Shown here one piece after another: positions 1 through 64,000 of a stretch of DNA of 64,000 nt. Each line of letters opens with the position of its first letter. Positions within the stretch are counted from its first letter, which is position 1. The translations under genes were made by a program, and so were the position numbers. The notes below the pieces were generated by a model that ran no database searches, had not been told where the DNA came from, and saw nothing but the letters and a program-made list of their open reading frames with translations. Source of the stretch: an uncultured cyanobacterium (GTDB lineage: Bacteria > Cyanobacteriota > Cyanobacteriia > PCC-9006 > JAAUQQ01); the NCBI GenBank assembly GCA_963718615.1, contig OY970368.1:2848001-2912000 (forward strand). The letters run 5' to 3'.

Positions 1-11
1 GATGGGTTGGA

Positions 12-1499
12 TTAATCTGCTGGCACAAAGCGATCGCGAGCAAAATCCCGCAGAGCCTCAATATCTTCCCGTCGCGAAACCGATAGCGGTACCGTTGAGC
101 GAATTTCTTCCTGCAAAATCGCAGTATTGAGCGCAACCTTGAGATGTAAGGCTCGGTAGAGTCCCGCGACTACAGCCTGCTCGATTTCTGCACCGCTAAA
201 GCCTTCGGCGGCTTCGATGAGAAGTTGCAGATCAAACTGATCTGGGTCTTGTTTGCGACGATTGAGGTGAATCTTAAAAATCGCCCGTCGGGCTTCTGCA
301 TCCGGCAGGTCCACAAAGAAAATTTCGTCAAATCTTCCTTTCCGCAGGAGTTCCGGTGGCAACTGAGATAGATCATTGGCGGTGGCGACGACAAATACCT
401 CTTCCTGCTTTTCCTGAAGCCAGGTGAGAAAGCTGCCAAACATCCGTTGGCTGGTGCCGCCGTCGGTGGATTGGCTGGGGGGACTAAAGCCTTTTTCCAA
501 TTCATCGATCCAAAGCACCGCTGGAGCCATGGACTCGGCTAAACTTGTGGCGCGGCGCAGGTTCTTCTCTGACTCGCCCACGTATTTGTCATACAACCGT
601 CCGGCATCGAGCTTGAGCAGCGCCAACCGCCAACTGCGGGCAATCACCTTAGCGGCAAGAGATTTACCACAGCCCTGTACCCCAACGATCAAGATGCCCT
701 TAGGCGGATTGAGATTGAGGGCCTGAGCCTCGGCACTGAAACCGACCTCCGCTCGCTTAATCCAGTCTTTGAGATTATCAAAACCGCCGATCTCGCTGCT
801 GTTGTCCTGGGGCGGAAAATATTCGAGTAGTCCTCCTTCCTGCAAAAACTGAATTTTGCGGGCCTGAATGTCTTCTAGATCGCTGGCCGAAAGTTTCTGG
901 TCTGTGAGCGCAGCGTAGGCGAGGATCTGCCGCGCTTGGTTGATCGTCATGCCGCGCAGGGCATCCAAAATAGCACCGAGTTCGGCGGGGGCTAGGTCAA
1001 TTTGAATTTGCTGTTTGAGATTGAGCGATCGCACCACCGCTTGCAGCACCTCATAGAGCTCATCCCGTGTCGGCATCTGTAAGGCATAGTGAATGGCTAC
1101 CAGTTCATCGGGCACTTGAAGCTGGGCTCCGGTCAACACAATCGAAGCATGGTTCTGACTAAACTGCTGGCTAAGTTCTCGAAACTTCCGCAGGAGCTTA
1201 GCATCCTTGAACTGCTGGCTAAAATCTTTCAGCAAAAAAATTCCTTCAGAGGGAAGCGCCGCCATCTCTTGTAGCAACTGCATGGGATCCTGGGAACCGG
1301 CGATCGCCTCTCCCTGGGGCGATCGCGACAAACCGCGTGTAACCGTCCATTCATACAATGGCAACCGCAAGTCCTGGGCGACGTTTTCCAATAGCGCCGT
1401 GACCCGCTCCTCCTCAATAGTTTCCATCGCGATCACGGAATGAAACGACAAAATCAACGTTTTCAGCTCATGGACACTGGTGCTGGGCATCGCAATCAT
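12..1499 (-). CDS. AAA+ ATPase, Ycf46-like
   Basis: Walker A GVQGCGKS, Walker B LWIDELEK and the SRH motif PPELLRKGRFDEIFFVDLP; degenerate N-terminal ATPase-like region typical of the Ycf46 family. Confidence 0.85.
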   Translation of the reverse strand: MIAMPSTSVHELKTLILSFHSVIAMETIEEERVTALLENVAQDLRLPLYEWTVTRGLSRSPQGEAIAGSQDPMQLLQEMAALPSEGIFLLKDFSQQFKDAKLLRKFRELSQQFSQNHASIVLTGAQLQVPDELVAIHYALQMPTRDELYEVLQAVVRSLNLKQQIQIDLAPAELGAILDALRGMTINQARQILAYAALTDQKLSASDLEDIQARKIQFLQEGGLLEYFPPQDNSSEIGGFDNLKDWIKRAEVGFSAEAQALNLNPPKGILIVGVQGCGKSLAAKVIARSWRLALLKLDAGRLYDKYVGESEKNLRRATSLAESMAPAVLWIDELEKGFSPPSQSTDGGTSQRMFGSFLTWLQEKQEEVFVVATANDLSQLPPELLRKGRFDEIFFVDLPDAEARRAIFKIHLNRRKQDPDQFDLQLLIEAAEGFSGAEIEQAVVAGLYRALHLKVALNTAILQEEIRSTVPLSVSRREDIEALRDFARDRFVPAD

Positions 1500-1589
1500 G
1501 GCAGGGGAGGAACCGGTAGAGCCGAGACCGGCGCTTCGCTATGATGGGGGCTCTAGAAAGCACTATAGGCCCAATCGCGCCCGTCGCCC

Positions 1590-2348
1590 ATGACCTTCCA
1601 GCCGCCTGTCTCGCCTCGTTTGTCCGCCGCTCCTGCCCCCAGTGCAGACGAGATTCAGAATCTCTTTAACCGCATTGCGCCGGTTTACGATCGCCTCAAC
1701 GATCAGCTTAGCTTTGGGCTCCATCGGGTCTGGAAGCGCATGGCGGTGGGCTGGGCCGGGGCAAAATCGGGCGATCGCGTCCTCGATCTGTGCTGCGGCA
1801 CGGGGGATATTGCCCTGCTCTTAGCCGATGTGGTCGGTCCGGCGGGTCAAGTGTATGGCGTTGATTTTGCCTGTGATTTGCTCCAGGTCGCGGCCCAGCG
1901 CCAGCGGGCAACAGGGCGATCGCAGCCTATCACCTGGCAGCCGGGAGATGCTCTCAGCTTGAATTTTTCCGATGACTTTTTCGACGCAGCAACCCTAGGC
2001 TATGGTCTGCGCAATGTTACCAATATTCCCAAAGCCCTGCGCGAACTCCACCGGGTGCTCAAACCGGGAGCCAAAGCCGCAATTTTAGATATGCATCGAC
2101 CAACCCAGGAAATCATGCAAGGCTTCCAGCGGTTGTATTTAGATCAATGGGTGGTGCCTGCAGCGACAAGGCTCGGCATGGCCCAGGAGTATATTTATAT
2201 TCACCCCAGTTTGGAGCGGTTTCCCCAGGGGGCGGAGCAGGTGGCGATCGCCCGTTCAGCGGGCTTTATTGATGCGGTTCATTATCCGTTGGTAGGGGGA
2301 TTAATGGGAATCTTGGTCCTACAGAAAGCACGTTATTCGCAACCTTAA
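1590..2348 (+). CDS. menG: Demethylphylloquinol/demethylmenaquinone methyltransferase (UbiE/MenG family)
   Basis: FNRIAPVYDRLND..SFGLHRVWK, SAM motif VLDLCCGTGD, GYGLRNV..ALRELHRVLKPG. Confidence 0.88.
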   Translation: MTFQPPVSPRLSAAPAPSADEIQNLFNRIAPVYDRLNDQLSFGLHRVWKRMAVGWAGAKSGDRVLDLCCGTGDIALLLADVVGPAGQVYGVDFACDLLQVAAQRQRATGRSQPITWQPGDALSLNFSDDFFDAATLGYGLRNVTNIPKALRELHRVLKPGAKAAILDMHRPTQEIMQGFQRLYLDQWVVPAATRLGMAQEYIYIHPSLERFPQGAEQVAIARSAGFIDAVHYPLVGGLMGILVLQKARYSQP

Positions 2349-2382
2349 TCCTTTGAATTGGCGGATTGAGTTGGCGGGTTAG

Positions 2383-2577
2383 TTAATCTTGATCCGTGGG
2401 GCGGGGCGATCGCAGCTGCATAATGGCTTGTCGCGTATTCACCACCTCATCAATCAGCGCCGTATCGCTCCTGACCGAGCGACCAAGGGATTCTAGGTGA
2501 CCGAGCGTGCGAATAAGACCCCATTGCAGACTAGTAATTGTTTCTCGCAGTTCTCGAATTTCTTCCGAGGTATCCAT
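2383..2577 (-). CDS. Small hypothetical protein (64 aa), paralog of the adjacent ORF
   Basis: AGGAG Shine-Dalgarno upstream of the ATG; aligns along its length with the ORF at 2840-3040. Confidence 0.7.
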   Translation of the reverse strand: MDTSEEIRELRETITSLQWGLIRTLGHLESLGRSVRSDTALIDEVVNTRQAIMQLRSPRPTDQD

Positions 2578-2839
2578 TAAACATGCTCCTGAGTGAGTGA
2601 AAGACGTACTAAAGAGTGAATCAAGAATCTTATGTGTATTTCGGTCTCTGATGATCTAATTTCAAGATTCCCACTCAGCTGTCTTTGCTACTTCTATAGA
2701 AACATGCGAAAATTACGATTGGCATCCTGATTCTAGCCGATCGCAATTATCTGGAAATGTCGTAGAACTACGGATACTTTAAGGGGCGCTTTAAGAAAAG
2801 TCTATGAAGTCCAGGCGTTACTGCTCGTGAGCGGAAGAT

Positions 2840-3040
2840 TTAGTTTGAAGACTCATTCAAGGGCGGAGACGGTTTAAGATGCATCACAGCTCTGCCAGCT
2901 TTTTCAATGCGCTTCAACACATCCTCATCCACGGCGGCATCTTGTCCGACCAATTCACAGCACTTCAATGTTTCTACTAGCGCCCATTGGAGACTAGTGA
3001 CCACTTCCCTTAGTTCCCTGACTTCTTCCTGGTTATCCAC
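2840..3040 (-). CDS. Small hypothetical protein (~66 aa from a GTG start), paralog of 2383-2577
   Basis: GTG-DNQEEVRELREVVTSLQW aligns with MDTSEEIRELRETITSLQW; AAGGA upstream; the ORF-track start at 3166 is probably too far upstream. Confidence 0.65.
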   Translation of the reverse strand: MDNQEEVRELREVVTSLQWALVETLKCCELVGQDAAVDEDVLKRIEKAGRAVMHLKPSPPLNESSN

Positions 3041-3479
3041 CACCACTACCGTCCTTTGCAAAGAACACGTTTCTTTCAGGTATCCCTGGATTCTACTGTC
3101 AAGTTTGCCCAAACTAGTTCCCCCATTTGGGGGATGCCACTCCATTGCATATTTAATTTCATGCATAAGGTGTCAACAAAGTCAGGATCAAATTGTTTAG
3201 AGCCCTTTTCATGATTCAGAATAGCAGCGTCAGTGGGTAGCGTTCCATGGGTCTAACACGGAATCTTTCGTCTTTTACGGCAACCAAGGATAAATAGTAT
3301 CCGTGTAAGCACGTAATGCGATCGCGATCAGTATCCATAGATGCCCGGAGATCAATTTCCGTACAAATTTGGGCCAACTTGGGCCGAAGGTCGCCGAGGG
3401 ACAACCTATCATGGAAACGGGAGGTTTTCGATCGCCTCTCCATACCAGCTATCTCACCTCTGTTGAGCCGACCTCTTTC

Positions 3480-4709
3480 GTGGCAATTACTGATCTTTGG
3501 CTGTGGATTGCGCCCCCGCTCGCAGGAGGCATCATTGGCTATTTCACCAATGATCTGGCGATCAAGATGCTGTTTCGCCCCTATCGCCCGATTTATCTGT
3601 TTGGGCGTCGGTTACCGTTTACGCCGGGGTTGATTCCCAGTAACCAGGAACGCCTTGCCCAGCGGATTGCAGACGCCATCATGGGCTCGTTGCTGACACC
3701 CGAGGAATTGCAGAACCTCGCGCGCAAGCTCCTGGAAACTGAACGGCTCCAGCAAATTATTCTGTGGTTGCTGCAGCTAGCCCTCGACCAAATCCAGAAA
3801 CGCGAGGACTCCAAGCCCATTCGGATTTTAGCGGGAATTTTACATGATCTCTTTAGTCAGTCGCTGCCTCGCCTGATTCGAGTGTTGGCGCGGCGAGAAG
3901 ATTTTCTGGAGACCCAGCTCAACCAAATTTTTGACCAGGTCTTGTTAGAGTTTCAACTGAACGAAGCCCAGGCCCATCAAATGGCCACCTGGCTGCTTAC
4001 GGGGGTGTTTCCACCGGATGTGCTTCGCCAGGGACTGGTAGATTTTCTAACGGATCGGAACATCTACGCCATTGATGAGGCGTTTCGCGAAAAAAGCAGC
4101 GGTACCTATTGGGTGGTGGCCAATCTCTTTGGGCTGCGCAATACGCTGACCCGCTTGCGGGCCTATTGCCTAGATGAGCGGGAATCTAGTAACGCCGTGA
4201 TTCAGGAGCTTTGTTCGGTCCTCGACTTAGAGAATCGGGTCCAGGAGTGGCTCGAAAACTTTTCGCTGCAAAATCTGCCCGTGGTGACGGTGCGACAATT
4301 GCGTAAAACCATGCGGGAAACGGTGCGGGAGTATTTGCGCTCTCAGGGGAGTGAGATGCTTCAGGGATTGGGGCAGTCGTTGGATTGGGAGAATATTGCC
4401 AATTTGGTCATCAGTCGGCTCCGCAATTCTCCAGTGTTGGAATCGTCCTTGACCTTAGTGAGCGAAGAGCTGGCGCTAATTTTGGAGCGCTATCTGGAGC
4501 GGGATCTGGAAAAAATTGTGGCTCAGGCGATCCCGATTTTGTCGATTGATGCGGTGATTATGAGCCGGGTGAAGGCAACGCCGCCCCAGGAGCTCGAAGC
4601 TGCGATTCAGGGCATTGTCAAGAGCGAACTTCAGGCCATTGTGAATCTGGGCGGAGTTTTGGGGGTGGTGATTGGTCTGGTGCAGGCGGTATTGATTGGG
4701 CTGCGCTGA
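3480..4709 (+). CDS. DUF445 family membrane-anchored protein
   Basis: [26 protein letters not shown] at the N-terminus and [13 protein letters not shown] at the C-terminus; GTG 3480 chosen as start (frame open from 3369). Confidence 0.85.
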
Positions 4710-4956
4710 GTGAAGGGTTAGGCCGTGTCAACGGGTGAGAGAGGTGAGGGGTGAGGTGAGGCTGCGATCGCGGGGGATGCGATCGCTTCTTTCGTCTTGC
4801 CCGAACAGGTGTCTGTGAAAATACTTGCATCTCCCACTGCTTGATAGCTGGACATTATTAAGTCTTCATGACAATTGGGGGAGGGGATGTAGCGGAGATA
4901 TAGAAGTTTGCGATTAAAGGGAAATGGCTAACAGGAAATCGTTCAACTCGAATCGT

Positions 4957-7449
4957 TCAACCCAAATGCAGTGGATCTACATCGACCATGAGGCTGACCT
5001 CGGGGGGACAACTTTTACGCAGCACGGCGAGGTCGGGCAGTATCGAAGTTGGAGGTGAGGTATGGGGCGAGGTCGGCAGTTTGAGCAAAATATGCCAGCG
5101 ATAGCGTTGGGCAACACGGGCGATGGGGGCCGGGGCAGGGCCGAGGATGTGGCAGTCTGAGGACAGAAGCAGGGCGAGATGATCGGCTAGGCGATCGGCG
5201 GCGGCCATGACAGCAGCTTCGTCTCGGCTACTGAGTCGTAGCAGAATTAATTGTCCATAGGGAGGATAGCGCAGGGCTTGGCGATCGCTCAGCTCCGTGG
5301 CGAGAAAAGGCCCATAGCGATGGGCTTGGACCGCTGCAATGACCGGATGCTCAGGGCTATAGGTTTGCAAAATTACCCGACCCGGTTCGTCGCCGCGCCC
5401 AGCCCGTCCGGCCACTTGCAGAAGGGTTTGGCAGGCCCGTTCAGCGGCACGGAAGTCGGCCTGATGCAAAAGACCATCAGCAGCGACGATGCCCACGAGG
5501 GTGACCTGGGGTAGATCAATGCCCTTGGTTAACATTTGGGTACCCACGAGCAAATCCGCTCCCCCCTCGGCAAATTGGCTCAGCAGACGACGATGGGCTC
5601 CCTTTTGACGGGTAGTATCGCTATCAAACCGCAGGGCTCGCAATTGGGGAAACAGTTCCCGCAGGGTTTGCATCACCCGCTGGGTACCACTCCCAAAGTT
5701 TTTGAGATAGGGGGACTGGCAGCTAGGGCAGGTTTGCGGATGGGCTTGGACGTGATTGCAATAGTGACAGCGTAGGATGGGGCGGGCGCTGGCGTGGGTA
5801 TGGTGATAGGTGAGCGAAACGTCGCAATGGGGACAGACCAGGGCTTCGCCACAGCTACGGCAGGAGACAAAAGTACTGTGCCCCCGTCGGTGGATAAATA
5901 GCAGTCCCTGTTGTCCTTTGGCTAGGGTGTCGGCGATCGCCTCCTGCAGCGTCCGGCTAAAAATCGAACGATTGCCCTGGTGCAGTTCCTCGCGCAGATC
6001 GACCACCTCGACCGGGGGCTGGGGACGTTGGTAAATCCGCTCGGGCATGGAAAGAGAGACAATACGGGGATCCACCTGCGCCGCCCACCAGGTTTCTGCG
6101 GCGGGTGTGGCGGACCCTAAAATCAAGGGACAATTTTGGGTCGCGGCTCGCCACTGGGCCACCGTCCGGGCATGGTAGCAGGGCATGGGTTGGTCTTGCT
6201 TGAAGCTGCTGTCGTGCTCTTCATCAAGAATAATCAGCCCCAACTGGGGCAACGGCGCAAACACCGCTGAGCGAGTCCCAATCACCACCTGGGGATAGCC
6301 CAGGAGCATCTGCCGCCAGGTGTCGTAGCGTTCTCCCACGGACAGACCGCTGTGATAGACACAAACCCGATCGCCAAACCGTTGGCGAAAGCGATCGGTG
6401 AGCTGGGGCGTCAGCCCAATTTCTGGCACGAGGACGAGGGCGGATTGACCCCGCTGAAGGAGAGGCGCGATCGCCTGCAAATACACCTCGGTTTTGCCTG
6501 AGCCGGTCACGCCATGGAGCAACACCGTTTGATCACGGCTGGAAGACTGACGCTCAGGGTGCGTGAGGGAATGAATTTTTTCTAGGGCTACGGCTTGATC
6601 CGGCGTCAGGGGTTTGGGTTGGTCCGGGGCGATCGCCCCCCCTGTCTCCGCCCGCAGCCGCTCGCGGGTTTGAATTGCCACTAGTCCTTTGGCCTCCAGG
6701 GCCTTGACCACGGAATCACTGGCTTGGCTCTGGGCCAACAAGTCGGGCATCCATAGATCGCCCCCTTGCCGCCGCAAAACATTGAGAACTTCCTGCTGAC
6801 GCGCGGTGAGCGTTGGCATCTCCCTGGACTCCGCCAGCAAAACCACTGCCCGTTGGAGCTTGGGTTGGCAAGTACTGGGCACCTCCAAAAAACTCTCTAC
6901 CCAGCCCCGACGTAGGAGCTCCCGCAGTCCTGCATGGGCTCCTTTAATGTGCTGCTGCAGATAGCGCCAGGTGTAGCCATCCCCTTTGGAGCGCTGAAGC
7001 TGGGTATAAAGGGCTTGGGCCGTGGGGCTGAGGGTTGCGATCGCCGGTTGAATTTCTTCTGGAGACGCGACTGGGGACGCGATCGCCCCCGGCACCAACC
7101 GCACTCGCCGCTGAGATTTGCTCAATAGCTGGGGCGGCAACGCCACCCGAATCACCTGCATTAAGGGCGTGTGGTAATAGGTGGCAACCCGTTCGAGCAA
7201 AACCCAATAGCCCGGTGGGAAAAACCCTCGGGCGCTCACGTCGATAACGGGACGAATGGGCGTATTGGCGAGATCGGGAGGCGGCTGGTGAATGAGATGG
7301 AGGGCGATCGCTCCCAACTGCTGTGCCCCAAAAGGCACCGTTAGAATATCTCCAGGACAGACCGTGAGGGATTCAGGTACAGCATAGGTAAATCGTCCCT
7401 GCGCCCCTGGACAATCCACCAACACTTCAACCCAGGTCGCAACAGTCAT
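4957..7449 (-). CDS. priA: Primosomal protein N' (replication restart helicase)
   Basis: LLHGVTGSGKTEVY, DEEHD, Cys-rich zinc motifs (CRSC..CPHC..CHYC..CPSC), QVAGRAGR. Confidence 0.97.
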   Translation of the reverse strand: MTVATWVEVLVDCPGAQGRFTYAVPESLTVCPGDILTVPFGAQQLGAIALHLIHQPPPDLANTPIRPVIDVSARGFFPPGYWVLLERVATYYHTPLMQVIRVALPPQLLSKSQRRVRLVPGAIASPVASPEEIQPAIATLSPTAQALYTQLQRSKGDGYTWRYLQQHIKGAHAGLRELLRRGWVESFLEVPSTCQPKLQRAVVLLAESREMPTLTARQQEVLNVLRRQGGDLWMPDLLAQSQASDSVVKALEAKGLVAIQTRERLRAETGGAIAPDQPKPLTPDQAVALEKIHSLTHPERQSSSRDQTVLLHGVTGSGKTEVYLQAIAPLLQRGQSALVLVPEIGLTPQLTDRFRQRFGDRVCVYHSGLSVGERYDTWRQMLLGYPQVVIGTRSAVFAPLPQLGLIILDEEHDSSFKQDQPMPCYHARTVAQWRAATQNCPLILGSATPAAETWWAAQVDPRIVSLSMPERIYQRPQPPVEVVDLREELHQGNRSIFSRTLQEAIADTLAKGQQGLLFIHRRGHSTFVSCRSCGEALVCPHCDVSLTYHHTHASARPILRCHYCNHVQAHPQTCPSCQSPYLKNFGSGTQRVMQTLRELFPQLRALRFDSDTTRQKGAHRRLLSQFAEGGADLLVGTQMLTKGIDLPQVTLVGIVAADGLLHQADFRAAERACQTLLQVAGRAGRGDEPGRVILQTYSPEHPVIAAVQAHRYGPFLATELSDRQALRYPPYGQLILLRLSSRDEAAVMAAADRLADHLALLLSSDCHILGPAPAPIARVAQRYRWHILLKLPTSPHTSPPTSILPDLAVLRKSCPPEVSLMVDVDPLHLG

Positions 7450-7515
7450 GATATCCGTAGGGAAATTCGCCCTTGATTACCCTCTATCGCCCTCTATCCT
7501 ATCCCACGGCTTTGA

Positions 7516-7878
7516 TTAAGGGAGAAAGCTGTGAATCACGCTGAGTAAGTCATGAATCGAAAAGGGTTTAGCCAGGTAAAAATCCGCACCGGACCCAAGC
7601 CCTTGCTGGGAATCTGCCTGGGAGGCTTTTGCAGAGAGAAAGATAAAGGGAATGGCAGCTAGATTCGCATTTTGTCGTAGTGCGCGCAGAACATCGTAGC
7701 CGCTAAATTCCGGCATCAAGACATCACAAAGAATGAGGTCGGGGCGATGGTTTTCAACCAGAGCAATCCCTTCGCGCCCATCCCGAGCACCTACAGCAAT
7801 AAATCCTTCAGCATCTAGGAGTTCTAAAATATTTTCCCGTACAAAGTCTTCGTTTTCGATAACGATTATTGTTGCCAT
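7516..7878 (-). CDS. Single-domain response regulator (receiver only)
   Basis: IENED, phosphoacceptor in PDLILCD, FIFLSA and YLAKPF motifs; 120 aa. Confidence 0.9.
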   Translation of the reverse strand: MATIIVIENEDFVRENILELLDAEGFIAVGARDGREGIALVENHRPDLILCDVLMPEFSGYDVLRALRQNANLAAIPFIFLSAKASQADSQQGLGSGADFYLAKPFSIHDLLSVIHSFLP

Positions 7879-8438
7879 AGTAACCGATTGATACCCTGAG
7901 TCCTACGGAGAAGTCTGCGAATACTCGATGGATCATGATGCACCTAAACTCAATCGGGGGCTTAAGAGAGCACAGAAAAACATGCCTATCTTAAGACCAT
8001 TTTGGCATTGCAAGCTTTTCTAGGATAATCGAAATTGAAATCCTTAAAAAGCAATTTTAACGAGATTTCAAAGCAACAATAACGCTCTGATCATAGCAAT
8101 TTAAATTGTCAAAGAATTCGACAGGGGATCGGCAGAAAAATCAAGCTGTGTTTAATTTAAAACTCGAAATAAATCGGACAAAATTCACTACTGAATATCT
8201 TTTGATCACTTGGGCGATCGCCCTCGCCATTTCACTTTCACTACAGATCCTCAAAATCAAGGTTTGAGCGCCATTCATCAATCTTCCATCCGCAAGATAG
8301 ACGTATCTTTTTCTGCTAGAAAAACTAACTGATATTTGGACTAACCTCGCAGATTTGCGGCTGCTTTGAGTTGTAAATATCACCTATTTCAGCGATCGAA
8401 ATCGTCCTGTCGTCGGGCCAACTTGCTAAATTTAAGAT

Positions 8439-8855
8439 TTATTCACCCAGAATATGAACGACAACCTGACGCACATGGCCCCGTTGGCGATGTTCCCAAA
8501 TGTAAAGTCCTTGCCAAGTTCCCAGCAGCAGTTGACCGTTGGCGATCGGGATGCTTTCAGAGGTATGGGTGAGGGCTGTGCGAATGTGGGCGGGCATATC
8601 GTCAGGGCCTTCGGTGCTGTGGACGTAATCTGCTTCTTCAGGAACGAGCTTGGCCAAAAAGGTTTTGAGATCCATCAAGACATCGGGGTCAGCATTTTCT
8701 TGAATCAGCAAACTGGCGGAGGTGTGGCGCAAAAAGACGGTGCAAAGGCCCGTGCGAATGCGGGATTCGCGGACCACAGTTGCCACGGCGTCGGTGATCT
8801 CGCAAAGGGATTTACTGGCGGTTTGGATGCGGAGGAGGGTTTGAACTTGTTGCAT
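8439..8855 (-). CDS. yjbQ: YjbQ/UPF0047 family protein
   Basis: HTSASLLIQENADPDV, EGPDDMPAHIR, LGTWQGLY.WEHR. Confidence 0.92.
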   Translation of the reverse strand: MQQVQTLLRIQTASKSLCEITDAVATVVRESRIRTGLCTVFLRHTSASLLIQENADPDVLMDLKTFLAKLVPEEADYVHSTEGPDDMPAHIRTALTHTSESIPIANGQLLLGTWQGLYIWEHRQRGHVRQVVVHILGE

Positions 8856-8886
8856 GGGAAATTTGAAGTTTTATCAACTCAAGGAT

Positions 8887-10002
8887 TCAAGGACAAGGAT
8901 TCAAAGACAAGGACTCAAAGAAATGAGCGATCGCCCCAGCAATGGCGGCATTCCCATCCTGTTTGCCTTCGCCCATTGTCTCAGGACTGCCCTGGGCGGG
9001 TTGGAGCGGTTGTCGCAAAAAGGACCAATCCTCAGCAAAAAAAGCCTCTGGCTCAATAATTTGGTGGTCTACCCACCGGGGCAAGTCTGCCAGCAGAATC
9101 GGCGCTTCCGCAAAACCCTGGCGAGTCAGGGAAATAATCGGGGTGTGTTGGCGGCAGGCTTCCGCAAAGGTGCTGTATCCCGGTTTTGAGATCACGCAAT
9201 GGCACAGAGGCATAAAGTCCACGGGGCGGTAGTGATCGCCATTGGCCTTATAGAGATTGGGCAAATCCGGAGCCTTGGCATCAAACGTAATAAATTGCCA
9301 ATCGGGAAATGCGCTGAGGCGATCATAGGGAATTTGTTGCAAGCTCAGGCCGCCAAAGGTCAGCAACACCGTTCTCGCTTGGGGTGCACTGAACCCCAAG
9401 GCTTGCCGCAGGTGCTCAGCCTCTTGGCGGGGGGTTCCTCCGGTCAGTCCCACATCTTCCATCTGGGGAAAGGCGGTCATGGGCTCGTGGAAGGGGAGGC
9501 GGAAGAGGCGATCGCACTGCCCAAAACAATCGCCAATCCAAGCGCATAGGTCTGCAAACGCTGGACCCCAGTCTCGATAAATAAAATCCCAGCCAAAATT
9601 CCCCATCATCCAGCAGGGAACCCCAGCGGCTCGGGCGATCGGGGCAGCGAGGGGAGGAATATCGGCGAAAACGAGGCCGATGCGGTTTTGGCGGATGAAT
9701 TGGGATTCAGCGGCGATGAGTTGGGTCTGGCGATCGCGAATCTGTTCCAACTTTTCCTTCGTTGCCCCCAAATCCATCGTCAAACTATCCGCCTGAACCA
9801 CCCCCACATCTAGGGTTTGGGGTCGATAAATAAAATCTCCCGGCAAATAAGCCTCCAGCAGCCAGCGGGGCGCACCTGTCGCCATCACAATCAGTAAATC
9901 TGGACAGCGGCGTTGGGCCTCTGCCATCACCGCTGCTGCGCGGGTCGCATGGCCAAAACCATGGTTAGTCACGGCCACGTAGACCGCTGGACGCTTGGGC
10001 AT
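8887..10002 (-). CDS. GT-B fold glycosyltransferase-like protein
   Basis: HGFGHATR N-terminal loop and VISKPGYSTFAEA nucleotide-sugar binding motif. Confidence 0.8.
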   Translation of the reverse strand: MPKRPAVYVAVTNHGFGHATRAAAVMAEAQRRCPDLLIVMATGAPRWLLEAYLPGDFIYRPQTLDVGVVQADSLTMDLGATKEKLEQIRDRQTQLIAAESQFIRQNRIGLVFADIPPLAAPIARAAGVPCWMMGNFGWDFIYRDWGPAFADLCAWIGDCFGQCDRLFRLPFHEPMTAFPQMEDVGLTGGTPRQEAEHLRQALGFSAPQARTVLLTFGGLSLQQIPYDRLSAFPDWQFITFDAKAPDLPNLYKANGDHYRPVDFMPLCHCVISKPGYSTFAEACRQHTPIISLTRQGFAEAPILLADLPRWVDHQIIEPEAFFAEDWSFLRQPLQPAQGSPETMGEGKQDGNAAIAGAIAHFFESLSLNPCP

Positions 10003-10085
10003 AGAAGGATAGGAACCTAAAAACCGAATATCGAAAAAGCCGACACCAGTTTAAAACGTCGAGCCGTTCCAGCCCCAGACATTAC

Positions 10086-10565
10086 TTACCCTCCATAGTT
10101 CCAGCCTGTGCTTTCTAGCAGCAGCGGCTCACCGTCCCGATGTATCCCCGCCGCGATCACTTCCCCCACAAACACCGTATGGTCCCCATGTTCCACCGAG
10201 CCCACCACCCGGCATTCCACATAGCCCAGGGAGTCTTGAATAATCGGACAGCCGGTCTCGCCCAAATAAAACTCCACGTCTTCAAACTTATTCCCCACCC
10301 GACGCAAGGGCTTAAAGAATTTCGCCGCCATCTCCTTTTGGCCCGCTTCCAGGATGCTCAGGGCAAACACCCCGCTTGCCTTAACCATGGTGTGGGACTG
10401 GGAGCCCGTATTTACACAATTCACCACCAGGGGCGGCTGAAACGACGCCTGCATCACCCAGCTCGCCGTAAACCCATTCACCGCCTCACCATCGGTTACC
10501 CCACACACATAAATCCCATGGGGAATTTTGCGGAGCATCGTCTTCTTGGCCTGTTCGTCTAACAC
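10086..10565 (-). CDS. Flavin reductase-like FMN-binding protein
   Basis: NGFTASWVMQASFQPPLV, ECRV..GDHTVFVGEV. Confidence 0.9.
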   Translation of the reverse strand: MLDEQAKKTMLRKIPHGIYVCGVTDGEAVNGFTASWVMQASFQPPLVVNCVNTGSQSHTMVKASGVFALSILEAGQKEMAAKFFKPLRRVGNKFEDVEFYLGETGCPIIQDSLGYVECRVVGSVEHGDHTVFVGEVIAAGIHRDGEPLLLESTGWNYGG

Positions 10566-10718
10566 AGCCTTGCCTCTACTTAAAACGTTCTGGTTACAAC
10601 TTTCCAGGATATCAGAGGCGATCGAGGGGACTCATCCCCCGAATAGCAGACGGCTCTATCCCACTTTCCAGCGCAAACTAGGAAGCTATAATCACGACAG
10701 TTCACCGACGAAAGCTTT

Positions 10719-11300
10719 TTGACTGTGCGTGCCATTTATCCCGGTAGCTTTGATCCCATCACCTTGGGACATCTCGACATTATCGAGCGAGGTTGTCGGC
10801 TATTTGAGCAGGTCACCGTCGCCGTTTTGCAAAACCCCAACAAATCCCCTTTGTTTACGGTTGCAGAACGCATTGAGCTCATTTGTGAAGCCACACCCCA
10901 TCTGACCAATGTCAGTGTAACGGCCTTCGATGGATTGACGGTGAACTTTGCTCGGATGTGCAATGCCCAAGTGATTTTAAGGGGTCTGCGAGTCCTCTCA
11001 GATTTTGAGATGGAATTGCAAATGGCCCATACAAATAAAACTTTGGCAGAGAATGTGGAAACTGTTTTCTTAGCTACGTCAAACGAATATAGTTTCCTAA
11101 GTAGCAGTGTGGTTAAAGAAGTGGCCCGTTTTGGTGGCTCTGTTGATCACCTTGTCCCTGCCCACGTTGCCCAACACATATACAGCCGATGCTGCGCCCT
11201 CAAGCCCCCAGTTCTACCCACTCAGACCCTAATCTCCAAGCCGTTAACGGACTTGAGCAGTTCGACGGAGTCGACATCCAACAAGAGCTCAACGCCCTAG
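10719..11300 (+). CDS. coaD: Pantetheine-phosphate adenylyltransferase
   Basis: [38 protein letters not shown]. Confidence 0.96.
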
Positions 11301-11815
11301 AGGAAATGGTGTTAGACAGTCCCCGCTTGCCCCTGACGGGTAAGACGCTGGTGGACGAAGAGCAGCTTCTGGATCAGCTCGATATGGTTCGGCTGAATTT
11401 GCCGACGGCGTTTCAACTGGCCCAGGAAGTCATCGCGCGGCGAGATGAAATCATTAAAGAAGCCGAAAATTATGGGCGGCAAATTCTAGCGACCGCCGAA
11501 GCACGGGCTGCAGACTTGACCGATGAGCTCGGCATTATTCGCCAAGCGGAGCTGGAGTCTCAGCAGGTTCGCCAGCAGTTGCAGCAGGAGTGTGATGCAC
11601 TGCGGGAGCAGGTTTTGACCGAGGTAGAGCAAATCCGCAAACAGGCTAAGCTCGAATTAGACGAGATGCGTCAAGAGGCGCTAGTCGAACGGGATGAAAT
11701 CCAACAGGGCGCGGATGAATATGCTGATAGGGTCCTGGCGGATATGGAGCAGCGGCTCAACGAAATGATGCGGATCATCCGCAATGGCCGCAAGCAATTA
11801 CACAACCCCGAGTAG
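11189..11815 (+). CDS. cdv3: DivIVA-like cell division protein Cdv3
   Basis: [29 protein letters not shown] followed by a coiled coil and GADEYAD.VL; downstream of coaD as is usual in cyanobacteria. Confidence 0.8.
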
Positions 11816-11843
11816 GGACGAACCGCGTTCGTCCTGGGTTTTT
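11816..11843 (+). terminator. Probable terminator hairpin after cdv3
   Basis: GGACGAAC-CGC-GTTCGTCC stem directly after the stop codon, followed by TGGGTTTTT. Confidence 0.5.
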
Positions 11844-11898
11844 GCATTCTGGGTTTTTGCGTCCTGGTTTTTTGTGTCTTGGGTTTTTGTGTCTTGGA
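11831..11898. repeat. 15-nt degenerate tandem repeat (~4.5 copies, approx. GTCYTGGGTTTTTGY)
   Basis: gtcctgggtttttgc/attctgggtttttgc/gtcctggttttttgt/gtcttgggtttttgt/gtcttgga. Confidence 0.8.
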
Positions 11899-11920
11899 TC
11901 ATTTTTTCTTCCTTCGGGTA

Positions 11921-13735
11921 TCAGTGAATCTCCAAATTAAACGGCAGCCTGGTATAAATTCCTCGGGGATCATTTAAATAACGGAGGGGAATGAGATCCT
12001 GCTGCAAAGCCTTCCATTCCTGATTAAACGGTGCGGGCAATGAGACCGATGCGGCCCGTTCGGGTTGGGGAAGTGCCGAGAAAATCTCTTCAAAGATGGC
12101 TTGCTCAAAACTACGCTGCCGGGGATATTCTTCGACCGTCCACTGATCCGGTTCGAGCTTGGCGAAGGAAGCCGCTTCGGCGATCGCAGCATCCAGTCCC
12201 CCCAACTCATCCACCAATCCTAAAGACTTAGCATTGATCCCCGACCAAACGCGACCTTCCGCAATCTTTGCCACCTCTGCCTTTGGCAGATTACGTCCCT
12301 TGGCCACCATGTCTAAAAACTGGTCATAAACGGCGTTTGCTGTTTTTTGCTGAATTGCCAATTCTGCCGGGGTTTTGGGGCGGGCGATCGTCTGGCTATT
12401 GGCAAAAGGCGCGGTTTGAATGGTATCCCAGGTAATGCCATTGCTATTGGCGATCTTTTGCACATTGGGCAGCAGACCGTAGGTCCCAATCGAGCCTGTA
12501 ATCGTGTTGGCCTGGGCAAAAATCTTTTTCGCTGGCGTCGAAACCCAATATCCACCGGACGCAGCATAATCCCCCATGGAAACCACCAAGGGCTTGTCTT
12601 GGGCCAAGAGCGTCAGCTCCCGCCCAATAGCGCTGGCGGCGGTGGCTCCGCCCCCTGGACTGTTGACTCGCAGGACCACTGCCTTGACTTCTTCAGTTTG
12701 ACGGACTTCTTGCAGCAGCTCTACAAGGGTGTCGCTGGCCGCCACGCTGAAATTGCCCTCACCGCTGACAATCTCGCCTTCCAAGTAAACAATCGCAATT
12801 TGGTTGTCACTCTTGCCTTTGCTGTCTCCGTTCTGATCCTGAGCGATGTTGCTATATTCCTCCACCGAAAGTTGACGGAAGGGCTCATCCTCTGGCCCAC
12901 CGGTCAAGGCTTTGAGTTTGGTGTCAATTTCATCGGAATAGCTGACCTGGTCCATCAGCTTTTGCGCCAAGGCTTCGGGAGCCGTTAAGAGCGCGCGCTG
13001 AGTGGCGATCGCCTGCAATTGCTTGGCATCCACCGGGCGATACTCTGCCGTTTTTTGCAGAAATGTCCCCCACAAACTGCCCAGCAGGGTTTCGGTTTGC
13101 TGACGATTGGCGGGGCTAAAGGATTTATTGAGATAGGGTTCGACCGCTGACTTAAATTGGCCAACGCGCACCACCTGCATTCCCAAACCAAATTTTTCTA
13201 GGGCTCCCGCATAGAACCGCACCTCGGCACTAAAGCCATTGAGGGTGAGGCTGCCGATGGGATCAATGGCTAAATGATCCGCCACGGAACCGAGAAAATA
13301 TTCCGGTTCGCTCCAGTCTGAATCGTAGGCGTAGACGGGCTTTCCGGCTTTCCGAAAGATTTTGATCGCGTCCCGAATCTCCGTGAGTGAGGCGTAGCCA
13401 TTGGCGGGAGGGCGATCGCTGCCCTGGAGATAGAGCGCCACAATCTTGTCATCCTTTGCCGCCGCCGTCAGGGTTTGGACGAGCGATCGCAAACTCGTTC
13501 CTCCACTACTGCTCGAAAAGGGATCACCAAACCCTAGACTGCTGCCACTGGGCGCACTGTCCGTCACAGGCAGGGACAGGTCATAGACCAAAACACTCTT
13601 TTTCCGGACCTTGGGTGCGCTCTGTTCGGGCTTTGCAGCCGTAAACACAAGCAGGGCTAACCCACCGGCTCCCAGCGCTGTAAAGAGAATTAAGCCCACC
13701 AGCGTGGCGAGGACGGTGCGAAGAAACTTGAGCAT
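11921..13735 (-). CDS. sppA: Signal peptide peptidase SppA, 67K type
   Basis: N-terminal TM helix, two S49 domains, VLRVNSPGG, VVSMGDYAASGGYW, ITGSIG. Confidence 0.95.
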   Translation of the reverse strand: MLKFLRTVLATLVGLILFTALGAGGLALLVFTAAKPEQSAPKVRKKSVLVYDLSLPVTDSAPSGSSLGFGDPFSSSSGGTSLRSLVQTLTAAAKDDKIVALYLQGSDRPPANGYASLTEIRDAIKIFRKAGKPVYAYDSDWSEPEYFLGSVADHLAIDPIGSLTLNGFSAEVRFYAGALEKFGLGMQVVRVGQFKSAVEPYLNKSFSPANRQQTETLLGSLWGTFLQKTAEYRPVDAKQLQAIATQRALLTAPEALAQKLMDQVSYSDEIDTKLKALTGGPEDEPFRQLSVEEYSNIAQDQNGDSKGKSDNQIAIVYLEGEIVSGEGNFSVAASDTLVELLQEVRQTEEVKAVVLRVNSPGGGATAASAIGRELTLLAQDKPLVVSMGDYAASGGYWVSTPAKKIFAQANTITGSIGTYGLLPNVQKIANSNGITWDTIQTAPFANSQTIARPKTPAELAIQQKTANAVYDQFLDMVAKGRNLPKAEVAKIAEGRVWSGINAKSLGLVDELGGLDAAIAEAASFAKLEPDQWTVEEYPRQRSFEQAIFEEIFSALPQPERAASVSLPAPFNQEWKALQQDLIPLRYLNDPRGIYTRLPFNLEIH

Positions 13736-13860
13736 GCGGTAAGGGGAGAATTCTCAAAGGGGATACAGACTTCTCTCTATTCTAGAAATTTCCCGCCTCG
13801 ACTGAAAAATCCCCCAGGACCGCATGATTTTTCTTAACTCAGGGGTTGGACACCACAATC

Positions 13861-15192
13861 CTAGAGCGTGAGAGACTGGGGATTCGTCTCAATCAGCTCC
13901 GCCAGATCCTTCAGGAAGGCAGCAGCATCAGCTCCGTAGATAATCCGGTGGTCGCAGGTAATGTTGACCGTCATCTGACGGCGGACACCGAATAGACCGT
14001 TGTTGCTAGCGACCAGTTGGGGTTTAGAACCGCCGATCGCCAAAATCGACCCCTGACCCGGCGGCAAAATCGCATCGAATGTATCTACGCCAAACATGCC
14101 GAGGTTGGAGAGCGTAAACGTGCCGGTGCTATATTCGTCTGGCTTGAGCTGCTTCGTTCGGGCTCGTGCCACCAAATCCTGCCAATTGCGCGAGAGGGAA
14201 TAAAGATCCGTTTCATCGGCCCGCGCCAATACAGGCGTAATCAAGCCGCCATCGCCCATGGCCACTGCCACCGCAATATTGATGGCTGAACTATGCTGAA
14301 TTCCGTTAGGGTTATAGCTGGCGTTAACGACAGGGTGCTTCTTCAGCGTCACGGCCACGGCTTTCGCCAGCAAGGCAGTCATTGTCACCCCCTTGGGCTT
14401 GACCTGTTTGTAGAGGGCATCCAGGCCATCGGTCGTGATCGTGTAGGCAACGCGGAAAACCGGGACTTGCAGGCTGGCTTCCATGTTACGCACCACGGCC
14501 TGCTGCAGCGTATTGAAGGGCACGAGCTGACCCGGTGCTGCGGGGGCCGGGGGTGGGGTGGCCGGTGCGGCAGCTCTGGGAGCAGCAGCCGTGGCAGCAG
14601 CTATCGCAGTAACGGTAGCCGGAGCTGCCTTCACCCCTGCGCCGTTGCTAGCGGCAACTCCGGCTACCGCTTCCACATCGGCGGTCACAATGCGGCCATG
14701 GGGACCACTGCCCTGAATTCCGGCTAAATCAACGCCGAGGGACTTGGCCAGTTTGCGGGCCCGAGGGGAAACGATGGTGCGACCCTTGCGGGCCGGGACC
14801 GTTGTTGCTGCCGGGGCCGCTCCGGGTTCGGAGGCCGCTAAGCTCTGAGCCGCAGCCGCAGGGGCGGTACTGCTACTGGCTGCATTGCTGGAAGCGCTGC
14901 TGGACCCCTTGCTGAGACTGGCGGCTTGTTGTTTGGCGGTTTCGATTTCGGCTTCGGTTTCGGCAATCAGGGCGATCGCCTCCCCCACCGGAGCCGACGA
15001 TCCCGCAGGTACCACAATCGTGGCCAAATAGCCCTCATAGAAAGATTCGACATCCATGTCGGCCTTATCGGACTCGACAATCACCACCGTTTCCCCTTTC
15101 TCAACTTTGTCTCCAGGGGCCTTGACCCAATCCACAATTTTTCCCTCCGTCATCGTTGAGCTGAGGGCGGGCATAAAAATTTCATGAATCAT
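13861..15192 (-). CDS. pdhC: Pyruvate dehydrogenase E2, dihydrolipoamide acetyltransferase
   Basis: MIHEIFMPALSSTMTEGKIV start at 15192, lipoyl motif VESDKA, E3-binding SPRARKLA, catalytic DHRIIYG. Confidence 0.96.
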   Translation of the reverse strand: MIHEIFMPALSSTMTEGKIVDWVKAPGDKVEKGETVVIVESDKADMDVESFYEGYLATIVVPAGSSAPVGEAIALIAETEAEIETAKQQAASLSKGSSSASSNAASSSTAPAAAAQSLAASEPGAAPAATTVPARKGRTIVSPRARKLAKSLGVDLAGIQGSGPHGRIVTADVEAVAGVAASNGAGVKAAPATVTAIAAATAAAPRAAAPATPPPAPAAPGQLVPFNTLQQAVVRNMEASLQVPVFRVAYTITTDGLDALYKQVKPKGVTMTALLAKAVAVTLKKHPVVNASYNPNGIQHSSAINIAVAVAMGDGGLITPVLARADETDLYSLSRNWQDLVARARTKQLKPDEYSTGTFTLSNLGMFGVDTFDAILPPGQGSILAIGGSKPQLVASNNGLFGVRRQMTVNITCDHRIIYGADAAAFLKDLAELIETNPQSLTL

Positions 15193-15392
15193 GGGGAGCT
15201 GGTCCGAATCTTTCTTTTTGTAAAAATCCAAAGCAAATTGTATCTCGCGAGGGGGGTGCTTATCAGAATTGATGCTGACAAACCTCAATCTATTGTGGCT
15301 TACATTTCCCTTGTAACTTTCCTCACAGCATAGAAGGGAGCCTAGCCGTGCCAAGCTCCCTTCCTGAACCCCATGGAAATCAGAACCCTGGT

Positions 15393-15839
15393 TTAGAGCT
15401 CGCCCCGAATATCTTCCACAATGCCATCGCGAATGAGGACCTCGACTTGCATTTTCTTGATCAGGTTGTCCCCTTTCTGAAGATAGAAAAAGCTGTCCAC
15501 CTGACCTTGACTGACCTCCTGGTCCATCTCTAGCAATTGGACCTGCTGGAGCTGTTGCAGGATACGGTTTTTCTGTTCTAGCAGCTCGCTCTTGCGCTGA
15601 TTGAGCTGTCCTTGAATATTCTCGATTTGCTGTCGGACCTGAGGCCCCTCAGGATCGACACTTTGCTTCTGCACTTCTAGGATCATCCGCTGGGCTTGCA
15701 TATCCATCTGCTGGAGCTGGCCATCAAGCTGGTTGATTTGGTCTTGAAGCTGCTGCTGGGCTTCTTCTTTCCAGCGGGGAGTGACTATAGCTTTGACGTT
15801 AATCGTACGTTTGAGCTGTAGCTTGTTTGCCTCATCCAT
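15393..15839 (-). CDS. YlqD family protein
   Basis: LQLKRTINVKAIVTPRWKEE, coiled coil, C-terminal KMQVEVLIRDGIVEDIRG; start at MDEAN (15839). Confidence 0.85.
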   Translation of the reverse strand: MDEANKLQLKRTINVKAIVTPRWKEEAQQQLQDQINQLDGQLQQMDMQAQRMILEVQKQSVDPEGPQVRQQIENIQGQLNQRKSELLEQKNRILQQLQQVQLLEMDQEVSQGQVDSFFYLQKGDNLIKKMQVEVLIRDGIVEDIRGEL

Positions 15840-15867
15840 AAGTTTTTCTACTAAGAAAGGAGTGTAT

Positions 15868-17808
15868 CTACTTGAACATCTCGTCAATGATAGCCTGGTA
15901 GCGCTCTCTGACAAGGTTGCGCTTAACCTTGAGGGTTTGGGTGAGCATGCCATTCTCAATACTGAAAGGTTCTTGCAGTAATCGGAAGGTGGCAATGCGA
16001 TCATCAGGCCGGAATCCCGGTCGATTTTTGACCTCCCGGTTAAGCTCCTGACGAAGGAGGTCCTGAACTTCTTTCTGGTCTAAATTGTCACCATCCGCAA
16101 AGCCGTAGGGTAATTTTTTGTTGATGGACCAATTTTGCAACGCTTCTAGATTGGGAACCACGAGGGCACCTAAGGCTTTTTGATCTTGCCCGAGGAGCAT
16201 AATTTGATCCACATAGGGACTGCGAATACAGGCGTCTTCGATGGGCTGAGGTTCAATGTTTTCGCCGTTGGTCAGCACAATGGTGTCCTTAGCCCGCCCG
16301 GTGATGATCAAATCCTGGGCCTCCGTCAGTAATCCCAGATCTCCGGTATCAAACCAGCCCTGAGGGTCAATGGCCTTTTGGGTCGCTTCGGGGTTTTTAT
16401 AATAGCCCTGCATGACTTGGGCACCTCGAATCAGGACGAGACCTTGCTGACCGATGGGGAGGGGCGATCGCGTCTCCGGATTGACAATCACCACTTCGGT
16501 CTGGCCTAGGGGCTGACCATCGGCCCCCCGTAAATTGTGCCAGGGACGACGAACATTCGTAATGGGCGAAGTTTCCGTTAGACCATAGCCGCCCAAAATG
16601 TTGATTCCGACAATTTCAAAGAAATCTTCTAGGTGTTCGGCGATTGAACCGCCGCCGCTCACGACAAATTTAATTTTTCCGCCCAACCCCGCTCGGATTT
16701 TTTGGTAGACGAGGCGATCGCCCCCCTGATGAATCACCCAAAGAAAGGGCAACGTCAGTGCGGCTTTGAATTTTTGGCCCAGGGAGGGATTGAGATTTTC
16801 GAGATCCAAATGGCTCAGGGTTCGCTGGGCGCGGATGTAGCGATCGCTCTGGGTCAGGAAAAAATTCACCAGCTTCTGCTTGCTGGCGGGCTGGTCGCGA
16901 AACTGTTTTTGGATCCCCTCATAAATCGACTCCCATAGTCGCGGCACGCCGACCATGTACTGAGGCTGAAAGTCTTTCAGGTCCTTTTTGACGAAGCGAA
17001 TATTGGTATAAATCTGGGTGCAGCCCTGGGAAAAGATGAAATATTCAAACGTGCGTTCATAACAGTGCCAGATGGGCAAAATGCTCAGCACTTTCTCCCC
17101 GGCTGCTAGGCGCACGACAGAACAAGCTCCGGCAATTTGGGAGAGCAAGTTGCGGTGGCTGAGCATGACGCCCTTGGGCTGACCGGAGGTCCCCGAGGTG
17201 TACATCAGCGTGGCGACGTCATCTCGCCGACGGGGCACAAAACTGAGGGAATGACCTTGGCCCTGAGCCAGGATCTGGGGGAAATTGAGCAGCGTTAACC
17301 CTTCTGCCTCAACGGTTTCGTCGGACAGCAAAATCACAAAACGGGGCTGGAGGGCTTTGAGGTCAGGCAGGAGTTTTTTGAGGGTGGCTTGGTCCTGGAC
17401 AATTAGTGCCACACTGTCGCTATGGTCAAGGATATAGAGCAGCTCTTCGCGATCGCTCTGGGAGCCCCGCACCACATCCACTCCGCCAGCGGTCATAATT
17501 CCCTGATCAGCCACCAACCAGCGGGGACTATTGTCGGCAATCAGGGCGATATGTTCATCCGCTTGGAGCCCCAGGGATTGCAGTCCTGCCGCAAACTGCT
17601 GAATCAGTTGACACAGCTCCTGGTACGTAAATTTCAGGGCCGGGGTGCTGTGAGGATCGTCAACCGCGAGGGTCTGACCAAATCGCTGGGCGGCGATCGC
17701 CCAAATCTCAGGAATAGTCTGGATACTGTCGTAGTTCACCGAAGCAGCGAGATTGGCTTGCTCCTGAGGCGAAAGTTGGGTGCGGTCGATGAGTGCGGCA
17801 GAATTCAT
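15868..17808 (-). CDS. aas: Acyl-ACP synthetase / long-chain fatty acid-CoA ligase
   Basis: YTSGTSGQPKGV, GYGLTETSP, GWFDTGDLG, GRAKDTIVLTNGENIEP. Confidence 0.88.
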   Translation of the reverse strand: MNSAALIDRTQLSPQEQANLAASVNYDSIQTIPEIWAIAAQRFGQTLAVDDPHSTPALKFTYQELCQLIQQFAAGLQSLGLQADEHIALIADNSPRWLVADQGIMTAGGVDVVRGSQSDREELLYILDHSDSVALIVQDQATLKKLLPDLKALQPRFVILLSDETVEAEGLTLLNFPQILAQGQGHSLSFVPRRRDDVATLMYTSGTSGQPKGVMLSHRNLLSQIAGACSVVRLAAGEKVLSILPIWHCYERTFEYFIFSQGCTQIYTNIRFVKKDLKDFQPQYMVGVPRLWESIYEGIQKQFRDQPASKQKLVNFFLTQSDRYIRAQRTLSHLDLENLNPSLGQKFKAALTLPFLWVIHQGGDRLVYQKIRAGLGGKIKFVVSGGGSIAEHLEDFFEIVGINILGGYGLTETSPITNVRRPWHNLRGADGQPLGQTEVVIVNPETRSPLPIGQQGLVLIRGAQVMQGYYKNPEATQKAIDPQGWFDTGDLGLLTEAQDLIITGRAKDTIVLTNGENIEPQPIEDACIRSPYVDQIMLLGQDQKALGALVVPNLEALQNWSINKKLPYGFADGDNLDQKEVQDLLRQELNREVKNRPGFRPDDRIATFRLLQEPFSIENGMLTQTLKVKRNLVRERYQAIIDEMFK

Positions 17809-17984
17809 GATTCGGTTACTTCCCTTAACGACGTGGGCAATAGGCCCCTTGTAGTTTTGTGACCTCTAGTCTAAGCCTAGGTTGAGCAGACAGGGGCAGC
17901 GGGATGGGAAGGACAGATTTTGAGTTGGCTTAAGTTTCTGAACGCGGAATTCTGTGCGGAATTCTGATAGAGAAAAAAGCCCAT

Positions 17985-18014
17985 AAAAAAGCGAGTCGTA
18001 GCAATACGACTCGC
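17985..18014 (-). terminator. Rho-independent terminator of ftsH
   Basis: Perfect 10-bp stem GCGAGTCGTA-GCAA-TACGACTCGC with A6 on the left (U6 tail on the minus strand). Confidence 0.85.
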
Positions 18015-18082
18015 CTTGAGGCTATTGAAGGATTTGAGATGATCCAGCGTTCAAAGGGGCTGCCTGCGCCCGAACCTCGGGC

Positions 18083-19975
18083 CTAGAGCGCCGGAACAAA
18101 CCGCTCTTTTTCAGGCACTTCGATGTATTCTGCGACGATTTGGCGGAACTCTTCGCCGTCAATCGACTCTTTCTCGATCAGCAGATCCACGAGGCGATCG
18201 ATCACGACGCGGTTATCGCGAATGATCTGTAAGGTCTTTTCGTAGCACTCGCGGGCGATCGCCTGCACTTCCTCGTCAATCTTCGAAGCAATCCGCTCCG
18301 AATATTCGCTGCGATTGACCAAACCGCCGCCAATAAACACCTCTTGACTTTGGCTTTCCAAAGAGAGCAAGCCAAGCTTATCAGACATGCCAAACCGGGT
18401 CACCATTTGCCGCGCCATGCCGGTCACCTGCTGGAGATCATTGCCTGCCCCCGTGGTGACTTCGTCCTGGCCAAAGATCACCGCCTCAGCGGCCCGTCCG
18501 CCCAGGGCTCCCATAATCCGAGCAATCAACTGCGCCCGTGAAATTAGGCTTTGGTCCTCGCCCGGCGCAAACCAGGTGAGACCTTGGGCCTGACCGCGAG
18601 GAATCAACGTCACTTTCTGCACGGGGTCGTGGGCTTTGACCAATGTGCCGACAATGGCATGACCGACTTCATGGTAAGCAATCAGGCGCTTGCTCTTACC
18701 GTCGGTGAGGGGGGTGCCCTCCATCCCAGCAATAACGCGATCGACCGCATCATCAATTTCCAGCATTGTGATCGCTTCTTTACGGCGACGGGCCGTGAGA
18801 ATGGCCGCTTCATTGAGCAAATTAGACAGATCCGCGCCGCTAAAGCCCGGTGTCCGCCGTGCAATCTGGTCGAGGGAAATATCTTCCGCCAGCTTCTTGT
18901 TGCGGGCATGGACATTGAGAATTTCGAGACGACCCTTGATGTCGGGGGTATCGACGGTAACCTGGCGATCGAAACGGCCCGGACGCAGCAACGCCGAATC
19001 CAAGACATCAGGACGGTTGGTGGCCGCGATGATAATGATGCCGGTATTGCCCTCAAACCCATCCATCTCAGTCAAGAGCTGGTTGAGGGTCTGCTCCCGC
19101 TCGTCGTTGCCACCACCGATGCCCGCGCCCCGCTGACGACCCACTGCGTCAATCTCGTCGATAAAGATAATGCAAGGGGCATTTTCCTTGGCCTTCTTAA
19201 ACAGGTCACGCACCCGCGAGGCACCTACACCCACAAACATTTCGACAAACTCAGAACCCGAGATACTGAAGAACGGCGTGCCTGCTTCTCCGGCGATCGC
19301 CTTCGCCAGCAGGGTTTTACCCGTCCCCGGAGGACCCACCAACAGCACGCCCTTGGGAATCCGAGCCCCAACAGCTGTAAAGCGCTCAGGCTTTTTCAGG
19401 AACGTCACCACCTCTTGCAGCTCTTCCTTGGCTTCCTCAATCCCCGCGACGTCGTCAAACATCACGCCGGTCTTGGCTTCCATCTGAAACCGCGCCTTCG
19501 ATTTGCCAAAGTTCATCGCTTGGCCCGGTCCACCCGGCACATTGCCCGAGCGACGGAATAAGAAGAATAGCCCCGTAATCAGCAAAACGGGAAAAATCAG
19601 ATTGCTGAGCAGGCCCCAGAAGGCCCCGTCATTGCGAGCAGGGTGAATATCAAAATCTACCGACTCGTTCGTGAGCCGCCCAACCAACTCCGACGTATTT
19701 CCCGGCAAATCGACCCGCAGCCGCTGGGCCCGATTATCCAGTTCTGGATCCACTGCCTGGACGATCGCCGTCCGCCCCCCCTCATAGAGATCAACCGTGG
19801 TCACACGACCGGCATCGAGGTACTCCAAAAAGCGCCCGTAGGTCATGCGGGTGCTGGCAGTATTGTTCTGACTCATGGCGCTGCCCGACGGGATAGCACT
19901 GCCTTGCCAAAGGAAGAAGCCGATGAGTAGGAGTGGCACCGCCCAAAGCGCGATGACTTTCCAGGAAATTTTCAT
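18083..19975 (-). CDS. ftsH2: ATP-dependent zinc metalloprotease FtsH (FtsH2 type)
   Basis: [36 protein letters not shown] zinc motif, [11 protein letters not shown]. Confidence 0.93.
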
Positions 19976-20419
19976 GGGGTGAGTCGCCTCAATATTCGGA
20001 AAACAGCAGATCGGGACATCGAAAACCGGTCTAAGAAGGAATTCACAAAAAGGGAGTGTTTACCCCAAAAGGAATTTATTAGAAGAATCTTTACTAAATT
20101 TAACGTATTCCCAGAAAGGTGAGCAACTGCGGCTTGGATTCCTTGTGTCTGAGGCCAAAGTCCTCAACATTTAGACTATAGAATCCAGACCATTGAGCGG
20201 GGAGCCTCTGGAAATATTACAGAATATAAAGATCGACCTCTAAAGGATCGAAACGGTCAAAGCCCTACGGGAGAGACGTTTCCAAGCGTAAATTGCGATG
20301 AAAGGCCCTGTGCCCTTTGGAATCAAAGCGATGAAGCGATCGCATTGATTCTGTATATGAGAGCATTGTCTGTATATTTCATTTATTGATGAGCGACTGT
20401 CGGGAGCCAATAAAATCTC

Positions 20420-20929
20420 ATGATTCTCAGAGGGTCTTTAATTAAGAAAGCTTTCTTGCTAACGCTCGCTGCGTTTTTATTCATTTTCCAGCTTGCAGTC
20501 GGCAATGCGACCGCTGCAGAACTTGATGCAGAGACTCGTACGGTAAAACTCAATCCTGATGGCGAAACGGTCACGTTAAATCTAAAGCAGGTGGTCAAGG
20601 GCCGTCGTCTGTTCGCAGCCGCCTGCGCCCAGTGCCACATCAACGGCATTACCAAAACGGACCCGAATGTGGGCTTGGATCCAGAAGCTTTGGCTTTAGC
20701 AACCCCTGCCCGCGACAACGTTGAAGCGCTAGTCGATTACCTTCAAAACCCGACAACCTATGACGGGGAAGAAGAAATTGCAGAGCGCCACCCCAGCATG
20801 AAGAGCACGGATATCTATCCGAAGATGCGGAATTTGAGCGACGATGATCTCTTTGAGATCGCCGGTCACGTTCTGCTTCAGCCCAAGGTGATGGGGGATA
20901 AGTGGGGTTCGGGTAAGACGAAATTCTAG
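20420..20929 (+). CDS. psbV: Photosystem II cytochrome c550
   Basis: Signal peptide, CAQCH heme motif, TKTDPNVGL, PTTYDG, DIYPKMRNL, KWGSGK. Confidence 0.95.
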   Translation: MILRGSLIKKAFLLTLAAFLFIFQLAVGNATAAELDAETRTVKLNPDGETVTLNLKQVVKGRRLFAAACAQCHINGITKTDPNVGLDPEALALATPARDNVEALVDYLQNPTTYDGEEEIAERHPSMKSTDIYPKMRNLSDDDLFEIAGHVLLQPKVMGDKWGSGKTKF

Positions 20930-21010
20930 GGGTTTGGAGGGATTGCTGAATGCTCCGTCCTAATGGCGGATCCCAGGATTCAGCGTCAGCCAACCCCAAT
21001 CAATGGCTAG

Positions 21011-21046
21011 AGGGTATGGATCAGGTCTTGATTCATGCCCTTTTTT
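21011..21046 (+). terminator. Rho-independent terminator after psbV
   Basis: AGGGTATGGATCA...TGATTCATGCCCT stem (with G-U pairs) followed by a T-run. Confidence 0.7.
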
Positions 21047-21195
21047 ATGTTTTTTGTTCAAATGGCGGTTCTCTAGGGTAGACAGGCCATACTAGAGCCA
21101 GGTTTTCAGTCGTTATCTGCTATCCCCAATTTGCTGACCCCAATCTGTTAACCCCAATCTGCTAAATTCACAATCCGCAGCTCGCTAAATTTAAG

Positions 21196-21990
21196 ATGGC
21201 AACGCAACAAGTTCCCCTCACTACTCTGCGGCAAATTCAGACCCACATACGTCAGGCCTTAGCATTACCACGCTTGGAAGACAGTCCCTGCACGGATCAA
21301 TCCAAGGTCCCTGCGAGTGTCTTGGCAGCGCCCCAAACCCTGAGTGACTTGGGCAATATTTTTCGGGTGCCGGGACAGGCGGAGCTGGGCGAGGCGGCCC
21401 CCAATGCCGAGGGCCGTTGGTTTGTGAGTTCTGTCAATCCAGGGGCAGCATTGCTCCAGCTCAAGGGCCTGTGGGTTAAAACCGGGTTTCGGCTGGTGCC
21501 CTATTTGCTGCGAACCCCAGATGGGGGTGTGGGTCACATCTGCGCGGTGCCAGAGATCAACAGCACGACCTTCGCACTCGAATCGGCCCTGGGGGAGGGG
21601 ACGGAATGGCATTATCCCCCTTTTCCCCAGGGCTCGCTGAATCAAACATTGTTGGCCCTGGAGGGCGATCGCTCCCCCCTTTCCTATGTAATCGCCTCTA
21701 TCTTTCGCCGAGAAATTAAAGAATTTGGCGCTACGGGCAAGGACCGCGAATGGAGTCAGCATCAACTGATTGCTTCACTCCCGACCCAGGTCCAGTGGCG
21801 CTGGAAGAATAGCCCCCCCCAGGACTTCCGAGCCAAGGTCAAAGTCCAGGAAAATGGGCAGGCAGCAGTGGAATTTTTTAGCTGTCGGACGATTAAGCCC
21901 TTCGCCATTTTTCACCATCTGGACCAGTACGACGCAGATAGCTATGTGGCGATGACGAAGGATCGGGCGATCGCCGTCGTGCAAAGTTAA
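21196..21990 (+). CDS. Hypothetical protein
   Basis: 264-aa ORF with host-like composition and a downstream terminator; no catalytic motif recognised. Confidence 0.7.
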   Translation: MATQQVPLTTLRQIQTHIRQALALPRLEDSPCTDQSKVPASVLAAPQTLSDLGNIFRVPGQAELGEAAPNAEGRWFVSSVNPGAALLQLKGLWVKTGFRLVPYLLRTPDGGVGHICAVPEINSTTFALESALGEGTEWHYPPFPQGSLNQTLLALEGDRSPLSYVIASIFRREIKEFGATGKDREWSQHQLIASLPTQVQWRWKNSPPQDFRAKVKVQENGQAAVEFFSCRTIKPFAIFHHLDQYDADSYVAMTKDRAIAVVQS

Positions 21991-22012
21991 CCAAAGTTAA
22001 TTTTAAACTAAT

Positions 22013-22046
22013 AAAGGGGGATATGACACCTGCATATCCCCCTTTT
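22013..22046. terminator. Bidirectional terminator between convergent genes
   Basis: AAAGGGGGATATG-ACACCTG-CATATCCCCCTTTT perfect inverted repeat. Confidence 0.8.
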
Positions 22047-22062
22047 GCTGCCTCGTTAACGG

Positions 22063-23388
22063 CTAGTTCGACGGCATCTCAATCCGCTCAATCCGAGCAC
22101 CCAGCCGCCGCAGTTTTTCATCCAAGTGTTCATAGCCCCGATCCAAGTGGCGAAGCTGCTGCACCGTGGTTTTACCCTGGGCTGCAAGTCCGGCTAAGAC
22201 CAAAGCAGCCGAAGCCCGCAAGTCCGTGGCCATGACAGGCGCACCCGAAAGGAAAGGCATGCCGCGAACGATCGCCATATTTCCCTTCGCCTTAATATCA
22301 GCCCCCATGCGCTGGAGCTCCGCCACATGCTGCAGGCGGTTTTCAAACATCATCTCGGTGATGACGCTATTGCCATCGGCCAACGTCAGCAAGGCCATAA
22401 ACTGGGCCTGCATATCCGTCGGGAACCCAGGAAATGGCATGGTCTTAATATCCGTGGCCTGATAGGTATCCGCTGGAATAATCCGCAGGCTATCTGAACC
22501 TTCAATGCGAAGCTGACACCCCACCGCTTCCAGCTTGGCAATCACTGCCGTTAGGTGTTCGGGCACCACCGATTGCAGCACGAGCTCTGAACGGGTAATC
22601 GCTCCGGCAATTAAAAACGTTCCGGCTTCAATGCGGTCCGGAATAATGCTCCACTCAGCCCCATGAAGTTTGGGAACCCCAGAAATGACAATCGTGTTAG
22701 TTCCTGCCCCTTGAATCTGAGCCCCCATGGCGCAGCAGAAATTGGCAAGGTCAATGACTTCCGGCTCTTGGGCCGCATTTTCAATGATGGTTTCTCCCTC
22801 GGCCAGGGTCGCCGCCATCATCAAGGTTTCCGTCGCCCCCACGCTAGGGCAATCCAAATAGATTTTTGCCCCCTTCAAGCGCCGACCCGCACCCTTCACC
22901 GAAGCCTTGACCACCCCATGTTCAATCTGAACATGGGCTCCCATCGCCTGTAGCCCCCGGACATGGAGCTCCACCGGACGCGCACCAATGGCACAGCCAC
23001 CGGGCAAGGGAATCTTCACTTCACCCAGGCGAGACAACAGAGGACCAATGGCAAAAAAGCTTGCTCGCAGACGACTGACCAGTTCGTAGGGCGCTTCAGA
23101 TTCACCCACATGGCTGGCATTGATCTCTAGGCAATGGCCCTTGTGATCAACGCTAACCCCCAGCGCCTTTAGAATTTCAGCCATATTGCTGATATCTGCC
23201 AGTTGAGGCACATTGGTGATCCGACAAGTATCGGCACACAGCAACGTCCCGGCCATAATGACCAGGGCCGAATTTTTGGCACCACTAATGGGAACGTGGC
23301 CACTGAGGGTTTGCCCTCCCCAAATTTCAAGGGCGGAGCGATCGTCTTGAGCGACAGCCTGAGTCGCCGGATGGAAAGCAAGAGTAAT
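22063..23388 (-). CDS. murA: UDP-N-acetylglucosamine 1-carboxyvinyltransferase (probable ATT start at 23388)
   Basis: [12 protein letters not shown] catalytic loop, [27 protein letters not shown]; the conserved [13 protein letters not shown] lies upstream of the first ATG (23256). Confidence 0.95.
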
Positions 23389-23833
23389 GGTCCTGTCCTC
23401 CTAGGAATTTCGGAATGAATTCGGAATGAATGGAGTGGGGCAGCCTTAGCATGGCAACGGTTTCGCCCAGAAGCTTAGGGAGTGGCTACCGGCACATTGA
23501 GACACAGCGATGCGCGAGTTTGGCTGAAGTTCTACAGCAAAATTAATGCGCATGAGCAGCAACTTTACCCCATTTTTGCGGGAATTTGCTACGGGTAATT
23601 GATTCATCCCTGGCTCTCTCTAGCCTTGTCTCAATTTATCGTTATTAAATTTCTGATTTCAGTCGTTCAGGTCACTGAAAACCGAAGAAAAGCCAAAGAT
23701 CAAAAAAATAGAAACAATTTAGTTGACGAATGTTCAGCATTGCGGAATGATAATAAGTCGCTGGCCTCAAGCGTTGTTTCGAGCGTTTCCTCTCCTCAAC
23801 CCTTGATGTCAAGCACTCTCAAACCAGATGCAA

Positions 23834-23917
23834 GCGGAACTGGCGGAATTGGTAGACGCGCTAGATTCAGGTTCTAGTGTCTTCACGGACTTCCGGGTTC
23901 AAGTCCCGGGTTCCGCA
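23834..23917 (+). tRNA. trnL-CAG: tRNA-Leu (anticodon CAG)
   Basis: Acceptor stem GCGGAAC/GTTCCGC, D-loop GGAATTGGTAGAC, anticodon arm CTAGA-TTCAGGT-TCTAG, long variable arm, GGTTCAAGTCC T-arm; CCA not encoded. Confidence 0.97.
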
Positions 23918-23984
23918 TCTGAAAATAGAAAAGAGTCGGTTCTGCCATAGGCAGTTGTGAAATAGATAGTCAGGACCTAGGCGA

Positions 23985-24806
23985 GTGACTCCAGAACTGA
24001 TTACCAGTCGGCGCAATCCCCTGGTGAAAAGGTTGCGATCGCTCCACCAGGCCAAAGGTCGAGAGCAAGAACAACGGCTTTTGCTGGAAGGGACAAATCT
24101 GCTGGTAGAAGCCTTGCGAGCTCATTTTCCCTTGGAAACGGTTTGTTATACCTCAGCATGGACCGCCCGTCAGCCGGAATTGAGCCAGCAATTGCAGCGG
24201 CAGTTCGAGGCGCAAAGCCTGCGATTGGTGGAAGTGAGTGAGGAAGTGCTGGGGGCGATCGCCACCACCCAAGCCCCCGATGGCATTGTCGCCGTCGCAC
24301 CCCGTCAAACCTGCCATCAACCTCAATTTCCCTGCTCCCTCGCCGTAGCGGTCGAAACGCTTCAGGATCCAGGCAATCTGGGCACCATCATTCGCACCGC
24401 AGCCGCGACGGACGTGGCGGGACTCTGGCTCAGTCAGGACAGTGTCGCCTTTGATCATCCCAAAGTCCTTCGAGCCTCAGCGGGGCAGTGGTTTCAGTTG
24501 CCCCTGGCGGTGAGTACAGACTTAACCCAAACCCTGCGTCAGGCCAAGGCCACGGGAATGCAGGTGGTGGCGACGTTACCGACTGCGGAGAAAGCCCATT
24601 GGGATTTGGACTGGACCCAGCCAAGTTTGATTGTCTTGGGTAATGAAGGAGCTGGGCTGTCGGACGCAGTGGCTGCGCTAGCGGATACTCAGGTGCAAAT
24701 CCCCCTCTGGCGCGGGGTGGAATCCCTGAATGTGGCTATTTCGTTGGCGGTCTTGCTCTATGAAGCTCAGCGTCAGCGCCGCCCGGAAGCGAACCGCCCG
24801 TACTAG
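23985..24806 (+). CDS. TrmH/SpoU family RNA methyltransferase
   Basis: ITSRRNPLVK, QDPGNLGTIIRTA, LGNEGAGL, VESLNVAIS. Confidence 0.93.
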   Translation: MTPELITSRRNPLVKRLRSLHQAKGREQEQRLLLEGTNLLVEALRAHFPLETVCYTSAWTARQPELSQQLQRQFEAQSLRLVEVSEEVLGAIATTQAPDGIVAVAPRQTCHQPQFPCSLAVAVETLQDPGNLGTIIRTAAATDVAGLWLSQDSVAFDHPKVLRASAGQWFQLPLAVSTDLTQTLRQAKATGMQVVATLPTAEKAHWDLDWTQPSLIVLGNEGAGLSDAVAALADTQVQIPLWRGVESLNVAISLAVLLYEAQRQRRPEANRPY

Positions 24807-24841
24807 AATAAGGTCTGGGAATTTTCCGTTGGGAGTAGGCT

Positions 24842-26284
24842 GTGACTCAGTTTGATTACGATTTGGTGATTATTGGCGCGGGGGTGGGGGGCCACGGTGC
24901 TGCGCTCCATGCCGTGAGCTGTGGACTGAAAACAGCCATTGTCGAAGCCGCCGACATGGGCGGAACCTGTGTCAATCGCGGCTGTATTCCTTCAAAGGCA
25001 CTGCTGGCGGCCTCTGGGAAAGTTCGCGAACTGCGGAATGCTGAGCATTTGCAGGCCATGGGCATTGCCGTGGGGGAGGTGCAGTTTGAGCGGCAGGCGA
25101 TCGCCGACCATGCCCATAGCGTCGTCACCAAACAGCGGGAGGGCTTGATCGGTAGCCTCAAGCGACTAGGGGTGGATGTGATCCACGGGTGGGGCAGCGT
25201 TGCCGAGGTGCAAAAGGTCAAGGTGTCTGGGGAGGGGGGCGATCGCCTGATCACCGCCAAAGATATTCTCCTGGCTCCCGGCTCGATTCCCTTCGTTCCC
25301 CCTGGTGCCGAAATCGACGGCAAAACCGTATTTACCAGCGACCACGCGGTCAAATTAGAAAGCCTGCCGGACTGGATCGCGATTATTGGCAGCGGCTACA
25401 TTGGCTTGGAATTTGCCGATGTTTATTCAGCCCTGGGCTGTGAAATTACGCTGATCGAAGCCTTAGATAAGCTGATGCCCGGTTTTGACCCGGATATTGC
25501 CAAGGTGGCGGAGCGATCGCTCCTAGTCTCCCGCGACATCGAAACCTACAAGGGTGTGTTTGCAACAAAAATCACCCCCGGCTCCCCGGTCACCATCGAA
25601 CTCACTGATGCCCAAACCAAAGAAGTCGTAGAAGTCCTGGAAGTCGATGCCTGTCTAATTGCCACGGGCCGAATTCCGGTGGCGAAAAACATGGGCCTAG
25701 AAGAACTGGGCGTGGATTTGGGCCGTCGCGGCTTTATTCCGGTGAATGACCACCTTGGCGTCACCCAGGCCGATGGCGAAACGGTTCCCCACCTCTGGGC
25801 CATTGGCGATGCCACGGGCAAACTGATGCTGGCCCATACGGCCTCGGCTCAAGGGGTAGCTGTCGTGGAGACGATTTGCGATCGCCCCCGCACCGTCGAC
25901 TACAACATCATCCCCGCAGCCGCCTTCACCCATCCTGAAGTGAGTTTTGTGGGGTTGACGGAACCCGCAGCCAAGGAAAAGGGCAAGGAAGAGGGCTTTG
26001 AGGTCAAGGCTGTGCGGACCTACTTCAAGGGAAATGCCAAGGCGATCGCCGAGGGCGAAACCGACGGCATGGCCAAGCTGATTTTTCGGCCCGATACTGG
26101 CGAAATCCTTGGGGTACACATTTTTGGTCTCCACGCGGCGGACCTGATCCAAGAAGCCGCCAACGCCATGGGCCAAAAGGTCCCGGTCACCGACCTGGCC
26201 TTCTCCGTCCACACCCACCCAACCCTCTCGGAAGTCCTGGACGAAGCCTTTAAACGCGCCGCCGGGGCAGGAGCGGGCCACTAA
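24842..26284 (+). CDS. lpdA: Dihydrolipoyl dehydrogenase (E3)
   Basis: GAGVGG, redox disulfide [29 protein letters not shown]. Confidence 0.96.
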
Positions 26285-27162
26285 TGCTGATCCGTCGTCG
26301 TCCGCCCAATCCGGCGGTTCGCGTCGCCAACATGGACTATAAAACCTGCATGGCCGACGCCGAGCCGGACAATATCCTTGAAGAAATTGTTTGGCATAAG
26401 GAATACGAAGTCGCTGTCCTGCGGGAACAAACGCCCTTGGCCAAGCTCAAGCCGCTGGTGGCCGCCCAGGCCGCTCCCCTGGATTTTGTAGCACGGTTGC
26501 GGCAGGCTCCCACGACCCCAGCCGTGATTGCGGAAGTGAAAAAGGCATCGCCCAGCAAAGGGGTGTTTCGGGAAGATTTTGACCCGGTGGCGATCGCCCA
26601 AGCCTACGCCGCCAACGGAGCCGCCTGTTTGTCGGTGTTAACCGATCGCAAATTCTTCCAGGGCAGTTTTGAAAACCTCGGCCTCGTCCGCCAAGCCGTT
26701 GAGCTCCCGCTGCTCTGCAAAGACTTCGTGCTGTATCCCTACCAGATCTATTTGGCGCGCGCCTACGGAGCCGATGCGGTTTTGCTGATTGCGGCGGTGC
26801 TGTCGGATCAAGATTTGCAATACTTCCTTAAAATTGTCCACAGCCTCGCCATGAATGCCCTGATCGAAGTCCATACCGCCCAGGAACTAGAGCGAGTCCT
26901 CGCCTTGGACGGTGTAAGACTGATCGGCATCAACAACCGCAACCTCAAAACCTTCCAGACCAGCCTCGACAACACCTGTGGTCTCATGGACCAATATCGC
27001 AGCCGCCTCCAGGACATTCTGGTCGTCAGCGAGTCTGGAATTCATGGCCCAGACGATCTGCAAACCGTCCTTCACGCGGGGGCCGAAGCGGTGCTCGTCG
27101 GTGAATCCCTGGTCCGCCAGCCTGACCCTGGCTTAGCACTGCGGACGCTGACGCAAGCTTAG
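26284..27162 (+). CDS. trpC: Indole-3-glycerol phosphate synthase
   Basis: [43 protein letters not shown]; TAATG coupling to lpdA. Confidence 0.96.
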
Positions 27163-27341
27163 GGGTTGTGGCCCAATTGCATCGAGTGTATCGGTTCTAT
27201 CCCGCACCCTAGAATAAGATGGTAGGGTAATGGGATGGCAGCTTTTGGGGCGATCGCCTCTGAGGCACTGCTTCTTTAGCGACCTGTGTTTCCCGAGAGA
27301 TGTTTTGGATAGCTGCTCATTCTATAGAGGTACTGGAAACC

Positions 27342-27596
27342 GTGGATCCGATCCCCTTGCCCTCGGCGATTCACTATGAAGTTCCGTTACAGCTCCTGGA
27401 ACAGCAAACCTTGCGAGCAGTATCCCAGCGTCCGGCCCAACGACAATTGGTGAATGAGTTGGTCATCACCTTGCGCAAGGCTTTGGCGCTGCAAAGACGG
27501 ATCGAAGAAAGCTGTACTCAAGAGCGACTGGCCATTGAGTATCGTTGGTCACCTGAAAACTCCCGAATGAATTCAACTCAGGCTCCTAAGGCATAA
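27342..27596 (+). CDS. Small cyanobacterial protein, probably DUF5340 family
   Basis: PIPLPSAIHYE..LQLLEQQT..ELVITLRKALALQRRIEESC..EYRWS; GTG start chosen; family name from recall. Confidence 0.7.
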   Translation: MDPIPLPSAIHYEVPLQLLEQQTLRAVSQRPAQRQLVNELVITLRKALALQRRIEESCTQERLAIEYRWSPENSRMNSTQAPKA

Positions 27597-27641
27597 TAAG
27601 AACAGGAAACAGAGTCCGTTCAGTGTTTCTCTCTAGGATGT

Positions 27642-28982
27642 TTGTCTCTAGGATGCCCTGTTCCGACAATCCCTGCTGTTAGCCCACAAGGTCCTCACCC
27701 TCTGCCTGCTCCCTCAAGGGTCGGGTATAACGGTCGGGTCTTTCAGTCCCGTTGGAGTTCTCCAGTGCCATCGCCGAATTCTAATGTGCCCCCAGCCCCT
27801 TTGAGTCAGCTTGAGCCGGTTGATCTGGTGCAGGCGTTAAACAGCCTGCGTCATCAGCTTGATAGCTTTCAGAGGCAAGTGCAGCATCAGGTGCAGGTGC
27901 ATCCGATGGAAGACAGTGGTGCTGATTTTGAAGGGGGTGACGCAACTCTAGATTGGGATGGGGTGACGGCGTTTTTAATGCAGCAGCAAATTGACCTCGC
28001 CCAGGTTCACACTCAAGTCGAATTGCTGGAACAGGCGCGATCGCACCAACAATCCCGCCAAAAACAGCATCAAGGTGAAACTTTTTCTGACCTAGAGGCG
28101 ATCGCGACCTCCCAAATCCAGCAGGTACGGTTGTTGCAAAGCCAGATCGCCCGCGATCGCCTAGAACGACGCAGCCAACGCAGGATTGTGGATAACCAGG
28201 TGGCGGCACTCCAGGCCACCCTCGCCGAGAAAGATGCCCAGATTTTGGCCCTAGAGGCTCAAGCCTTTGAAGCCAGAACCCTCGCCGTCAGCCTCAATGC
28301 CCAGCGTCAAGCGGCCCAGGAAACCATCGAGCAGCTCCAGGACGCACTCAATCGACGCCGAACCGAACTGGCTGAAATCACCGCCGAGCGGGAAACCTGG
28401 CAAACGAGCTTGGAAGAGCAGCAAACACTAGCAACCGCCCAAACCAAAACTCTGACGGCATTACAGCGGGAATTGGCGATCGCCCAAACCACCATCGAAG
28501 CCCTCGAAAGCCAAATTCTCCATAAAAACCGGCAAAGTCTCGGCCTGCAACAATTGCGCTACGAATCCGAGCTACAACGGGGCCAGGAACAACAGCGCTA
28601 TCAACAGATCGACGTCCAATTGCGAGAATACCAAACCCAGATTTTGCAACAGATTGAGCAGCTGCGATCGCTCGAAACCCAAGTTCAAGACTGGCGGACG
28701 CGATCGCTCATGAGCGAGCATCAACTCCAAAATATCCGCGACTGGGTTGACCAAATGGCAAAGCATCAGCCTCAAGCCCTTCCCGCAGCCCTCCGCGAAC
28801 TCTTGGACCCACTAGATCCCCTTCCAGTCTCTCATCGCCCAAGGCTCGATCCCTCAAACAGCCCAGAACAAAACCAATCTCAATCCCAATCTCAATCCCA
28901 GCCCCCATCTCAATTGTCCCCCCATCACTCCCCCACCCCTCACAAACCCCTTCACCTCGACCTACCCAAATTTTCCCCCTAA
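27642..28982 (+). CDS. Long coiled-coil hypothetical protein
   Basis: Q/E/L-rich heptad region, low-complexity SQSQ linker and C-terminal LDLPKF; start uncertain. Confidence 0.7.
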   Translation: MSLGCPVPTIPAVSPQGPHPLPAPSRVGYNGRVFQSRWSSPVPSPNSNVPPAPLSQLEPVDLVQALNSLRHQLDSFQRQVQHQVQVHPMEDSGADFEGGDATLDWDGVTAFLMQQQIDLAQVHTQVELLEQARSHQQSRQKQHQGETFSDLEAIATSQIQQVRLLQSQIARDRLERRSQRRIVDNQVAALQATLAEKDAQILALEAQAFEARTLAVSLNAQRQAAQETIEQLQDALNRRRTELAEITAERETWQTSLEEQQTLATAQTKTLTALQRELAIAQTTIEALESQILHKNRQSLGLQQLRYESELQRGQEQQRYQQIDVQLREYQTQILQQIEQLRSLETQVQDWRTRSLMSEHQLQNIRDWVDQMAKHQPQALPAALRELLDPLDPLPVSHRPRLDPSNSPEQNQSQSQSQSQPPSQLSPHHSPTPHKPLHLDLPKFSP

Positions 28983-28997
28983 CGCCCGTGATACCCA

Positions 28998-29987
28998 ATG
29001 AATGCGGTTGACTACCTGCGCATTAGTCTGATTGACCGCTGCAACTTCCGCTGTCTCTATTGCATGCCCTCGGAGGCGGAGTTGGACTATGTGTTGCAGC
29101 AGAATCTTTTGACCCAGGCAGAACTGCTTCAGCTGTTGCGTGAAGTCTTTATTCCCAATGGTTTTACGCGGTTTCGCCTGACGGGCGGTGAACCTCTCCT
29201 GCGCCCCGGCGTGGTTGAGCTAGTGGCTGCCATCTGCCAACTGCCTGAAACCCAAGATTTAGCCCTGACCACCAACGCTTTTTTGCTTGCCGGTCTGGCC
29301 CAGGATCTCTACAATGCCGGACTGCGGCGGATCAATATCAGCCTCGACTCCCTCGACCCAGACATTTTTGGCAAAATCGTCGGTGACACCGGACAAAAAC
29401 GCTGGCAGCAGGTTTGGGCCGGGATTCAAGCCGCCCATGCCGTGGGGTTTGCTCCCCTCAAGCTCAATGTTGTGGTCATCCCCGGTGTCAATGACCACGA
29501 AGTTTTAGACCTAGCGGCGCTGACGATCGATCGCCACTGGCATATCCGCTTCATCGAATTTATGCCCATTGGCAACGGAGCTCTATTTGGCGATCGCGGC
29601 TGGCTCCCCTCGGAAACGATCCGACAGCAAATTCGCGATCGCTGGGGTCTCGACACAGGTCATGTTCGGGGTAACGGTCCCGCCAATGTGTTTCAAATCC
29701 CTGGCGCGAAGGGCACGGTTGGGTTTATTAGCCAAATGTCCGAATGTTTTTGCGATCGCTGCAACCGCATGCGCCTCTCCGCCGATGGCTGGCTGCGGCC
29801 CTGTTTGCTCAATGAAGAGGGGCAAATTGATTTGAAAACTGCGTTACGCGAAGGGTGGCCCACGGAGATCTTGCGCGATCGCGTTCGAGATCTGTTGCTG
29901 CTCAAACCAGAAATTAACTACAAAGAACGAGACTCAGGCACGGCTGAGGGGATCTATCGCCGGACCATGTCCCAGATCGGCGGCTAG
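28998..29987 (+). CDS. moaA: GTP 3',8-cyclase MoaA
   Basis: [17 protein letters not shown] radical SAM motif, C-terminal [11 protein letters not shown] cluster and MSQIGG terminus. Confidence 0.96.
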
Positions 29988-30083
29988 AAATCTGAGCCAC
30001 GGGTTGTTCAAAATCGCTCCAGGGATGGCGCAAAATTTCTCAGTGCCCTATGATTTGAAATGTTCAATCTAAAATAGAAAAAT

Positions 30084-30101
30084 CATAGATAAAAGTCTAT
30101 G
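30084..30101. promoter_or_regulatory. NdhR/CcmR-type LysR binding site upstream of the mrp operon
   Basis: CATAG-ATAAAAGT-CTATG contains ATAG-N8-CTAT, about 170 bp upstream of mrpC. Confidence 0.6.
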
Positions 30102-30273
30102 CTTTGATAAAGCCTTCTCTAGGCAAAAATTCAATCCCTGTGTTTCTTGGGATTTGGATCATTGTCCTGATTTTGGTTTTGCCTATTCTGGTCTTGTTTT
30201 TGTGGTCTTGTCTTTTGTGGTCTTGTCTTTTGTCGTTGCATCTGTGTCGTGACAGCACAGATTTTTGCCAACC

Positions 30274-30621
30274 ATGTCAATTCTTGAAGCCTGTATCTTT
30301 GCCACGGTGCTCTGCGGTTTTTTCGGCATCATTCTGAAACGGAATGTGATGATGAAAATCATTGCCATGGACGTGATGAGTACCGGGGTGATTGCCTACT
30401 ACGTTTTGGTTGCCTCCCGTGAGGGGGTGTTTACGCCGATTGCCTCTACGGCCCCTATCCCTGGAGTGAATTATGCCGATCCGGTTCCTCAGGCCGTCAT
30501 TTTGACCGCGATTGTCATTGGCTTTTCGATCCAGGCGCTCATGCTCGTAGGTGTGATGAAATTGGCCCAGGATTATCCCACCTTAGAAATTGACGAAATT
30601 GAGCGACAGAATCAGCCATGA
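30274..30621 (+). CDS. mrpC: Multicomponent Na+/H+ antiporter subunit C
   Basis: ADPVPQAVILTAIVIGF motif; three TM segments. Confidence 0.9.
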   Translation: MSILEACIFATVLCGFFGIILKRNVMMKIIAMDVMSTGVIAYYVLVASREGVFTPIASTAPIPGVNYADPVPQAVILTAIVIGFSIQALMLVGVMKLAQDYPTLEIDEIERQNQP

Positions 30622-32057
30622 ATACGGTCATAAATAACGTCACAATTGCTTGGATCGCCTTACCCTTTATGGCTGGATTTACCAGCTATCTTTTGCCTCG
30701 ATTGGATCGGGCGATCGCCCTCAGTGTCACCCTCCTTTCCTTGACCTATGGTCTACTGCAATTTGTAAATCCTGCTTCTACAACGCTACAGTTGCTGGAC
30801 CATTTCAGCGTCACCTTGGTGATTGATTCCCTGAGTGGGTATTTCATTCTCACCAATGCAATCGTCACATTGGCTGTCGTTATCTACTGTTGGCCCAGTA
30901 CTAAAAGCGCTTTTTTCTATACTCAGACAATCATTTTGCATGGCAGTGTCAATGCTGTGTTTATCTGTGCAGATTTTATCAGTCTGTACGTGGCCCTAGA
31001 GGTCATTAGTATTGCCGCGTTCTTGTTGATTGCCTATCCCCGTACGAATCGCTCCATCTGGGTGGGATTGCGCTATCTCTTCGTCAGCAACACGGCCATG
31101 CTGTTCTACTTAATCGGAGCCGTACTGATTTATCAAACGAACCATTCCTTTGCCTTTGCGGGTATTGAAACTGCACCACCGGAGGCGATCGCTCTGATTT
31201 TTCTAGGCTTACTCACCAAGGGTGGCATTTTTGTTTCCGGTCTTTGGCTACCCTTAACCCACTCCGAAGCAGATACACCCGTTTCTGCCTTTCTGTCTGG
31301 GGTTGTTGTGAAAACAGGCATTTTCCCGCTGATTCGCTTTGCCTTGATTGCTGAAGCCATCGATCCAGTGGTCCGGCTCTTGGGGGTGAGCACAGCCCTG
31401 TTAGGGGTTAGCTATGCCATCTTTGAAAAAGATACTAAGCGCATGCTGGCTTTGAGCACTGTTTCTCAATTAGGATTTGTGCTAGCTGCGCCGGAAGTGG
31501 GAGGGTTTTATGCTTTAACCCATGGATTGGTCAAATCAGCGCTGTTTTTGATTGCGGGTAATCTCCCCAGTCGCAATTTCAAAGATCTCAAGCAGACACC
31601 CCTCCCAACCTCGATTTGGGTGGCGTTGGCGATCGCCAGTTTTTCCATTTCAGGCTTTCCCTTACTCTCAGGATTTGGAGCTAAAGTGCTGACCATGAAA
31701 AATCTCTTGCCTTGGCAGATCATGGCCATGAATCTTGCAGCCTTAGGCACAGCAATTGCCTTTGGGAAATTGATATTTCTGCCCCGTGGTGGGGAAGGAA
31801 AACTGACCTCTAGCTTCTGGATCGCGATGGTTGTTTTGTTAGGAGGATTGGTTCTCGCAAACGGTATTTATTACGAAGCCTATACCCCAGCCAATATCGC
31901 TAAACCTCTTGCAACAATTGCCTTAGGTTGGTTGATCTACGGGGTTATCATTCGTCACTTAACGGTTAAGCTACCCCAGCTTCTAGAAAGATTTGAACAC
32001 CAGATCGGAGTCATGACCGTGATGTTAACACTAGTCTTTTGGATGGTGTTAACATGA
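30618..32057 (+). CDS. mrpD: Multicomponent Na+/H+ antiporter subunit D (NuoM/N-like)
   Basis: LYVALEV, LWLPLTHSEA.TPVSAFLSG, KRMLALSTVSQLG, HGLVKSALF. Confidence 0.88.
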   Translation: MNTVINNVTIAWIALPFMAGFTSYLLPRLDRAIALSVTLLSLTYGLLQFVNPASTTLQLLDHFSVTLVIDSLSGYFILTNAIVTLAVVIYCWPSTKSAFFYTQTIILHGSVNAVFICADFISLYVALEVISIAAFLLIAYPRTNRSIWVGLRYLFVSNTAMLFYLIGAVLIYQTNHSFAFAGIETAPPEAIALIFLGLLTKGGIFVSGLWLPLTHSEADTPVSAFLSGVVVKTGIFPLIRFALIAEAIDPVVRLLGVSTALLGVSYAIFEKDTKRMLALSTVSQLGFVLAAPEVGGFYALTHGLVKSALFLIAGNLPSRNFKDLKQTPLPTSIWVALAIASFSISGFPLLSGFGAKVLTMKNLLPWQIMAMNLAALGTAIAFGKLIFLPRGGEGKLTSSFWIAMVVLLGGLVLANGIYYEAYTPANIAKPLATIALGWLIYGVIIRHLTVKLPQLLERFEHQIGVMTVMLTLVFWMVLT

Positions 32058-32467
32058 TGCGACTTCTCGACTTGAGCTTGCGATTAACCATTTGGTTTTT
32101 GCTGACCGCCGATGGGAGTCCTGCGAATCTGATTATCGGTGTTTGTGTTGCCTTGCTGTTGCCCAGTCGCCCCCAATCCCTGGTCCAATCAGGAGCTGTG
32201 ATCAGAGATGGTTTGCAGATTTTGGTGAAGATTCTTCTGGCTATTCCTCAAGCCTATTGGGAGGCGATCGAAATGATCCTGTATCCCCATAAACAAGAGG
32301 CGATCGCCCTGGAACGGGTCAAATCCCAGAGAACAGCAGGACTGATTTTCTTGGATATTTTTCTGATTACCTTTACGCCGAAAACGATTGTGGTGAAATA
32401 CCACGAAGCAGGGTGGTATGAGGTGCATCGAGTAGAAAGACGGGGAGGTCGTCGAGGCAGCTTATGA
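32054..32467 (+). CDS. mrpE: Na+/H+ antiporter subunit E
   Basis: IWFLLT..NLIIG, ITFTPKTIVV..EVH; ATGA overlap with mrpD. Confidence 0.82.
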   Translation: MMRLLDLSLRLTIWFLLTADGSPANLIIGVCVALLLPSRPQSLVQSGAVIRDGLQILVKILLAIPQAYWEAIEMILYPHKQEAIALERVKSQRTAGLIFLDIFLITFTPKTIVVKYHEAGWYEVHRVERRGGRRGSL

Positions 32468-32715
32468 ACTGGATTATGATGTTGATGCTTTTGTCGTTAT
32501 TAATTCCTATTTTTGAGGCGTTACAAGATGAGGATATTTGGCAGAAGCTGCTGGCCTTTGCCAGTGTTTCGACGAAAACATCCATTATGATTTTGGTAAT
32601 TTCGGTGGCGAGAGATGACTGGATGATTGGCGTAGTCGGCGTTTTGATCTTGAGTGTGGGGAATGCGGCACTGATGCTATTGGCCCATGTATTAAGACGG
32701 ATGAGTGAACGATGA
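32464..32715 (+). CDS. mrpF: Na+/H+ antiporter subunit F-like
   Basis: 83-aa three-TM protein coupled between mrpE and mrpG. Confidence 0.7.
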   Translation: MNWIMMLMLLSLLIPIFEALQDEDIWQKLLAFASVSTKTSIMILVISVARDDWMIGVVGVLILSVGNAALMLLAHVLRRMSER

Positions 32716-33002
32716 TGGATAGTCTATCTCAAGGTTTAAGCTACGGTTTGATGGGGATTGGATTGTTTTTTTGGTTTTGGGGAACCGTGCCGCTTTTGGG
32801 CGATCGCTCTCTACTGTTCAAACTCCACAGTCTCTCGATTGCCGACACCTTAGGCTCCATGAGCATTATCTTGGGCCTCCTTCTCAAAATTCCCCGAGAA
32901 TGGCCACTGCTCCTCCTCGCTCTAATCTCCCTGGCAATCTGGAATACGATTTTAGGATATGTTTTGGCCTATTGCTCAAGCCGTGGAAATGCCAATGATT
33001 GA
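32712..33002 (+). CDS. mrpG: Na+/H+ antiporter subunit G
   Basis: KLHSLSIADTLG motif; three TM segments. Confidence 0.85.
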   Translation: MMDSLSQGLSYGLMGIGLFFWFWGTVPLLGDRSLLFKLHSLSIADTLGSMSIILGLLLKIPREWPLLLLALISLAIWNTILGYVLAYCSSRGNAND

Positions 33003-33606
33003 AAGTGTTATCGATACCACAACCGAAACTTGGATACAATCTTGGGATGGAGTGGCGATCGCCCTTTTGCTGCCCGTCACGGCTTGCATGGTGGTTTCTC
33101 AGGTTAATCCCTACCATGCCTTGGTAATTCGCGGTATTTTTGGAGCCGTTGCGGTTTTGGTTTATGCCATCTTTGGGGCAGCGGATGTGGCTTTAACGGA
33201 AGCTTTAGTGGGAACAATGTTGTCGATTACGCTGTATGCGATCGCGGTTCGAGCCTCCTTAAATCTACGATTGGGCATTGTGGATGAGGCTATTCAAGAG
33301 ACGATGCAGTTCGATGCATTATCCAATTCTTTTAATCAGTTACAAACCACATTGCGACACCCCTTAATCCCCTATCATTTACGGCTGGAATGGGTGAGTT
33401 ATCCAACACAGCAGGCCCTAGAAACGGCTTTGAGTCAGCGAGAAGTTCATGGCATTTGTATTGCCACTCGGGCCGAGTCTGACCCTCGCGGTCCCGTGGT
33501 CTATCAGCTACAGCTGCGGGTGCAGCGGCTCTATGAGATTTTGGCCCCTGGGATTTCGCCTGCGATCGCCCAGGTTACCTACCGTGCGCCGGAGGACTCA
33601 CCATGA
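32995..33606 (+). CDS. DUF4040 domain protein (MrpA/MrpB-associated subunit)
   Basis: GAADVALTEALVG motif followed by a soluble C-terminal domain; start uncertain. Confidence 0.8.
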   Translation: MIESVIDTTTETWIQSWDGVAIALLLPVTACMVVSQVNPYHALVIRGIFGAVAVLVYAIFGAADVALTEALVGTMLSITLYAIAVRASLNLRLGIVDEAIQETMQFDALSNSFNQLQTTLRHPLIPYHLRLEWVSYPTQQALETALSQREVHGICIATRAESDPRGPVVYQLQLRVQRLYEILAPGISPAIAQVTYRAPEDSP

Positions 33607-34265
33607 AATGGCTTTACATTGCTGCCGGGATTGCGTTCTATCTCAAGATGGTCCTCTTACAAAGTCCTCAGTTGATGGAGACGGAGCTTGCGATTGTTGA
33701 TGCCATTGTCCAAGACAGTGGTGTTCCCAATGCGGTTTCTGGGATTATTTTTAGAAATCGGCTCTACGACACCATTTTTGAGGTTGTGGTTTTTACGATC
33801 GCCATCATGGGAGCCAAATTCTTATTGGCGAACGAACAGCCCTCCTGCCAAATTTATCAATTTACCGATCCCCCTTCCATCGTTCTGGCTCGTCTAGGAG
33901 CCACAATCGCCGCACTGATTGCTGTCGAATTGGCGATTCGCGGTCATCTGAGCCCTGGAGGCGGTTTTGCGGCGGGTGTGGCCGGTGGAACTGCGATTGG
34001 CCTCATTGCTATTACCTCGTCTTCCCAGGTCATGGAGGCCCTCTACCAGCGCTGGCAGGCCGCCGTCCTCGAAAAAGTATCGGTGCTGATTTTCATTGTT
34101 CTTGCGGCTTTGAATCTGATGGGTCTGGAACTGCCCCAGGGAGAACTGGGCAGCTTGCTGAGCGGCGGCTGGATTCCCCTGCTGAACCTGCTGGTTGCGC
34201 TCAAGGTTGCCCTCGGCTCCTGGGCTGTGATTCTGGTCTTTATTCGCTATCGAGGATTACTTTAG
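33603..34265 (+). CDS. mrpB: Na+/H+ antiporter subunit B
   Basis: [15 protein letters not shown] and [12 protein letters not shown]. Confidence 0.9.
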
Positions 34266-35473
34266 GACTTTAAGGCCCCAAAATTAGCGGGATCTTGATC
34301 CCGACGGTGGCGGACGGGGATGGCCGGTCCGGGTTGATCCCCCACCAACGCGGCTGTGGTTTCTAGGGCTGCCCGCAGGCGTTTGGCTGCATAGATCGAC
34401 ATATCGCGGGGGACGGAGATGCGATCGCGCAAATACCGCAACCCCAGGTCAGCACCCTCAGGCGGCAAGCAAGCTTCCCCCGTTATCAGATAGGTTAAAG
34501 CCGCCCGCAATGCCGGTTCAAATAAGGCGTCATCCGCTGGATTCACCCGGATCAGATTGGCCCGATGCTTCAGTACGCGGTGCAAGGCCTCCAGGCGGGA
34601 GGTTTCCGGTTCCGGATAGGCCACATCGGGTAGACCGAGCCAGGGACCGGTATCAACCCGCGCTTGATTAATCGCAGTTTGGGGATCCGCGTTGTCGTAG
34701 CATCCGCCCATTTGCGGGGGTAAATCATGGGCATGGGTATGAAAATCGCTTTGGGTGCCTCGGTAGGTGGAGCGACTCTCTAGGCCATCGAACCAAGCCC
34801 CAAGGCGGGGATTCTCCTCTCTGAGGGAATAGCCCTTGTAGTAATACAAACTGGCATTCATCCGCTCGACGTAGGGCGTAAAAATGACATCAACGGTGCC
34901 AAATTCTTCGAGGAAATAGGGTCCTGGTGTTTGGCTCAAGGCCGCTTCTACTTTTTGGACAACGGCGGTGAACTGCTCCCGATTGCGTTGCTCATTGCGT
35001 GCCGAGCCCGCTGGATAGCAAAGCCAACTGCACCAAGCCCGAAACAGCAATCGCTCTAGCTGGCGCAGGGGGAGAACCTGGCGATCGCCCATTCCCTGAT
35101 TCAAAGGTCCAAAGGCCCGTTCCAAGCCAATCAAAATATCATCGCTCTCCGTCATCATGCGGCCATCCAATTCCAGCGCAGGCAGCATTCCCGACGGCAC
35201 CTTGCGCTTATACCAGGATTCCTTTTCCCCATAGCAAAACATCGTCACCTTTTCGATGCGGTAGGGAATTTTTTTTTCCTCTAACCAAAACCAAACCTTT
35301 TGACAATAGGGGCACCAGGCATGGTGATCCCGATAAAGCGTCACCCGCACCGCTGACTCCGGTTGACCAAACAGCCGCAGCTTAGCTTGGGCATTCGTGG
35401 GGCCATTGATTCGGTCAACGGTATAGGGGGCAAGGGCTTCAAGCTCGGACCAGGTCAGGGGGGCAGCGGACAT
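34262..35473 (-). CDS. Glutathione S-transferase family protein
   Basis: CPYCQKV active site, [16 protein letters not shown]. Confidence 0.88.
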
Positions 35474-35651
35474 AAGTAATTCTACAGAGCAGTTTTATAA
35501 AGTTCACGTAAAGTCTAGCGGCCACTCTCCCGACGTTCCACTGCAACTGAGAAAGGAGAGACAAGGTCCGCTGCAAGCAGGTCAAAACACGGTTAACACG
35601 GAACAAGGTCAACACAGGTCAACACAGGTCAACCAGGGGGAATGCAATCCA

Positions 35652-36779
35652 ATGCGGATAGCGATCGTAGGGTGCGGCTTTGTGGCCGATTACTACCTGA
35701 AAACTTTGCCACGCCATCCAAGTTTGGAGTTGGTGGGGGTTATGGACCGAGATCAGAGTCGATCTGAACGTTTTTCTACCTATCATGCCGTTGAATCTTA
35801 TCGCAATTTTGAAGATCTGCTCAACGATCCTCGGGTTGATTTGGTTCTCAATCTCACCAATCCCCACAGCCACTACGAGGTCTCCAAAGCCTGTCTGGAG
35901 GCGGGTAAGCATGTCTATTCGGAAAAACCGCTAGCGACTAATTTTACCGAGGCCAAAGCGCTGGTTGAACTGGCCGAACGTCGGGGGCTTTACCTTTCCT
36001 CTGCTCCCTGCAATCTGCTGAGCGAAACGGCCCAGGGGGTTTGGCGGGCTTTGCAAGAGAAGGTTGTGGGCGAGGTTCGCCTGGTCTATGCGGAAATGGA
36101 TGATGGCATGGTTCACCGCATGCCCTACGACCAGTGGTACAGCGAGTCGGGGATCCCCTGGCCTTTTCAGGATGAATTTGAGGTGGGTTGCACCCTGGAA
36201 CACGCAGCCTATTACATCACTTGGCTGGTGGCCTTCTTTGGCCCAGTGGAAACGGTGACGGCCTTTTCCGACTGCCTGATTCCCGATAAACAACCCCCCC
36301 AACCCTTGACCCGTAACGCTCCAGATTTTTCTGTGGCCTGTCTCAAGTTTCGCTCAGGCGTAGTGGCTCGGCTCACCTGCGGCATAGTTGCCCCCCACGA
36401 CCATCAGCTCCGCATCATTGGGGATACAGGGGTGCTCTCGGTTAAGGATTGTTGGTTCTATCGATCGCCCATCCACATCCAACGCCCGATTACGATTCGT
36501 CGCCGCCAATTCTGGAATCCCTGGAAACAGCGTTATCCCCTGCCCAAGGGCAAATCTCACTTTGGTTATCGGGGCGCTCAGCAAATGGACTTTGCCCGAG
36601 GGGTGGCGGCTCTGGCTACAGCGATTCAGCGCGGTGAGCCGGGGTTGCTCTCGGCCCGCTATTGCCTGCATGTCAATGAAGTGGTTTTGGCGATCCAGGA
36701 TGCAGGGACTGATGGATCGGTCTACCGCGTCACGACCCCCTGCGAGGCAGAGCCGCTGTTGGCCAGTTTGCCGGGATAA
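35652..36779 (+). CDS. Gfo/Idh/MocA family oxidoreductase
   Basis: IAIVGCGFVA and GKHVYSEKPLA. Confidence 0.9.
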   Translation: MRIAIVGCGFVADYYLKTLPRHPSLELVGVMDRDQSRSERFSTYHAVESYRNFEDLLNDPRVDLVLNLTNPHSHYEVSKACLEAGKHVYSEKPLATNFTEAKALVELAERRGLYLSSAPCNLLSETAQGVWRALQEKVVGEVRLVYAEMDDGMVHRMPYDQWYSESGIPWPFQDEFEVGCTLEHAAYYITWLVAFFGPVETVTAFSDCLIPDKQPPQPLTRNAPDFSVACLKFRSGVVARLTCGIVAPHDHQLRIIGDTGVLSVKDCWFYRSPIHIQRPITIRRRQFWNPWKQRYPLPKGKSHFGYRGAQQMDFARGVAALATAIQRGEPGLLSARYCLHVNEVVLAIQDAGTDGSVYRVTTPCEAEPLLASLPG

Positions 36780-36798
36780 TCCTGAGGAATTAAGCATT

Positions 36799-37872
36799 AT
36801 GCAACTACTCATAACAGGGGCCTCAGGCTTTTTGGGGCAGGCGGTGGTGATGGAGGCGCTGCGGCGGGGGCATGAAGTCATTGCAGTGAGGCGATCGCCT
36901 GCTGCTGTTTCCTCCACCCTTGCCCCTCTTCCTCCTACCGCTCAAGACCCGTTACTGCGCTCCCCTTTACTGCGCTGGATTGCCGCTGATTTGCGATCGC
37001 CCCAGGCCCTCCAAGCCCTTCAGCCGGATCTGGCCCAAGCCGATGGGGTGATTCACCTAGCCGCTGCCAAATCCGGTTCCTTGGAACAGCAGTGGTTGGA
37101 TACGGTGGGAGGGACGGAGCGGTTGTTGGAGGCGATCGCCCAGCTTTCCCAGCCCCTAGCCGGTCTAGTGGCTATTAGCAGTTTTTCTGTCTATGACTGG
37201 CTGGCGCTACCTACGGGGGCTTGGCTGGATGAAACTTCACCGTTGGAATCCCAGCCTCAGTACCGAGATGTCTATGCCCAGGTCAAGCTGGCCCAGGAAG
37301 CGCGAGTGCAAGCCTTTGCGGCGGCTCATCCCGCGACTGCTGTAACGATTTTGCGTCCGGGAATAATTTTTGACCAGGCGGGACAGGATGGAGCGCAGAA
37401 CTGGAATGCCCACTTGGGGGCGAAGCTAGGACCGCTGTATTTACGCATTGGTCGCGAAGCGACGTTACCGCTGATCGAGGTGGGGCGTTGTGCGGAGGCA
37501 GTGGTCCGGGCGGCGGAACAGGCGTTGCTATCTTCTGTGCTTAATCTGAAGGTTCCGAATCTAAAGGTTTTGAATCTTGTTGATGACGAATTGCCTACCC
37601 AGGCGGAGTATTGGCAGCAATTAAAGCAGCGGGCAAAACATCAGGGCCAGCCGTTGCCCAGAACAATTCCTCTGGCTTGGTCGCTGTTGCAGCCTGTTGC
37701 TGGGTTGGTCTTTGGGATCCAACAGCGCTTGCTTGGGGGGCGGGTGCCACTGCCGGGGATTCTGATTCCGGCTCGAATTGCGGCCCGGTTTAAGCCGCTG
37801 CGCTTTAGCAATGCCCAGGCTAAAGCTGTTGGGTTTCGCTTTGCTCAACGCCAACCTACAGCACCGCATTGA
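36799..37872 (+). CDS. NAD-dependent epimerase/dehydratase (extended SDR)
   Basis: MQLLITGASGFLG, VIHLAA, YAQVK, ILRPG; start at ATG 36799. Confidence 0.88.
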   Translation: MQLLITGASGFLGQAVVMEALRRGHEVIAVRRSPAAVSSTLAPLPPTAQDPLLRSPLLRWIAADLRSPQALQALQPDLAQADGVIHLAAAKSGSLEQQWLDTVGGTERLLEAIAQLSQPLAGLVAISSFSVYDWLALPTGAWLDETSPLESQPQYRDVYAQVKLAQEARVQAFAAAHPATAVTILRPGIIFDQAGQDGAQNWNAHLGAKLGPLYLRIGREATLPLIEVGRCAEAVVRAAEQALLSSVLNLKVPNLKVLNLVDDELPTQAEYWQQLKQRAKHQGQPLPRTIPLAWSLLQPVAGLVFGIQQRLLGGRVPLPGILIPARIAARFKPLRFSNAQAKAVGFRFAQRQPTAPH

Positions 37873-37931
37873 TTTGATGCTTTTTTTGATGCTTTTTGCT
37901 GAGCTCAACTGTTTCTACTTTGCAAGGTCCT

Positions 37932-39131
37932 ATGAAAGTTGCCTATTTAACGGGCGAATATCCCCGTGCTACCGATACCTTCATTCAGCGAGAGATTGCG
38001 GTGCTGCGGCAACAGGGGATTGAGGTGACAACCTTTTCGGTGCGACGGACGGGGGATGAGCATCTGGTTGGACCGGAACAGAGAGAGGAGCGATCGCGCA
38101 CCACCTACCTCCTCCCACCCCATCCTGCCAAGCTTCTCTTGGCCCATCTCACGGGCCTGATGCATTCCCCTTCGCAATATCTCAGCGGCCTCCTCCTGGC
38201 CTGGAAAACCGCTCCACCGGGGCTACGCCATCAGCTTTACCAACTGTTTTACTTCCTCGAAGCGGGCTTATTAGCCTGGGAAATTCGGCGGCGAGAGATT
38301 TCCCATCTGCACAATCATTTTGGTTCCTCAAGCTGCACGGTGGCCATGCTAGCGGCGGAGATCGGCGGATTTGGCTATAGCTTCACACTCCATGGCCCCC
38401 ACGTCTTTTTTAACCCAGAGCATTGGCATCTCCGGGAGAAGATTAAGCGAGCAAAATTTGTGAGTTGCATTAGCCACTTTTGCCGTAGTCAGGCGATGTA
38501 TTTTGCCCCCTGGGAAACCTGGGACCGGCTGCACATTGTCCATTGTGGGGTTGACCCGGAGAAGTTTGAGCCAGTGGAGCATCGGCCAGACCAACAACGA
38601 CTGCTCTATACCGGACGACTGGCCCCGGAAAAAGGCTTGCCGATTTTGTTAGAAAGCTTAGTGAAGGTGCGGCAGCAACACCCAGGCGTAGTTCTGACCG
38701 TGGTGGGGGATGGACCGGCGCGATCGCCCCTAGAATCCCTCGTCCATCAGCTTGGCTTACAAAATTGTGTCGAGTTTGTGGGCTATCAATCCCAAGGGGA
38801 GGTCCGGCGCTGGCTAAACCAAACGGCGGTGTTTGTGTTGCCCAGCTTTGCCGAGGGCGTACCGGTGTCGTTGATGGAGGCGATGGCGGCGGGGGTGCCA
38901 GTGGTGACAACGCAGATTGCGGGGGTGAGTGAATTAGTGGAGGACGGGGTAAGTGGTTTTTTGGTGCCGCCGGGGGATGGGGAAAGTTTGGGCGATCGCC
39001 TCTCACAACTATTAACGGATGCGGCATTACGTCAGCAAATGGGAACGGCAGGTCGAGAGAAAGTTGAGGTAGAGTTTAGCGGTGAGGTTGAGGCAAGAAA
39101 ATTAGGAGAGATTTTTAAGAAGTGCGTCTAG
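37932..39131 (+). CDS. Glycosyltransferase family 4 (WcaL-like)
   Basis: YPRATDTFIQREI, HLHNHF, GRLAPEKG, PSFAEGVPVSLMEAMA. Confidence 0.92.
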   Translation: MKVAYLTGEYPRATDTFIQREIAVLRQQGIEVTTFSVRRTGDEHLVGPEQREERSRTTYLLPPHPAKLLLAHLTGLMHSPSQYLSGLLLAWKTAPPGLRHQLYQLFYFLEAGLLAWEIRRREISHLHNHFGSSSCTVAMLAAEIGGFGYSFTLHGPHVFFNPEHWHLREKIKRAKFVSCISHFCRSQAMYFAPWETWDRLHIVHCGVDPEKFEPVEHRPDQQRLLYTGRLAPEKGLPILLESLVKVRQQHPGVVLTVVGDGPARSPLESLVHQLGLQNCVEFVGYQSQGEVRRWLNQTAVFVLPSFAEGVPVSLMEAMAAGVPVVTTQIAGVSELVEDGVSGFLVPPGDGESLGDRLSQLLTDAALRQQMGTAGREKVEVEFSGEVEARKLGEIFKKCV

Positions 39132-39182
39132 ATTGTTGTGTAGACCACGTTTTGGGAATGGAAAAACAGGATTTGATTTTGG

Positions 39183-39908
39183 TCAAGCACGATATTCTAG
39201 GCAGATGGCTTCTCTTTGTTGGCTATTTGAGAGATTCTCGATGTCCCGTTTCCGTTTATTCCGCTTCTTCTCCTCGACAGCTTTGGGATATTTGTCAGAC
39301 AAAAGTAGCTTCACGAACTTTTCAACAGAGGAGTTAGAGGTGTTATTCAGTTGCGGGGAAGCGACAGCTAAGTTTACGTTTTTGATGCCTCCTCCTCCAG
39401 CGAGAAACATAGTGAAGGCACTAAAAATACTGAATGCAGCCATAGCTTTCTCGGAAGACTTACAAGCAGACTTCCAGGCTTGAAGTAGGAGAAGCTGCAG
39501 ATAGGCAGACTCTAGAGTTAAAAATGTCGCTGGGCCAAACGAATTTTGTGTAGGAAGAACAGAAGATTCTTGTTGGCGCAGTTTTGAATTGCTAAAGCCA
39601 CTCTTACGGGACAAAGGAATTTGAAAAGTTGATAGTGGCTTAACTTTTAATGAGATTTCTAGAGCTCTATCAATTTGGGAGGTAAGATTCAGTAAATTAT
39701 CTATTATTGTTTCTTCTAAAGGTTCTAGAAAACCAGACAAAAAAATCTGTTCAAACTCACTAGAATAAGAGTCATCCCAATCACTCTTAAGTCTTTTCCA
39801 GGATAAGACGAGAGACTGAAAGTCTTCTTGAAAAAGACTGTTGACACTACTCATCTCTTGATACAAAACTTGTGCTTTTTCTGACTGAAAAGAAACTTGA
39901 TTCGACAT
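39183..39908 (-). CDS. Protein with a WXG100-like N-terminal domain and C-terminal extension; candidate T7SS-like substrate
   Basis: W37-x6-W44-D-D..F pattern shared with the two upstream WXG100-like proteins; hydrophobic AFSIFSAFTMFLAGGGG segment and basic tail. Confidence 0.6.
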   Translation of the reverse strand: MSNQVSFQSEKAQVLYQEMSSVNSLFQEDFQSLVLSWKRLKSDWDDSYSSEFEQIFLSGFLEPLEETIIDNLLNLTSQIDRALEISLKVKPLSTFQIPLSRKSGFSNSKLRQQESSVLPTQNSFGPATFLTLESAYLQLLLLQAWKSACKSSEKAMAAFSIFSAFTMFLAGGGGIKNVNLAVASPQLNNTSNSSVEKFVKLLLSDKYPKAVEEKKRNKRKRDIENLSNSQQREAICLEYRA

Positions 39909-39918
39909 CTTCTATTTT

Positions 39919-40203
39919 TCATCTCCTTAGCTGATTAAGAGTTGATTGTGATTTCTCAACGATGTCTATTTGTTCCCGAATATACTGAAGTTGAGATTCA
40001 ATTTCTCGCTGAGATTCATCAAGTATTGATTGAATTTTTTCAAATTCAATCTCAAATGAATCAAACTGAGGGTCATTCCAGGAATCCTTGAGATTCTCCC
40101 AGGCCGATATCAAGCTGATATAGTCAGATTTCAGTAATTCCTTGAATTTATCGAGTTCTAAAGAAAAGTCTTTTCCTAGATCGAGATTAAATGTAGTTTG
40201 CAT
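39919..40203 (-). CDS. WXG100-like small helical protein (W-N-D variant)
   Basis: 94 aa with helical-hairpin character and central W35-x6-W42-N-D; TAATG coupling to the upstream WXG100 gene. Confidence 0.75.
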   Translation of the reverse strand: MQTTFNLDLGKDFSLELDKFKELLKSDYISLISAWENLKDSWNDPQFDSFEIEFEKIQSILDESQREIESQLQYIREQIDIVEKSQSTLNQLRR

Positions 40204-40478
40204 TAGCGATTCCCTTCAAATTCTTCTACGATTTCCTTGTAGTCACTAATAAAATTAACTGATTCCTCTAGTGCTTTATTCGCATCTTTACTGTTGAACA
40301 ATACTTCTTCAAATTGAGGCGAAAAATTATCTTTAGCAGTCCCTTTCCAGGTAGAGCTACAGTATTGCCAAGAATTTTGTAGAGAGTTAAGCCGATCGCT
40401 TAGCTTCTCTCGAAATAACTCTAGCTCCGAATGGAAATTCATGAGTTTATCTACATCTACATCAATGTTATTGCTCAT
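40203..40478 (-). CDS. WXG100 family (ESAT-6/EsxA-like) protein
   Basis: 91 aa; central W44-K-G (STWKGTAKDNF); N-terminal IDVDVDKL as in WXG100 proteins; starts 2 nt after the FtsK ATPase stop. Confidence 0.85.
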   Translation of the reverse strand: MSNNIDVDVDKLMNFHSELELFREKLSDRLNSLQNSWQYCSSTWKGTAKDNFSPQFEEVLFNSKDANKALEESVNFISDYKEIVEEFEGNR

Positions 40479-40480
40479 GA

Positions 40481-43141
40481 TTAATTTTGCTCCTGAACTC
40501 GTTTTTGGAATTTTTGGGCGTAGGATTGAAGCTCTTTCGCCAGTGGGACAGCATAGGGCTTAAGTTTTTCTGGTGCATCTACAGTGCTGTAGTCCTTAAA
40601 GTATGCCCTGATAGGCGGTAGTTTCTGCGCATAGGATTCACCAATCAAAGATTTTGAGTCCTCGCCAGACATACTGAGGATAGTTCGCATATCAAATTGG
40701 GCGAGTAAGGATTTGGGTTTGTCGGTAGTCAGACTCGTAATGCTCTTGAGCTCGTCAAACCAGAGAGTTGTGTGAATACCAAGCTCAGGCCCTTCTGTGA
40801 CAAGTTGCAGAAGGGCCTGGGCATCTTCAGACATTTCTTCGTTGCGTTTTCCCATAAGGGGACGAAGGTTGCTGGCTCTGTTGAGACTACCAATAGCGTA
40901 AATAACGAATAGGGAAGGTCCAAACTTATAAGCGTCGGGATCAGCATCACGGATAGTTTTACGGCGTTCAAATTCTTTCCAGATAGTTTGGAGCAGAGTT
41001 TCTGCCTGCACTATTTGTTGGGTCCGGTTTGCTTGCCGCTTGGCGATAAAGGTTGGAAAATATTGACCGAAAGCTTTGCGAAAATAGAGTGAAAAATAAG
41101 TCCAGGGTTTTTCATCGTCATTTTGGGAAAGGTCGATGATGCAGAAGCGAGCCTTTTGGGGTTGGTAGCTATGAACGAGACTAATAAGTATTCCACCGAG
41201 GATGCCGTAGATGGTCTCCTCTGATCTGCCGACGAGGAGCATATTACTTCTGGGACGGCGGCGGAATATGGCCTGGGTATGGTTGCCAATGCGCATGGCT
41301 TCGCCAAGCCATGCCACACCGGGAACATCTTCAACGTCCCAGTCTTCCAGTTTGAGCAGGTGTTTATTGAGATCTTTAGCACACAGCCAACGATTTTGGC
41401 GGGTGAGGGCAACGAGTTGGTGGTTTTGGGAGAGTTTGGTGGGTCTGGAGCCGTTAAAAACGACGAGGGGGGCAGGGCGGAGATATTCCCGCCCTTTTGC
41501 AATTTCTTGAATTCTGATTAGGGCTGCGCGACGAGCAGCTTCGGAAGCATCGGCCACTTGGCCCAGTTCGTTGTAAGCTTTGCGACCAAAGTCGCGGTTG
41601 TAGATAATGCGACCTGGACGATCGAGTAATTCTACAGCATCCACATTGTTTTCATCTAGGATAGCTCCAGCGGTGCGCTGATCCATTTGCTGGGCCATAC
41701 GAAGTTCAATGAAGGAGTAAATACTGCTGCTGATATTAGTGACACGAGGGGATTGGGAGGCGAGGAGCATATGAACTCCAAAGGCGCGTCCGCGTCGGGC
41801 AATGTCTTCAATGATAAGATTGAGTTCTTTTGTAATACTGTCGTTCTCTTGGAACATGTACTGAAATTCATCGATAACAACAAGAATGCGAGGCATATAC
41901 TGATTCGTTTGTTCTCGATATTCTGAGAGTTTTGCAACTCCAACTTTTTTAAATAATTGACCTCGTTGTTCAATTTTTCGTTGAACATGTTGAAGAATAC
42001 TGAGGCCAAACTCTCGATCGCTTTCAATAGAAATAACTTTGGCGTGAGGAAGTGCCTGGCTATCATTCAATTCTGTATTGAAATTTGTGGTCTGGGAACG
42101 AGTCGGGTCAATATAAACTTGAAACTCGACTCCCTCTTTAAAGTCGAGAAGGTAAAGTTCGAGTTCTAACGGTGAATAGCGAAGAGCAAGGCTGTTGATA
42201 ATGGCGTGGAGCGTATAGCTTTTGCCTGCTCCAGGTTTTCCAGCTAGTAGAGCTTGGCTAATCACGATATCATCTTGATTCGTCCCAAGCCAGAAGTCAA
42301 GGCTGTCCATTGCACCCATGATACCAATAGGAGCACGGATTTCATGCCTACTATCGTATGTCCAAGCTCGGAAGGGTTCAGGATAAAGCTCGTTAAAAGG
42401 AACAGTTTCCACCTTTACACTGCGAAATTCATCACCCAGTTTTTTAATAACAGCATTTATGATTTCTTTGTCGGGAGCTTGGTCTAAAGAGACTTCTAAA
42501 ACTGTATCTCGGGCTATGGAATATGAAAAGGATGGTCGTTTTCCAATAACTTTATTAGTTGGGGTCAGAACAGTGCAGTATTGTTCTATTTTCCCTCGAT
42601 TGATATTTCTAGGCCATTCTGCATCTTGGCTAACATGGAGTACAACAGATATACTGGCCCGATGTCCATTTTCAAGAATTGCAATGAGATCTTCAAATGC
42701 TCGATTATTAAAGCCCGTAGGAAAATCAGAGATAAATAAATAATGAAAGGCTTCTGCCGCAAATGGTTTCGCCTGATTAAACTCTTCTAGAGAGGAAAAG
42801 TCTGATCCTAAATATTTTTGAACAACTTGCTCAATGTGATTTGCCAGATTACGTAATTGATCCTGAATTTCATCAGATCTAGTGTAGACTTTAGGCCCTA
42901 ATACAAAGTGCGGGAGTCCCTTGAACGGAAAACTATTGCCCATCGAGATTGGATCAATAAATATGCATTTTAAGAAGCGTGGAGGAGAAAGCGTTAAAGA
43001 TCTGAGTGCCAGAGCTTGTAAATAGCTTATCGCGCAGTTTCTTTCTACAAAGTTTTTACTTTTAATTAAAAGATTGGGTATCCTTATAAAGTCAATACTG
43101 GTATTTCCAGTGTGATTGGCAGGTGACACAAACGCTGGCAA
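40481..43141 (-). CDS. FtsK/SpoIIIE-domain ATPase, EccC/EssC-like, 5'-truncated by IS1
   Basis: Walker A AGKPGAGKS, LYLLDFKEG, Walker B ILVVIDEFQ, GRAFGVHMLLASQ; degenerate ATPase-like domains on both sides; the frame stays open ~131 codons upstream of TTG 43141 until the IS end at 43537. Confidence 0.88.
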   Translation of the reverse strand: MPAFVSPANHTGNTSIDFIRIPNLLIKSKNFVERNCAISYLQALALRSLTLSPPRFLKCIFIDPISMGNSFPFKGLPHFVLGPKVYTRSDEIQDQLRNLANHIEQVVQKYLGSDFSSLEEFNQAKPFAAEAFHYLFISDFPTGFNNRAFEDLIAILENGHRASISVVLHVSQDAEWPRNINRGKIEQYCTVLTPTNKVIGKRPSFSYSIARDTVLEVSLDQAPDKEIINAVIKKLGDEFRSVKVETVPFNELYPEPFRAWTYDSRHEIRAPIGIMGAMDSLDFWLGTNQDDIVISQALLAGKPGAGKSYTLHAIINSLALRYSPLELELYLLDFKEGVEFQVYIDPTRSQTTNFNTELNDSQALPHAKVISIESDREFGLSILQHVQRKIEQRGQLFKKVGVAKLSEYREQTNQYMPRILVVIDEFQYMFQENDSITKELNLIIEDIARRGRAFGVHMLLASQSPRVTNISSSIYSFIELRMAQQMDQRTAGAILDENNVDAVELLDRPGRIIYNRDFGRKAYNELGQVADASEAARRAALIRIQEIAKGREYLRPAPLVVFNGSRPTKLSQNHQLVALTRQNRWLCAKDLNKHLLKLEDWDVEDVPGVAWLGEAMRIGNHTQAIFRRRPRSNMLLVGRSEETIYGILGGILISLVHSYQPQKARFCIIDLSQNDDEKPWTYFSLYFRKAFGQYFPTFIAKRQANRTQQIVQAETLLQTIWKEFERRKTIRDADPDAYKFGPSLFVIYAIGSLNRASNLRPLMGKRNEEMSEDAQALLQLVTEGPELGIHTTLWFDELKSITSLTTDKPKSLLAQFDMRTILSMSGEDSKSLIGESYAQKLPPIRAYFKDYSTVDAPEKLKPYAVPLAKELQSYAQKFQKRVQEQN

Positions 43142-43612
43142 TAAAACACGAGCATTGCATTCAATATCATAAAAATTCTCGATTTGTCCTAAGTACAGAA
43201 ATTTAAGCTCATCAAAGGAGAGATTTTCACTATGAGAGACTGCTGTTGGTGACAGGAAAAAAGCATAAGGATCTTTATGATTCTGGCTTAAGGATGACGA
43301 ATAGTATTTTTCATGAACAAATCTAATATTTTCAAGTGCACCAGAAGTCTTTGATAAACTTTCTATGCTGTTTTGATAGAGAAATGAGCGGATAGATATT
43401 TCATCTATAAAAATGGTCTTTAAGTGTGAGTGAATTGATCGATTGACATCGGCTATTCTACGCCCAACAAAATCGATCTGTTCTTTCTTTTTCTGCCATT
43501 CTATAAAATTTCTTTTGCTCCTGATGAAAAAATCCCGGTAGTGCCTTTAGCTGGGGGATGAGTATGGTGTGGCCATTAGAGAAAGAAAAAGCAAACTGGG
43601 TAAGACCCTTCT

Positions 43613-43936
43613 GTGCCAATTGCGATGACTCAAGAGCTGCTTCATTGTCCTAACTGTCTATCTGAAGATATCAGCCGTAACGGCTTCAACGATCGCGGTA
43701 CTCAAAGCTATAAATGTCGAGATTGCCATCGCCGGTTTGTCCTGACTCCGAAATCCCTTCCCTTGAGCGATGAAGAGATAGCCTTGCTCGAACGTTTATT
43801 GCTTGAAAGGCTAGCCATCGCTGGAATTGCTCGGGTGATGCAGCGCTCCGAGAGCTGCATTCAGACCTACGTCAACGCCAAAGCTAAAACCGTTGCTCGG
43901 GAGGTGGAAGTGACGAAGAAAGTAAAAAAGCTCTGA
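43613..43936 (+). CDS. insA: IS1 InsA-like protein (zinc ribbon + HTH)
   Basis: CPNC..NG..GTQSYKCRDCHRRF and an HTH (IAGIARVM); ends at the slippery A AAA AAG site. Confidence 0.85.
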   Translation: MPIAMTQELLHCPNCLSEDISRNGFNDRGTQSYKCRDCHRRFVLTPKSLPLSDEEIALLERLLLERLAIAGIARVMQRSESCIQTYVNAKAKTVAREVEVTKKVKKL

Positions 43937-43944
43937 CGGTCCAG

Positions 43945-44385
43945 ATGGACGAACTCTGGTCGTTCGTGGACCATAAAGGAAATAAACAGTGGGTTTGGAT
44001 TGCTCTAGATGCGGACACTCGCGAAATCATTGGCCTTTATATCGGGGACCGAAGTGCTAAATCTGCCGAAGCTTTATGGCGGTCTCTACCGGGAGTGTAC
44101 CGCCAATGTGCAGTCATCTACACCGATTATTGGGAGAGCTATGCCTGTGTGCTTCCTAGCCAACGCCACCGAGCGGTTGGGAAAGAAAGCGGGCTGACGA
44201 GCTACATCGAGAGGTTCAACTGCACCCTGCGGCAAAGGGTGTCGCGCTTGGTCCGAAAGGCGCTCTCGTTTTCAAAGAAACAAGAGAACCACGAGGCTGC
44301 GATCTGGAATTTCGTTCACCATTACAACCAGCAATTGCGCCTTAAGCAGGCTCATACCGCTTCATTCTCTCCAGCACCCACATAA
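43945..44385 (+). CDS. insB: IS1 InsB-like DDE transposase domain (fused via -1 frameshift)
   Basis: DELWSFV..K..QWVWIALD, YTDYWESY, IERFNCTLRQRVSRLVRK.LSFSK. Confidence 0.9.
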   Translation: MDELWSFVDHKGNKQWVWIALDADTREIIGLYIGDRSAKSAEALWRSLPGVYRQCAVIYTDYWESYACVLPSQRHRAVGKESGLTSYIERFNCTLRQRVSRLVRKALSFSKKQENHEAAIWNFVHHYNQQLRLKQAHTASFSPAPT

Positions 44386-44395
44386 TTGGACTACC

Positions 44396-44966
44396 GATTC
44401 ACGACCAGTTGCGAGAAGAGCTACGACAGCTGGATGGACGAGAGCCTCAATCAAGCGTAGCGATTGCCGATTCTCAATCCGTCAAAACGACGGAAAAAAG
44501 GGGGTGGTCTACGGCTTCGATGGGGGCAAGCTTGTCAAGGGTCGCAAACGTCATATCCTCGTTGATTCCCAAGGATTGCTCATCGGGCTGCTTGTGAGTG
44601 AGGGGAATGCATCCGAGCGCCTTGGAGCGATTATTGTTGCTTACCAAGCGCGGGAGAAGCTGACTCGTACCAAGATTGTTTGGGCTGACCAAGGCTATAC
44701 AGGGGAGAAATTTGCTGAGGCTATCAAGCAGATTTGTGGAGCGACGGTAGAGATAGTCAAGCGCACCTCGAAGGAGTTTGAGCAACTCCCTCATCGTTGG
44801 ATTGTAGAGAGGAGTTTTGGGTGGCTCAATCGCTATCGTCGGATGAGCAAAGACTATGAATTACATACGGAATTTAGTGAGGGCATGATCTACGGCGCTT
44901 TCATCCGCTTGATGTTGCGTCGCTTTGATAATTCCGCATCTTAAGCTTTTACTTATAAATTAGCTC
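44396..44966 (+). mobile_element. 5'-truncated IS5-family (IS1031-like) element remnant
   Basis: IADSQSVKTTEKRG, then AAAAAAGGGGG shift into GFDGGKLVKGRKRHILVD, WADQGY, RWIVERSFGWL..YRRMSKDYE; probable right end TTATAAATTAGCTC followed by TAA; left half missing. Confidence 0.85.
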
Positions 44967-45235
44967 TAATTCCATTCCCTGAAAATGCCACAAAACCGCG
45001 TTCTGGCGATCGCTCGGAAAACACAGTTTTATGGCGAATTGACAACCTATTCAAAGCAAGCGAATGGCCGAAAATCGCATCCATTTGCAATATCAATGCA
45101 ATCCATTTAGAAAGGTCAAGGACTTGGCCCAAGCTTAACCGGTAACTTGACCCACAACTTGACCCACAATCTATCGGTAATTTGGCCCAGGACTAGCCAC
45201 AATGGCTGAGCTGCAACAGTCGTTTTGGTATCGCA

Positions 45236-45739
45236 TCATGCATCGTATTTCGCCACCCGCAACCAGGCATCCTGGGCCGCCGGACGCACATCATCCCAAC
45301 CCATAGAGCGCTTACCATAGCGTGTTTCATAATTGCTGCGTAAATGAGGCTCGGCTTCCTCATAGGTCAGGCCCTGGGGGGCATAGGTCGAATAACCTTC
45401 ATACCCGGTACGGTAGGCCGGAGAATAGTCGTCATAGGTCTGCCCTTTTTTGTAGTAGGGGCGCGACGTATAGGTCTCTTTCCAGTGGGCTTCTTCTACC
45501 GTGGGGTCAACTTTTTCCGCAACCCCTTTACCGGCAAGGCCCCCGGCAACCCCGCCAACCACTGCCCCTACGACAGCGCCGACCGGGCCTCCTACCGCAC
45601 CCCCGATGACAGTTGCCGCAGCGCCCACTCCAGCGGCTCCAACCCCTGTGCCAACGGGATGAGCCCCATGCTCTTGAGTAATCGGATCTTCGTTGTAATC
45701 GACTTCTTCCCGAACAATTTTCTTATGCTGGTCTGCCAT
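45236..45739 (-). CDS. Glycine-zipper hypothetical protein
   Basis: HPVGTGVGAAGVGAA..GGPVGAVVGAVVGGVAGGLAGKG zipper, followed by DPTVEEAHW..Y..RPYY. Confidence 0.8.
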   Translation of the reverse strand: MADQHKKIVREEVDYNEDPITQEHGAHPVGTGVGAAGVGAAATVIGGAVGGPVGAVVGAVVGGVAGGLAGKGVAEKVDPTVEEAHWKETYTSRPYYKKGQTYDDYSPAYRTGYEGYSTYAPQGLTYEEAEPHLRSNYETRYGKRSMGWDDVRPAAQDAWLRVAKYDA

Positions 45740-45840
45740 TAAATCTGACCTCTAAGTTCTTCTTTCTAACCGTAACTAACACGACTTAGATTCAACTCCT
45801 CTATAGGGCTGACCCGATCTCGCTCGAAAGAAACAATTGA

Positions 45841-47466
45841 GTGGCAAACAAGCACAATTTACGCGGATGCCCAGATGGAGCGTTAGAATCTCTCTCTATG
45901 TGGTGTTCTGTGAAACAGGGGTTTTTCCGATTGTCTGTTCAGTCTTCTACTCAACCGGCATTGTCTTTGCTCGGCTCAACTCAGCTTGCCTCGTCCCAGC
46001 GAACTCATCGCTCCCTACGACGTAGCCTCGCTCTAGCCCTGGGGATAAGCCTGGGTTTGCCCTCCCTAACGCCTCCCCCAGCCCAAGCGCAATTGGGGAT
46101 GAGCTGTAGCATTGCCGCCAACGAAGTCAATGAAAAAAGCGATCTGCTGCGGGCAGCGGTGGGGGGCGATCGCAAATCCCAACGGCGCTACGAAGAACAG
46201 CTCAAAAAACATCGTGACTTTCTCCAGGACTGTCGCCGCAAAAACTGGCCTAAGAATCAAGCGGTTTGGCTGCGGCTTTATCCCTGCGATGTCAAACCGG
46301 GCGTCTTAGAGCAAGTGCTCGACCAGGCCGTCAACATGGGCTACAACCAGGTCTATGTCGAAGTGTTCTACGATGGCCGGGTGCTCCTGCCCCAAAGCGA
46401 AAACCGCACCGCTTGGCCTTCGGTGCTCAATACGCCTGACCAAGCCAATACCGATCTGTTTGCTCAATCCTTGACCAAGGGACGAGAGCGTGGCCTCCAA
46501 ATTTACGCTTGGATGTACACCATGAACTTTGGCCATTCCTATGGCCAGCGCAATGATCGACGCCTTACCCTTGCTCGCAATGGTCGTGGACAGAGCAGCC
46601 GGGAGATCATCCCCAATACCACCCAAACCTTTATCGATCCGTACAATCCCTTGGCGATCAAGGACTACTACGATCTGGTCCAGGCGGTGGTGAAGCGGCG
46701 TCCCGATGGCGTGTTATTTGACTATATTCGCTATCCTCGGGGCTCGGGAGCTGACTCTGCCGTCGGGATTGTCAAGGATTTATTGGTTTATTCTCCTGCT
46801 TCCCGTCAGGCCTTGATCGACCGCGCCACCAACCGCAAGGGCCGGGAGCTGATTAGCCGTTTTCTCAGCCAAGGCTTTCTCTCCGATAGCGATATAAAAG
46901 CGATCAATCAGCAATATCCCCTCGAAGGGGAGCCTCAGTGGCAGGGGCGCATTCCCAGCACTAATAAAAACGATTCGCTCAAAATCCAGCAAGTTCAGCT
47001 TCAGCAGGAGCTTTGGCTTCTGAGTGTGGCCCATGCCTATCAAGGGGTTGTCGATTTTCTCAATATGGCGGCGCGGCCTGTCCGGCAGGCCGGTATTGCA
47101 GCCGGTGCTGTCTTTTTCCCCGGCGGTAACCAAACCGTTGGGCGGCAGGGCTTTGATTCCCGCATGCAACCCTGGGACCGCTTTGCAGACTGGATCGAAC
47201 GACATCCCATGGCCTATTCCACCTGTGGGGATAGCCGCTGTATTGTCGAGGAGATCCAAACGGTGGTACAAAAGTCAGGCTTCAGCATTCCGGTACAGCC
47301 CGCTCTGGCTGGGGCCTGGGGCCGCTCTGAAGGCAATCGTCCTTCCTTGGAACAACAAATGGCCGATCTGCGACAGTTCTCAAACCGGATTGATACGGTG
47401 AGTCACTTTGCCTATTCTTGGCAGCAGCCACAGAACGATACCAATCGTAAGTTCTGTCGCATTTGA
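45841..47466 (+). CDS. Glycosyl hydrolase-like 10 (GHL10/DUF187) protein, probably exported
   Basis: AVWLRLYPCD, GYNQVYVEVF, IYAWM, PDGVLFDYIRYP; true start uncertain, probably further downstream. Confidence 0.8.
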   Translation: MANKHNLRGCPDGALESLSMWCSVKQGFFRLSVQSSTQPALSLLGSTQLASSQRTHRSLRRSLALALGISLGLPSLTPPPAQAQLGMSCSIAANEVNEKSDLLRAAVGGDRKSQRRYEEQLKKHRDFLQDCRRKNWPKNQAVWLRLYPCDVKPGVLEQVLDQAVNMGYNQVYVEVFYDGRVLLPQSENRTAWPSVLNTPDQANTDLFAQSLTKGRERGLQIYAWMYTMNFGHSYGQRNDRRLTLARNGRGQSSREIIPNTTQTFIDPYNPLAIKDYYDLVQAVVKRRPDGVLFDYIRYPRGSGADSAVGIVKDLLVYSPASRQALIDRATNRKGRELISRFLSQGFLSDSDIKAINQQYPLEGEPQWQGRIPSTNKNDSLKIQQVQLQQELWLLSVAHAYQGVVDFLNMAARPVRQAGIAAGAVFFPGGNQTVGRQGFDSRMQPWDRFADWIERHPMAYSTCGDSRCIVEEIQTVVQKSGFSIPVQPALAGAWGRSEGNRPSLEQQMADLRQFSNRIDTVSHFAYSWQQPQNDTNRKFCRI

Positions 47467-47506
47467 TTTTGTCGCCTTTAAAACGAGGATAAACCCATCA
47501 GATTGC

Positions 47507-47968
47507 TCAGTCCAAGTTCCTGGGACTGCGGACAATCCAATAGCTAACGGATAGGGTCAAAACTGCTACTCCGAGACCTAGCAGTTGCGACCCATCAACC
47601 TTTTCCAGATCCAATAAAATAATTTTTCGGGCCACTGCCGTCAGCGAGGTGACAACCACCAGCTCTAGCTGGACAGAGTGCTGGCGTAAATAGGCGGTGA
47701 TATTTTGCAGCAGTTCTAAGGCGATCAAAATCGTTAAAAACAGCCCAAAAATCTCCAACAGCGTGGAGTTGAGAAACGGTCGAGCGGTCGTGAGCACATC
47801 TTGCACGAGCACGATCCCTAAGTCCCGTACGGAGATCAAAATGACCCCAATCATGGCCAGCGCCAAGACCTTGGCAATCAGACTCTCAAAGGTTCCCACC
47901 ACCTGACGAAAGCCTGCATCGCTAGCCGCATAGCTAAGAAATCGCACGAGTTTTTGCAGCACATCCAT
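47507..47968 (-). CDS. Phosphate-starvation-inducible PsiE family membrane protein
   Basis: LLEIFGLFLTILIALELL.NITAYL..VVVTSLTAVARKIILLD. Confidence 0.85.
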   Translation of the reverse strand: MDVLQKLVRFLSYAASDAGFRQVVGTFESLIAKVLALAMIGVILISVRDLGIVLVQDVLTTARPFLNSTLLEIFGLFLTILIALELLQNITAYLRQHSVQLELVVVTSLTAVARKIILLDLEKVDGSQLLGLGVAVLTLSVSYWIVRSPRNLD

Positions 47969-48221
47969 GACCTTATTCCCTTCACCTCACCCCGGCGCAT
48001 AACCATTGAAAACCTCAAGGGAATTAATTGAATACCATTGAGATAAGTCAGGTATGCGATCGCTAGTCTAAGGCATTTCCCCAACCCCTAGACCCCTTAC
48101 TCAGAGATTCCATGGCAAACCTTACTTCGAACTGTCCGGGAATTCCCAGAATCTACGGAATAACTCAAACGTAGAGGCACTTCATTGTCCCTTATCTCCG
48201 GCGCTCATTTTTTCCAAAGAC

Positions 48222-49493
48222 ATGCAAGAGGTTCGCTCATCTCTTGGGTCTTCTACCCAAGCCATTCATCCCGAGATTCTTGAAGCTGTGGTGGAGCAGC
48301 GGCTGGATGGGCAGCAAATCTTGGCCCAAGTCCAGGTGGATCGTCAAGCGGCCCATCTCAATCTTCAGGCTCAGGTTTGTCCAGATCCGCTCCTGATGAT
48401 GACCCATCTGGGACAGGATTTGGCGAAGCTACCGGGCGATCGCCTCCAGCGGGTGAGTTTCTGTGGCTATGGCCCGGACAGCTCAAAACCCACTTGGATT
48501 GGGTTTATGAATGTTCAAGCGTTTGCGGACCCTGCGCCATTGATGCCTGCGATCGCCCCCCATACGGTGACCTCCCTGAGCGACTTCATCACCGAGCAGA
48601 GTAGCTGGTTTACCCAGGCCGTAAAGCAAAATCCTCGGCTTCATCGCTTTGCCAAAACCAGTCAGCAGGCACGCATCCTCGAAATGGCCAAGCTGCTCAA
48701 CCGCTGCCTTTCGCCGAAGGAGCAGCTTTTGGACATTTTCCCAGTGCGTTATCAGCGTCGGACCTGTAGCCTTGTCCTGACTGATCAACGGTTGCTGTGT
48801 GCTGGACCCACTTCGCTCTTAGGCCGCCCCTCCATGCAGGGGTTGGCCCTGCTGTGGGAGGAGCTAAAGCGAGTCGAGTTGGCCCCGAATGGTCTGCGGC
48901 TACACTGCCGGACGACCGTCCACGATCTCTATTTCAGCGTGGAAGACCTGGATAGCCTCGAAATTATTTTGGCCTATTTCCTCCCGGTCCAGCGCCGGGA
49001 AACGCTGGAAGAGGCTCAAGCTAAACCCTCCCTCTCCCAACGGCGAGTGGCCGGGGCCGGATTGGTCGCGTCGCTCTTGATCGGCCTGGGGTGGACAACC
49101 CTAGGGGTGTCGGAGTTCTTTGCTCAGCATACGTCTCCCCCTGGCAATCCGCTGCTCCAGACCAGTTTGAGACAAGACGCAGCGGTCACGGGGCTGTTGG
49201 AAACCTCGGTATCGGCCAATGATTCGGCGTCGGCGTCAGCGGTGTCGCCGAGCCAGCGCTGTTTGGAGCAATTTAACCAGGCGATCGCCCCCGCAGGCTA
49301 CGCGGCCCTAAATCGGGCGACCCGAACCCTGTTGCTCCATCTGGAACGGTATGGCGGGACCTACAGGAATGGATTGGAATTTGATGCGCTGGCCAACGCT
49401 CTTGCGGGCGAAGTTTTTCTCTATTGCGATCGCCTTTGGGTCGAGGCCGTTCGAGTTGAAGATGGGCGCTACAGTCTTTTGAAGCAGCGTTAG
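48222..49493 (+). CDS. Hypothetical membrane-anchored protein with a bacterial PH-like domain
   Basis: LSPKEQLL..LVLTDQRLL pattern typical of bacterial PH domains; single TM helix near residue 280. Confidence 0.6.
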   Translation: MQEVRSSLGSSTQAIHPEILEAVVEQRLDGQQILAQVQVDRQAAHLNLQAQVCPDPLLMMTHLGQDLAKLPGDRLQRVSFCGYGPDSSKPTWIGFMNVQAFADPAPLMPAIAPHTVTSLSDFITEQSSWFTQAVKQNPRLHRFAKTSQQARILEMAKLLNRCLSPKEQLLDIFPVRYQRRTCSLVLTDQRLLCAGPTSLLGRPSMQGLALLWEELKRVELAPNGLRLHCRTTVHDLYFSVEDLDSLEIILAYFLPVQRRETLEEAQAKPSLSQRRVAGAGLVASLLIGLGWTTLGVSEFFAQHTSPPGNPLLQTSLRQDAAVTGLLETSVSANDSASASAVSPSQRCLEQFNQAIAPAGYAALNRATRTLLLHLERYGGTYRNGLEFDALANALAGEVFLYCDRLWVEAVRVEDGRYSLLKQR

Positions 49494-49615
49494 CTAAAGA
49501 TACCAATCAGAAAATCTCATCAAAAAGTTAAATCCTAAACAAAACGATACAAAGTAAATGGGGTATAACAAAAAATACAACGCCTAAACCACAAGGCATC
49601 ACTTAGGGGAAAACG

Positions 49616-50530
49616 ATGGTATTCGCTGCACCGAGAACCTCCCAACGCTGGGAAGCTCAGGCTGAGTTTCAGGACTACATGTCGGCGGTGAATCCGGTTA
49701 TGCCGGAAATTGGGGTTGAGGTCTTTCCGCAGACGCTCTACGCTGCCGGTGAAAGTCGGGTTATTCCGCTCGATCTCTCGGGGGCCTTACAGACGCCCTA
49801 TCCCTGCACCAGTCCGAATCTGTTGGCGAGCTTTGTACGCATTAATGCCGGGGAGTCAGTGGCCTTAGCAACCCCTGCGACTTCGCATATGTTCTACGTT
49901 ATTCGTGGACGGGGGGAGACCCACAGCGAGTTTGGGGCGATCGCCTGGAAAACCGGGGATCTCCTGACCCTGCCAGGGGTAGGCCAAATTCGCCATTGCG
50001 CTAGCGAAGATGCGGCGCTGTACTGGGTGTGCGATTCACCCCTGTTGCAATACCTCGGCGTCACCCCCACCAAAACTCGATTTGAGCCCGTGCTGTATAG
50101 CCGAGAGCGGCTGGATGCAGCATTGCAGGTTGCGCGGCAAGAACATGGTCAGGCCAACCGCAGCGGGGTTTTGCTGTCTAATCCCCATTTTCCCCAGACG
50201 AGGACGCTAACCCATACGCTCTGGTCGCTCTACAACGCCTTGCCCGCTGGCCTAACCCAAAAACCCCATCGCCACAATTCCGTTGCCTTGGATTATTGCG
50301 TGGCGGCGGGACCGGATACCTACACGCTGATCGGCAGGGAACTGGATGACAACGGGCAGATCATCGACCCGATTAAAGCCCCTTGGATTCCGGGCTGTCT
50401 GTTTGTCACCCCCCCTGGTTACTGGCATTCCCATCACAACGAGTCGGAAACCGATGCCATCGTCTTGCCTATCCAGGATGCGGGATTGCTGACCCATATG
50501 CAGGTGCTGGATTTTCAGTTTGTGAACTAG
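49616..50530 (+). CDS. Bicupin protein (gentisate 1,2-dioxygenase-like)
   Basis: MFYVIRGRGET..W..GD, QKPHRHNS, FVTPPGYWHSHHN, IQDAGL. Confidence 0.8.
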   Translation: MVFAAPRTSQRWEAQAEFQDYMSAVNPVMPEIGVEVFPQTLYAAGESRVIPLDLSGALQTPYPCTSPNLLASFVRINAGESVALATPATSHMFYVIRGRGETHSEFGAIAWKTGDLLTLPGVGQIRHCASEDAALYWVCDSPLLQYLGVTPTKTRFEPVLYSRERLDAALQVARQEHGQANRSGVLLSNPHFPQTRTLTHTLWSLYNALPAGLTQKPHRHNSVALDYCVAAGPDTYTLIGRELDDNGQIIDPIKAPWIPGCLFVTPPGYWHSHHNESETDAIVLPIQDAGLLTHMQVLDFQFVN

Positions 50531-50545
50531 CTGGGAGAATGTGAG

Positions 50546-51853
50546 CTAGCTGGGAGATAAATCTTCCAAATCTGGACTACTGGGATTCTGGCGATCGAGC
50601 CCAAGGGCCTGCTCTAGGGCTCGCTTGACCTGAGCCCGTTGCAAGTAGGGTTCCAGCCTCTCATGGCTGATGCCTGTCAGCAAACTGAGATTCTCCGCGC
50701 TCATCCCCCGCATAAGCATTTCCACCCGCCAGGTGTCCTGGGCTCGTTCAGGTCCGGGAGCGGCCCGACCGGGGACCAAGAGTTCGGCAGTACAGCGTTG
50801 CCAACGATCTGCGAGCTCAGCCGCTGTGGTGGGAGCCCCCTGAACATTGAGAAAGATGGCGGCTTCGTGATCCTTGCGAGTTTTGAGCCATTGGGTCAGG
50901 GGATTTTTGAGATAGGAGCCGTAGCGCTTGCCCAAAATCCACTGGTTGACGGGCACCATGCGGGTGAGATTGGGAGGAACTTGGATGAGGTGCTGGGTGC
51001 GATCGCAAATCTGGTGATACCGCTCAAGCTGGGCAATCTCTTCCAGTGAAAGTCCCGCCGCAAACATCACATAGACCAGCGCATAATCCTGCGGCCCTTG
51101 GGCGCGAGCGGCTTTGAGAATATCGTGAACCAGCGGTTGAGGAAGTTCAATCCCTCGGGAAGCCAAGCTCGGTTCCAATGTAAGCGTTTCCCCTCCAACA
51201 AAATCGCAGGGACGGGGGCTGCCACTGGTGCTGTTACTAGTGCTACTGCTATCGTGCTGGACACCCCCATAGAGAAAGAGTGCGACCAAACAATTCAAAA
51301 AGTCCTGGCGATCGTCCCAAAGCTGGTGAAATTCGCTGGTAAATTCCAGCACGGCATAGCCCAAGAGCAAACTGTTGAGAAAACTGGAGAGCTTTTCCAC
51401 CGGTAGCCGTGTTTTGAACTGACCTCGCAACATCACGGCCTCCAAATACTGGGCCACTAGGCGGTTGGCCTGGGTCAGCTCGCGCCCGAGGGACTGGCGA
51501 TTTTCCGGTGGGTACTGGCCCGATTCGCCTACGAGCGATCGCACAAATTCTGGCATAGCCTCAAGGGCATGAAGACGGCCATCGGCGTAGTCCCGCAAGG
51601 CCTGCTCTAAGCTACTGACCTGGGCTGCTTCCTGGGCCAAGGCACGGGCAAGTCCTGTAAACACCTCGGTTTCTTCGAGTGCGGAGAGCAACAGACCATG
51701 CTTGTTGCCAAATTGACGAAACAAGGTAACCTCATTGACCCCTGCACGCTCCGCAATTTGTCGAGTGGTCGTATCTGTAATGCCTTGGGATGCAAAAAGG
51801 TCTAAGGCTGCATCAATCAGTTTTTGGCGGGAAGGAGAACGTTTGGCTGCCAT
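50546..51853 (-). CDS. TetR-family regulator fused to a degenerate tyrosine-recombinase-like domain
   Basis: N-terminal HTH AALDLFASQG..TTTRQIAERAGVNEVTLFRQFGNK; C-terminal DYALVYVMFAAGLSLEE..RMVP..AIFLN..EMLMRGM..LSLLTG..LEPY. Confidence 0.85.
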   Translation of the reverse strand: MAAKRSPSRQKLIDAALDLFASQGITDTTTRQIAERAGVNEVTLFRQFGNKHGLLLSALEETEVFTGLARALAQEAAQVSSLEQALRDYADGRLHALEAMPEFVRSLVGESGQYPPENRQSLGRELTQANRLVAQYLEAVMLRGQFKTRLPVEKLSSFLNSLLLGYAVLEFTSEFHQLWDDRQDFLNCLVALFLYGGVQHDSSSTSNSTSGSPRPCDFVGGETLTLEPSLASRGIELPQPLVHDILKAARAQGPQDYALVYVMFAAGLSLEEIAQLERYHQICDRTQHLIQVPPNLTRMVPVNQWILGKRYGSYLKNPLTQWLKTRKDHEAAIFLNVQGAPTTAAELADRWQRCTAELLVPGRAAPGPERAQDTWRVEMLMRGMSAENLSLLTGISHERLEPYLQRAQVKRALEQALGLDRQNPSSPDLEDLSPS

Positions 51854-51873
51854 GAAGTCCTAAAACAAAGGGC

Positions 51874-51958
51874 GCAAGCGCTGCTTGCCGATCAGCAAGT
51901 GCTACTTGCATTTTTGAAACTTGCTTGTTAAGCTTGAAGGAATGTAAGTGACACTTGC
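51874..51958. promoter_or_regulatory. Three palindromic operators GCAAGT-N3-ACTTGC in the divergent tetR/desaturase promoter
   Basis: GCAAGCgctGCTTGC (51874-51888), GCAAGTgctACTTGC (51895-51909), GTAAGTgacACTTGC (51944-51958). Confidence 0.75.
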
Positions 51959-51989
51959 ATCTACTGTAGCAAGTAATAAAGGATTTTTC

Positions 51990-52832
51990 ATGAGCCACAT
52001 CACCCTCCCAGCTTCCCCCCAGCGATCGCAGCTCCAGCTCGACTGGCCTTCTCTATTGTTTTTTATAGCGTTCCACACCCTGGCGCTGTTGTCTGTATTC
52101 TGTTTTTCTTGGTCGGCGCTGGGCGTGATGGTCTTGCTCCACTGGCTGTTTGGCAGTATTGGCATTTGCTTGGGCTATCACCGCTTGCTTTCGCACCGCA
52201 GTTTGCAGGTGCCGCGCTGGTTGGAGTATGTTCTCGCCACGATCGGGGCCATGGCGCTGCAAGGGGGTCCAATTTTTTGGGTGGGTGGCCATCGTCAACA
52301 CCATGCGTTTACAGAGGATTTGGAAAAAGATCCCTATTCTGCCCGTAAAGGATTCTGGTGGAGCCATTTTCTCTGGTTGCTCTACCATCAAGAACCGTTC
52401 TTTGATCGGGAGACCTACTTCAAATACGCACCGGATCTGGCTCGCGATCGCTACTATCAATGGCTCGATCGCAACTTTCTCCTCCTGCAAGTGCCGGTTG
52501 CAATTGTGCTTTATGGGATTGGCGGATGGTCCTTCGTCATCTACGGTTTATTCCTGCGGGCGGTGTTGCTCTGGCATTCTACTTGGTTGATTAATTCTGC
52601 CTCCCATATGTATGGTTACCGCACCCATGAGTGTAATGATTCGTCCCGAAATCTTTGGTGGGCGGCGATCTTGACCTATGGCGAAGGTTGGCACAACAAC
52701 CACCATGCTTATCCGAAGGTGGCAAAGGCCGGTTGGAAATGGTGGGAAGTGGATGTGACCTGGTGGGCGATTAAGGTTTTGGAAACAGTGGGTTTGGCGA
52801 AACGCGTGATCCTCCCGCCGACGCTTTCCTAG
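51990..52832 (+). CDS. desC: Acyl-lipid delta-9 desaturase (DesC type)
   Basis: His boxes HRLLSH, HRQHH and HNNHH; INSASH; GEGWHNNHH; AAGGA upstream of ATG 51990. Confidence 0.88.
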   Translation: MSHITLPASPQRSQLQLDWPSLLFFIAFHTLALLSVFCFSWSALGVMVLLHWLFGSIGICLGYHRLLSHRSLQVPRWLEYVLATIGAMALQGGPIFWVGGHRQHHAFTEDLEKDPYSARKGFWWSHFLWLLYHQEPFFDRETYFKYAPDLARDRYYQWLDRNFLLLQVPVAIVLYGIGGWSFVIYGLFLRAVLLWHSTWLINSASHMYGYRTHECNDSSRNLWWAAILTYGEGWHNNHHAYPKVAKAGWKWWEVDVTWWAIKVLETVGLAKRVILPPTLS

Positions 52833-52839
52833 GTGTTTT

Positions 52840-53214
52840 CTAATTCAGAGTTTCAGAGGGACTTTGCTGGGCAGAGTCCCTTTTCTTTGCCTGTACCTCG
52901 GGCGATAATGTCGGCGGAGGCAGTGGCTGAGCATAGTTGATCCGAGCATCATAATGCGCCCGTCCCATCAACTCCAAAAACACTGCCTGCAACGCTAACG
53001 TAACCGATTCTTTAAGCTTCAGCGGGATGACCACTGTTGGTATCTCGTCCTGAATCGAAAAACTGTAAAGCTCTGCCTCAGGCCGCTGCTCACTTCGGCT
53101 GACCACTACAGAGTAATCCTTGATGGTTCCCCCCGCCCAAGGCATGGGTCGATTTGCCCTCAACAAATCAATCTCAACTAGATACGGATCCATACCCGGA
53201 AAGGGAGACGCCAT
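52840..53214 (-). pseudogene. DUF4058 family gene with an in-frame internal deletion
   Basis: The N-terminal signature MASPFPGMDPYL is joined directly to the C-terminal-half motif VEIDLLR; ends YDARINY..PLPPP. Confidence 0.7.
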
Positions 53215-53470
53215 AGGACTAAACGAGCTGAGATAGTTGCTTTTATCATATCGTCTGCCACTGCGATGATTTCACGGCAAGCGCTGCGCCTGGGACCATG
53301 GCGCTTTAGTCAACGCTGAAAAATTTTTGGCCCCCGTTGAATAAAATTTTGGTTTCCAACCCATAAATTCATAGCAAAGGAAACACAGCTAACCGATAAC
53401 ACCAGATGGGTTGTTCCCTTTGCTAGAGCATCTACTAACTAGAGCATCTACCCAGATAAGGAGAACGATC

Positions 53471-54049
53471 ATGACATACATCACTGGTACTTACGGAGCC
53501 GACAGCCTTTTTGGAACCAACAACAACGACACAATCTATGGCTACGGCGGCAATGATTATCTCTACGGCGGCAATGGCAATGATTTCCTCGACAGTGGGA
53601 GCCCGAGCAGCTATTACTACGGCAATGCGACCCTAAGTGGTGGTGCTGGGAATGACACACTCATCGGTGGCAATGGCAATGACCTATTACTCGGTGGCAG
53701 TGGGGATGACACAATTTATGGTGGTGCAGGGAATGACCGCATCGATGGTTATGCAACCTCTGGTGTTGAATATGATACACTCACCGGCGGTACTGGTAGT
53801 GATACCTTTGTCCTGGGTGGTGCTTGGGGAGTGTCTTACGCCGATTGGGGATACGCCACCATCACAGATTGGGATTACACTCAAGACTTCGTTGAATTGG
53901 TGGGGAGTGCTTCTCAATACTCCTTGGGCTACAGCGATTTCAATTCCAATGGGTTCCAAGATACGCAACTTTACTATCAAGGCAATTTGATCGCCGTTTT
54001 CCAAGACACAACCAATGTGAATCTTTATCGTGATGCGATCTTTGTCTAA
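53471..54049 (+). CDS. Small RTX (hemolysin-type) calcium-binding protein
   Basis: Repeated GGxGxD nonapeptides (GYGGND, GGNGND, GGAGND, GGSGDD, GGTGSD); AGGAG upstream of ATG 53471. Confidence 0.88.
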
Positions 54050-54163
54050 TGCATCTAATGTGCCCTAGCACCTAGACCCCTTAGCCTCCGGAAATGTCCA
54101 AACGCTTTGTCTACAATCCTCAGACGCTCCTCCCCCATCGGGTGGGGCGTTTGATTTGATTTG

Positions 54164-56146
54164 CTAAATAACGCGATCGCTCCCCCCATCAATCGGTACC
54201 TGCGCGCCCGTCGTTTTCGCAAAGGTCTGACCCGCCATCGCCGCCACCATCCGGGCCACTTCTGGAGACGTCACTTCCGTTTTGAGCAGATTACGAGTTT
54301 TGTAAGCCTCTACCGTCAGTCCATAGCGGGCCGCGCGGTTGGCTAGAACGGCTTCGCTCCAGATTCCTGTGTCATAGACACAATCGGGATGGACCATATT
54401 GACCCGAATGCCAAAGGGAGCCAGCTCTAAGGCTGCGATGCGTGCCAGTTGCGTGAGTCCCGCCTTGGCGACGGAATAGGCAGCGGCTCCCGGACCAGGG
54501 GCGAGGACATTGCGGGTGGCGATAATCACGATCGCGGGCTCCAGTCCCTGTTTCAACACCGGAATACAGGCTTGTAGCAGGCGCTGATGACTGGTGAGGT
54601 TGATGGCCAAACTCTGCTCCCAGATATCGGGGGCGATCGCCTCAATCGGTTGGCCATGGGGAAAAATCCCGGCGTTAGACACCAAAATATCGAGGCCCCC
54701 AAACCGGCGAACGGCCTCCGTCACAGCCTGCTGAAGCGCCTGGGTATCGGTGACATCGCCTTGTATGCCCAGGAAATCGGGTTGGTCCATGGCGTTGGTG
54801 ATCTCTGGATTGAGATCCAATCCCACGACGGCAGCCCCCAGGGCGCGCAAATGCACCGCACAGGCTCGCCCAATGCCGCTAGCCGCTCCGGTGACGAGGG
54901 CCACTTTTCCTTGAAATTCCGGCTCAGCTTTGGTCTTTCCCAGCTTGGCCTGTTCCAGTTCCCAATATTCCATGTCGAACAGATCCTGCTCCGGTAAAGC
55001 CGTCCAGCCCCCTAGGGCTTCACCCCCCTGAATGGCGCGCAGGGTGTGTTCCACAATGTCGGTGGTGATCTGAGCCGATTGAAGGGTGCGATCGAAACTC
55101 AGCGTGCCATAACCGGGCCACACCGCCCAGCGAGGGGCTGGATCCAAGCAGGTCAAGGCGTCACCGGATTTGCGGCTACAATTGCGGTCAAAATAGGCCT
55201 GATATTGATCAGCATAGGCGTGAATCTCGCGCTCCGGTGCTTCGCCGAGAATTACGGGAATTGGCTTGGTGCGGATGACATGATCAGGGGTGATGGGGCC
55301 TCGGGTGGCGATCGCCCCAACATTCCCTAGCTTCGAAAAGCCCACCGCCTCAGGGCTCTGATTCAGTTGAGCCAACATCGGTTTGCCCCGCACCTGGGAG
55401 AGGGTTTTGCGGATGGTGGCCAGGGTGACCCAATCAGGGTCGGTGGCAGGGGCCGTTGCGGCAATTCCCATCCCTTCAGCGGCGAGATAAGCTTCGGCTT
55501 GACTGACCCAGTGGATCATCTGGCCATAGGCATCCCGAGCCTCGTTGGCAAAGGTGAAAATGCCGTGGTTCATGAGGATCATGCCGTCGTAGTTAGCCCA
55601 GTCGAGATCGTGGGTCATTTCCCAGATTTTGCGAGCGAGGACGAAACCGGGCATGACGTAGGGGATGAGGAGGAGGCGATCGCCATACAACTCCCGAATC
55701 CGATCTGCTCCATTCGGCGCATTAGTGATGGTCACCACCGCATCCGCATGGGTGTGATCCACATAGGCAAAGGGGATAATAGCGTGCAAAATCGCTTCCA
55801 CGGAGGGGTTGGGGGCGTGGGGGTCGAGCATCGCCGCCCGTTGCTGGGTCACCATGTCGGCATCGCTGAGCTGTTCTCGCTGGGCCAATCGCTGCAACAC
55901 CTTTAGCCGCACCGGGGCAAATCCAGGGGCTTCGATGGTGGCCAGGTCCCAGCCGCTGCCTTTGACGTAGAGAACTTCTTCCGGATCACCAAAAAAATTA
56001 GGGACAGTGGCTTTAACGGAGGTATTACCGCCACCATGGAGGACTAAATCGGGTTCCTGACCCAGGAGGCGTGAACTGTAGACGCGCATGGCCAATGGAT
56101 CGTTGACCCATGTCTGGGCAACCGTGTCATCCCATCGGTTTTTCAT
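54164..56146 (-). CDS. Bifunctional class II aldolase / short-chain dehydrogenase (RhaD/RhaEW-like)
   Basis: LVLHGGGNTSVK, PSVEAILHA..DHTHAD, TPDHVIRTK, EYWELEQAKL, TGAASGIG, YSVAK; AGGAGG upstream of ATG 56146. Confidence 0.9.
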   Translation of the reverse strand: MKNRWDDTVAQTWVNDPLAMRVYSSRLLGQEPDLVLHGGGNTSVKATVPNFFGDPEEVLYVKGSGWDLATIEAPGFAPVRLKVLQRLAQREQLSDADMVTQQRAAMLDPHAPNPSVEAILHAIIPFAYVDHTHADAVVTITNAPNGADRIRELYGDRLLLIPYVMPGFVLARKIWEMTHDLDWANYDGMILMNHGIFTFANEARDAYGQMIHWVSQAEAYLAAEGMGIAATAPATDPDWVTLATIRKTLSQVRGKPMLAQLNQSPEAVGFSKLGNVGAIATRGPITPDHVIRTKPIPVILGEAPEREIHAYADQYQAYFDRNCSRKSGDALTCLDPAPRWAVWPGYGTLSFDRTLQSAQITTDIVEHTLRAIQGGEALGGWTALPEQDLFDMEYWELEQAKLGKTKAEPEFQGKVALVTGAASGIGRACAVHLRALGAAVVGLDLNPEITNAMDQPDFLGIQGDVTDTQALQQAVTEAVRRFGGLDILVSNAGIFPHGQPIEAIAPDIWEQSLAINLTSHQRLLQACIPVLKQGLEPAIVIIATRNVLAPGPGAAAYSVAKAGLTQLARIAALELAPFGIRVNMVHPDCVYDTGIWSEAVLANRAARYGLTVEAYKTRNLLKTEVTSPEVARMVAAMAGQTFAKTTGAQVPIDGGSDRVI

Positions 56147-56193
56147 GGTTGTCTCCCTCCTGTTATGAATGCTCAAATATTAATGTTCAACTA

Positions 56194-56853
56194 TTAATGC
56201 TCGAATACGTTGCCAAACTGCTGCAAATCCAGCTCCACAATCGTCGGTAAACAGGCAAAACAGTGCTGCGCCAACGTCCAGCGCTCCTCCCGCTCTAGCA
56301 TTTGGGTTAGGGTTTGACAGACCTCGATCAAATAGCGCACATCATTGGCCGCATAGGCTAACTGCTCCTGGGTCAAGGCCATGACGTTGCCCCAGTCGGA
56401 GCATTGGGAAGATTTGTCGAGTTCTACCCCAACCAACTCCTGCACCACTGCCTTGAGGCCATGGCTGCTGGTATAGGTGCGGGCTAATTTACTGGCAATT
56501 TTGGTGCAAAAGACCGGGCTAACCGTAATGTCGAGATGATATTTGAGGGCTGCGATATCAAACCGGGCAAAGTGGAAAATCTTGGTAATTTCTGGGGCTT
56601 CCATCAGCCGTTTGAGATTGGGGGCTGCCGTTTGGCCCCGCTCAATTCGCAGGGCTGAGGCTCGCCCCGATGGGTCGCAGAGCTGGACCAAGCATAGGCG
56701 ATCGCGATGGGGATTGAGTCCCATGGTTTCGGTGTCCACGGCGATCGCCTTGGCCTGGAGATAGTGAGCTAACAGGGGGTCGGAGAGATCGCGATCGCAA
56801 AGCTCAAATTTTTCCAAAGCCATATCTTCCAAAGCCATATCTTCCAAAACCAT
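56194..56853 (-). CDS. rnd: Ribonuclease D-like 3'-5' exonuclease
   Basis: AVDTETMGL..DRLCLVQL, KIFHFARFD, QLAYAANDV (DEDDy). Confidence 0.88.
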   Translation of the reverse strand: MVLEDMALEDMALEKFELCDRDLSDPLLAHYLQAKAIAVDTETMGLNPHRDRLCLVQLCDPSGRASALRIERGQTAAPNLKRLMEAPEITKIFHFARFDIAALKYHLDITVSPVFCTKIASKLARTYTSSHGLKAVVQELVGVELDKSSQCSDWGNVMALTQEQLAYAANDVRYLIEVCQTLTQMLEREERWTLAQHCFACLPTIVELDLQQFGNVFEH

Positions 56854-56891
56854 GGCACTAGTCTAGAACAGCGTTCAGGGCAGTCTTTCCA

Positions 56892-57863
56892 TCATAGGGG
56901 TTGATGCTCCTGCCGGAGGCGAATGATCTGCTCGGCTTGAGCCCGTTGGTGCACTGCACGGACGTAGGTATTGATATTGTGGTTTTCCACCGCAGACAGA
57001 TCCCAGTCAAACAAGTCACTCAGAGTCACCTTAAAACCATCTAGAAGTCGTGACCCAGCGGAGGAGCGTAGCTGCAGCTGTCCTTTGCCATTGAAGTAAT
57101 AAAGCTGACCCACATGGGCATAGGATAACCAGCGCGGCGGTAGGCTGGGAATTGGATCGTTCTTGTTAATAATACGAAGGGTTCGGAAGCCAAAATGGGT
57201 ATTAAAACAACGGGCAAATTGGCGATCGCCCACCCGAGGAGAGCCAAAGGTATAGAGACCGTTTAACTGCTCATCCTGTTCGTAAAAATGCGCTGCTGTC
57301 AGTGTTGCCAAGGCTCCGCCTAAACTATGCCCCGTGAACCAAACCGCCGGATGATGACCTCGCCACCGGGCTTGGGCTTTGAGGCAGCAAATACTGAGCC
57401 GAATATCTTCCCAAGTTTGGCCCAGGATTTGGAGAAAACCTTCGTGGGTTTTTCCCCTCAAGGGGCCTTGCACTAAGTCCAAATTGAGGTTTTTGATCCA
57501 ATCCTGGGGATCGTCTGAGCCTCGAAAGGCCACAATAATAGCTTGATCATGGGCCAATAAAATGGCCTCGGTACAGCCCATGGGAAAGACTTCTAGGGTC
57601 GTGAAGCCCCAGCTCTTGAGGGCGATGGATTGAATGACCCGTGGGGAGCAGTAGGTGAGTTCTGCAATTTTCGCGAGGGCCAAGGCTGTTTCGGACTGAT
57701 ACTGTCGACTCTGACAATGAAATTTGAAGGTGCTATGGGGAAAGGGATTGGAATAGAAATGATTTAAGTCACAAGCTGTCGCCGATGAGGTTGCGGTTGC
57801 GGCTGCTGTTGAACGGGTTGAACGAGTTGTTGAAATTAGAAAATTGCCCATTGAATTGCCCAT
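56892..57863 (-). CDS. Lipase class 3 family protein
   Basis: IVAFRGS, THEGF, nucleophile elbow FTGHSLGGALA, TFGSPRVG, DPIPSLP. Confidence 0.92.
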   Translation of the reverse strand: MGNSMGNFLISTTRSTRSTAAATATSSATACDLNHFYSNPFPHSTFKFHCQSRQYQSETALALAKIAELTYCSPRVIQSIALKSWGFTTLEVFPMGCTEAILLAHDQAIIVAFRGSDDPQDWIKNLNLDLVQGPLRGKTHEGFLQILGQTWEDIRLSICCLKAQARWRGHHPAVWFTGHSLGGALATLTAAHFYEQDEQLNGLYTFGSPRVGDRQFARCFNTHFGFRTLRIINKNDPIPSLPPRWLSYAHVGQLYYFNGKGQLQLRSSAGSRLLDGFKVTLSDLFDWDLSAVENHNINTYVRAVHQRAQAEQIIRLRQEHQPL

Positions 57864-58000
57864 TGCGCCATCTTGTAAAGCAGGCGCGTCTATTATTAGT
57901 AGCCAATTTCTAAATCAGCTTCCGTGCTTTTACAGAGGAGTCAACCCTAAATTAAAAAGGGCAGCCCCATCGCCACCCCTAAAACTGACCAAAATTGAGC

Positions 58001-59455
58001 TTACACCTGTTCAAAAGCCCCGCTACGCCTTGGATCACCCATGCCCCTAAGCTCACCCGTGGCCAACCGCTGAACCGTGTGAACCCCACCAAAAAACATG
58101 TTGGTGTCAGACCAAGCAAGGGTTGTTTCCCCTGGGTTTACGCAGGCTTGAATTCGCGCATTCACGAAGCCTGGTTCCCAATTTAAACGCCCCTCTTCCC
58201 AATGGAGGCGGGGTGCGCTAACCGCTTCTAGGAGAGGAAGCTGAAAGTCCAAAAGATTACAAAGCACCTGCAAAATGGCCGTGCGAATGCGATTGGACCC
58301 CCCAGAACCGAGCGCCCATACCGGTTGCCCCTCTCGCAGCACTAAGGTCGGAGCCATCATGGATGAAAGCCGCTGATTCGGTTGCCATTGATGAAATCCT
58401 TGGGGATTGAGATCGGCTTCGCCCAGCATATTGTTGAGCATGACGCCGGTACCGGGAACGAGATAACCACAGCCTTCGCCATTGGAAGAGGTGACACTCG
58501 CTGCATTGCCTTCGCGATCGATGACGCTGATATGGGTTGTACTGCCAAGCTTGTTCAGATACCCCTTTTCCCGCGCGAGATTGGTTTGTCGCATAGCCTC
58601 AACCAGCGTGGTCAAATGCTGAGTCGTGCCAAACTGCGGTCCTAAATCCATCTCCGCCAGCAGCTCCAGCGATAGGGCAATCAGGGCACCACCGGCACTG
58701 GGAAGCGGATTGGTAAGCAAGGTATGGCCTCGATACTGAAAGCTGAGGGGCGATCGCTCAATCACCCGATATTGGCTCAAATCCGCCGCCGTCAACCCAC
58801 CTCCTTGGGCCTGACTATCCCGAATCAGTTGTTGCGCAAACTCACCGTGATAAAACCAATCGGGACCGGCTTGACACAACTGGGTTAGGGTTTCTGCTAG
58901 GTGAGGAAGATAGAGGCGATCGCCCATCCCTAACCCCTTTCCCTGGGGTTGATAAATCTCCCGTCCCGCTGCAGTCAGGGCCAAAATGGGCTGGAGAATT
59001 TTGATACAGTAAGCCTGAAAATCATTGAGCTCCACACCGGATTGGGCCAGGGCGATGGCCGGACCAAAGACCACCTCTCGGGGCAAACGACCCAGGCGAT
59101 CGTGGACCTGAAACATGCCGGCGACGGTACCAGGCACCGCGATGGAGCCGAGCCCCACATGAAATTCCTGAACCGCATCCCCAAAGTTAACGTGAATGGG
59201 ATAAAAATCGAGCTGCGAGGCGGGTAAAACCTGGCTGGGGGTCTGTGAGAAAAAGTCAAACAGAACCGGCTCCCCTTGGGCAGGATGGGCCAACAAAAAG
59301 CCGCCCCCTCCAAGGGAGGTGAGCATGGGCTCGGCCACGCAAGCCGCAAGGGTTGCAGCAACCGCCGCATCAAAGGCATTGCCTCCCGCTTCGAGTGCTG
59401 CACGACCGGCGGCAGCAGTGACAGGATGGCCTGTGGCGATCGCACCTTGTGTCAT
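58001..59455 (-). CDS. ggt: Gamma-glutamyltransferase
   Basis: GGNAFDAAVA, GGGGFLL, catalytic STTHISVID, SSMMAPT, GSGGSNRI, GDPRRSG. Confidence 0.92.
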   Translation of the reverse strand: MTQGAIATGHPVTAAAGRAALEAGGNAFDAAVAATLAACVAEPMLTSLGGGGFLLAHPAQGEPVLFDFFSQTPSQVLPASQLDFYPIHVNFGDAVQEFHVGLGSIAVPGTVAGMFQVHDRLGRLPREVVFGPAIALAQSGVELNDFQAYCIKILQPILALTAAGREIYQPQGKGLGMGDRLYLPHLAETLTQLCQAGPDWFYHGEFAQQLIRDSQAQGGGLTAADLSQYRVIERSPLSFQYRGHTLLTNPLPSAGGALIALSLELLAEMDLGPQFGTTQHLTTLVEAMRQTNLAREKGYLNKLGSTTHISVIDREGNAASVTSSNGEGCGYLVPGTGVMLNNMLGEADLNPQGFHQWQPNQRLSSMMAPTLVLREGQPVWALGSGGSNRIRTAILQVLCNLLDFQLPLLEAVSAPRLHWEEGRLNWEPGFVNARIQACVNPGETTLAWSDTNMFFGGVHTVQRLATGELRGMGDPRRSGAFEQV

Positions 59456-59597
59456 AGTTTTCAACTAGAGATCAGTAATATCCGCTGACTAGCACGGTGA
59501 TGAAGTCAGAACAACGTTTCTAGGATACTTTTTTCGACCTAATCTCCGTGGGAGGATCGTCCCACAACAGCTTTCCATCACTTTTTGGCGTTTTCAG

Positions 59598-60083
59598 ATG
59601 ACCACGATTACGGATCTCACCGTTACCACCATCGCGGGTGAAGCACAAGCCCTAGCAGACTATGTTGGGAAAGTCTTGCTGATTGTCAACGTTGCCTCCT
59701 ACTGCGGCTACACCAGCCAGTATCGCGGCTTAGAAAATCTCTATCAAAAGTACAAAGACCAGGGGTTCGAGATTCTGGCTTTTCCCTGCAATGATTTTGG
59801 AGCCCAAGAGCCGGGCAGTAATGAAGAAATTGCCCAGTTTTGTGAGACCCAATACGGCATTAGTTTCCCGATTTTTGATAAGCTGCATGCCAAAGGCCCT
59901 CAACAAGCGCCGCTCTACGCTAGATTAATTGAGTTTGGCCCTGAGGCAGGAGAAGCCGTTGGCTGGAATTTTGAAAAGTTCTTGATTAATAAACAGGGCG
60001 ATGTGATTGGCCGGTACAAAAGCAGTGTGACGCCCGATTCAGGTCAATTACAAGAAGCGATCGAACAGGCCTTGGCCCGGTAG
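59598..60083 (+). CDS. gpx: Glutathione peroxidase family (Cys-type)
   Basis: VNVASYCGYT, FPCNDFGAQEPG, WNFEKFL. Confidence 0.93.
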   Translation: MTTITDLTVTTIAGEAQALADYVGKVLLIVNVASYCGYTSQYRGLENLYQKYKDQGFEILAFPCNDFGAQEPGSNEEIAQFCETQYGISFPIFDKLHAKGPQQAPLYARLIEFGPEAGEAVGWNFEKFLINKQGDVIGRYKSSVTPDSGQLQEAIEQALAR

Positions 60084-60168
60084 CTCCAATGACTGTGGTT
60101 CTTTTGCACAAAATCCTTTTCAAAAAACCCTTTTCAAAAAACTCTTGTTCCAATTTTCATATAAAGAC

Positions 60169-60543
60169 TTAAAAAACCGGCAAAATCGTCTTCAAAAGAT
60201 TCAAAAGCTTGAGCTGAAATACAAGGGATTGTAATTCTGAATCAATTTCGAGGGGATGGATTTGGTTGTGTCTTAAAGCCTCTTCGAGCAGCGCGTATGC
60301 TTCCGGTGTCATCAGACTGCCGTCTAGGGGCGATCGCCCCTCCAAAATCATTTCTGTGCGCAATACTTCTTCTGGAACATCTTCCACAACTCCTTTCATG
60401 CCTTCTTCTGCCACTTCCTGAGGCTGGGGCAAGGTCTGGGCGACAGCGGCATTGCACAAAACCATTAGCTCAAAATAAATTATGCAGAAAGCTGCTGAGC
60501 CAAAACCCAGCAGCTTAAGGCCAATAGGTGGGCTAACCCCCAC
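60169..60543 (-). CDS. Conserved cyanobacterial hypothetical protein, probably exported
   Basis: Hydrophobic N-terminus followed by DVPEEVLRTEMILEGRSPLDG..YA.L. Confidence 0.65.
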   Translation of the reverse strand: MGVSPPIGLKLLGFGSAAFCIIYFELMVLCNAAVAQTLPQPQEVAEEGMKGVVEDVPEEVLRTEMILEGRSPLDGSLMTPEAYALLEEALRHNQIHPLEIDSELQSLVFQLKLLNLLKTILPVF

Positions 60544-60548
60544 GATGA

Positions 60549-60692
60549 CTAGGGCGTCGCTGCGGGGGGAGTTTCCTCAGCCGGAGGTGCGTCAGGAGCG
60601 GTGCTAGGGCTACTTCCACAGGCAACCACCGTGGTCGAGAACAGTGCTCCCAGACCTAACAGCAGCAGGGCACGAACGAGCTTCTGAGACAT
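60549..60692 (-). CDS. Small lipoprotein (47 aa)
   Basis: MSQKLVRALLLLGLGALFSTTVVAC lipobox then a Pro/Ala/Thr-rich tail; AAGGA upstream. Confidence 0.65.
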   Translation of the reverse strand: MSQKLVRALLLLGLGALFSTTVVACGSSPSTAPDAPPAEETPPAATP

Positions 60693-60814
60693 AGCTTCCT
60701 TATCTTTTGCGGTGAATAAAAATAGGTCCGCTAGGGATACATAATTGCACATCTTTCTAGAAAGCGTTTATTTAAAAAGACTGAACCTAATTCCATACTC
60801 CCCCAACAAACCGA

Positions 60815-61576
60815 TCACCCAATGGCTCCTGCCATGTCGGATCCCTGCTGACGATCCATTTCCGAGAGTCGACCATCTTCCATGTAAAGGATGCGATCGG
60901 CCACATCTAAAATTCGGTTGTCATGGGTGACTAGCAAAACCGCCGATCCCTGCTGGCGAGCCAGACGGCGCATAATTTCAACCACCTCCCGACCGGATTT
61001 TTTGTCGAGCGCTGCTGTGGGTTCGTCGGCCAGCACCACCTTGGGTTGACCCACGAGGGCGCGGGCGATCGCCACCCGCTGTTTTTGTCCCCCCGAAAGC
61101 TGATTGGGATAATTCTTAGCCCAGTCCCGCAGCCCAACGGCCTCTAGCATATCCAGGGAGCGCAGCTTTTTCTCCTTCGCAGTCAAATTGGGCTGAAGGT
61201 CCAGGGTCATCTGCACGTTCTGACAGGCCGTGAGCGCATTCAACAAGTTGTGGGCCTGGAAAATATAGCCAATATTGCGCCGCAGTTTGACCAACTGCCC
61301 TTGGCGGGCTTGGTAGAGCTCCTCACCCAGCAGCTTGAGACTGCCTTCATGGGTGGAGCGCAGCGCCCCAATCAGCGTCAGCAGGGTGGTTTTTCCCGAG
61401 CCAGAAGGCCCCATCAAAATGACAACTTCTCCGGGTTCTACCTTCGCTGTGACATCAAACAGTACCTGTTTGCGCAAGCGACCACTGCCAAAGTAATGAT
61501 TGACATGGTTAATGGCAATAATGGGTTCTGGGGTCGCGTTCAGCATGGGATCAGCAGTTGATGCGTACATAGTCAC
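60815..61576 (-). CDS. devA: DevA family ABC exporter ATP-binding protein
   Basis: GPSGSGKTT, IGYIFQAHNLL, LSGGQKQRVAIARAL, LADEPTAALD, VTHDNRILD. Confidence 0.92.
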   Translation of the reverse strand: MTMYASTADPMLNATPEPIIAINHVNHYFGSGRLRKQVLFDVTAKVEPGEVVILMGPSGSGKTTLLTLIGALRSTHEGSLKLLGEELYQARQGQLVKLRRNIGYIFQAHNLLNALTACQNVQMTLDLQPNLTAKEKKLRSLDMLEAVGLRDWAKNYPNQLSGGQKQRVAIARALVGQPKVVLADEPTAALDKKSGREVVEIMRRLARQQGSAVLLVTHDNRILDVADRILYMEDGRLSEMDRQQGSDMAGAIG

Positions 61577-61629
61577 TAATCATGGTTGCTCAAATCATGG
61601 TTACTCATCATATTTACTAATCAAAGTTG

Positions 61630-62784
61630 CTAGAAAATATCAGCCGGATCAGCCTCTTGAACCTTACGGACGGCGATCGCCCCCGACACCACACACATCA
61701 CTACAGTCAAACAAAACACAATAACGCCTCGGGTGGGGGTCATATAGATGGGCAAGGCAGTGGCGTTATAGGTCATCTTGTAGAGTCCAATCCCCAGAAA
61801 GAAAGCCGGAACATAGCCAATCACCGCTAGAATCACTGCCTCTTGAAAAACCACCGAGAGCAAATAGCGATTGCGATATCCCATCGCCTTGAGCGTCGCA
61901 TATTCCGCCATGTGGTCGGCAACGTCGGTATAGAGGATCTGATAGACAATGATGCAGCCAACGACCCAGCCAATCATCGCTCCCAGGTTGAAAATAAAAC
62001 CAATGGCGGTGCTACTTTGCCAATAGTGACGCTCAAAGGCGACAAACTCTTCCTTGGAAAACACCTTAACGTCTTGGCTCGGCCCAGCAATCTCCGTGCG
62101 AATCGTTTCGAGCACCGCCTCCAGATTGGCTCCTGGCTCCAGCCGAATCAGGCCCACTTCAATTTTGCCTAAATCGCGATCAAAAATGCGTTGAAAATTC
62201 AAATCACTGGTGATGACATTGCCATCGGCCCCAAAGGATGCACCGAGGGCAAACAAGCCGCCCACAGTAATGCGCCGGGAATTGAGCTCCGTGACAACAG
62301 GAGCCCCGGAATCGTACAGCGTGGCGACCGGACCGAATTCATCCCGAGAGTCACGGTCGAACAAAACCACATCTGCCTTTTTAATCGGCTCTAAATCCGG
62401 CAGCATCGCCGCTGGAAAGACTCGTTCCGTCGGTTCAAACCCCATGACAAAGATGCCGCGAGTGCCCTGGGCGTCAGGATCCTTCCACAGACCAAAGTTC
62501 ATGTAAATCGGGGTCACTGAAGCGACTCCCTCTACCCCCTCAGCCTGGAAGAGCCGACGACGACTAAAGCTATCCATCGCAATCAACGAGGAGGACTGGG
62601 GACTCACCAGAAAAACATCCCCTTCAAAAGCCTGGTGAATCCGCACCGCACTTTCAAACAAGGCATCGCGAAATCCGAGCTGGATCAACATCAAAATCAC
62701 GGCAAAGCCAATCCCCGCCAACGCCACCAAAAGGCGGATTCGTTCGCGGATGAGCTGAAGCCAAGCGAGAGGAATCGCAAACAT
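61630..62784 (-). CDS. devC: DevC family ABC exporter permease
   Basis: IPLAWLQL..RLLVALAGIGFA..QLGF, YQILYTDV.DH..EYATLKAMGY, ADPADIF. Confidence 0.92.
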   Translation of the reverse strand: MFAIPLAWLQLIRERIRLLVALAGIGFAVILMLIQLGFRDALFESAVRIHQAFEGDVFLVSPQSSSLIAMDSFSRRRLFQAEGVEGVASVTPIYMNFGLWKDPDAQGTRGIFVMGFEPTERVFPAAMLPDLEPIKKADVVLFDRDSRDEFGPVATLYDSGAPVVTELNSRRITVGGLFALGASFGADGNVITSDLNFQRIFDRDLGKIEVGLIRLEPGANLEAVLETIRTEIAGPSQDVKVFSKEEFVAFERHYWQSSTAIGFIFNLGAMIGWVVGCIIVYQILYTDVADHMAEYATLKAMGYRNRYLLSVVFQEAVILAVIGYVPAFFLGIGLYKMTYNATALPIYMTPTRGVIVFCLTVVMCVVSGAIAVRKVQEADPADIF

Positions 62785-62907
62785 GGCAATGGGGAAGGGG
62801 AGAAGGGGTATGGGAGCGTTGAGCGTTTGGCGATGGAGATTTTCGGCAGGTCGTGATCTGAAAGATCTGTAGGATATGAAAGGTCTGAAGATCTCAGGTA
62901 TCGATTG

Positions 62908-64000
62908 TTAGGTATCGATGGTGACGCTGACCTGGAGGTTGGTTAGTCCTGCAACGGGCTTGCCATCCTCTAAACGGATTTTGACCTCAACCACCCGAGC
63001 ATCGGTATCGGCAACCGGATCAGAATTCAGCACATCTTTTTTATTAATTTGAAGACCCACTTCCACCACCCGTCCGGAGAGGGGACTGGCCAGGACCGGG
63101 CTGGTAATAATCGCGGCTTGGCCGGGGCGAACCTTGCCAATATCCGTTTCATAAACCTCGGCTTTGACATTCATGAGCTGGGTTTGGCCAAGGTCCAAAA
63201 TGCCCTTGCTGCCCACAGCTTCCCCATCTTCAGCATGCACTTCCAGCACCTGTCCATCGATGGGAGCCGTGACGGCGGCGGTGTTGAGCTCTACCTTGGC
63301 CTGTTGGAGTGTGGCGAGGGCTACTTGAACCTGGGCTTCAGCCTCCTTAATATCCTCCGGTCGGACTTGGGCCACACTGTTCACTTTTTGCCGAGATTGC
63401 AGCAATTGCTGTTCGCTTTCCCGCAGCCGCTGCTGAGCCTGGGCTTCCTGGGAACGGGCGCTTTGGAGTTGTCGGCGGGCCTGCTCCAGTTCACGCAATT
63501 TGGTCGCGAGGGCCAGCTCGTAGGAGTCGAGTTCGGCGGCGGCGATCGCCCCTTCCTGGGCCAGTTTACGATAGCGCTCAAAGTCCCGTCTGGCCTTAAT
63601 CACCTCCACCTCTAAGCGGGAGACCTGGGCCTCGACCGACGCCGCCTGAGCAGATTGGGAGGCCACCGCCGCCCGCTGCCCCTCAACGGCTGCGGCCTTC
63701 GCTTGGGCATCCGCCACCTGAGCCCCAATATCCCCCGGCTTCGACCCGGCCTTAACCTGGGCAAGCTGGGCCTGGACTTGGCGAACATTCGCCTCCGCCT
63801 TGATGGCATCTGCCCGGAGGCTGTCGTAGGAATCCATCACCGCCAGGGGTTGTCCCTGTTTAACGACCATCCCTTTTTTCACCAAGATCTTGAGGACACG
63901 GGAGTTACTGCCGTTGCGGCCCGAGGGCGGTGCAACATTGTAAACGCCCCCTTCCGGCTCAATCCGCCCTAGCGCCGTCACCCTGCGATCCACGACGGGT
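62908..64000 (-). CDS. devB: DevB family membrane fusion protein (5' end outside the window)
   Basis: VTALGRIEP, lipoyl-like half motifs, coiled coil, AEVYETDI, DARVVEVKIRL..LTNLQV. Confidence 0.9.
   Translation of the reverse strand, partial: PVVDRRVTALGRIEPEGGVYNVAPPSGRNGSNSRVLKILVKKGMVVKQGQPLAVMDSYDSLRADAIKAEANVRQVQAQLAQVKAGSKPGDIGAQVADAQAKAAAVEGQRAAVASQSAQAASVEAQVSRLEVEVIKARRDFERYRKLAQEGAIAAAELDSYELALATKLRELEQARRQLQSARSQEAQAQQRLRESEQQLLQSRQKVNSVAQVRPEDIKEAEAQVQVALATLQQAKVELNTAAVTAPIDGQVLEVHAEDGEAVGSKGILDLGQTQLMNVKAEVYETDIGKVRPGQAAIITSPVLASPLSGRVVEVGLQINKKDVLNSDPVADTDARVVEVKIRLEDGKPVAGLTNLQVSVTIDT

Follow-up and report, generated by a model that had tools for sequence, protein, structure and literature searches.

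The cassette lies in the window, the whole 64,000-nucleotide stretch of DNA that was analysed, within a genome whose two PSII CP47/CP43 genes identify the host as a cyanobacterium. It comprises four minus-strand genes, and their tight packing, described in an earlier note on this DNA, was confirmed by the coordinates of the open reading frames (ORFs): a 2-nt gap separates the genes of the ATPase and WXG-A, a 1-nt stop/start overlap joins those of WXG-A and WXG-B, and a 10-nt gap precedes the third gene. For the ATPase, the read-through protein is designated P0001 and the 820-aa product called by the annotators P0002. The features are the following:

39183-39908, minus strand: third gene (241 aa), from the ORF list
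39919-40203, minus strand: WXG-B (94 aa), from the ORF list
40203-40478, minus strand: WXG-A (91 aa), from the ORF list
40481-43141, minus strand: FtsK/HerA-type ATPase, longest ORF with a start codon, 886 aa from TTG, from the ORF list
40481-43536, minus strand: native part of the ATPase, three-domain EssC/EccC-like, 5'-truncated, ~1017 codons, from the frame and the IS boundary
42218-42241, minus strand: Walker A GKPGAGKS, P0001 residues 435-442, from a regex scan
41867-41884, minus strand: Walker B LVVIDE, P0001 residues 554-559, from a motif scan
43537-44395, plus strand: IS1-family element of 859 bp with InsA and InsB, from Pfam Zn_ribbon_InsA and DDE_Tnp_IS1
44409-44944, plus strand: IS5/IS4-type transposase gene fragment with ORFs in two frames, from Pfam DDE_Tnp_1 and DDE_Tnp_1_2

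The ATPase matched Pfam family PF01580 (E 3e-29), in keeping with its initial FtsK/SpoIIIE assignment. The best NCBIfam models, EssC (88 bits), EccCa (80 bits) and EccCb (76 bits), matched only in part and far under their cut-offs (778 bits for EssC, TIGR03928), and the DNA-translocase models gave 27 bits for FtsK (NF007615; cut-off 1566), 32 for HerA, 19 for CedB and 11 for TraB. Among PDB sequences, T. curvata EccC, EccC5 and YukB ranked top, with FtsK behind. The AF2 model was weak (mean pLDDT 61, pTM 0.37), so the mapping of three domains onto EccC is uncertain; with this model as query, Foldseek ranked the EccC three-ATPase cytoplasmic domain first (4nh0; E 2.6e-23 over 962 alignment columns), two-domain fragments of EccC/EssC next and then the single-domain FtsK motor. 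Cyanobacterial homologues of 1000-1340 aa share 47-58% identity with the ATPase. Regex scanning of 121 sequences (P0001, P0002 and 119 homologues) found exactly one Walker A motif (GxxxxGK[ST]) in 119 and one Walker B motif (hhhhDE) in 120, and Pfam detected no FHA domains in the ATPase. These comparisons indicate a protein of three FtsK/HerA-like domains, with Walker A and B kept in just the central one and the flanking two degenerate, and point to EccC and EssC as its nearest characterised relatives, with DNA translocases further off. The earlier label of EccC-like was thus apt as regards closeness to EccC/EssC but not membership, because failure against the EssC/EccC models, together with a single active P-loop, places the ATPase in a separate, already described class.

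The same data bear on the proposal that the ATPase is a mobile-element DNA translocase of FtsK/TraB/TcpA type, with the small helical proteins as unrelated accessories. Consistent with it are the FtsK_SpoIIIE domain, the island-like locus with IS neighbours and, further down the lists of fold and sequence matches, structures of the FtsK motor and of the TcpA coupling protein. We consider it highly improbable, however, given the translocase scores cited above against 76-88 bits for EssC/EccC, three-domain alignments obtained solely with EccC and EssC, WXG-like genes 3' of the ATPase in 18 of 20 related loci, the absence of relaxase, integrase and conjugation genes from the neighbourhoods scanned, and matches to only five plasmid records, at 26-30% identity.

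Residue counts in the translations confirmed the W-x6-W-x-[G/D]-x5-F motif previously noticed in all three small proteins. It reads W37-x6-W44-K-G46-x5-F52 in WXG-A, the hairpin being predicted to bend at W44-K-G46; W35-x6-W42-N-D44-x5-F50 in WXG-B, in which W42-N-D44 replaces WXG; and W37-x6-W44-D-D46-x5-F52 in the 241-aa protein, W37, L40, W44, D46 and F52 being invariant in an alignment of nine third-gene homologues. The family profiles of WXG-A and WXG-B aligned with an hhalign probability of 98.3% (E 1.4e-14), a likeness beyond chance, and the two families are homologous. WXG-A passed the Pfam WXG100 model (PF06013; 36.0 bits, cut-off 27.3) and reached 37.7 bits with TIGR03930, under the cut-off of 44.85; for WXG-B, no Pfam family reached its cut-off. 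The best solved match of both families was HP0062, with EsxA proteins next: the WXG-A profile matched HP0062 at 4.5e-9, the S. agalactiae EsxA-like protein SAG1039 at 1e-6 and S. aureus EsxA at 2e-5, and the WXG-B profile matched HP0062 (2gts/3fx7) at 1.2e-13. No conserved YxxxD/E, the canonical C-terminal signal, was seen when the WXG-A alignment was inspected by eye.

The head of the 241-aa protein (residues ~9-88, bend W44-D45-D46) matched WXG-B-type proteins in phmmer searches and was modelled by AF2 as helices 9-43 and 47-88 with pLDDT values of 71-79, compared with a mean of 56. Beyond the head, the model was mostly of low confidence: the middle part, in which a hydrophobic Gly-rich segment lies, was modelled poorly, and only the C-terminal helix from ~211 attained 66-76. 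The tail is basic (KRKR). Among 1.84 billion, only two other matching cluster representatives were found; P0123 (35% identity) matched from end to end, whereas P0124 did so in the head only. Pfam returned no LXG match in the cassette proteins, so the suggested comparison with PF04740 was negative. Of the three WXG100-type proteins initially proposed, WXG-A is retained, but WXG-B and the 241-aa protein's head are divergent WXG-like paralogues, for which H. pylori HP0062 is the nearest solved structure.

Gene order was compared across 20 related loci (L005-L017 and L086-L092) from cyanobacteria, Chloroflexi and one melainabacterium, 16-18 of which keep the order ATPase, WXG-A, WXG-B. A WXG-A-like gene directly follows the ATPase in 18, the misses being L009, at a contig end, and L017. 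ATPase homologues thus co-occur with WXG-like genes, as the earlier note had expected. For the WXG-B-like gene that comes next, 16 loci gave matches at E <= 1e-10 and two more gave weak ones, and eight loci encode a longer protein whose head is WXG-B-like. WXG profiles detected no WXG gene adjoining firmicute members of the ATPase family. ATPase homologues of at least 1190 aa have about two predicted transmembrane (TM) helices at residues ~130-220; in short-form loci, the product of the upstream gene has a C-terminal TM segment and is homologous to the long-form N-terminal region (L009 against the P0040 N-terminus, 1.6e-34; L089 against P0034, 6.6e-37; L005 against P0033, 2e-18). Overall, 17 of the 20 loci have a recognisable anchor made of a coiled coil and a TM hairpin, which is either part of the ATPase or the product of the gene directly upstream. 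The system, envisaged at first as a minimal module, is therefore neither minimal nor without a membrane part by design, since relatives possess the anchor and the copy studied here has lost it.

Third-position proteins of related loci sometimes carry ART or GNAT domains: ART in L005, with a near-identical L006 orthologue found by phmmer, and GNAT in L088, L089 and L092. One and the same GNAT cassette is joined to two distinct heads. ARC6-like IMS membrane proteins are encoded alongside Beta-lactamase2 proteins in five of the 20 loci, and L090 encodes a kinase-TM-extracytoplasmic-domain protein (Pkinase + ARC6_IMS). No outer-membrane component was evident, and such periplasm-facing accessory genes were confined to five of the 20 loci. 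Among the ATPase relatives, some have an inserted S1 domain, an Hsp70 fragment or, at the N-terminus, a caspase with HATPase_c_4. The L091 cassette is adjoined by genes for a JAB and a 1251-aa WD40 protein, and the L088 operon contains a HepT/MNT toxin-antitoxin pair (Pfam), at the position of which homologous ORF pairs were recognised by eye in L086, L087 and L089.

The GC content is 0.41-0.49 over 38-44 kb, with flanks of ~0.55. Of 401 cyanobacterial genomes sampled, only eight gave a match at E <= 1e-60, and the cassette was matched in none of 30 relatives, including seven of the same family, five of which are only 62-88% complete. The cassette is a low-GC island, and its composition and distribution point to a foreign, horizontally acquired origin. 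EccB, EccD, EssB and EsaA, already noted as missing from the window, are absent from the whole genome.

The frame of the ATPase is open from stop to stop (40481-43546), with no ATG, GTG or TTG upstream of 43141. Position 43536, up to which the operon had originally been drawn, is the last native base before the IS1-family element. This element has 10 copies in the genome, 99-100% identical, seven of them with 7-9-bp target-site duplications; no such duplication is found at the copy abutting the ATPase frame. The IS5/IS4-type transposase fragment occupies the expected place of the ATPase start and the anchor gene, and a tblastn search of the 6.1-Mb genome found neither the anchor nor the N-terminus of the ATPase at any other place. 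At the IS1 boundary the ATPase gene lacks its start codon and a few further N-terminal codons, and the anchor gene is also gone. Because both were lost next to an insertion sequence, the cassette copy in this genome is probably a dead remnant. All four frames are nevertheless open, including the ~1017 ATPase codons, so either the truncation is recent or a short product from an internal start may persist; candidate starts are the TTG at 43141 and the ATG of the annotators' call.

A cassette still functional despite truncation would employ a short ATPase, made from an internal start under an IS or internal promoter and acting anchor-free on the three hairpin proteins. The stop-free frames, the annotation of P0002 and one minus-strand promoter-like site (43335-43306) inside the remaining 5' region are in line with this. 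Such sites, however, numbered 8 against 8.7 expected in shuffled sequence; a start at 43141 or later drops the coiled-coil region, and that of the annotators also drops conserved domain 1 residues (invariant R168 to G202); and the genome has no anchor gene elsewhere. The open frames are, in turn, explicable by a recent event, as the near-identity of the IS copies means that it can be recent enough for frames to be open by default. We thus regard continued function as quite unlikely and favour a dead remnant.

Overall, the cassette is likely a horizontally acquired copy, truncated on its IS side, of the 'minimal T7SS-like' class, non-functional here but with intact relatives predicted to export hairpin proteins. 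In these relatives, hairpin proteins and attached cargo domains would cross the cytoplasmic membrane. The anchored ATPase may form a membrane-associated ring, the degenerate third domain of which would bind the C-terminal part of a hairpin protein, cf. EccC domain 3 with EsxB. WXG-A could pair with WXG-B, or either of them with the third protein's head, to form four-helix bundles, and ATP hydrolysis in the middle ATPase domain would power export. The literature search found no experimental paper on export by any member of this class.

Alternatively, the family may constitute an intracellular conflict or defence system, in which the ATPase senses or remodels a cytoplasmic target and the hairpins regulate ART, GNAT and other effectors, acting on the producing cell in abortive-infection style. 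The cytoplasm-type additions (S1, caspase, JAB, WD40) fit such a role equally well, and the Hsp70 fragment, the HepT/MNT and homologous pairs, the patchy, island-like distribution and the outer-membrane partner not found also speak for it. On the other side, PADLOC returned only generic P-loop matches (mad8, SspH, HerA; residues 431-640) and none for the three small proteins, the TM anchor is fused or adjacent in most loci, neighbours of ARC6-like IMS and of beta-lactamase-fold type suggest the envelope, and secretion ATPases and secreted WXG100 proteins are the closest relatives that have been characterised. We consider this role unlikely and retain export as the predicted function of intact relatives.

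Compared with known systems, FtsK/SpoIIIE, TraB and TcpA share the RecA-like FtsK motor fold of the middle ATPase domain but are single-domain motors, whereas the ATPase here is three-domain, without DNA-mobility genes nearby and with WXG-like genes adjacent in nearly all related loci. In type VIIb systems of Bacillota, an FtsK-type ATPase likewise adjoins WXG100 genes, and LXG toxins, like proteins of the related loci, combine helical heads, interchangeable C-terminal toxin-type domains (ART and GNAT in the related loci) and small helical partners (Lap/WXG in type VIIb). The layout of the L090 Pkinase + ARC6_IMS protein may likewise be compared with that of the membrane pseudokinase EssB/YukC. 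In contrast to type VIIb, FHA domains, EssB, EsaA and an LXG Pfam match are absent here, one active and two degenerate P-loop domains replace the three nucleotide-binding domains of EssC, and the host is diderm. In type VIIa (ESX; EccB, EccC, EccD, EccE and MycP with EsxA/EsxB), T. curvata EccC matches the ATPase best in both fold and sequence, and the esxB-esxA genes parallel the two small hairpin genes in tandem; type VIIa differs in EccB and EccD, absent here, in the EccCa/EccCb models, which score far under cut-offs, and in the YxxxD/E signal.

The HP0062 structure paper (PMC3397514) describes a helical hairpin of ~90 aa with a W-R-D bend, dimerised as an antiparallel four-helix bundle, and a gene that adjoins an FtsK/SpoIIIE gene in Helicobacter pylori. 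The bend of HP0062 (PDB 3FX7, 2GTS) resembles W-N-D and W-D-D here, but HP0062 is a single gene crystallised as a homodimer, compared with two paralogues plus a long-tailed third member in tandem. Cyanobacteria are, moreover, among the phyla named for the 'minimal T7SS-like' class (Zhang et al. 2012, Table 1 footnote 6), which that paper covers in a single sentence, with no anatomy. The earlier claim to novelty is weakened by both papers. The class is already in print through comparative genomics, and the cassette here is real and probably inactive. It shares with the description by Zhang et al. three FtsK/HerA-like domains with the sole Walker A/B pair in the middle, adjacent WXG-like genes and a patchy, island-like distribution, and differs in having three tandem WXG-like genes instead of one, a membrane anchor split or fused, ART and GNAT domains as cargo, neighbours of ARC6-IMS, kinase and beta-lactamase-fold type, and a truncated copy of its own.

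Four minus-strand ORFs were listed at the places where the earlier note had put them, and the spacings it had described also hold: a 2-nt gap, a one-base stop/start overlap and a 10-nt gap. The cassette and the adjoining insertion element are laid out as follows.

39183-39908, minus strand: ORF of the 241-aa protein (third gene), with a predicted WXG-B-like head
39919-40203, minus strand: ORF of the 94-aa protein (WXG-B), assigned by profile homology
40203-40478, minus strand: ORF of the 91-aa protein (WXG-A), a match to Pfam WXG100
40481-43141, minus strand: ORF of the FtsK-type ATPase, counted from the first TTG
43537-44395: IS1-family element of 859 bp, with an InsA zinc ribbon and DDE_Tnp_IS1 (Pfam)

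Residue counts on the translations reproduced the motif W-x6-W-x-[G/D]-x5-F, common to the three small proteins at residues 35-52. The 91-aa protein, with W44-K-G46 at its centre, matched the Pfam WXG100 family (PF06013) with 36.0 bits against a cut-off of 27.3, and TIGR03930 with 37.7 bits, under the cut-off of 44.85 for that model. The WXG100 assignment proposed for the small proteins therefore stood for WXG-A but not for the 94-aa and 241-aa proteins, neither of which matched PF06013 at E ≤ 1 and both of which carry W-x-D where WXG100 has W-x-G. WXG-B matched no Pfam family above cut-off. Family profiles comprising 17 WXG-A and 16 WXG-B homologues were aligned using hhalign, which returned a probability of 98.3% (E 1.4e-14); on these profiles, WXG-B is homologous to the WXG-A family at the superfamily level only. 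A profile search of solved structures gave the Helicobacter pylori protein HP0062 as the best match for both families (4.5e-9 for WXG-A and 1.2e-13 for WXG-B), followed by the EsxA proteins of S. agalactiae and S. aureus. The hairpin fold of the 91-aa and 94-aa proteins is predicted from such full-length profile matches to solved hairpin dimers. HP0062 folds as a helical hairpin and pairs into an antiparallel four-helix-bundle dimer, with W-R-D at the bend and a gene adjoining an FtsK/SpoIIIE gene (PMC3397514). The Pfam 'Hp0062' domain was reported as unique to A. platensis NIES-39 among 38 genomes compared (PMC2853384).

A WXG-A alignment (A2) was inspected by eye, and its conserved C-terminal patch reads W-L-x4-E-I-V-x2-F-E. 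The C-terminal export motif of type VII secretion system (T7SS) substrates in the ESX literature is YxxxD/E; no conserved copy was seen by eye in A2, which counts against a model of export.

The 241-aa protein was modelled with AF2 from a 9-sequence alignment, yielding helices at residues 9-43 and 47-88 (pLDDT 71-79) with W44-D45-D46 at the turn between them, and thus a predicted WXG-B-like hairpin head. Behind the head lie a hydrophobic, Gly-rich segment and a basic tail; this part of the model is mostly of low confidence, with only a C-terminal helix from approximately residue 211 at pLDDT 66-76. W37, L40, W44, D46 and F52 are invariant across the third-gene family alignment. The LXG family (PF04740), which the earlier note had raised, found no match in the 241-aa protein at E ≤ 1, nor in the third-gene homologues scanned with Pfam. 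In a full HMMER scan of 1.84 billion cluster representatives, only two others matched the 241-aa protein, one of them over its full length at 35% identity. A word-indexed search of 5.8 billion proteins returned no match except the protein itself, and the ESM Atlas returned no usable one.

The ATPase was matched by FtsK_SpoIIIE in Pfam. Among the NCBIfam models, those of EssC and EccC, the T7SSb and T7SSa ATPases, scored highest, in line with the likeness claimed previously, but all fell far under their cut-offs: EssC (TIGR03928) reached 88 bits against 778.4 and was limited to profile positions 853-1008 of 1296, EccCa 80 against 509, and EccCb 76 against 347. The remaining models gave 27.3 bits for FtsK (NF007615; cut-off 1566), 32 for HerA and 11 for TraB. 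Sequence matches in the PDB were led by T. curvata EccC, EccC5 and B. subtilis YukB. An AF2 model computed from a 17-sequence alignment (A1) was mediocre (mean pLDDT 61, pTM 0.37), with alpha/beta domains at approximately 150-375, 400-690 and 760-1020, the middle one of low confidence. The best Foldseek match was the EccC three-ATPase cytoplasmic domain 4nh0 (E 2.6e-23, 962 columns), followed by EccC and EssC two-domain fragments and then by single-domain FtsK motors, with the FtsK motor aligning to one ATPase domain only. The clade placement of the ATPase rests on these model scores and fold matches. A grouping with DNA-translocating FtsK/HerA ATPases, named in the earlier note as contrary to its reading, is not what they favour, since the EccC/EssC score and fold matches come first.

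Walker motifs were scanned in 121 sequences, consisting of the read-through protein (P0001), the annotators' 820-aa call (P0002) and 119 homologues. Exactly one Walker A was present in 119 of the 121 and one hhhhDE motif in 120, both in the middle domain; in the read-through protein, the single Walker A lies at residue 435 and the single Walker B at residue 554. Domains 1 and 3 have degenerate sequence where the equivalent P-loops would lie. According to Pfam, an FHA domain is absent from the read-through protein and six homologues. Identity with EssC was rejected on the score, the partial match, the absent FHA domain and the single Walker A. Assignment to an EccC/ESX core was rejected on EccCa and EccCb scores under their cut-offs and zero matches to EccB and EccD in the genome, and assignment as an FtsK DNA translocase on the NF007615 score and the single-domain alignment. 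The protein was not filed as EssC or EccC because the cut-offs were missed by a wide margin. Against PADLOC-DB 2.0, residues 431-640 of the ATPase gave generic P-loop matches only (mad8 65 bits, SspH 54, HerA at most 32), and the three small proteins gave none.

A word-indexed protein search with the ATPase returned 649 matches, the best of which were 47-58% identical and came from Nostoc, Lyngbya, Arthrospira/Limnospira, Xenococcaceae, Symploca, Geminocystis, Cyanobacterium, Euhalothece, Pseudanabaena and Leptolyngbya; Chloroflexi matches were about 42% identical. Twenty related loci were examined, of which 13 (L005-L017) came from cyanobacteria, one Candidatus Obscuribacter and three Chloroflexi, and seven (L086-L092) from a phylum survey. 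The co-occurrence of such ATPases with WXG-like genes, on which the earlier reading depended, was borne out: a WXG-A-like gene lies next to and 3' of the ATPase in 18 of the 20, the exceptions being L009, at a contig end, and L017. A WXG-B-like gene comes next in 16 loci at E ≤ 1e-10 and, weakly, in two more. A longer protein with a WXG-B-like head was found in eight loci, and six others encode a long protein with a different helical head (groups L005/L006/L014 and L016/L091/L092). These long proteins include an ART domain at the C-terminus in L005 (PF01129, 6e-9), with a near-identical orthologue in L006 (phmmer), and a C-terminal GNAT domain in L088, L089 and L092. The GNAT cassette of L092 (2363-3772) is homologous to those of L088 (6377-7099) and L089 (9202-9945) at 4e-15, with unrelated heads; judged from these alignments, GNAT on differing heads is the kind of domain shuffling that polymorphic effectors show.

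A membrane anchor is what chiefly extends the earlier reading. ATPase homologues of at least 1190 aa have two predicted TM helices at approximately residues 130-220, behind a coiled coil, and those of 1000-1150 aa are without them. In short-form loci, the gene immediately upstream encodes a protein of 140-520 aa in which a coiled coil is combined with a C-terminal TM segment (two in some). These upstream proteins are homologous to the N-terminal region of long-form ATPases (L009 vs P0040, 1.6e-34; L089 vs P0034, 6.6e-37; L005 vs P0033, 2e-18). Fused or split, the anchor was found in 17 of the 20 loci, and the module is therefore membrane-associated, like EssC and EccC. In three Cyanobacterium/Geminocystis-like loci, the anchor region is split into one or two short ORFs directly 5' of the ATPase gene (L087:7375-7904, L086:7587-8012 and L089:4075-4431), and no TM segment is predicted in the pieces from L086 and L089. 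Such splitting points to frameshifts or to a fission of the long form that is still under way.

ARC6-like IMS-domain membrane proteins and a Beta-lactamase2-family protein accompany the cassette in five of the 20 loci (L005-L008 and L090), with a Pkinase-ARC6_IMS fusion in L090, and we infer that they are envelope-facing accessory parts. No outer-membrane candidate was seen in these surroundings, which counts against export. An intracellular conflict role is kept alive as an alternative by the cytoplasm-type fusions and neighbours of some relatives (S1, caspase, JAB, WD40) and by an inserted HepT/MNT pair. This HepT-like RNase and MNT nucleotidyltransferase toxin-antitoxin pair (Pfam) lies between the ATPase and WXG-A genes at L088:8080-8749, and homologous ORF pairs were recognised by eye from translations at the same position in L086, L087 and L089. 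An S1 (OB-fold) insert separates domain 1 from the active domain in P0008, P0012, P0101 and other ATPase homologues, one homologue carries an N-terminal caspase with HATPase_c_4, and one an Hsp70 fragment insert (the last two among P0064 and P0083); such additions are either real architectures or assembly chimeras. In a distant subfamily with an ATPase about 32% identical, a prokaryotic JAB-domain protein and a 1251-aa WD40-repeat protein lie 3' of the cassette (L091:2082-6472), in what looks like a conflict-system neighbourhood.

Further three-domain ATPase matches, at 25-27% identity, were obtained from Bacillota (L021, L025, L032, L041, L042), Actinomycetota (L023, L029) and two viral contigs (L093, L094), so that the 'middle-active' family is not confined to diderms. 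Eleven such ATPases were checked: ten carry a single Walker A, that of L042 carries an additional one at the C-terminus, and none has a strong predicted TM helix. By WXG profiles, only L018, L020 and L029 have adjacent WXG-like genes. Searches of plasmids and viral contigs returned a few relatives, 25-30% identical, and no close mobile carrier.

The window copy is truncated. Between its flanking stops, the ATPase frame extends uninterrupted for 1021 codons (40481-43546), with no ATG, GTG or TTG upstream of 43141. As the IS1-family element occupies 43537-44395, native ATPase sequence starts mid-frame at 43536; an IS5-type transposase fragment directly follows the element. Alignment with short-form homologues puts the loss from the ATPase at no more than the start codon and a few N-terminal residues, an uncertain estimate given the poor conservation of this region. 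This copy has also lost the anchor gene and all that lay upstream of it, and a tblastn search of the genome with 119 homologue N-termini and 17 neighbour proteins found no other copy of the missing anchor or ATPase start. Ten IS1-family copies, 99-100% identical, are present in the genome, and seven are flanked by 7-9-bp target duplications. The three without duplications, one of which is internally deleted to 404 bp, lie on the source chromosome (G000:C1) at 1007938, 2105517 and 2891537, the last being the window copy; they suggest several IS-mediated rearrangements in this genome. A simple inversion between the window copy and the full-length copy at 2105517 was rejected, as the flanks fail to pair, and an adjacent deletion is therefore favoured.

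The window lies on a complete cyanobacterial chromosome of 6.1 Mb, which carries two PSII CP47/CP43 genes, and the cassette is the sole WXG100 locus of the genome. The absence of EccB, EccD, EssB and EsaA, originally noted for the window, extends to the whole 100%-complete genome in model searches to which control genomes responded as expected; the ESX-core search covered EccB and EccD. The cassette has a GC content of 0.41-0.49, compared with approximately 0.55 in the flanks. At E ≤ 1e-60, the ATPase was found in eight of 401 sampled cyanobacterial genomes (seven of 155 genera) and in none of 30 relatives, including seven of the same family, five of which are only 62-88% complete. Promoter and terminator scans stayed at shuffle level. 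Our conclusion is that the cassette is an island of foreign origin which lost its 5' part in an IS-associated rearrangement, recent enough for the remaining frames to stay open. Of its neighbours, a group-1 glycosyltransferase gene (37896-39131, plus strand), which also matches Pfam 'GT4-conflict' (47.8 bits vs cut-off 26), has the GC content of the host and is thus probably chromosomal rather than part of the island. At 45236-45739 (minus strand), a 167-aa protein contains a long Gly/Ala/Val-rich stretch and a sub-threshold match to an RTX N-terminal domain (24 bits vs 26.8).

By analogy with EccC/EssC and their EsxA/EsxB substrates, the anchored ATPase would assemble into oligomers at the cytoplasmic membrane. 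Four-helix bundles would arise from WXG-A (W-x-G) and WXG-B (W-x-D), paired either together or with the third protein's hairpin head. A C-terminal helix would dock on degenerate domain 3, as in EccC-EsxB (PDB 4N1A), and the middle domain would power export. The window copy, without start codon or anchor, would not work in this genome. Beyond the homology, gene order, single active P-loop, relatives' anchor and window truncation demonstrated here, we consider it possible, rather than probable, that the intact relatives constitute a true protein export pathway of type VII-like character, complete in itself, in diderm cyanobacteria, Chloroflexi and Melainabacteria. In that pathway, a split or fused TM-anchored single-motor ATPase would export WXG/HP0062-like bundles with polymorphic ART, GNAT and unknown effector domains, and envelope help would come from its own ARC6-IMS membrane proteins, an EssB-analogous kinase-TM-IMS protein and a beta-lactamase-fold peptidoglycan-binding protein. 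The predicted structural models are weak, which counts against export. The observation in the earlier note is confirmed and its interpretation partly supported. Were the export reading true, the intact loci would serve competition by contact or secretion, in a phylum where no system of this kind is known to have been characterised.

To our knowledge, studies of type VII secretion have been confined to Actinomycetota and Bacillota; the distribution of WXG100 proteins was reportedly treated by Sutcliffe in Antonie van Leeuwenhoek in 2011. Searches of openly accessible full texts turned up no experimental work on such a system, from cyanobacteria or from other diderm phyla, and no demonstration of export by any member of the class, the latter counting against the export model. 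A minimal or 'mobile' T7SS-like module, with an ATPase of the window cassette's kind, is described by Zhang et al. 2012. The features that define it recur here: WXG genes beside such an ATPase without canonical T7SS membrane components, a three-domain ATPase active in its middle domain, and a sporadic, horizontally transferred distribution. The window cassette is accordingly a broken member of a kind already in print, as stripped-down WXG-plus-ATPase modules of diderm phyla have been since at least 2012, and as a recently broken remnant of a foreign island it makes a poor experimental subject; intact loci can be named instead, e.g. in Arthrospira/Limnospira, Geminocystis and Cyanobacterium relatives. 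The present analysis adds a concrete anatomy for the cyanobacterial clade, namely an anchor that is split or fused, a single active motor domain, three hairpin genes in tandem, ART and GNAT cargo domains that are interchangeable, and recurrent envelope-facing neighbours.
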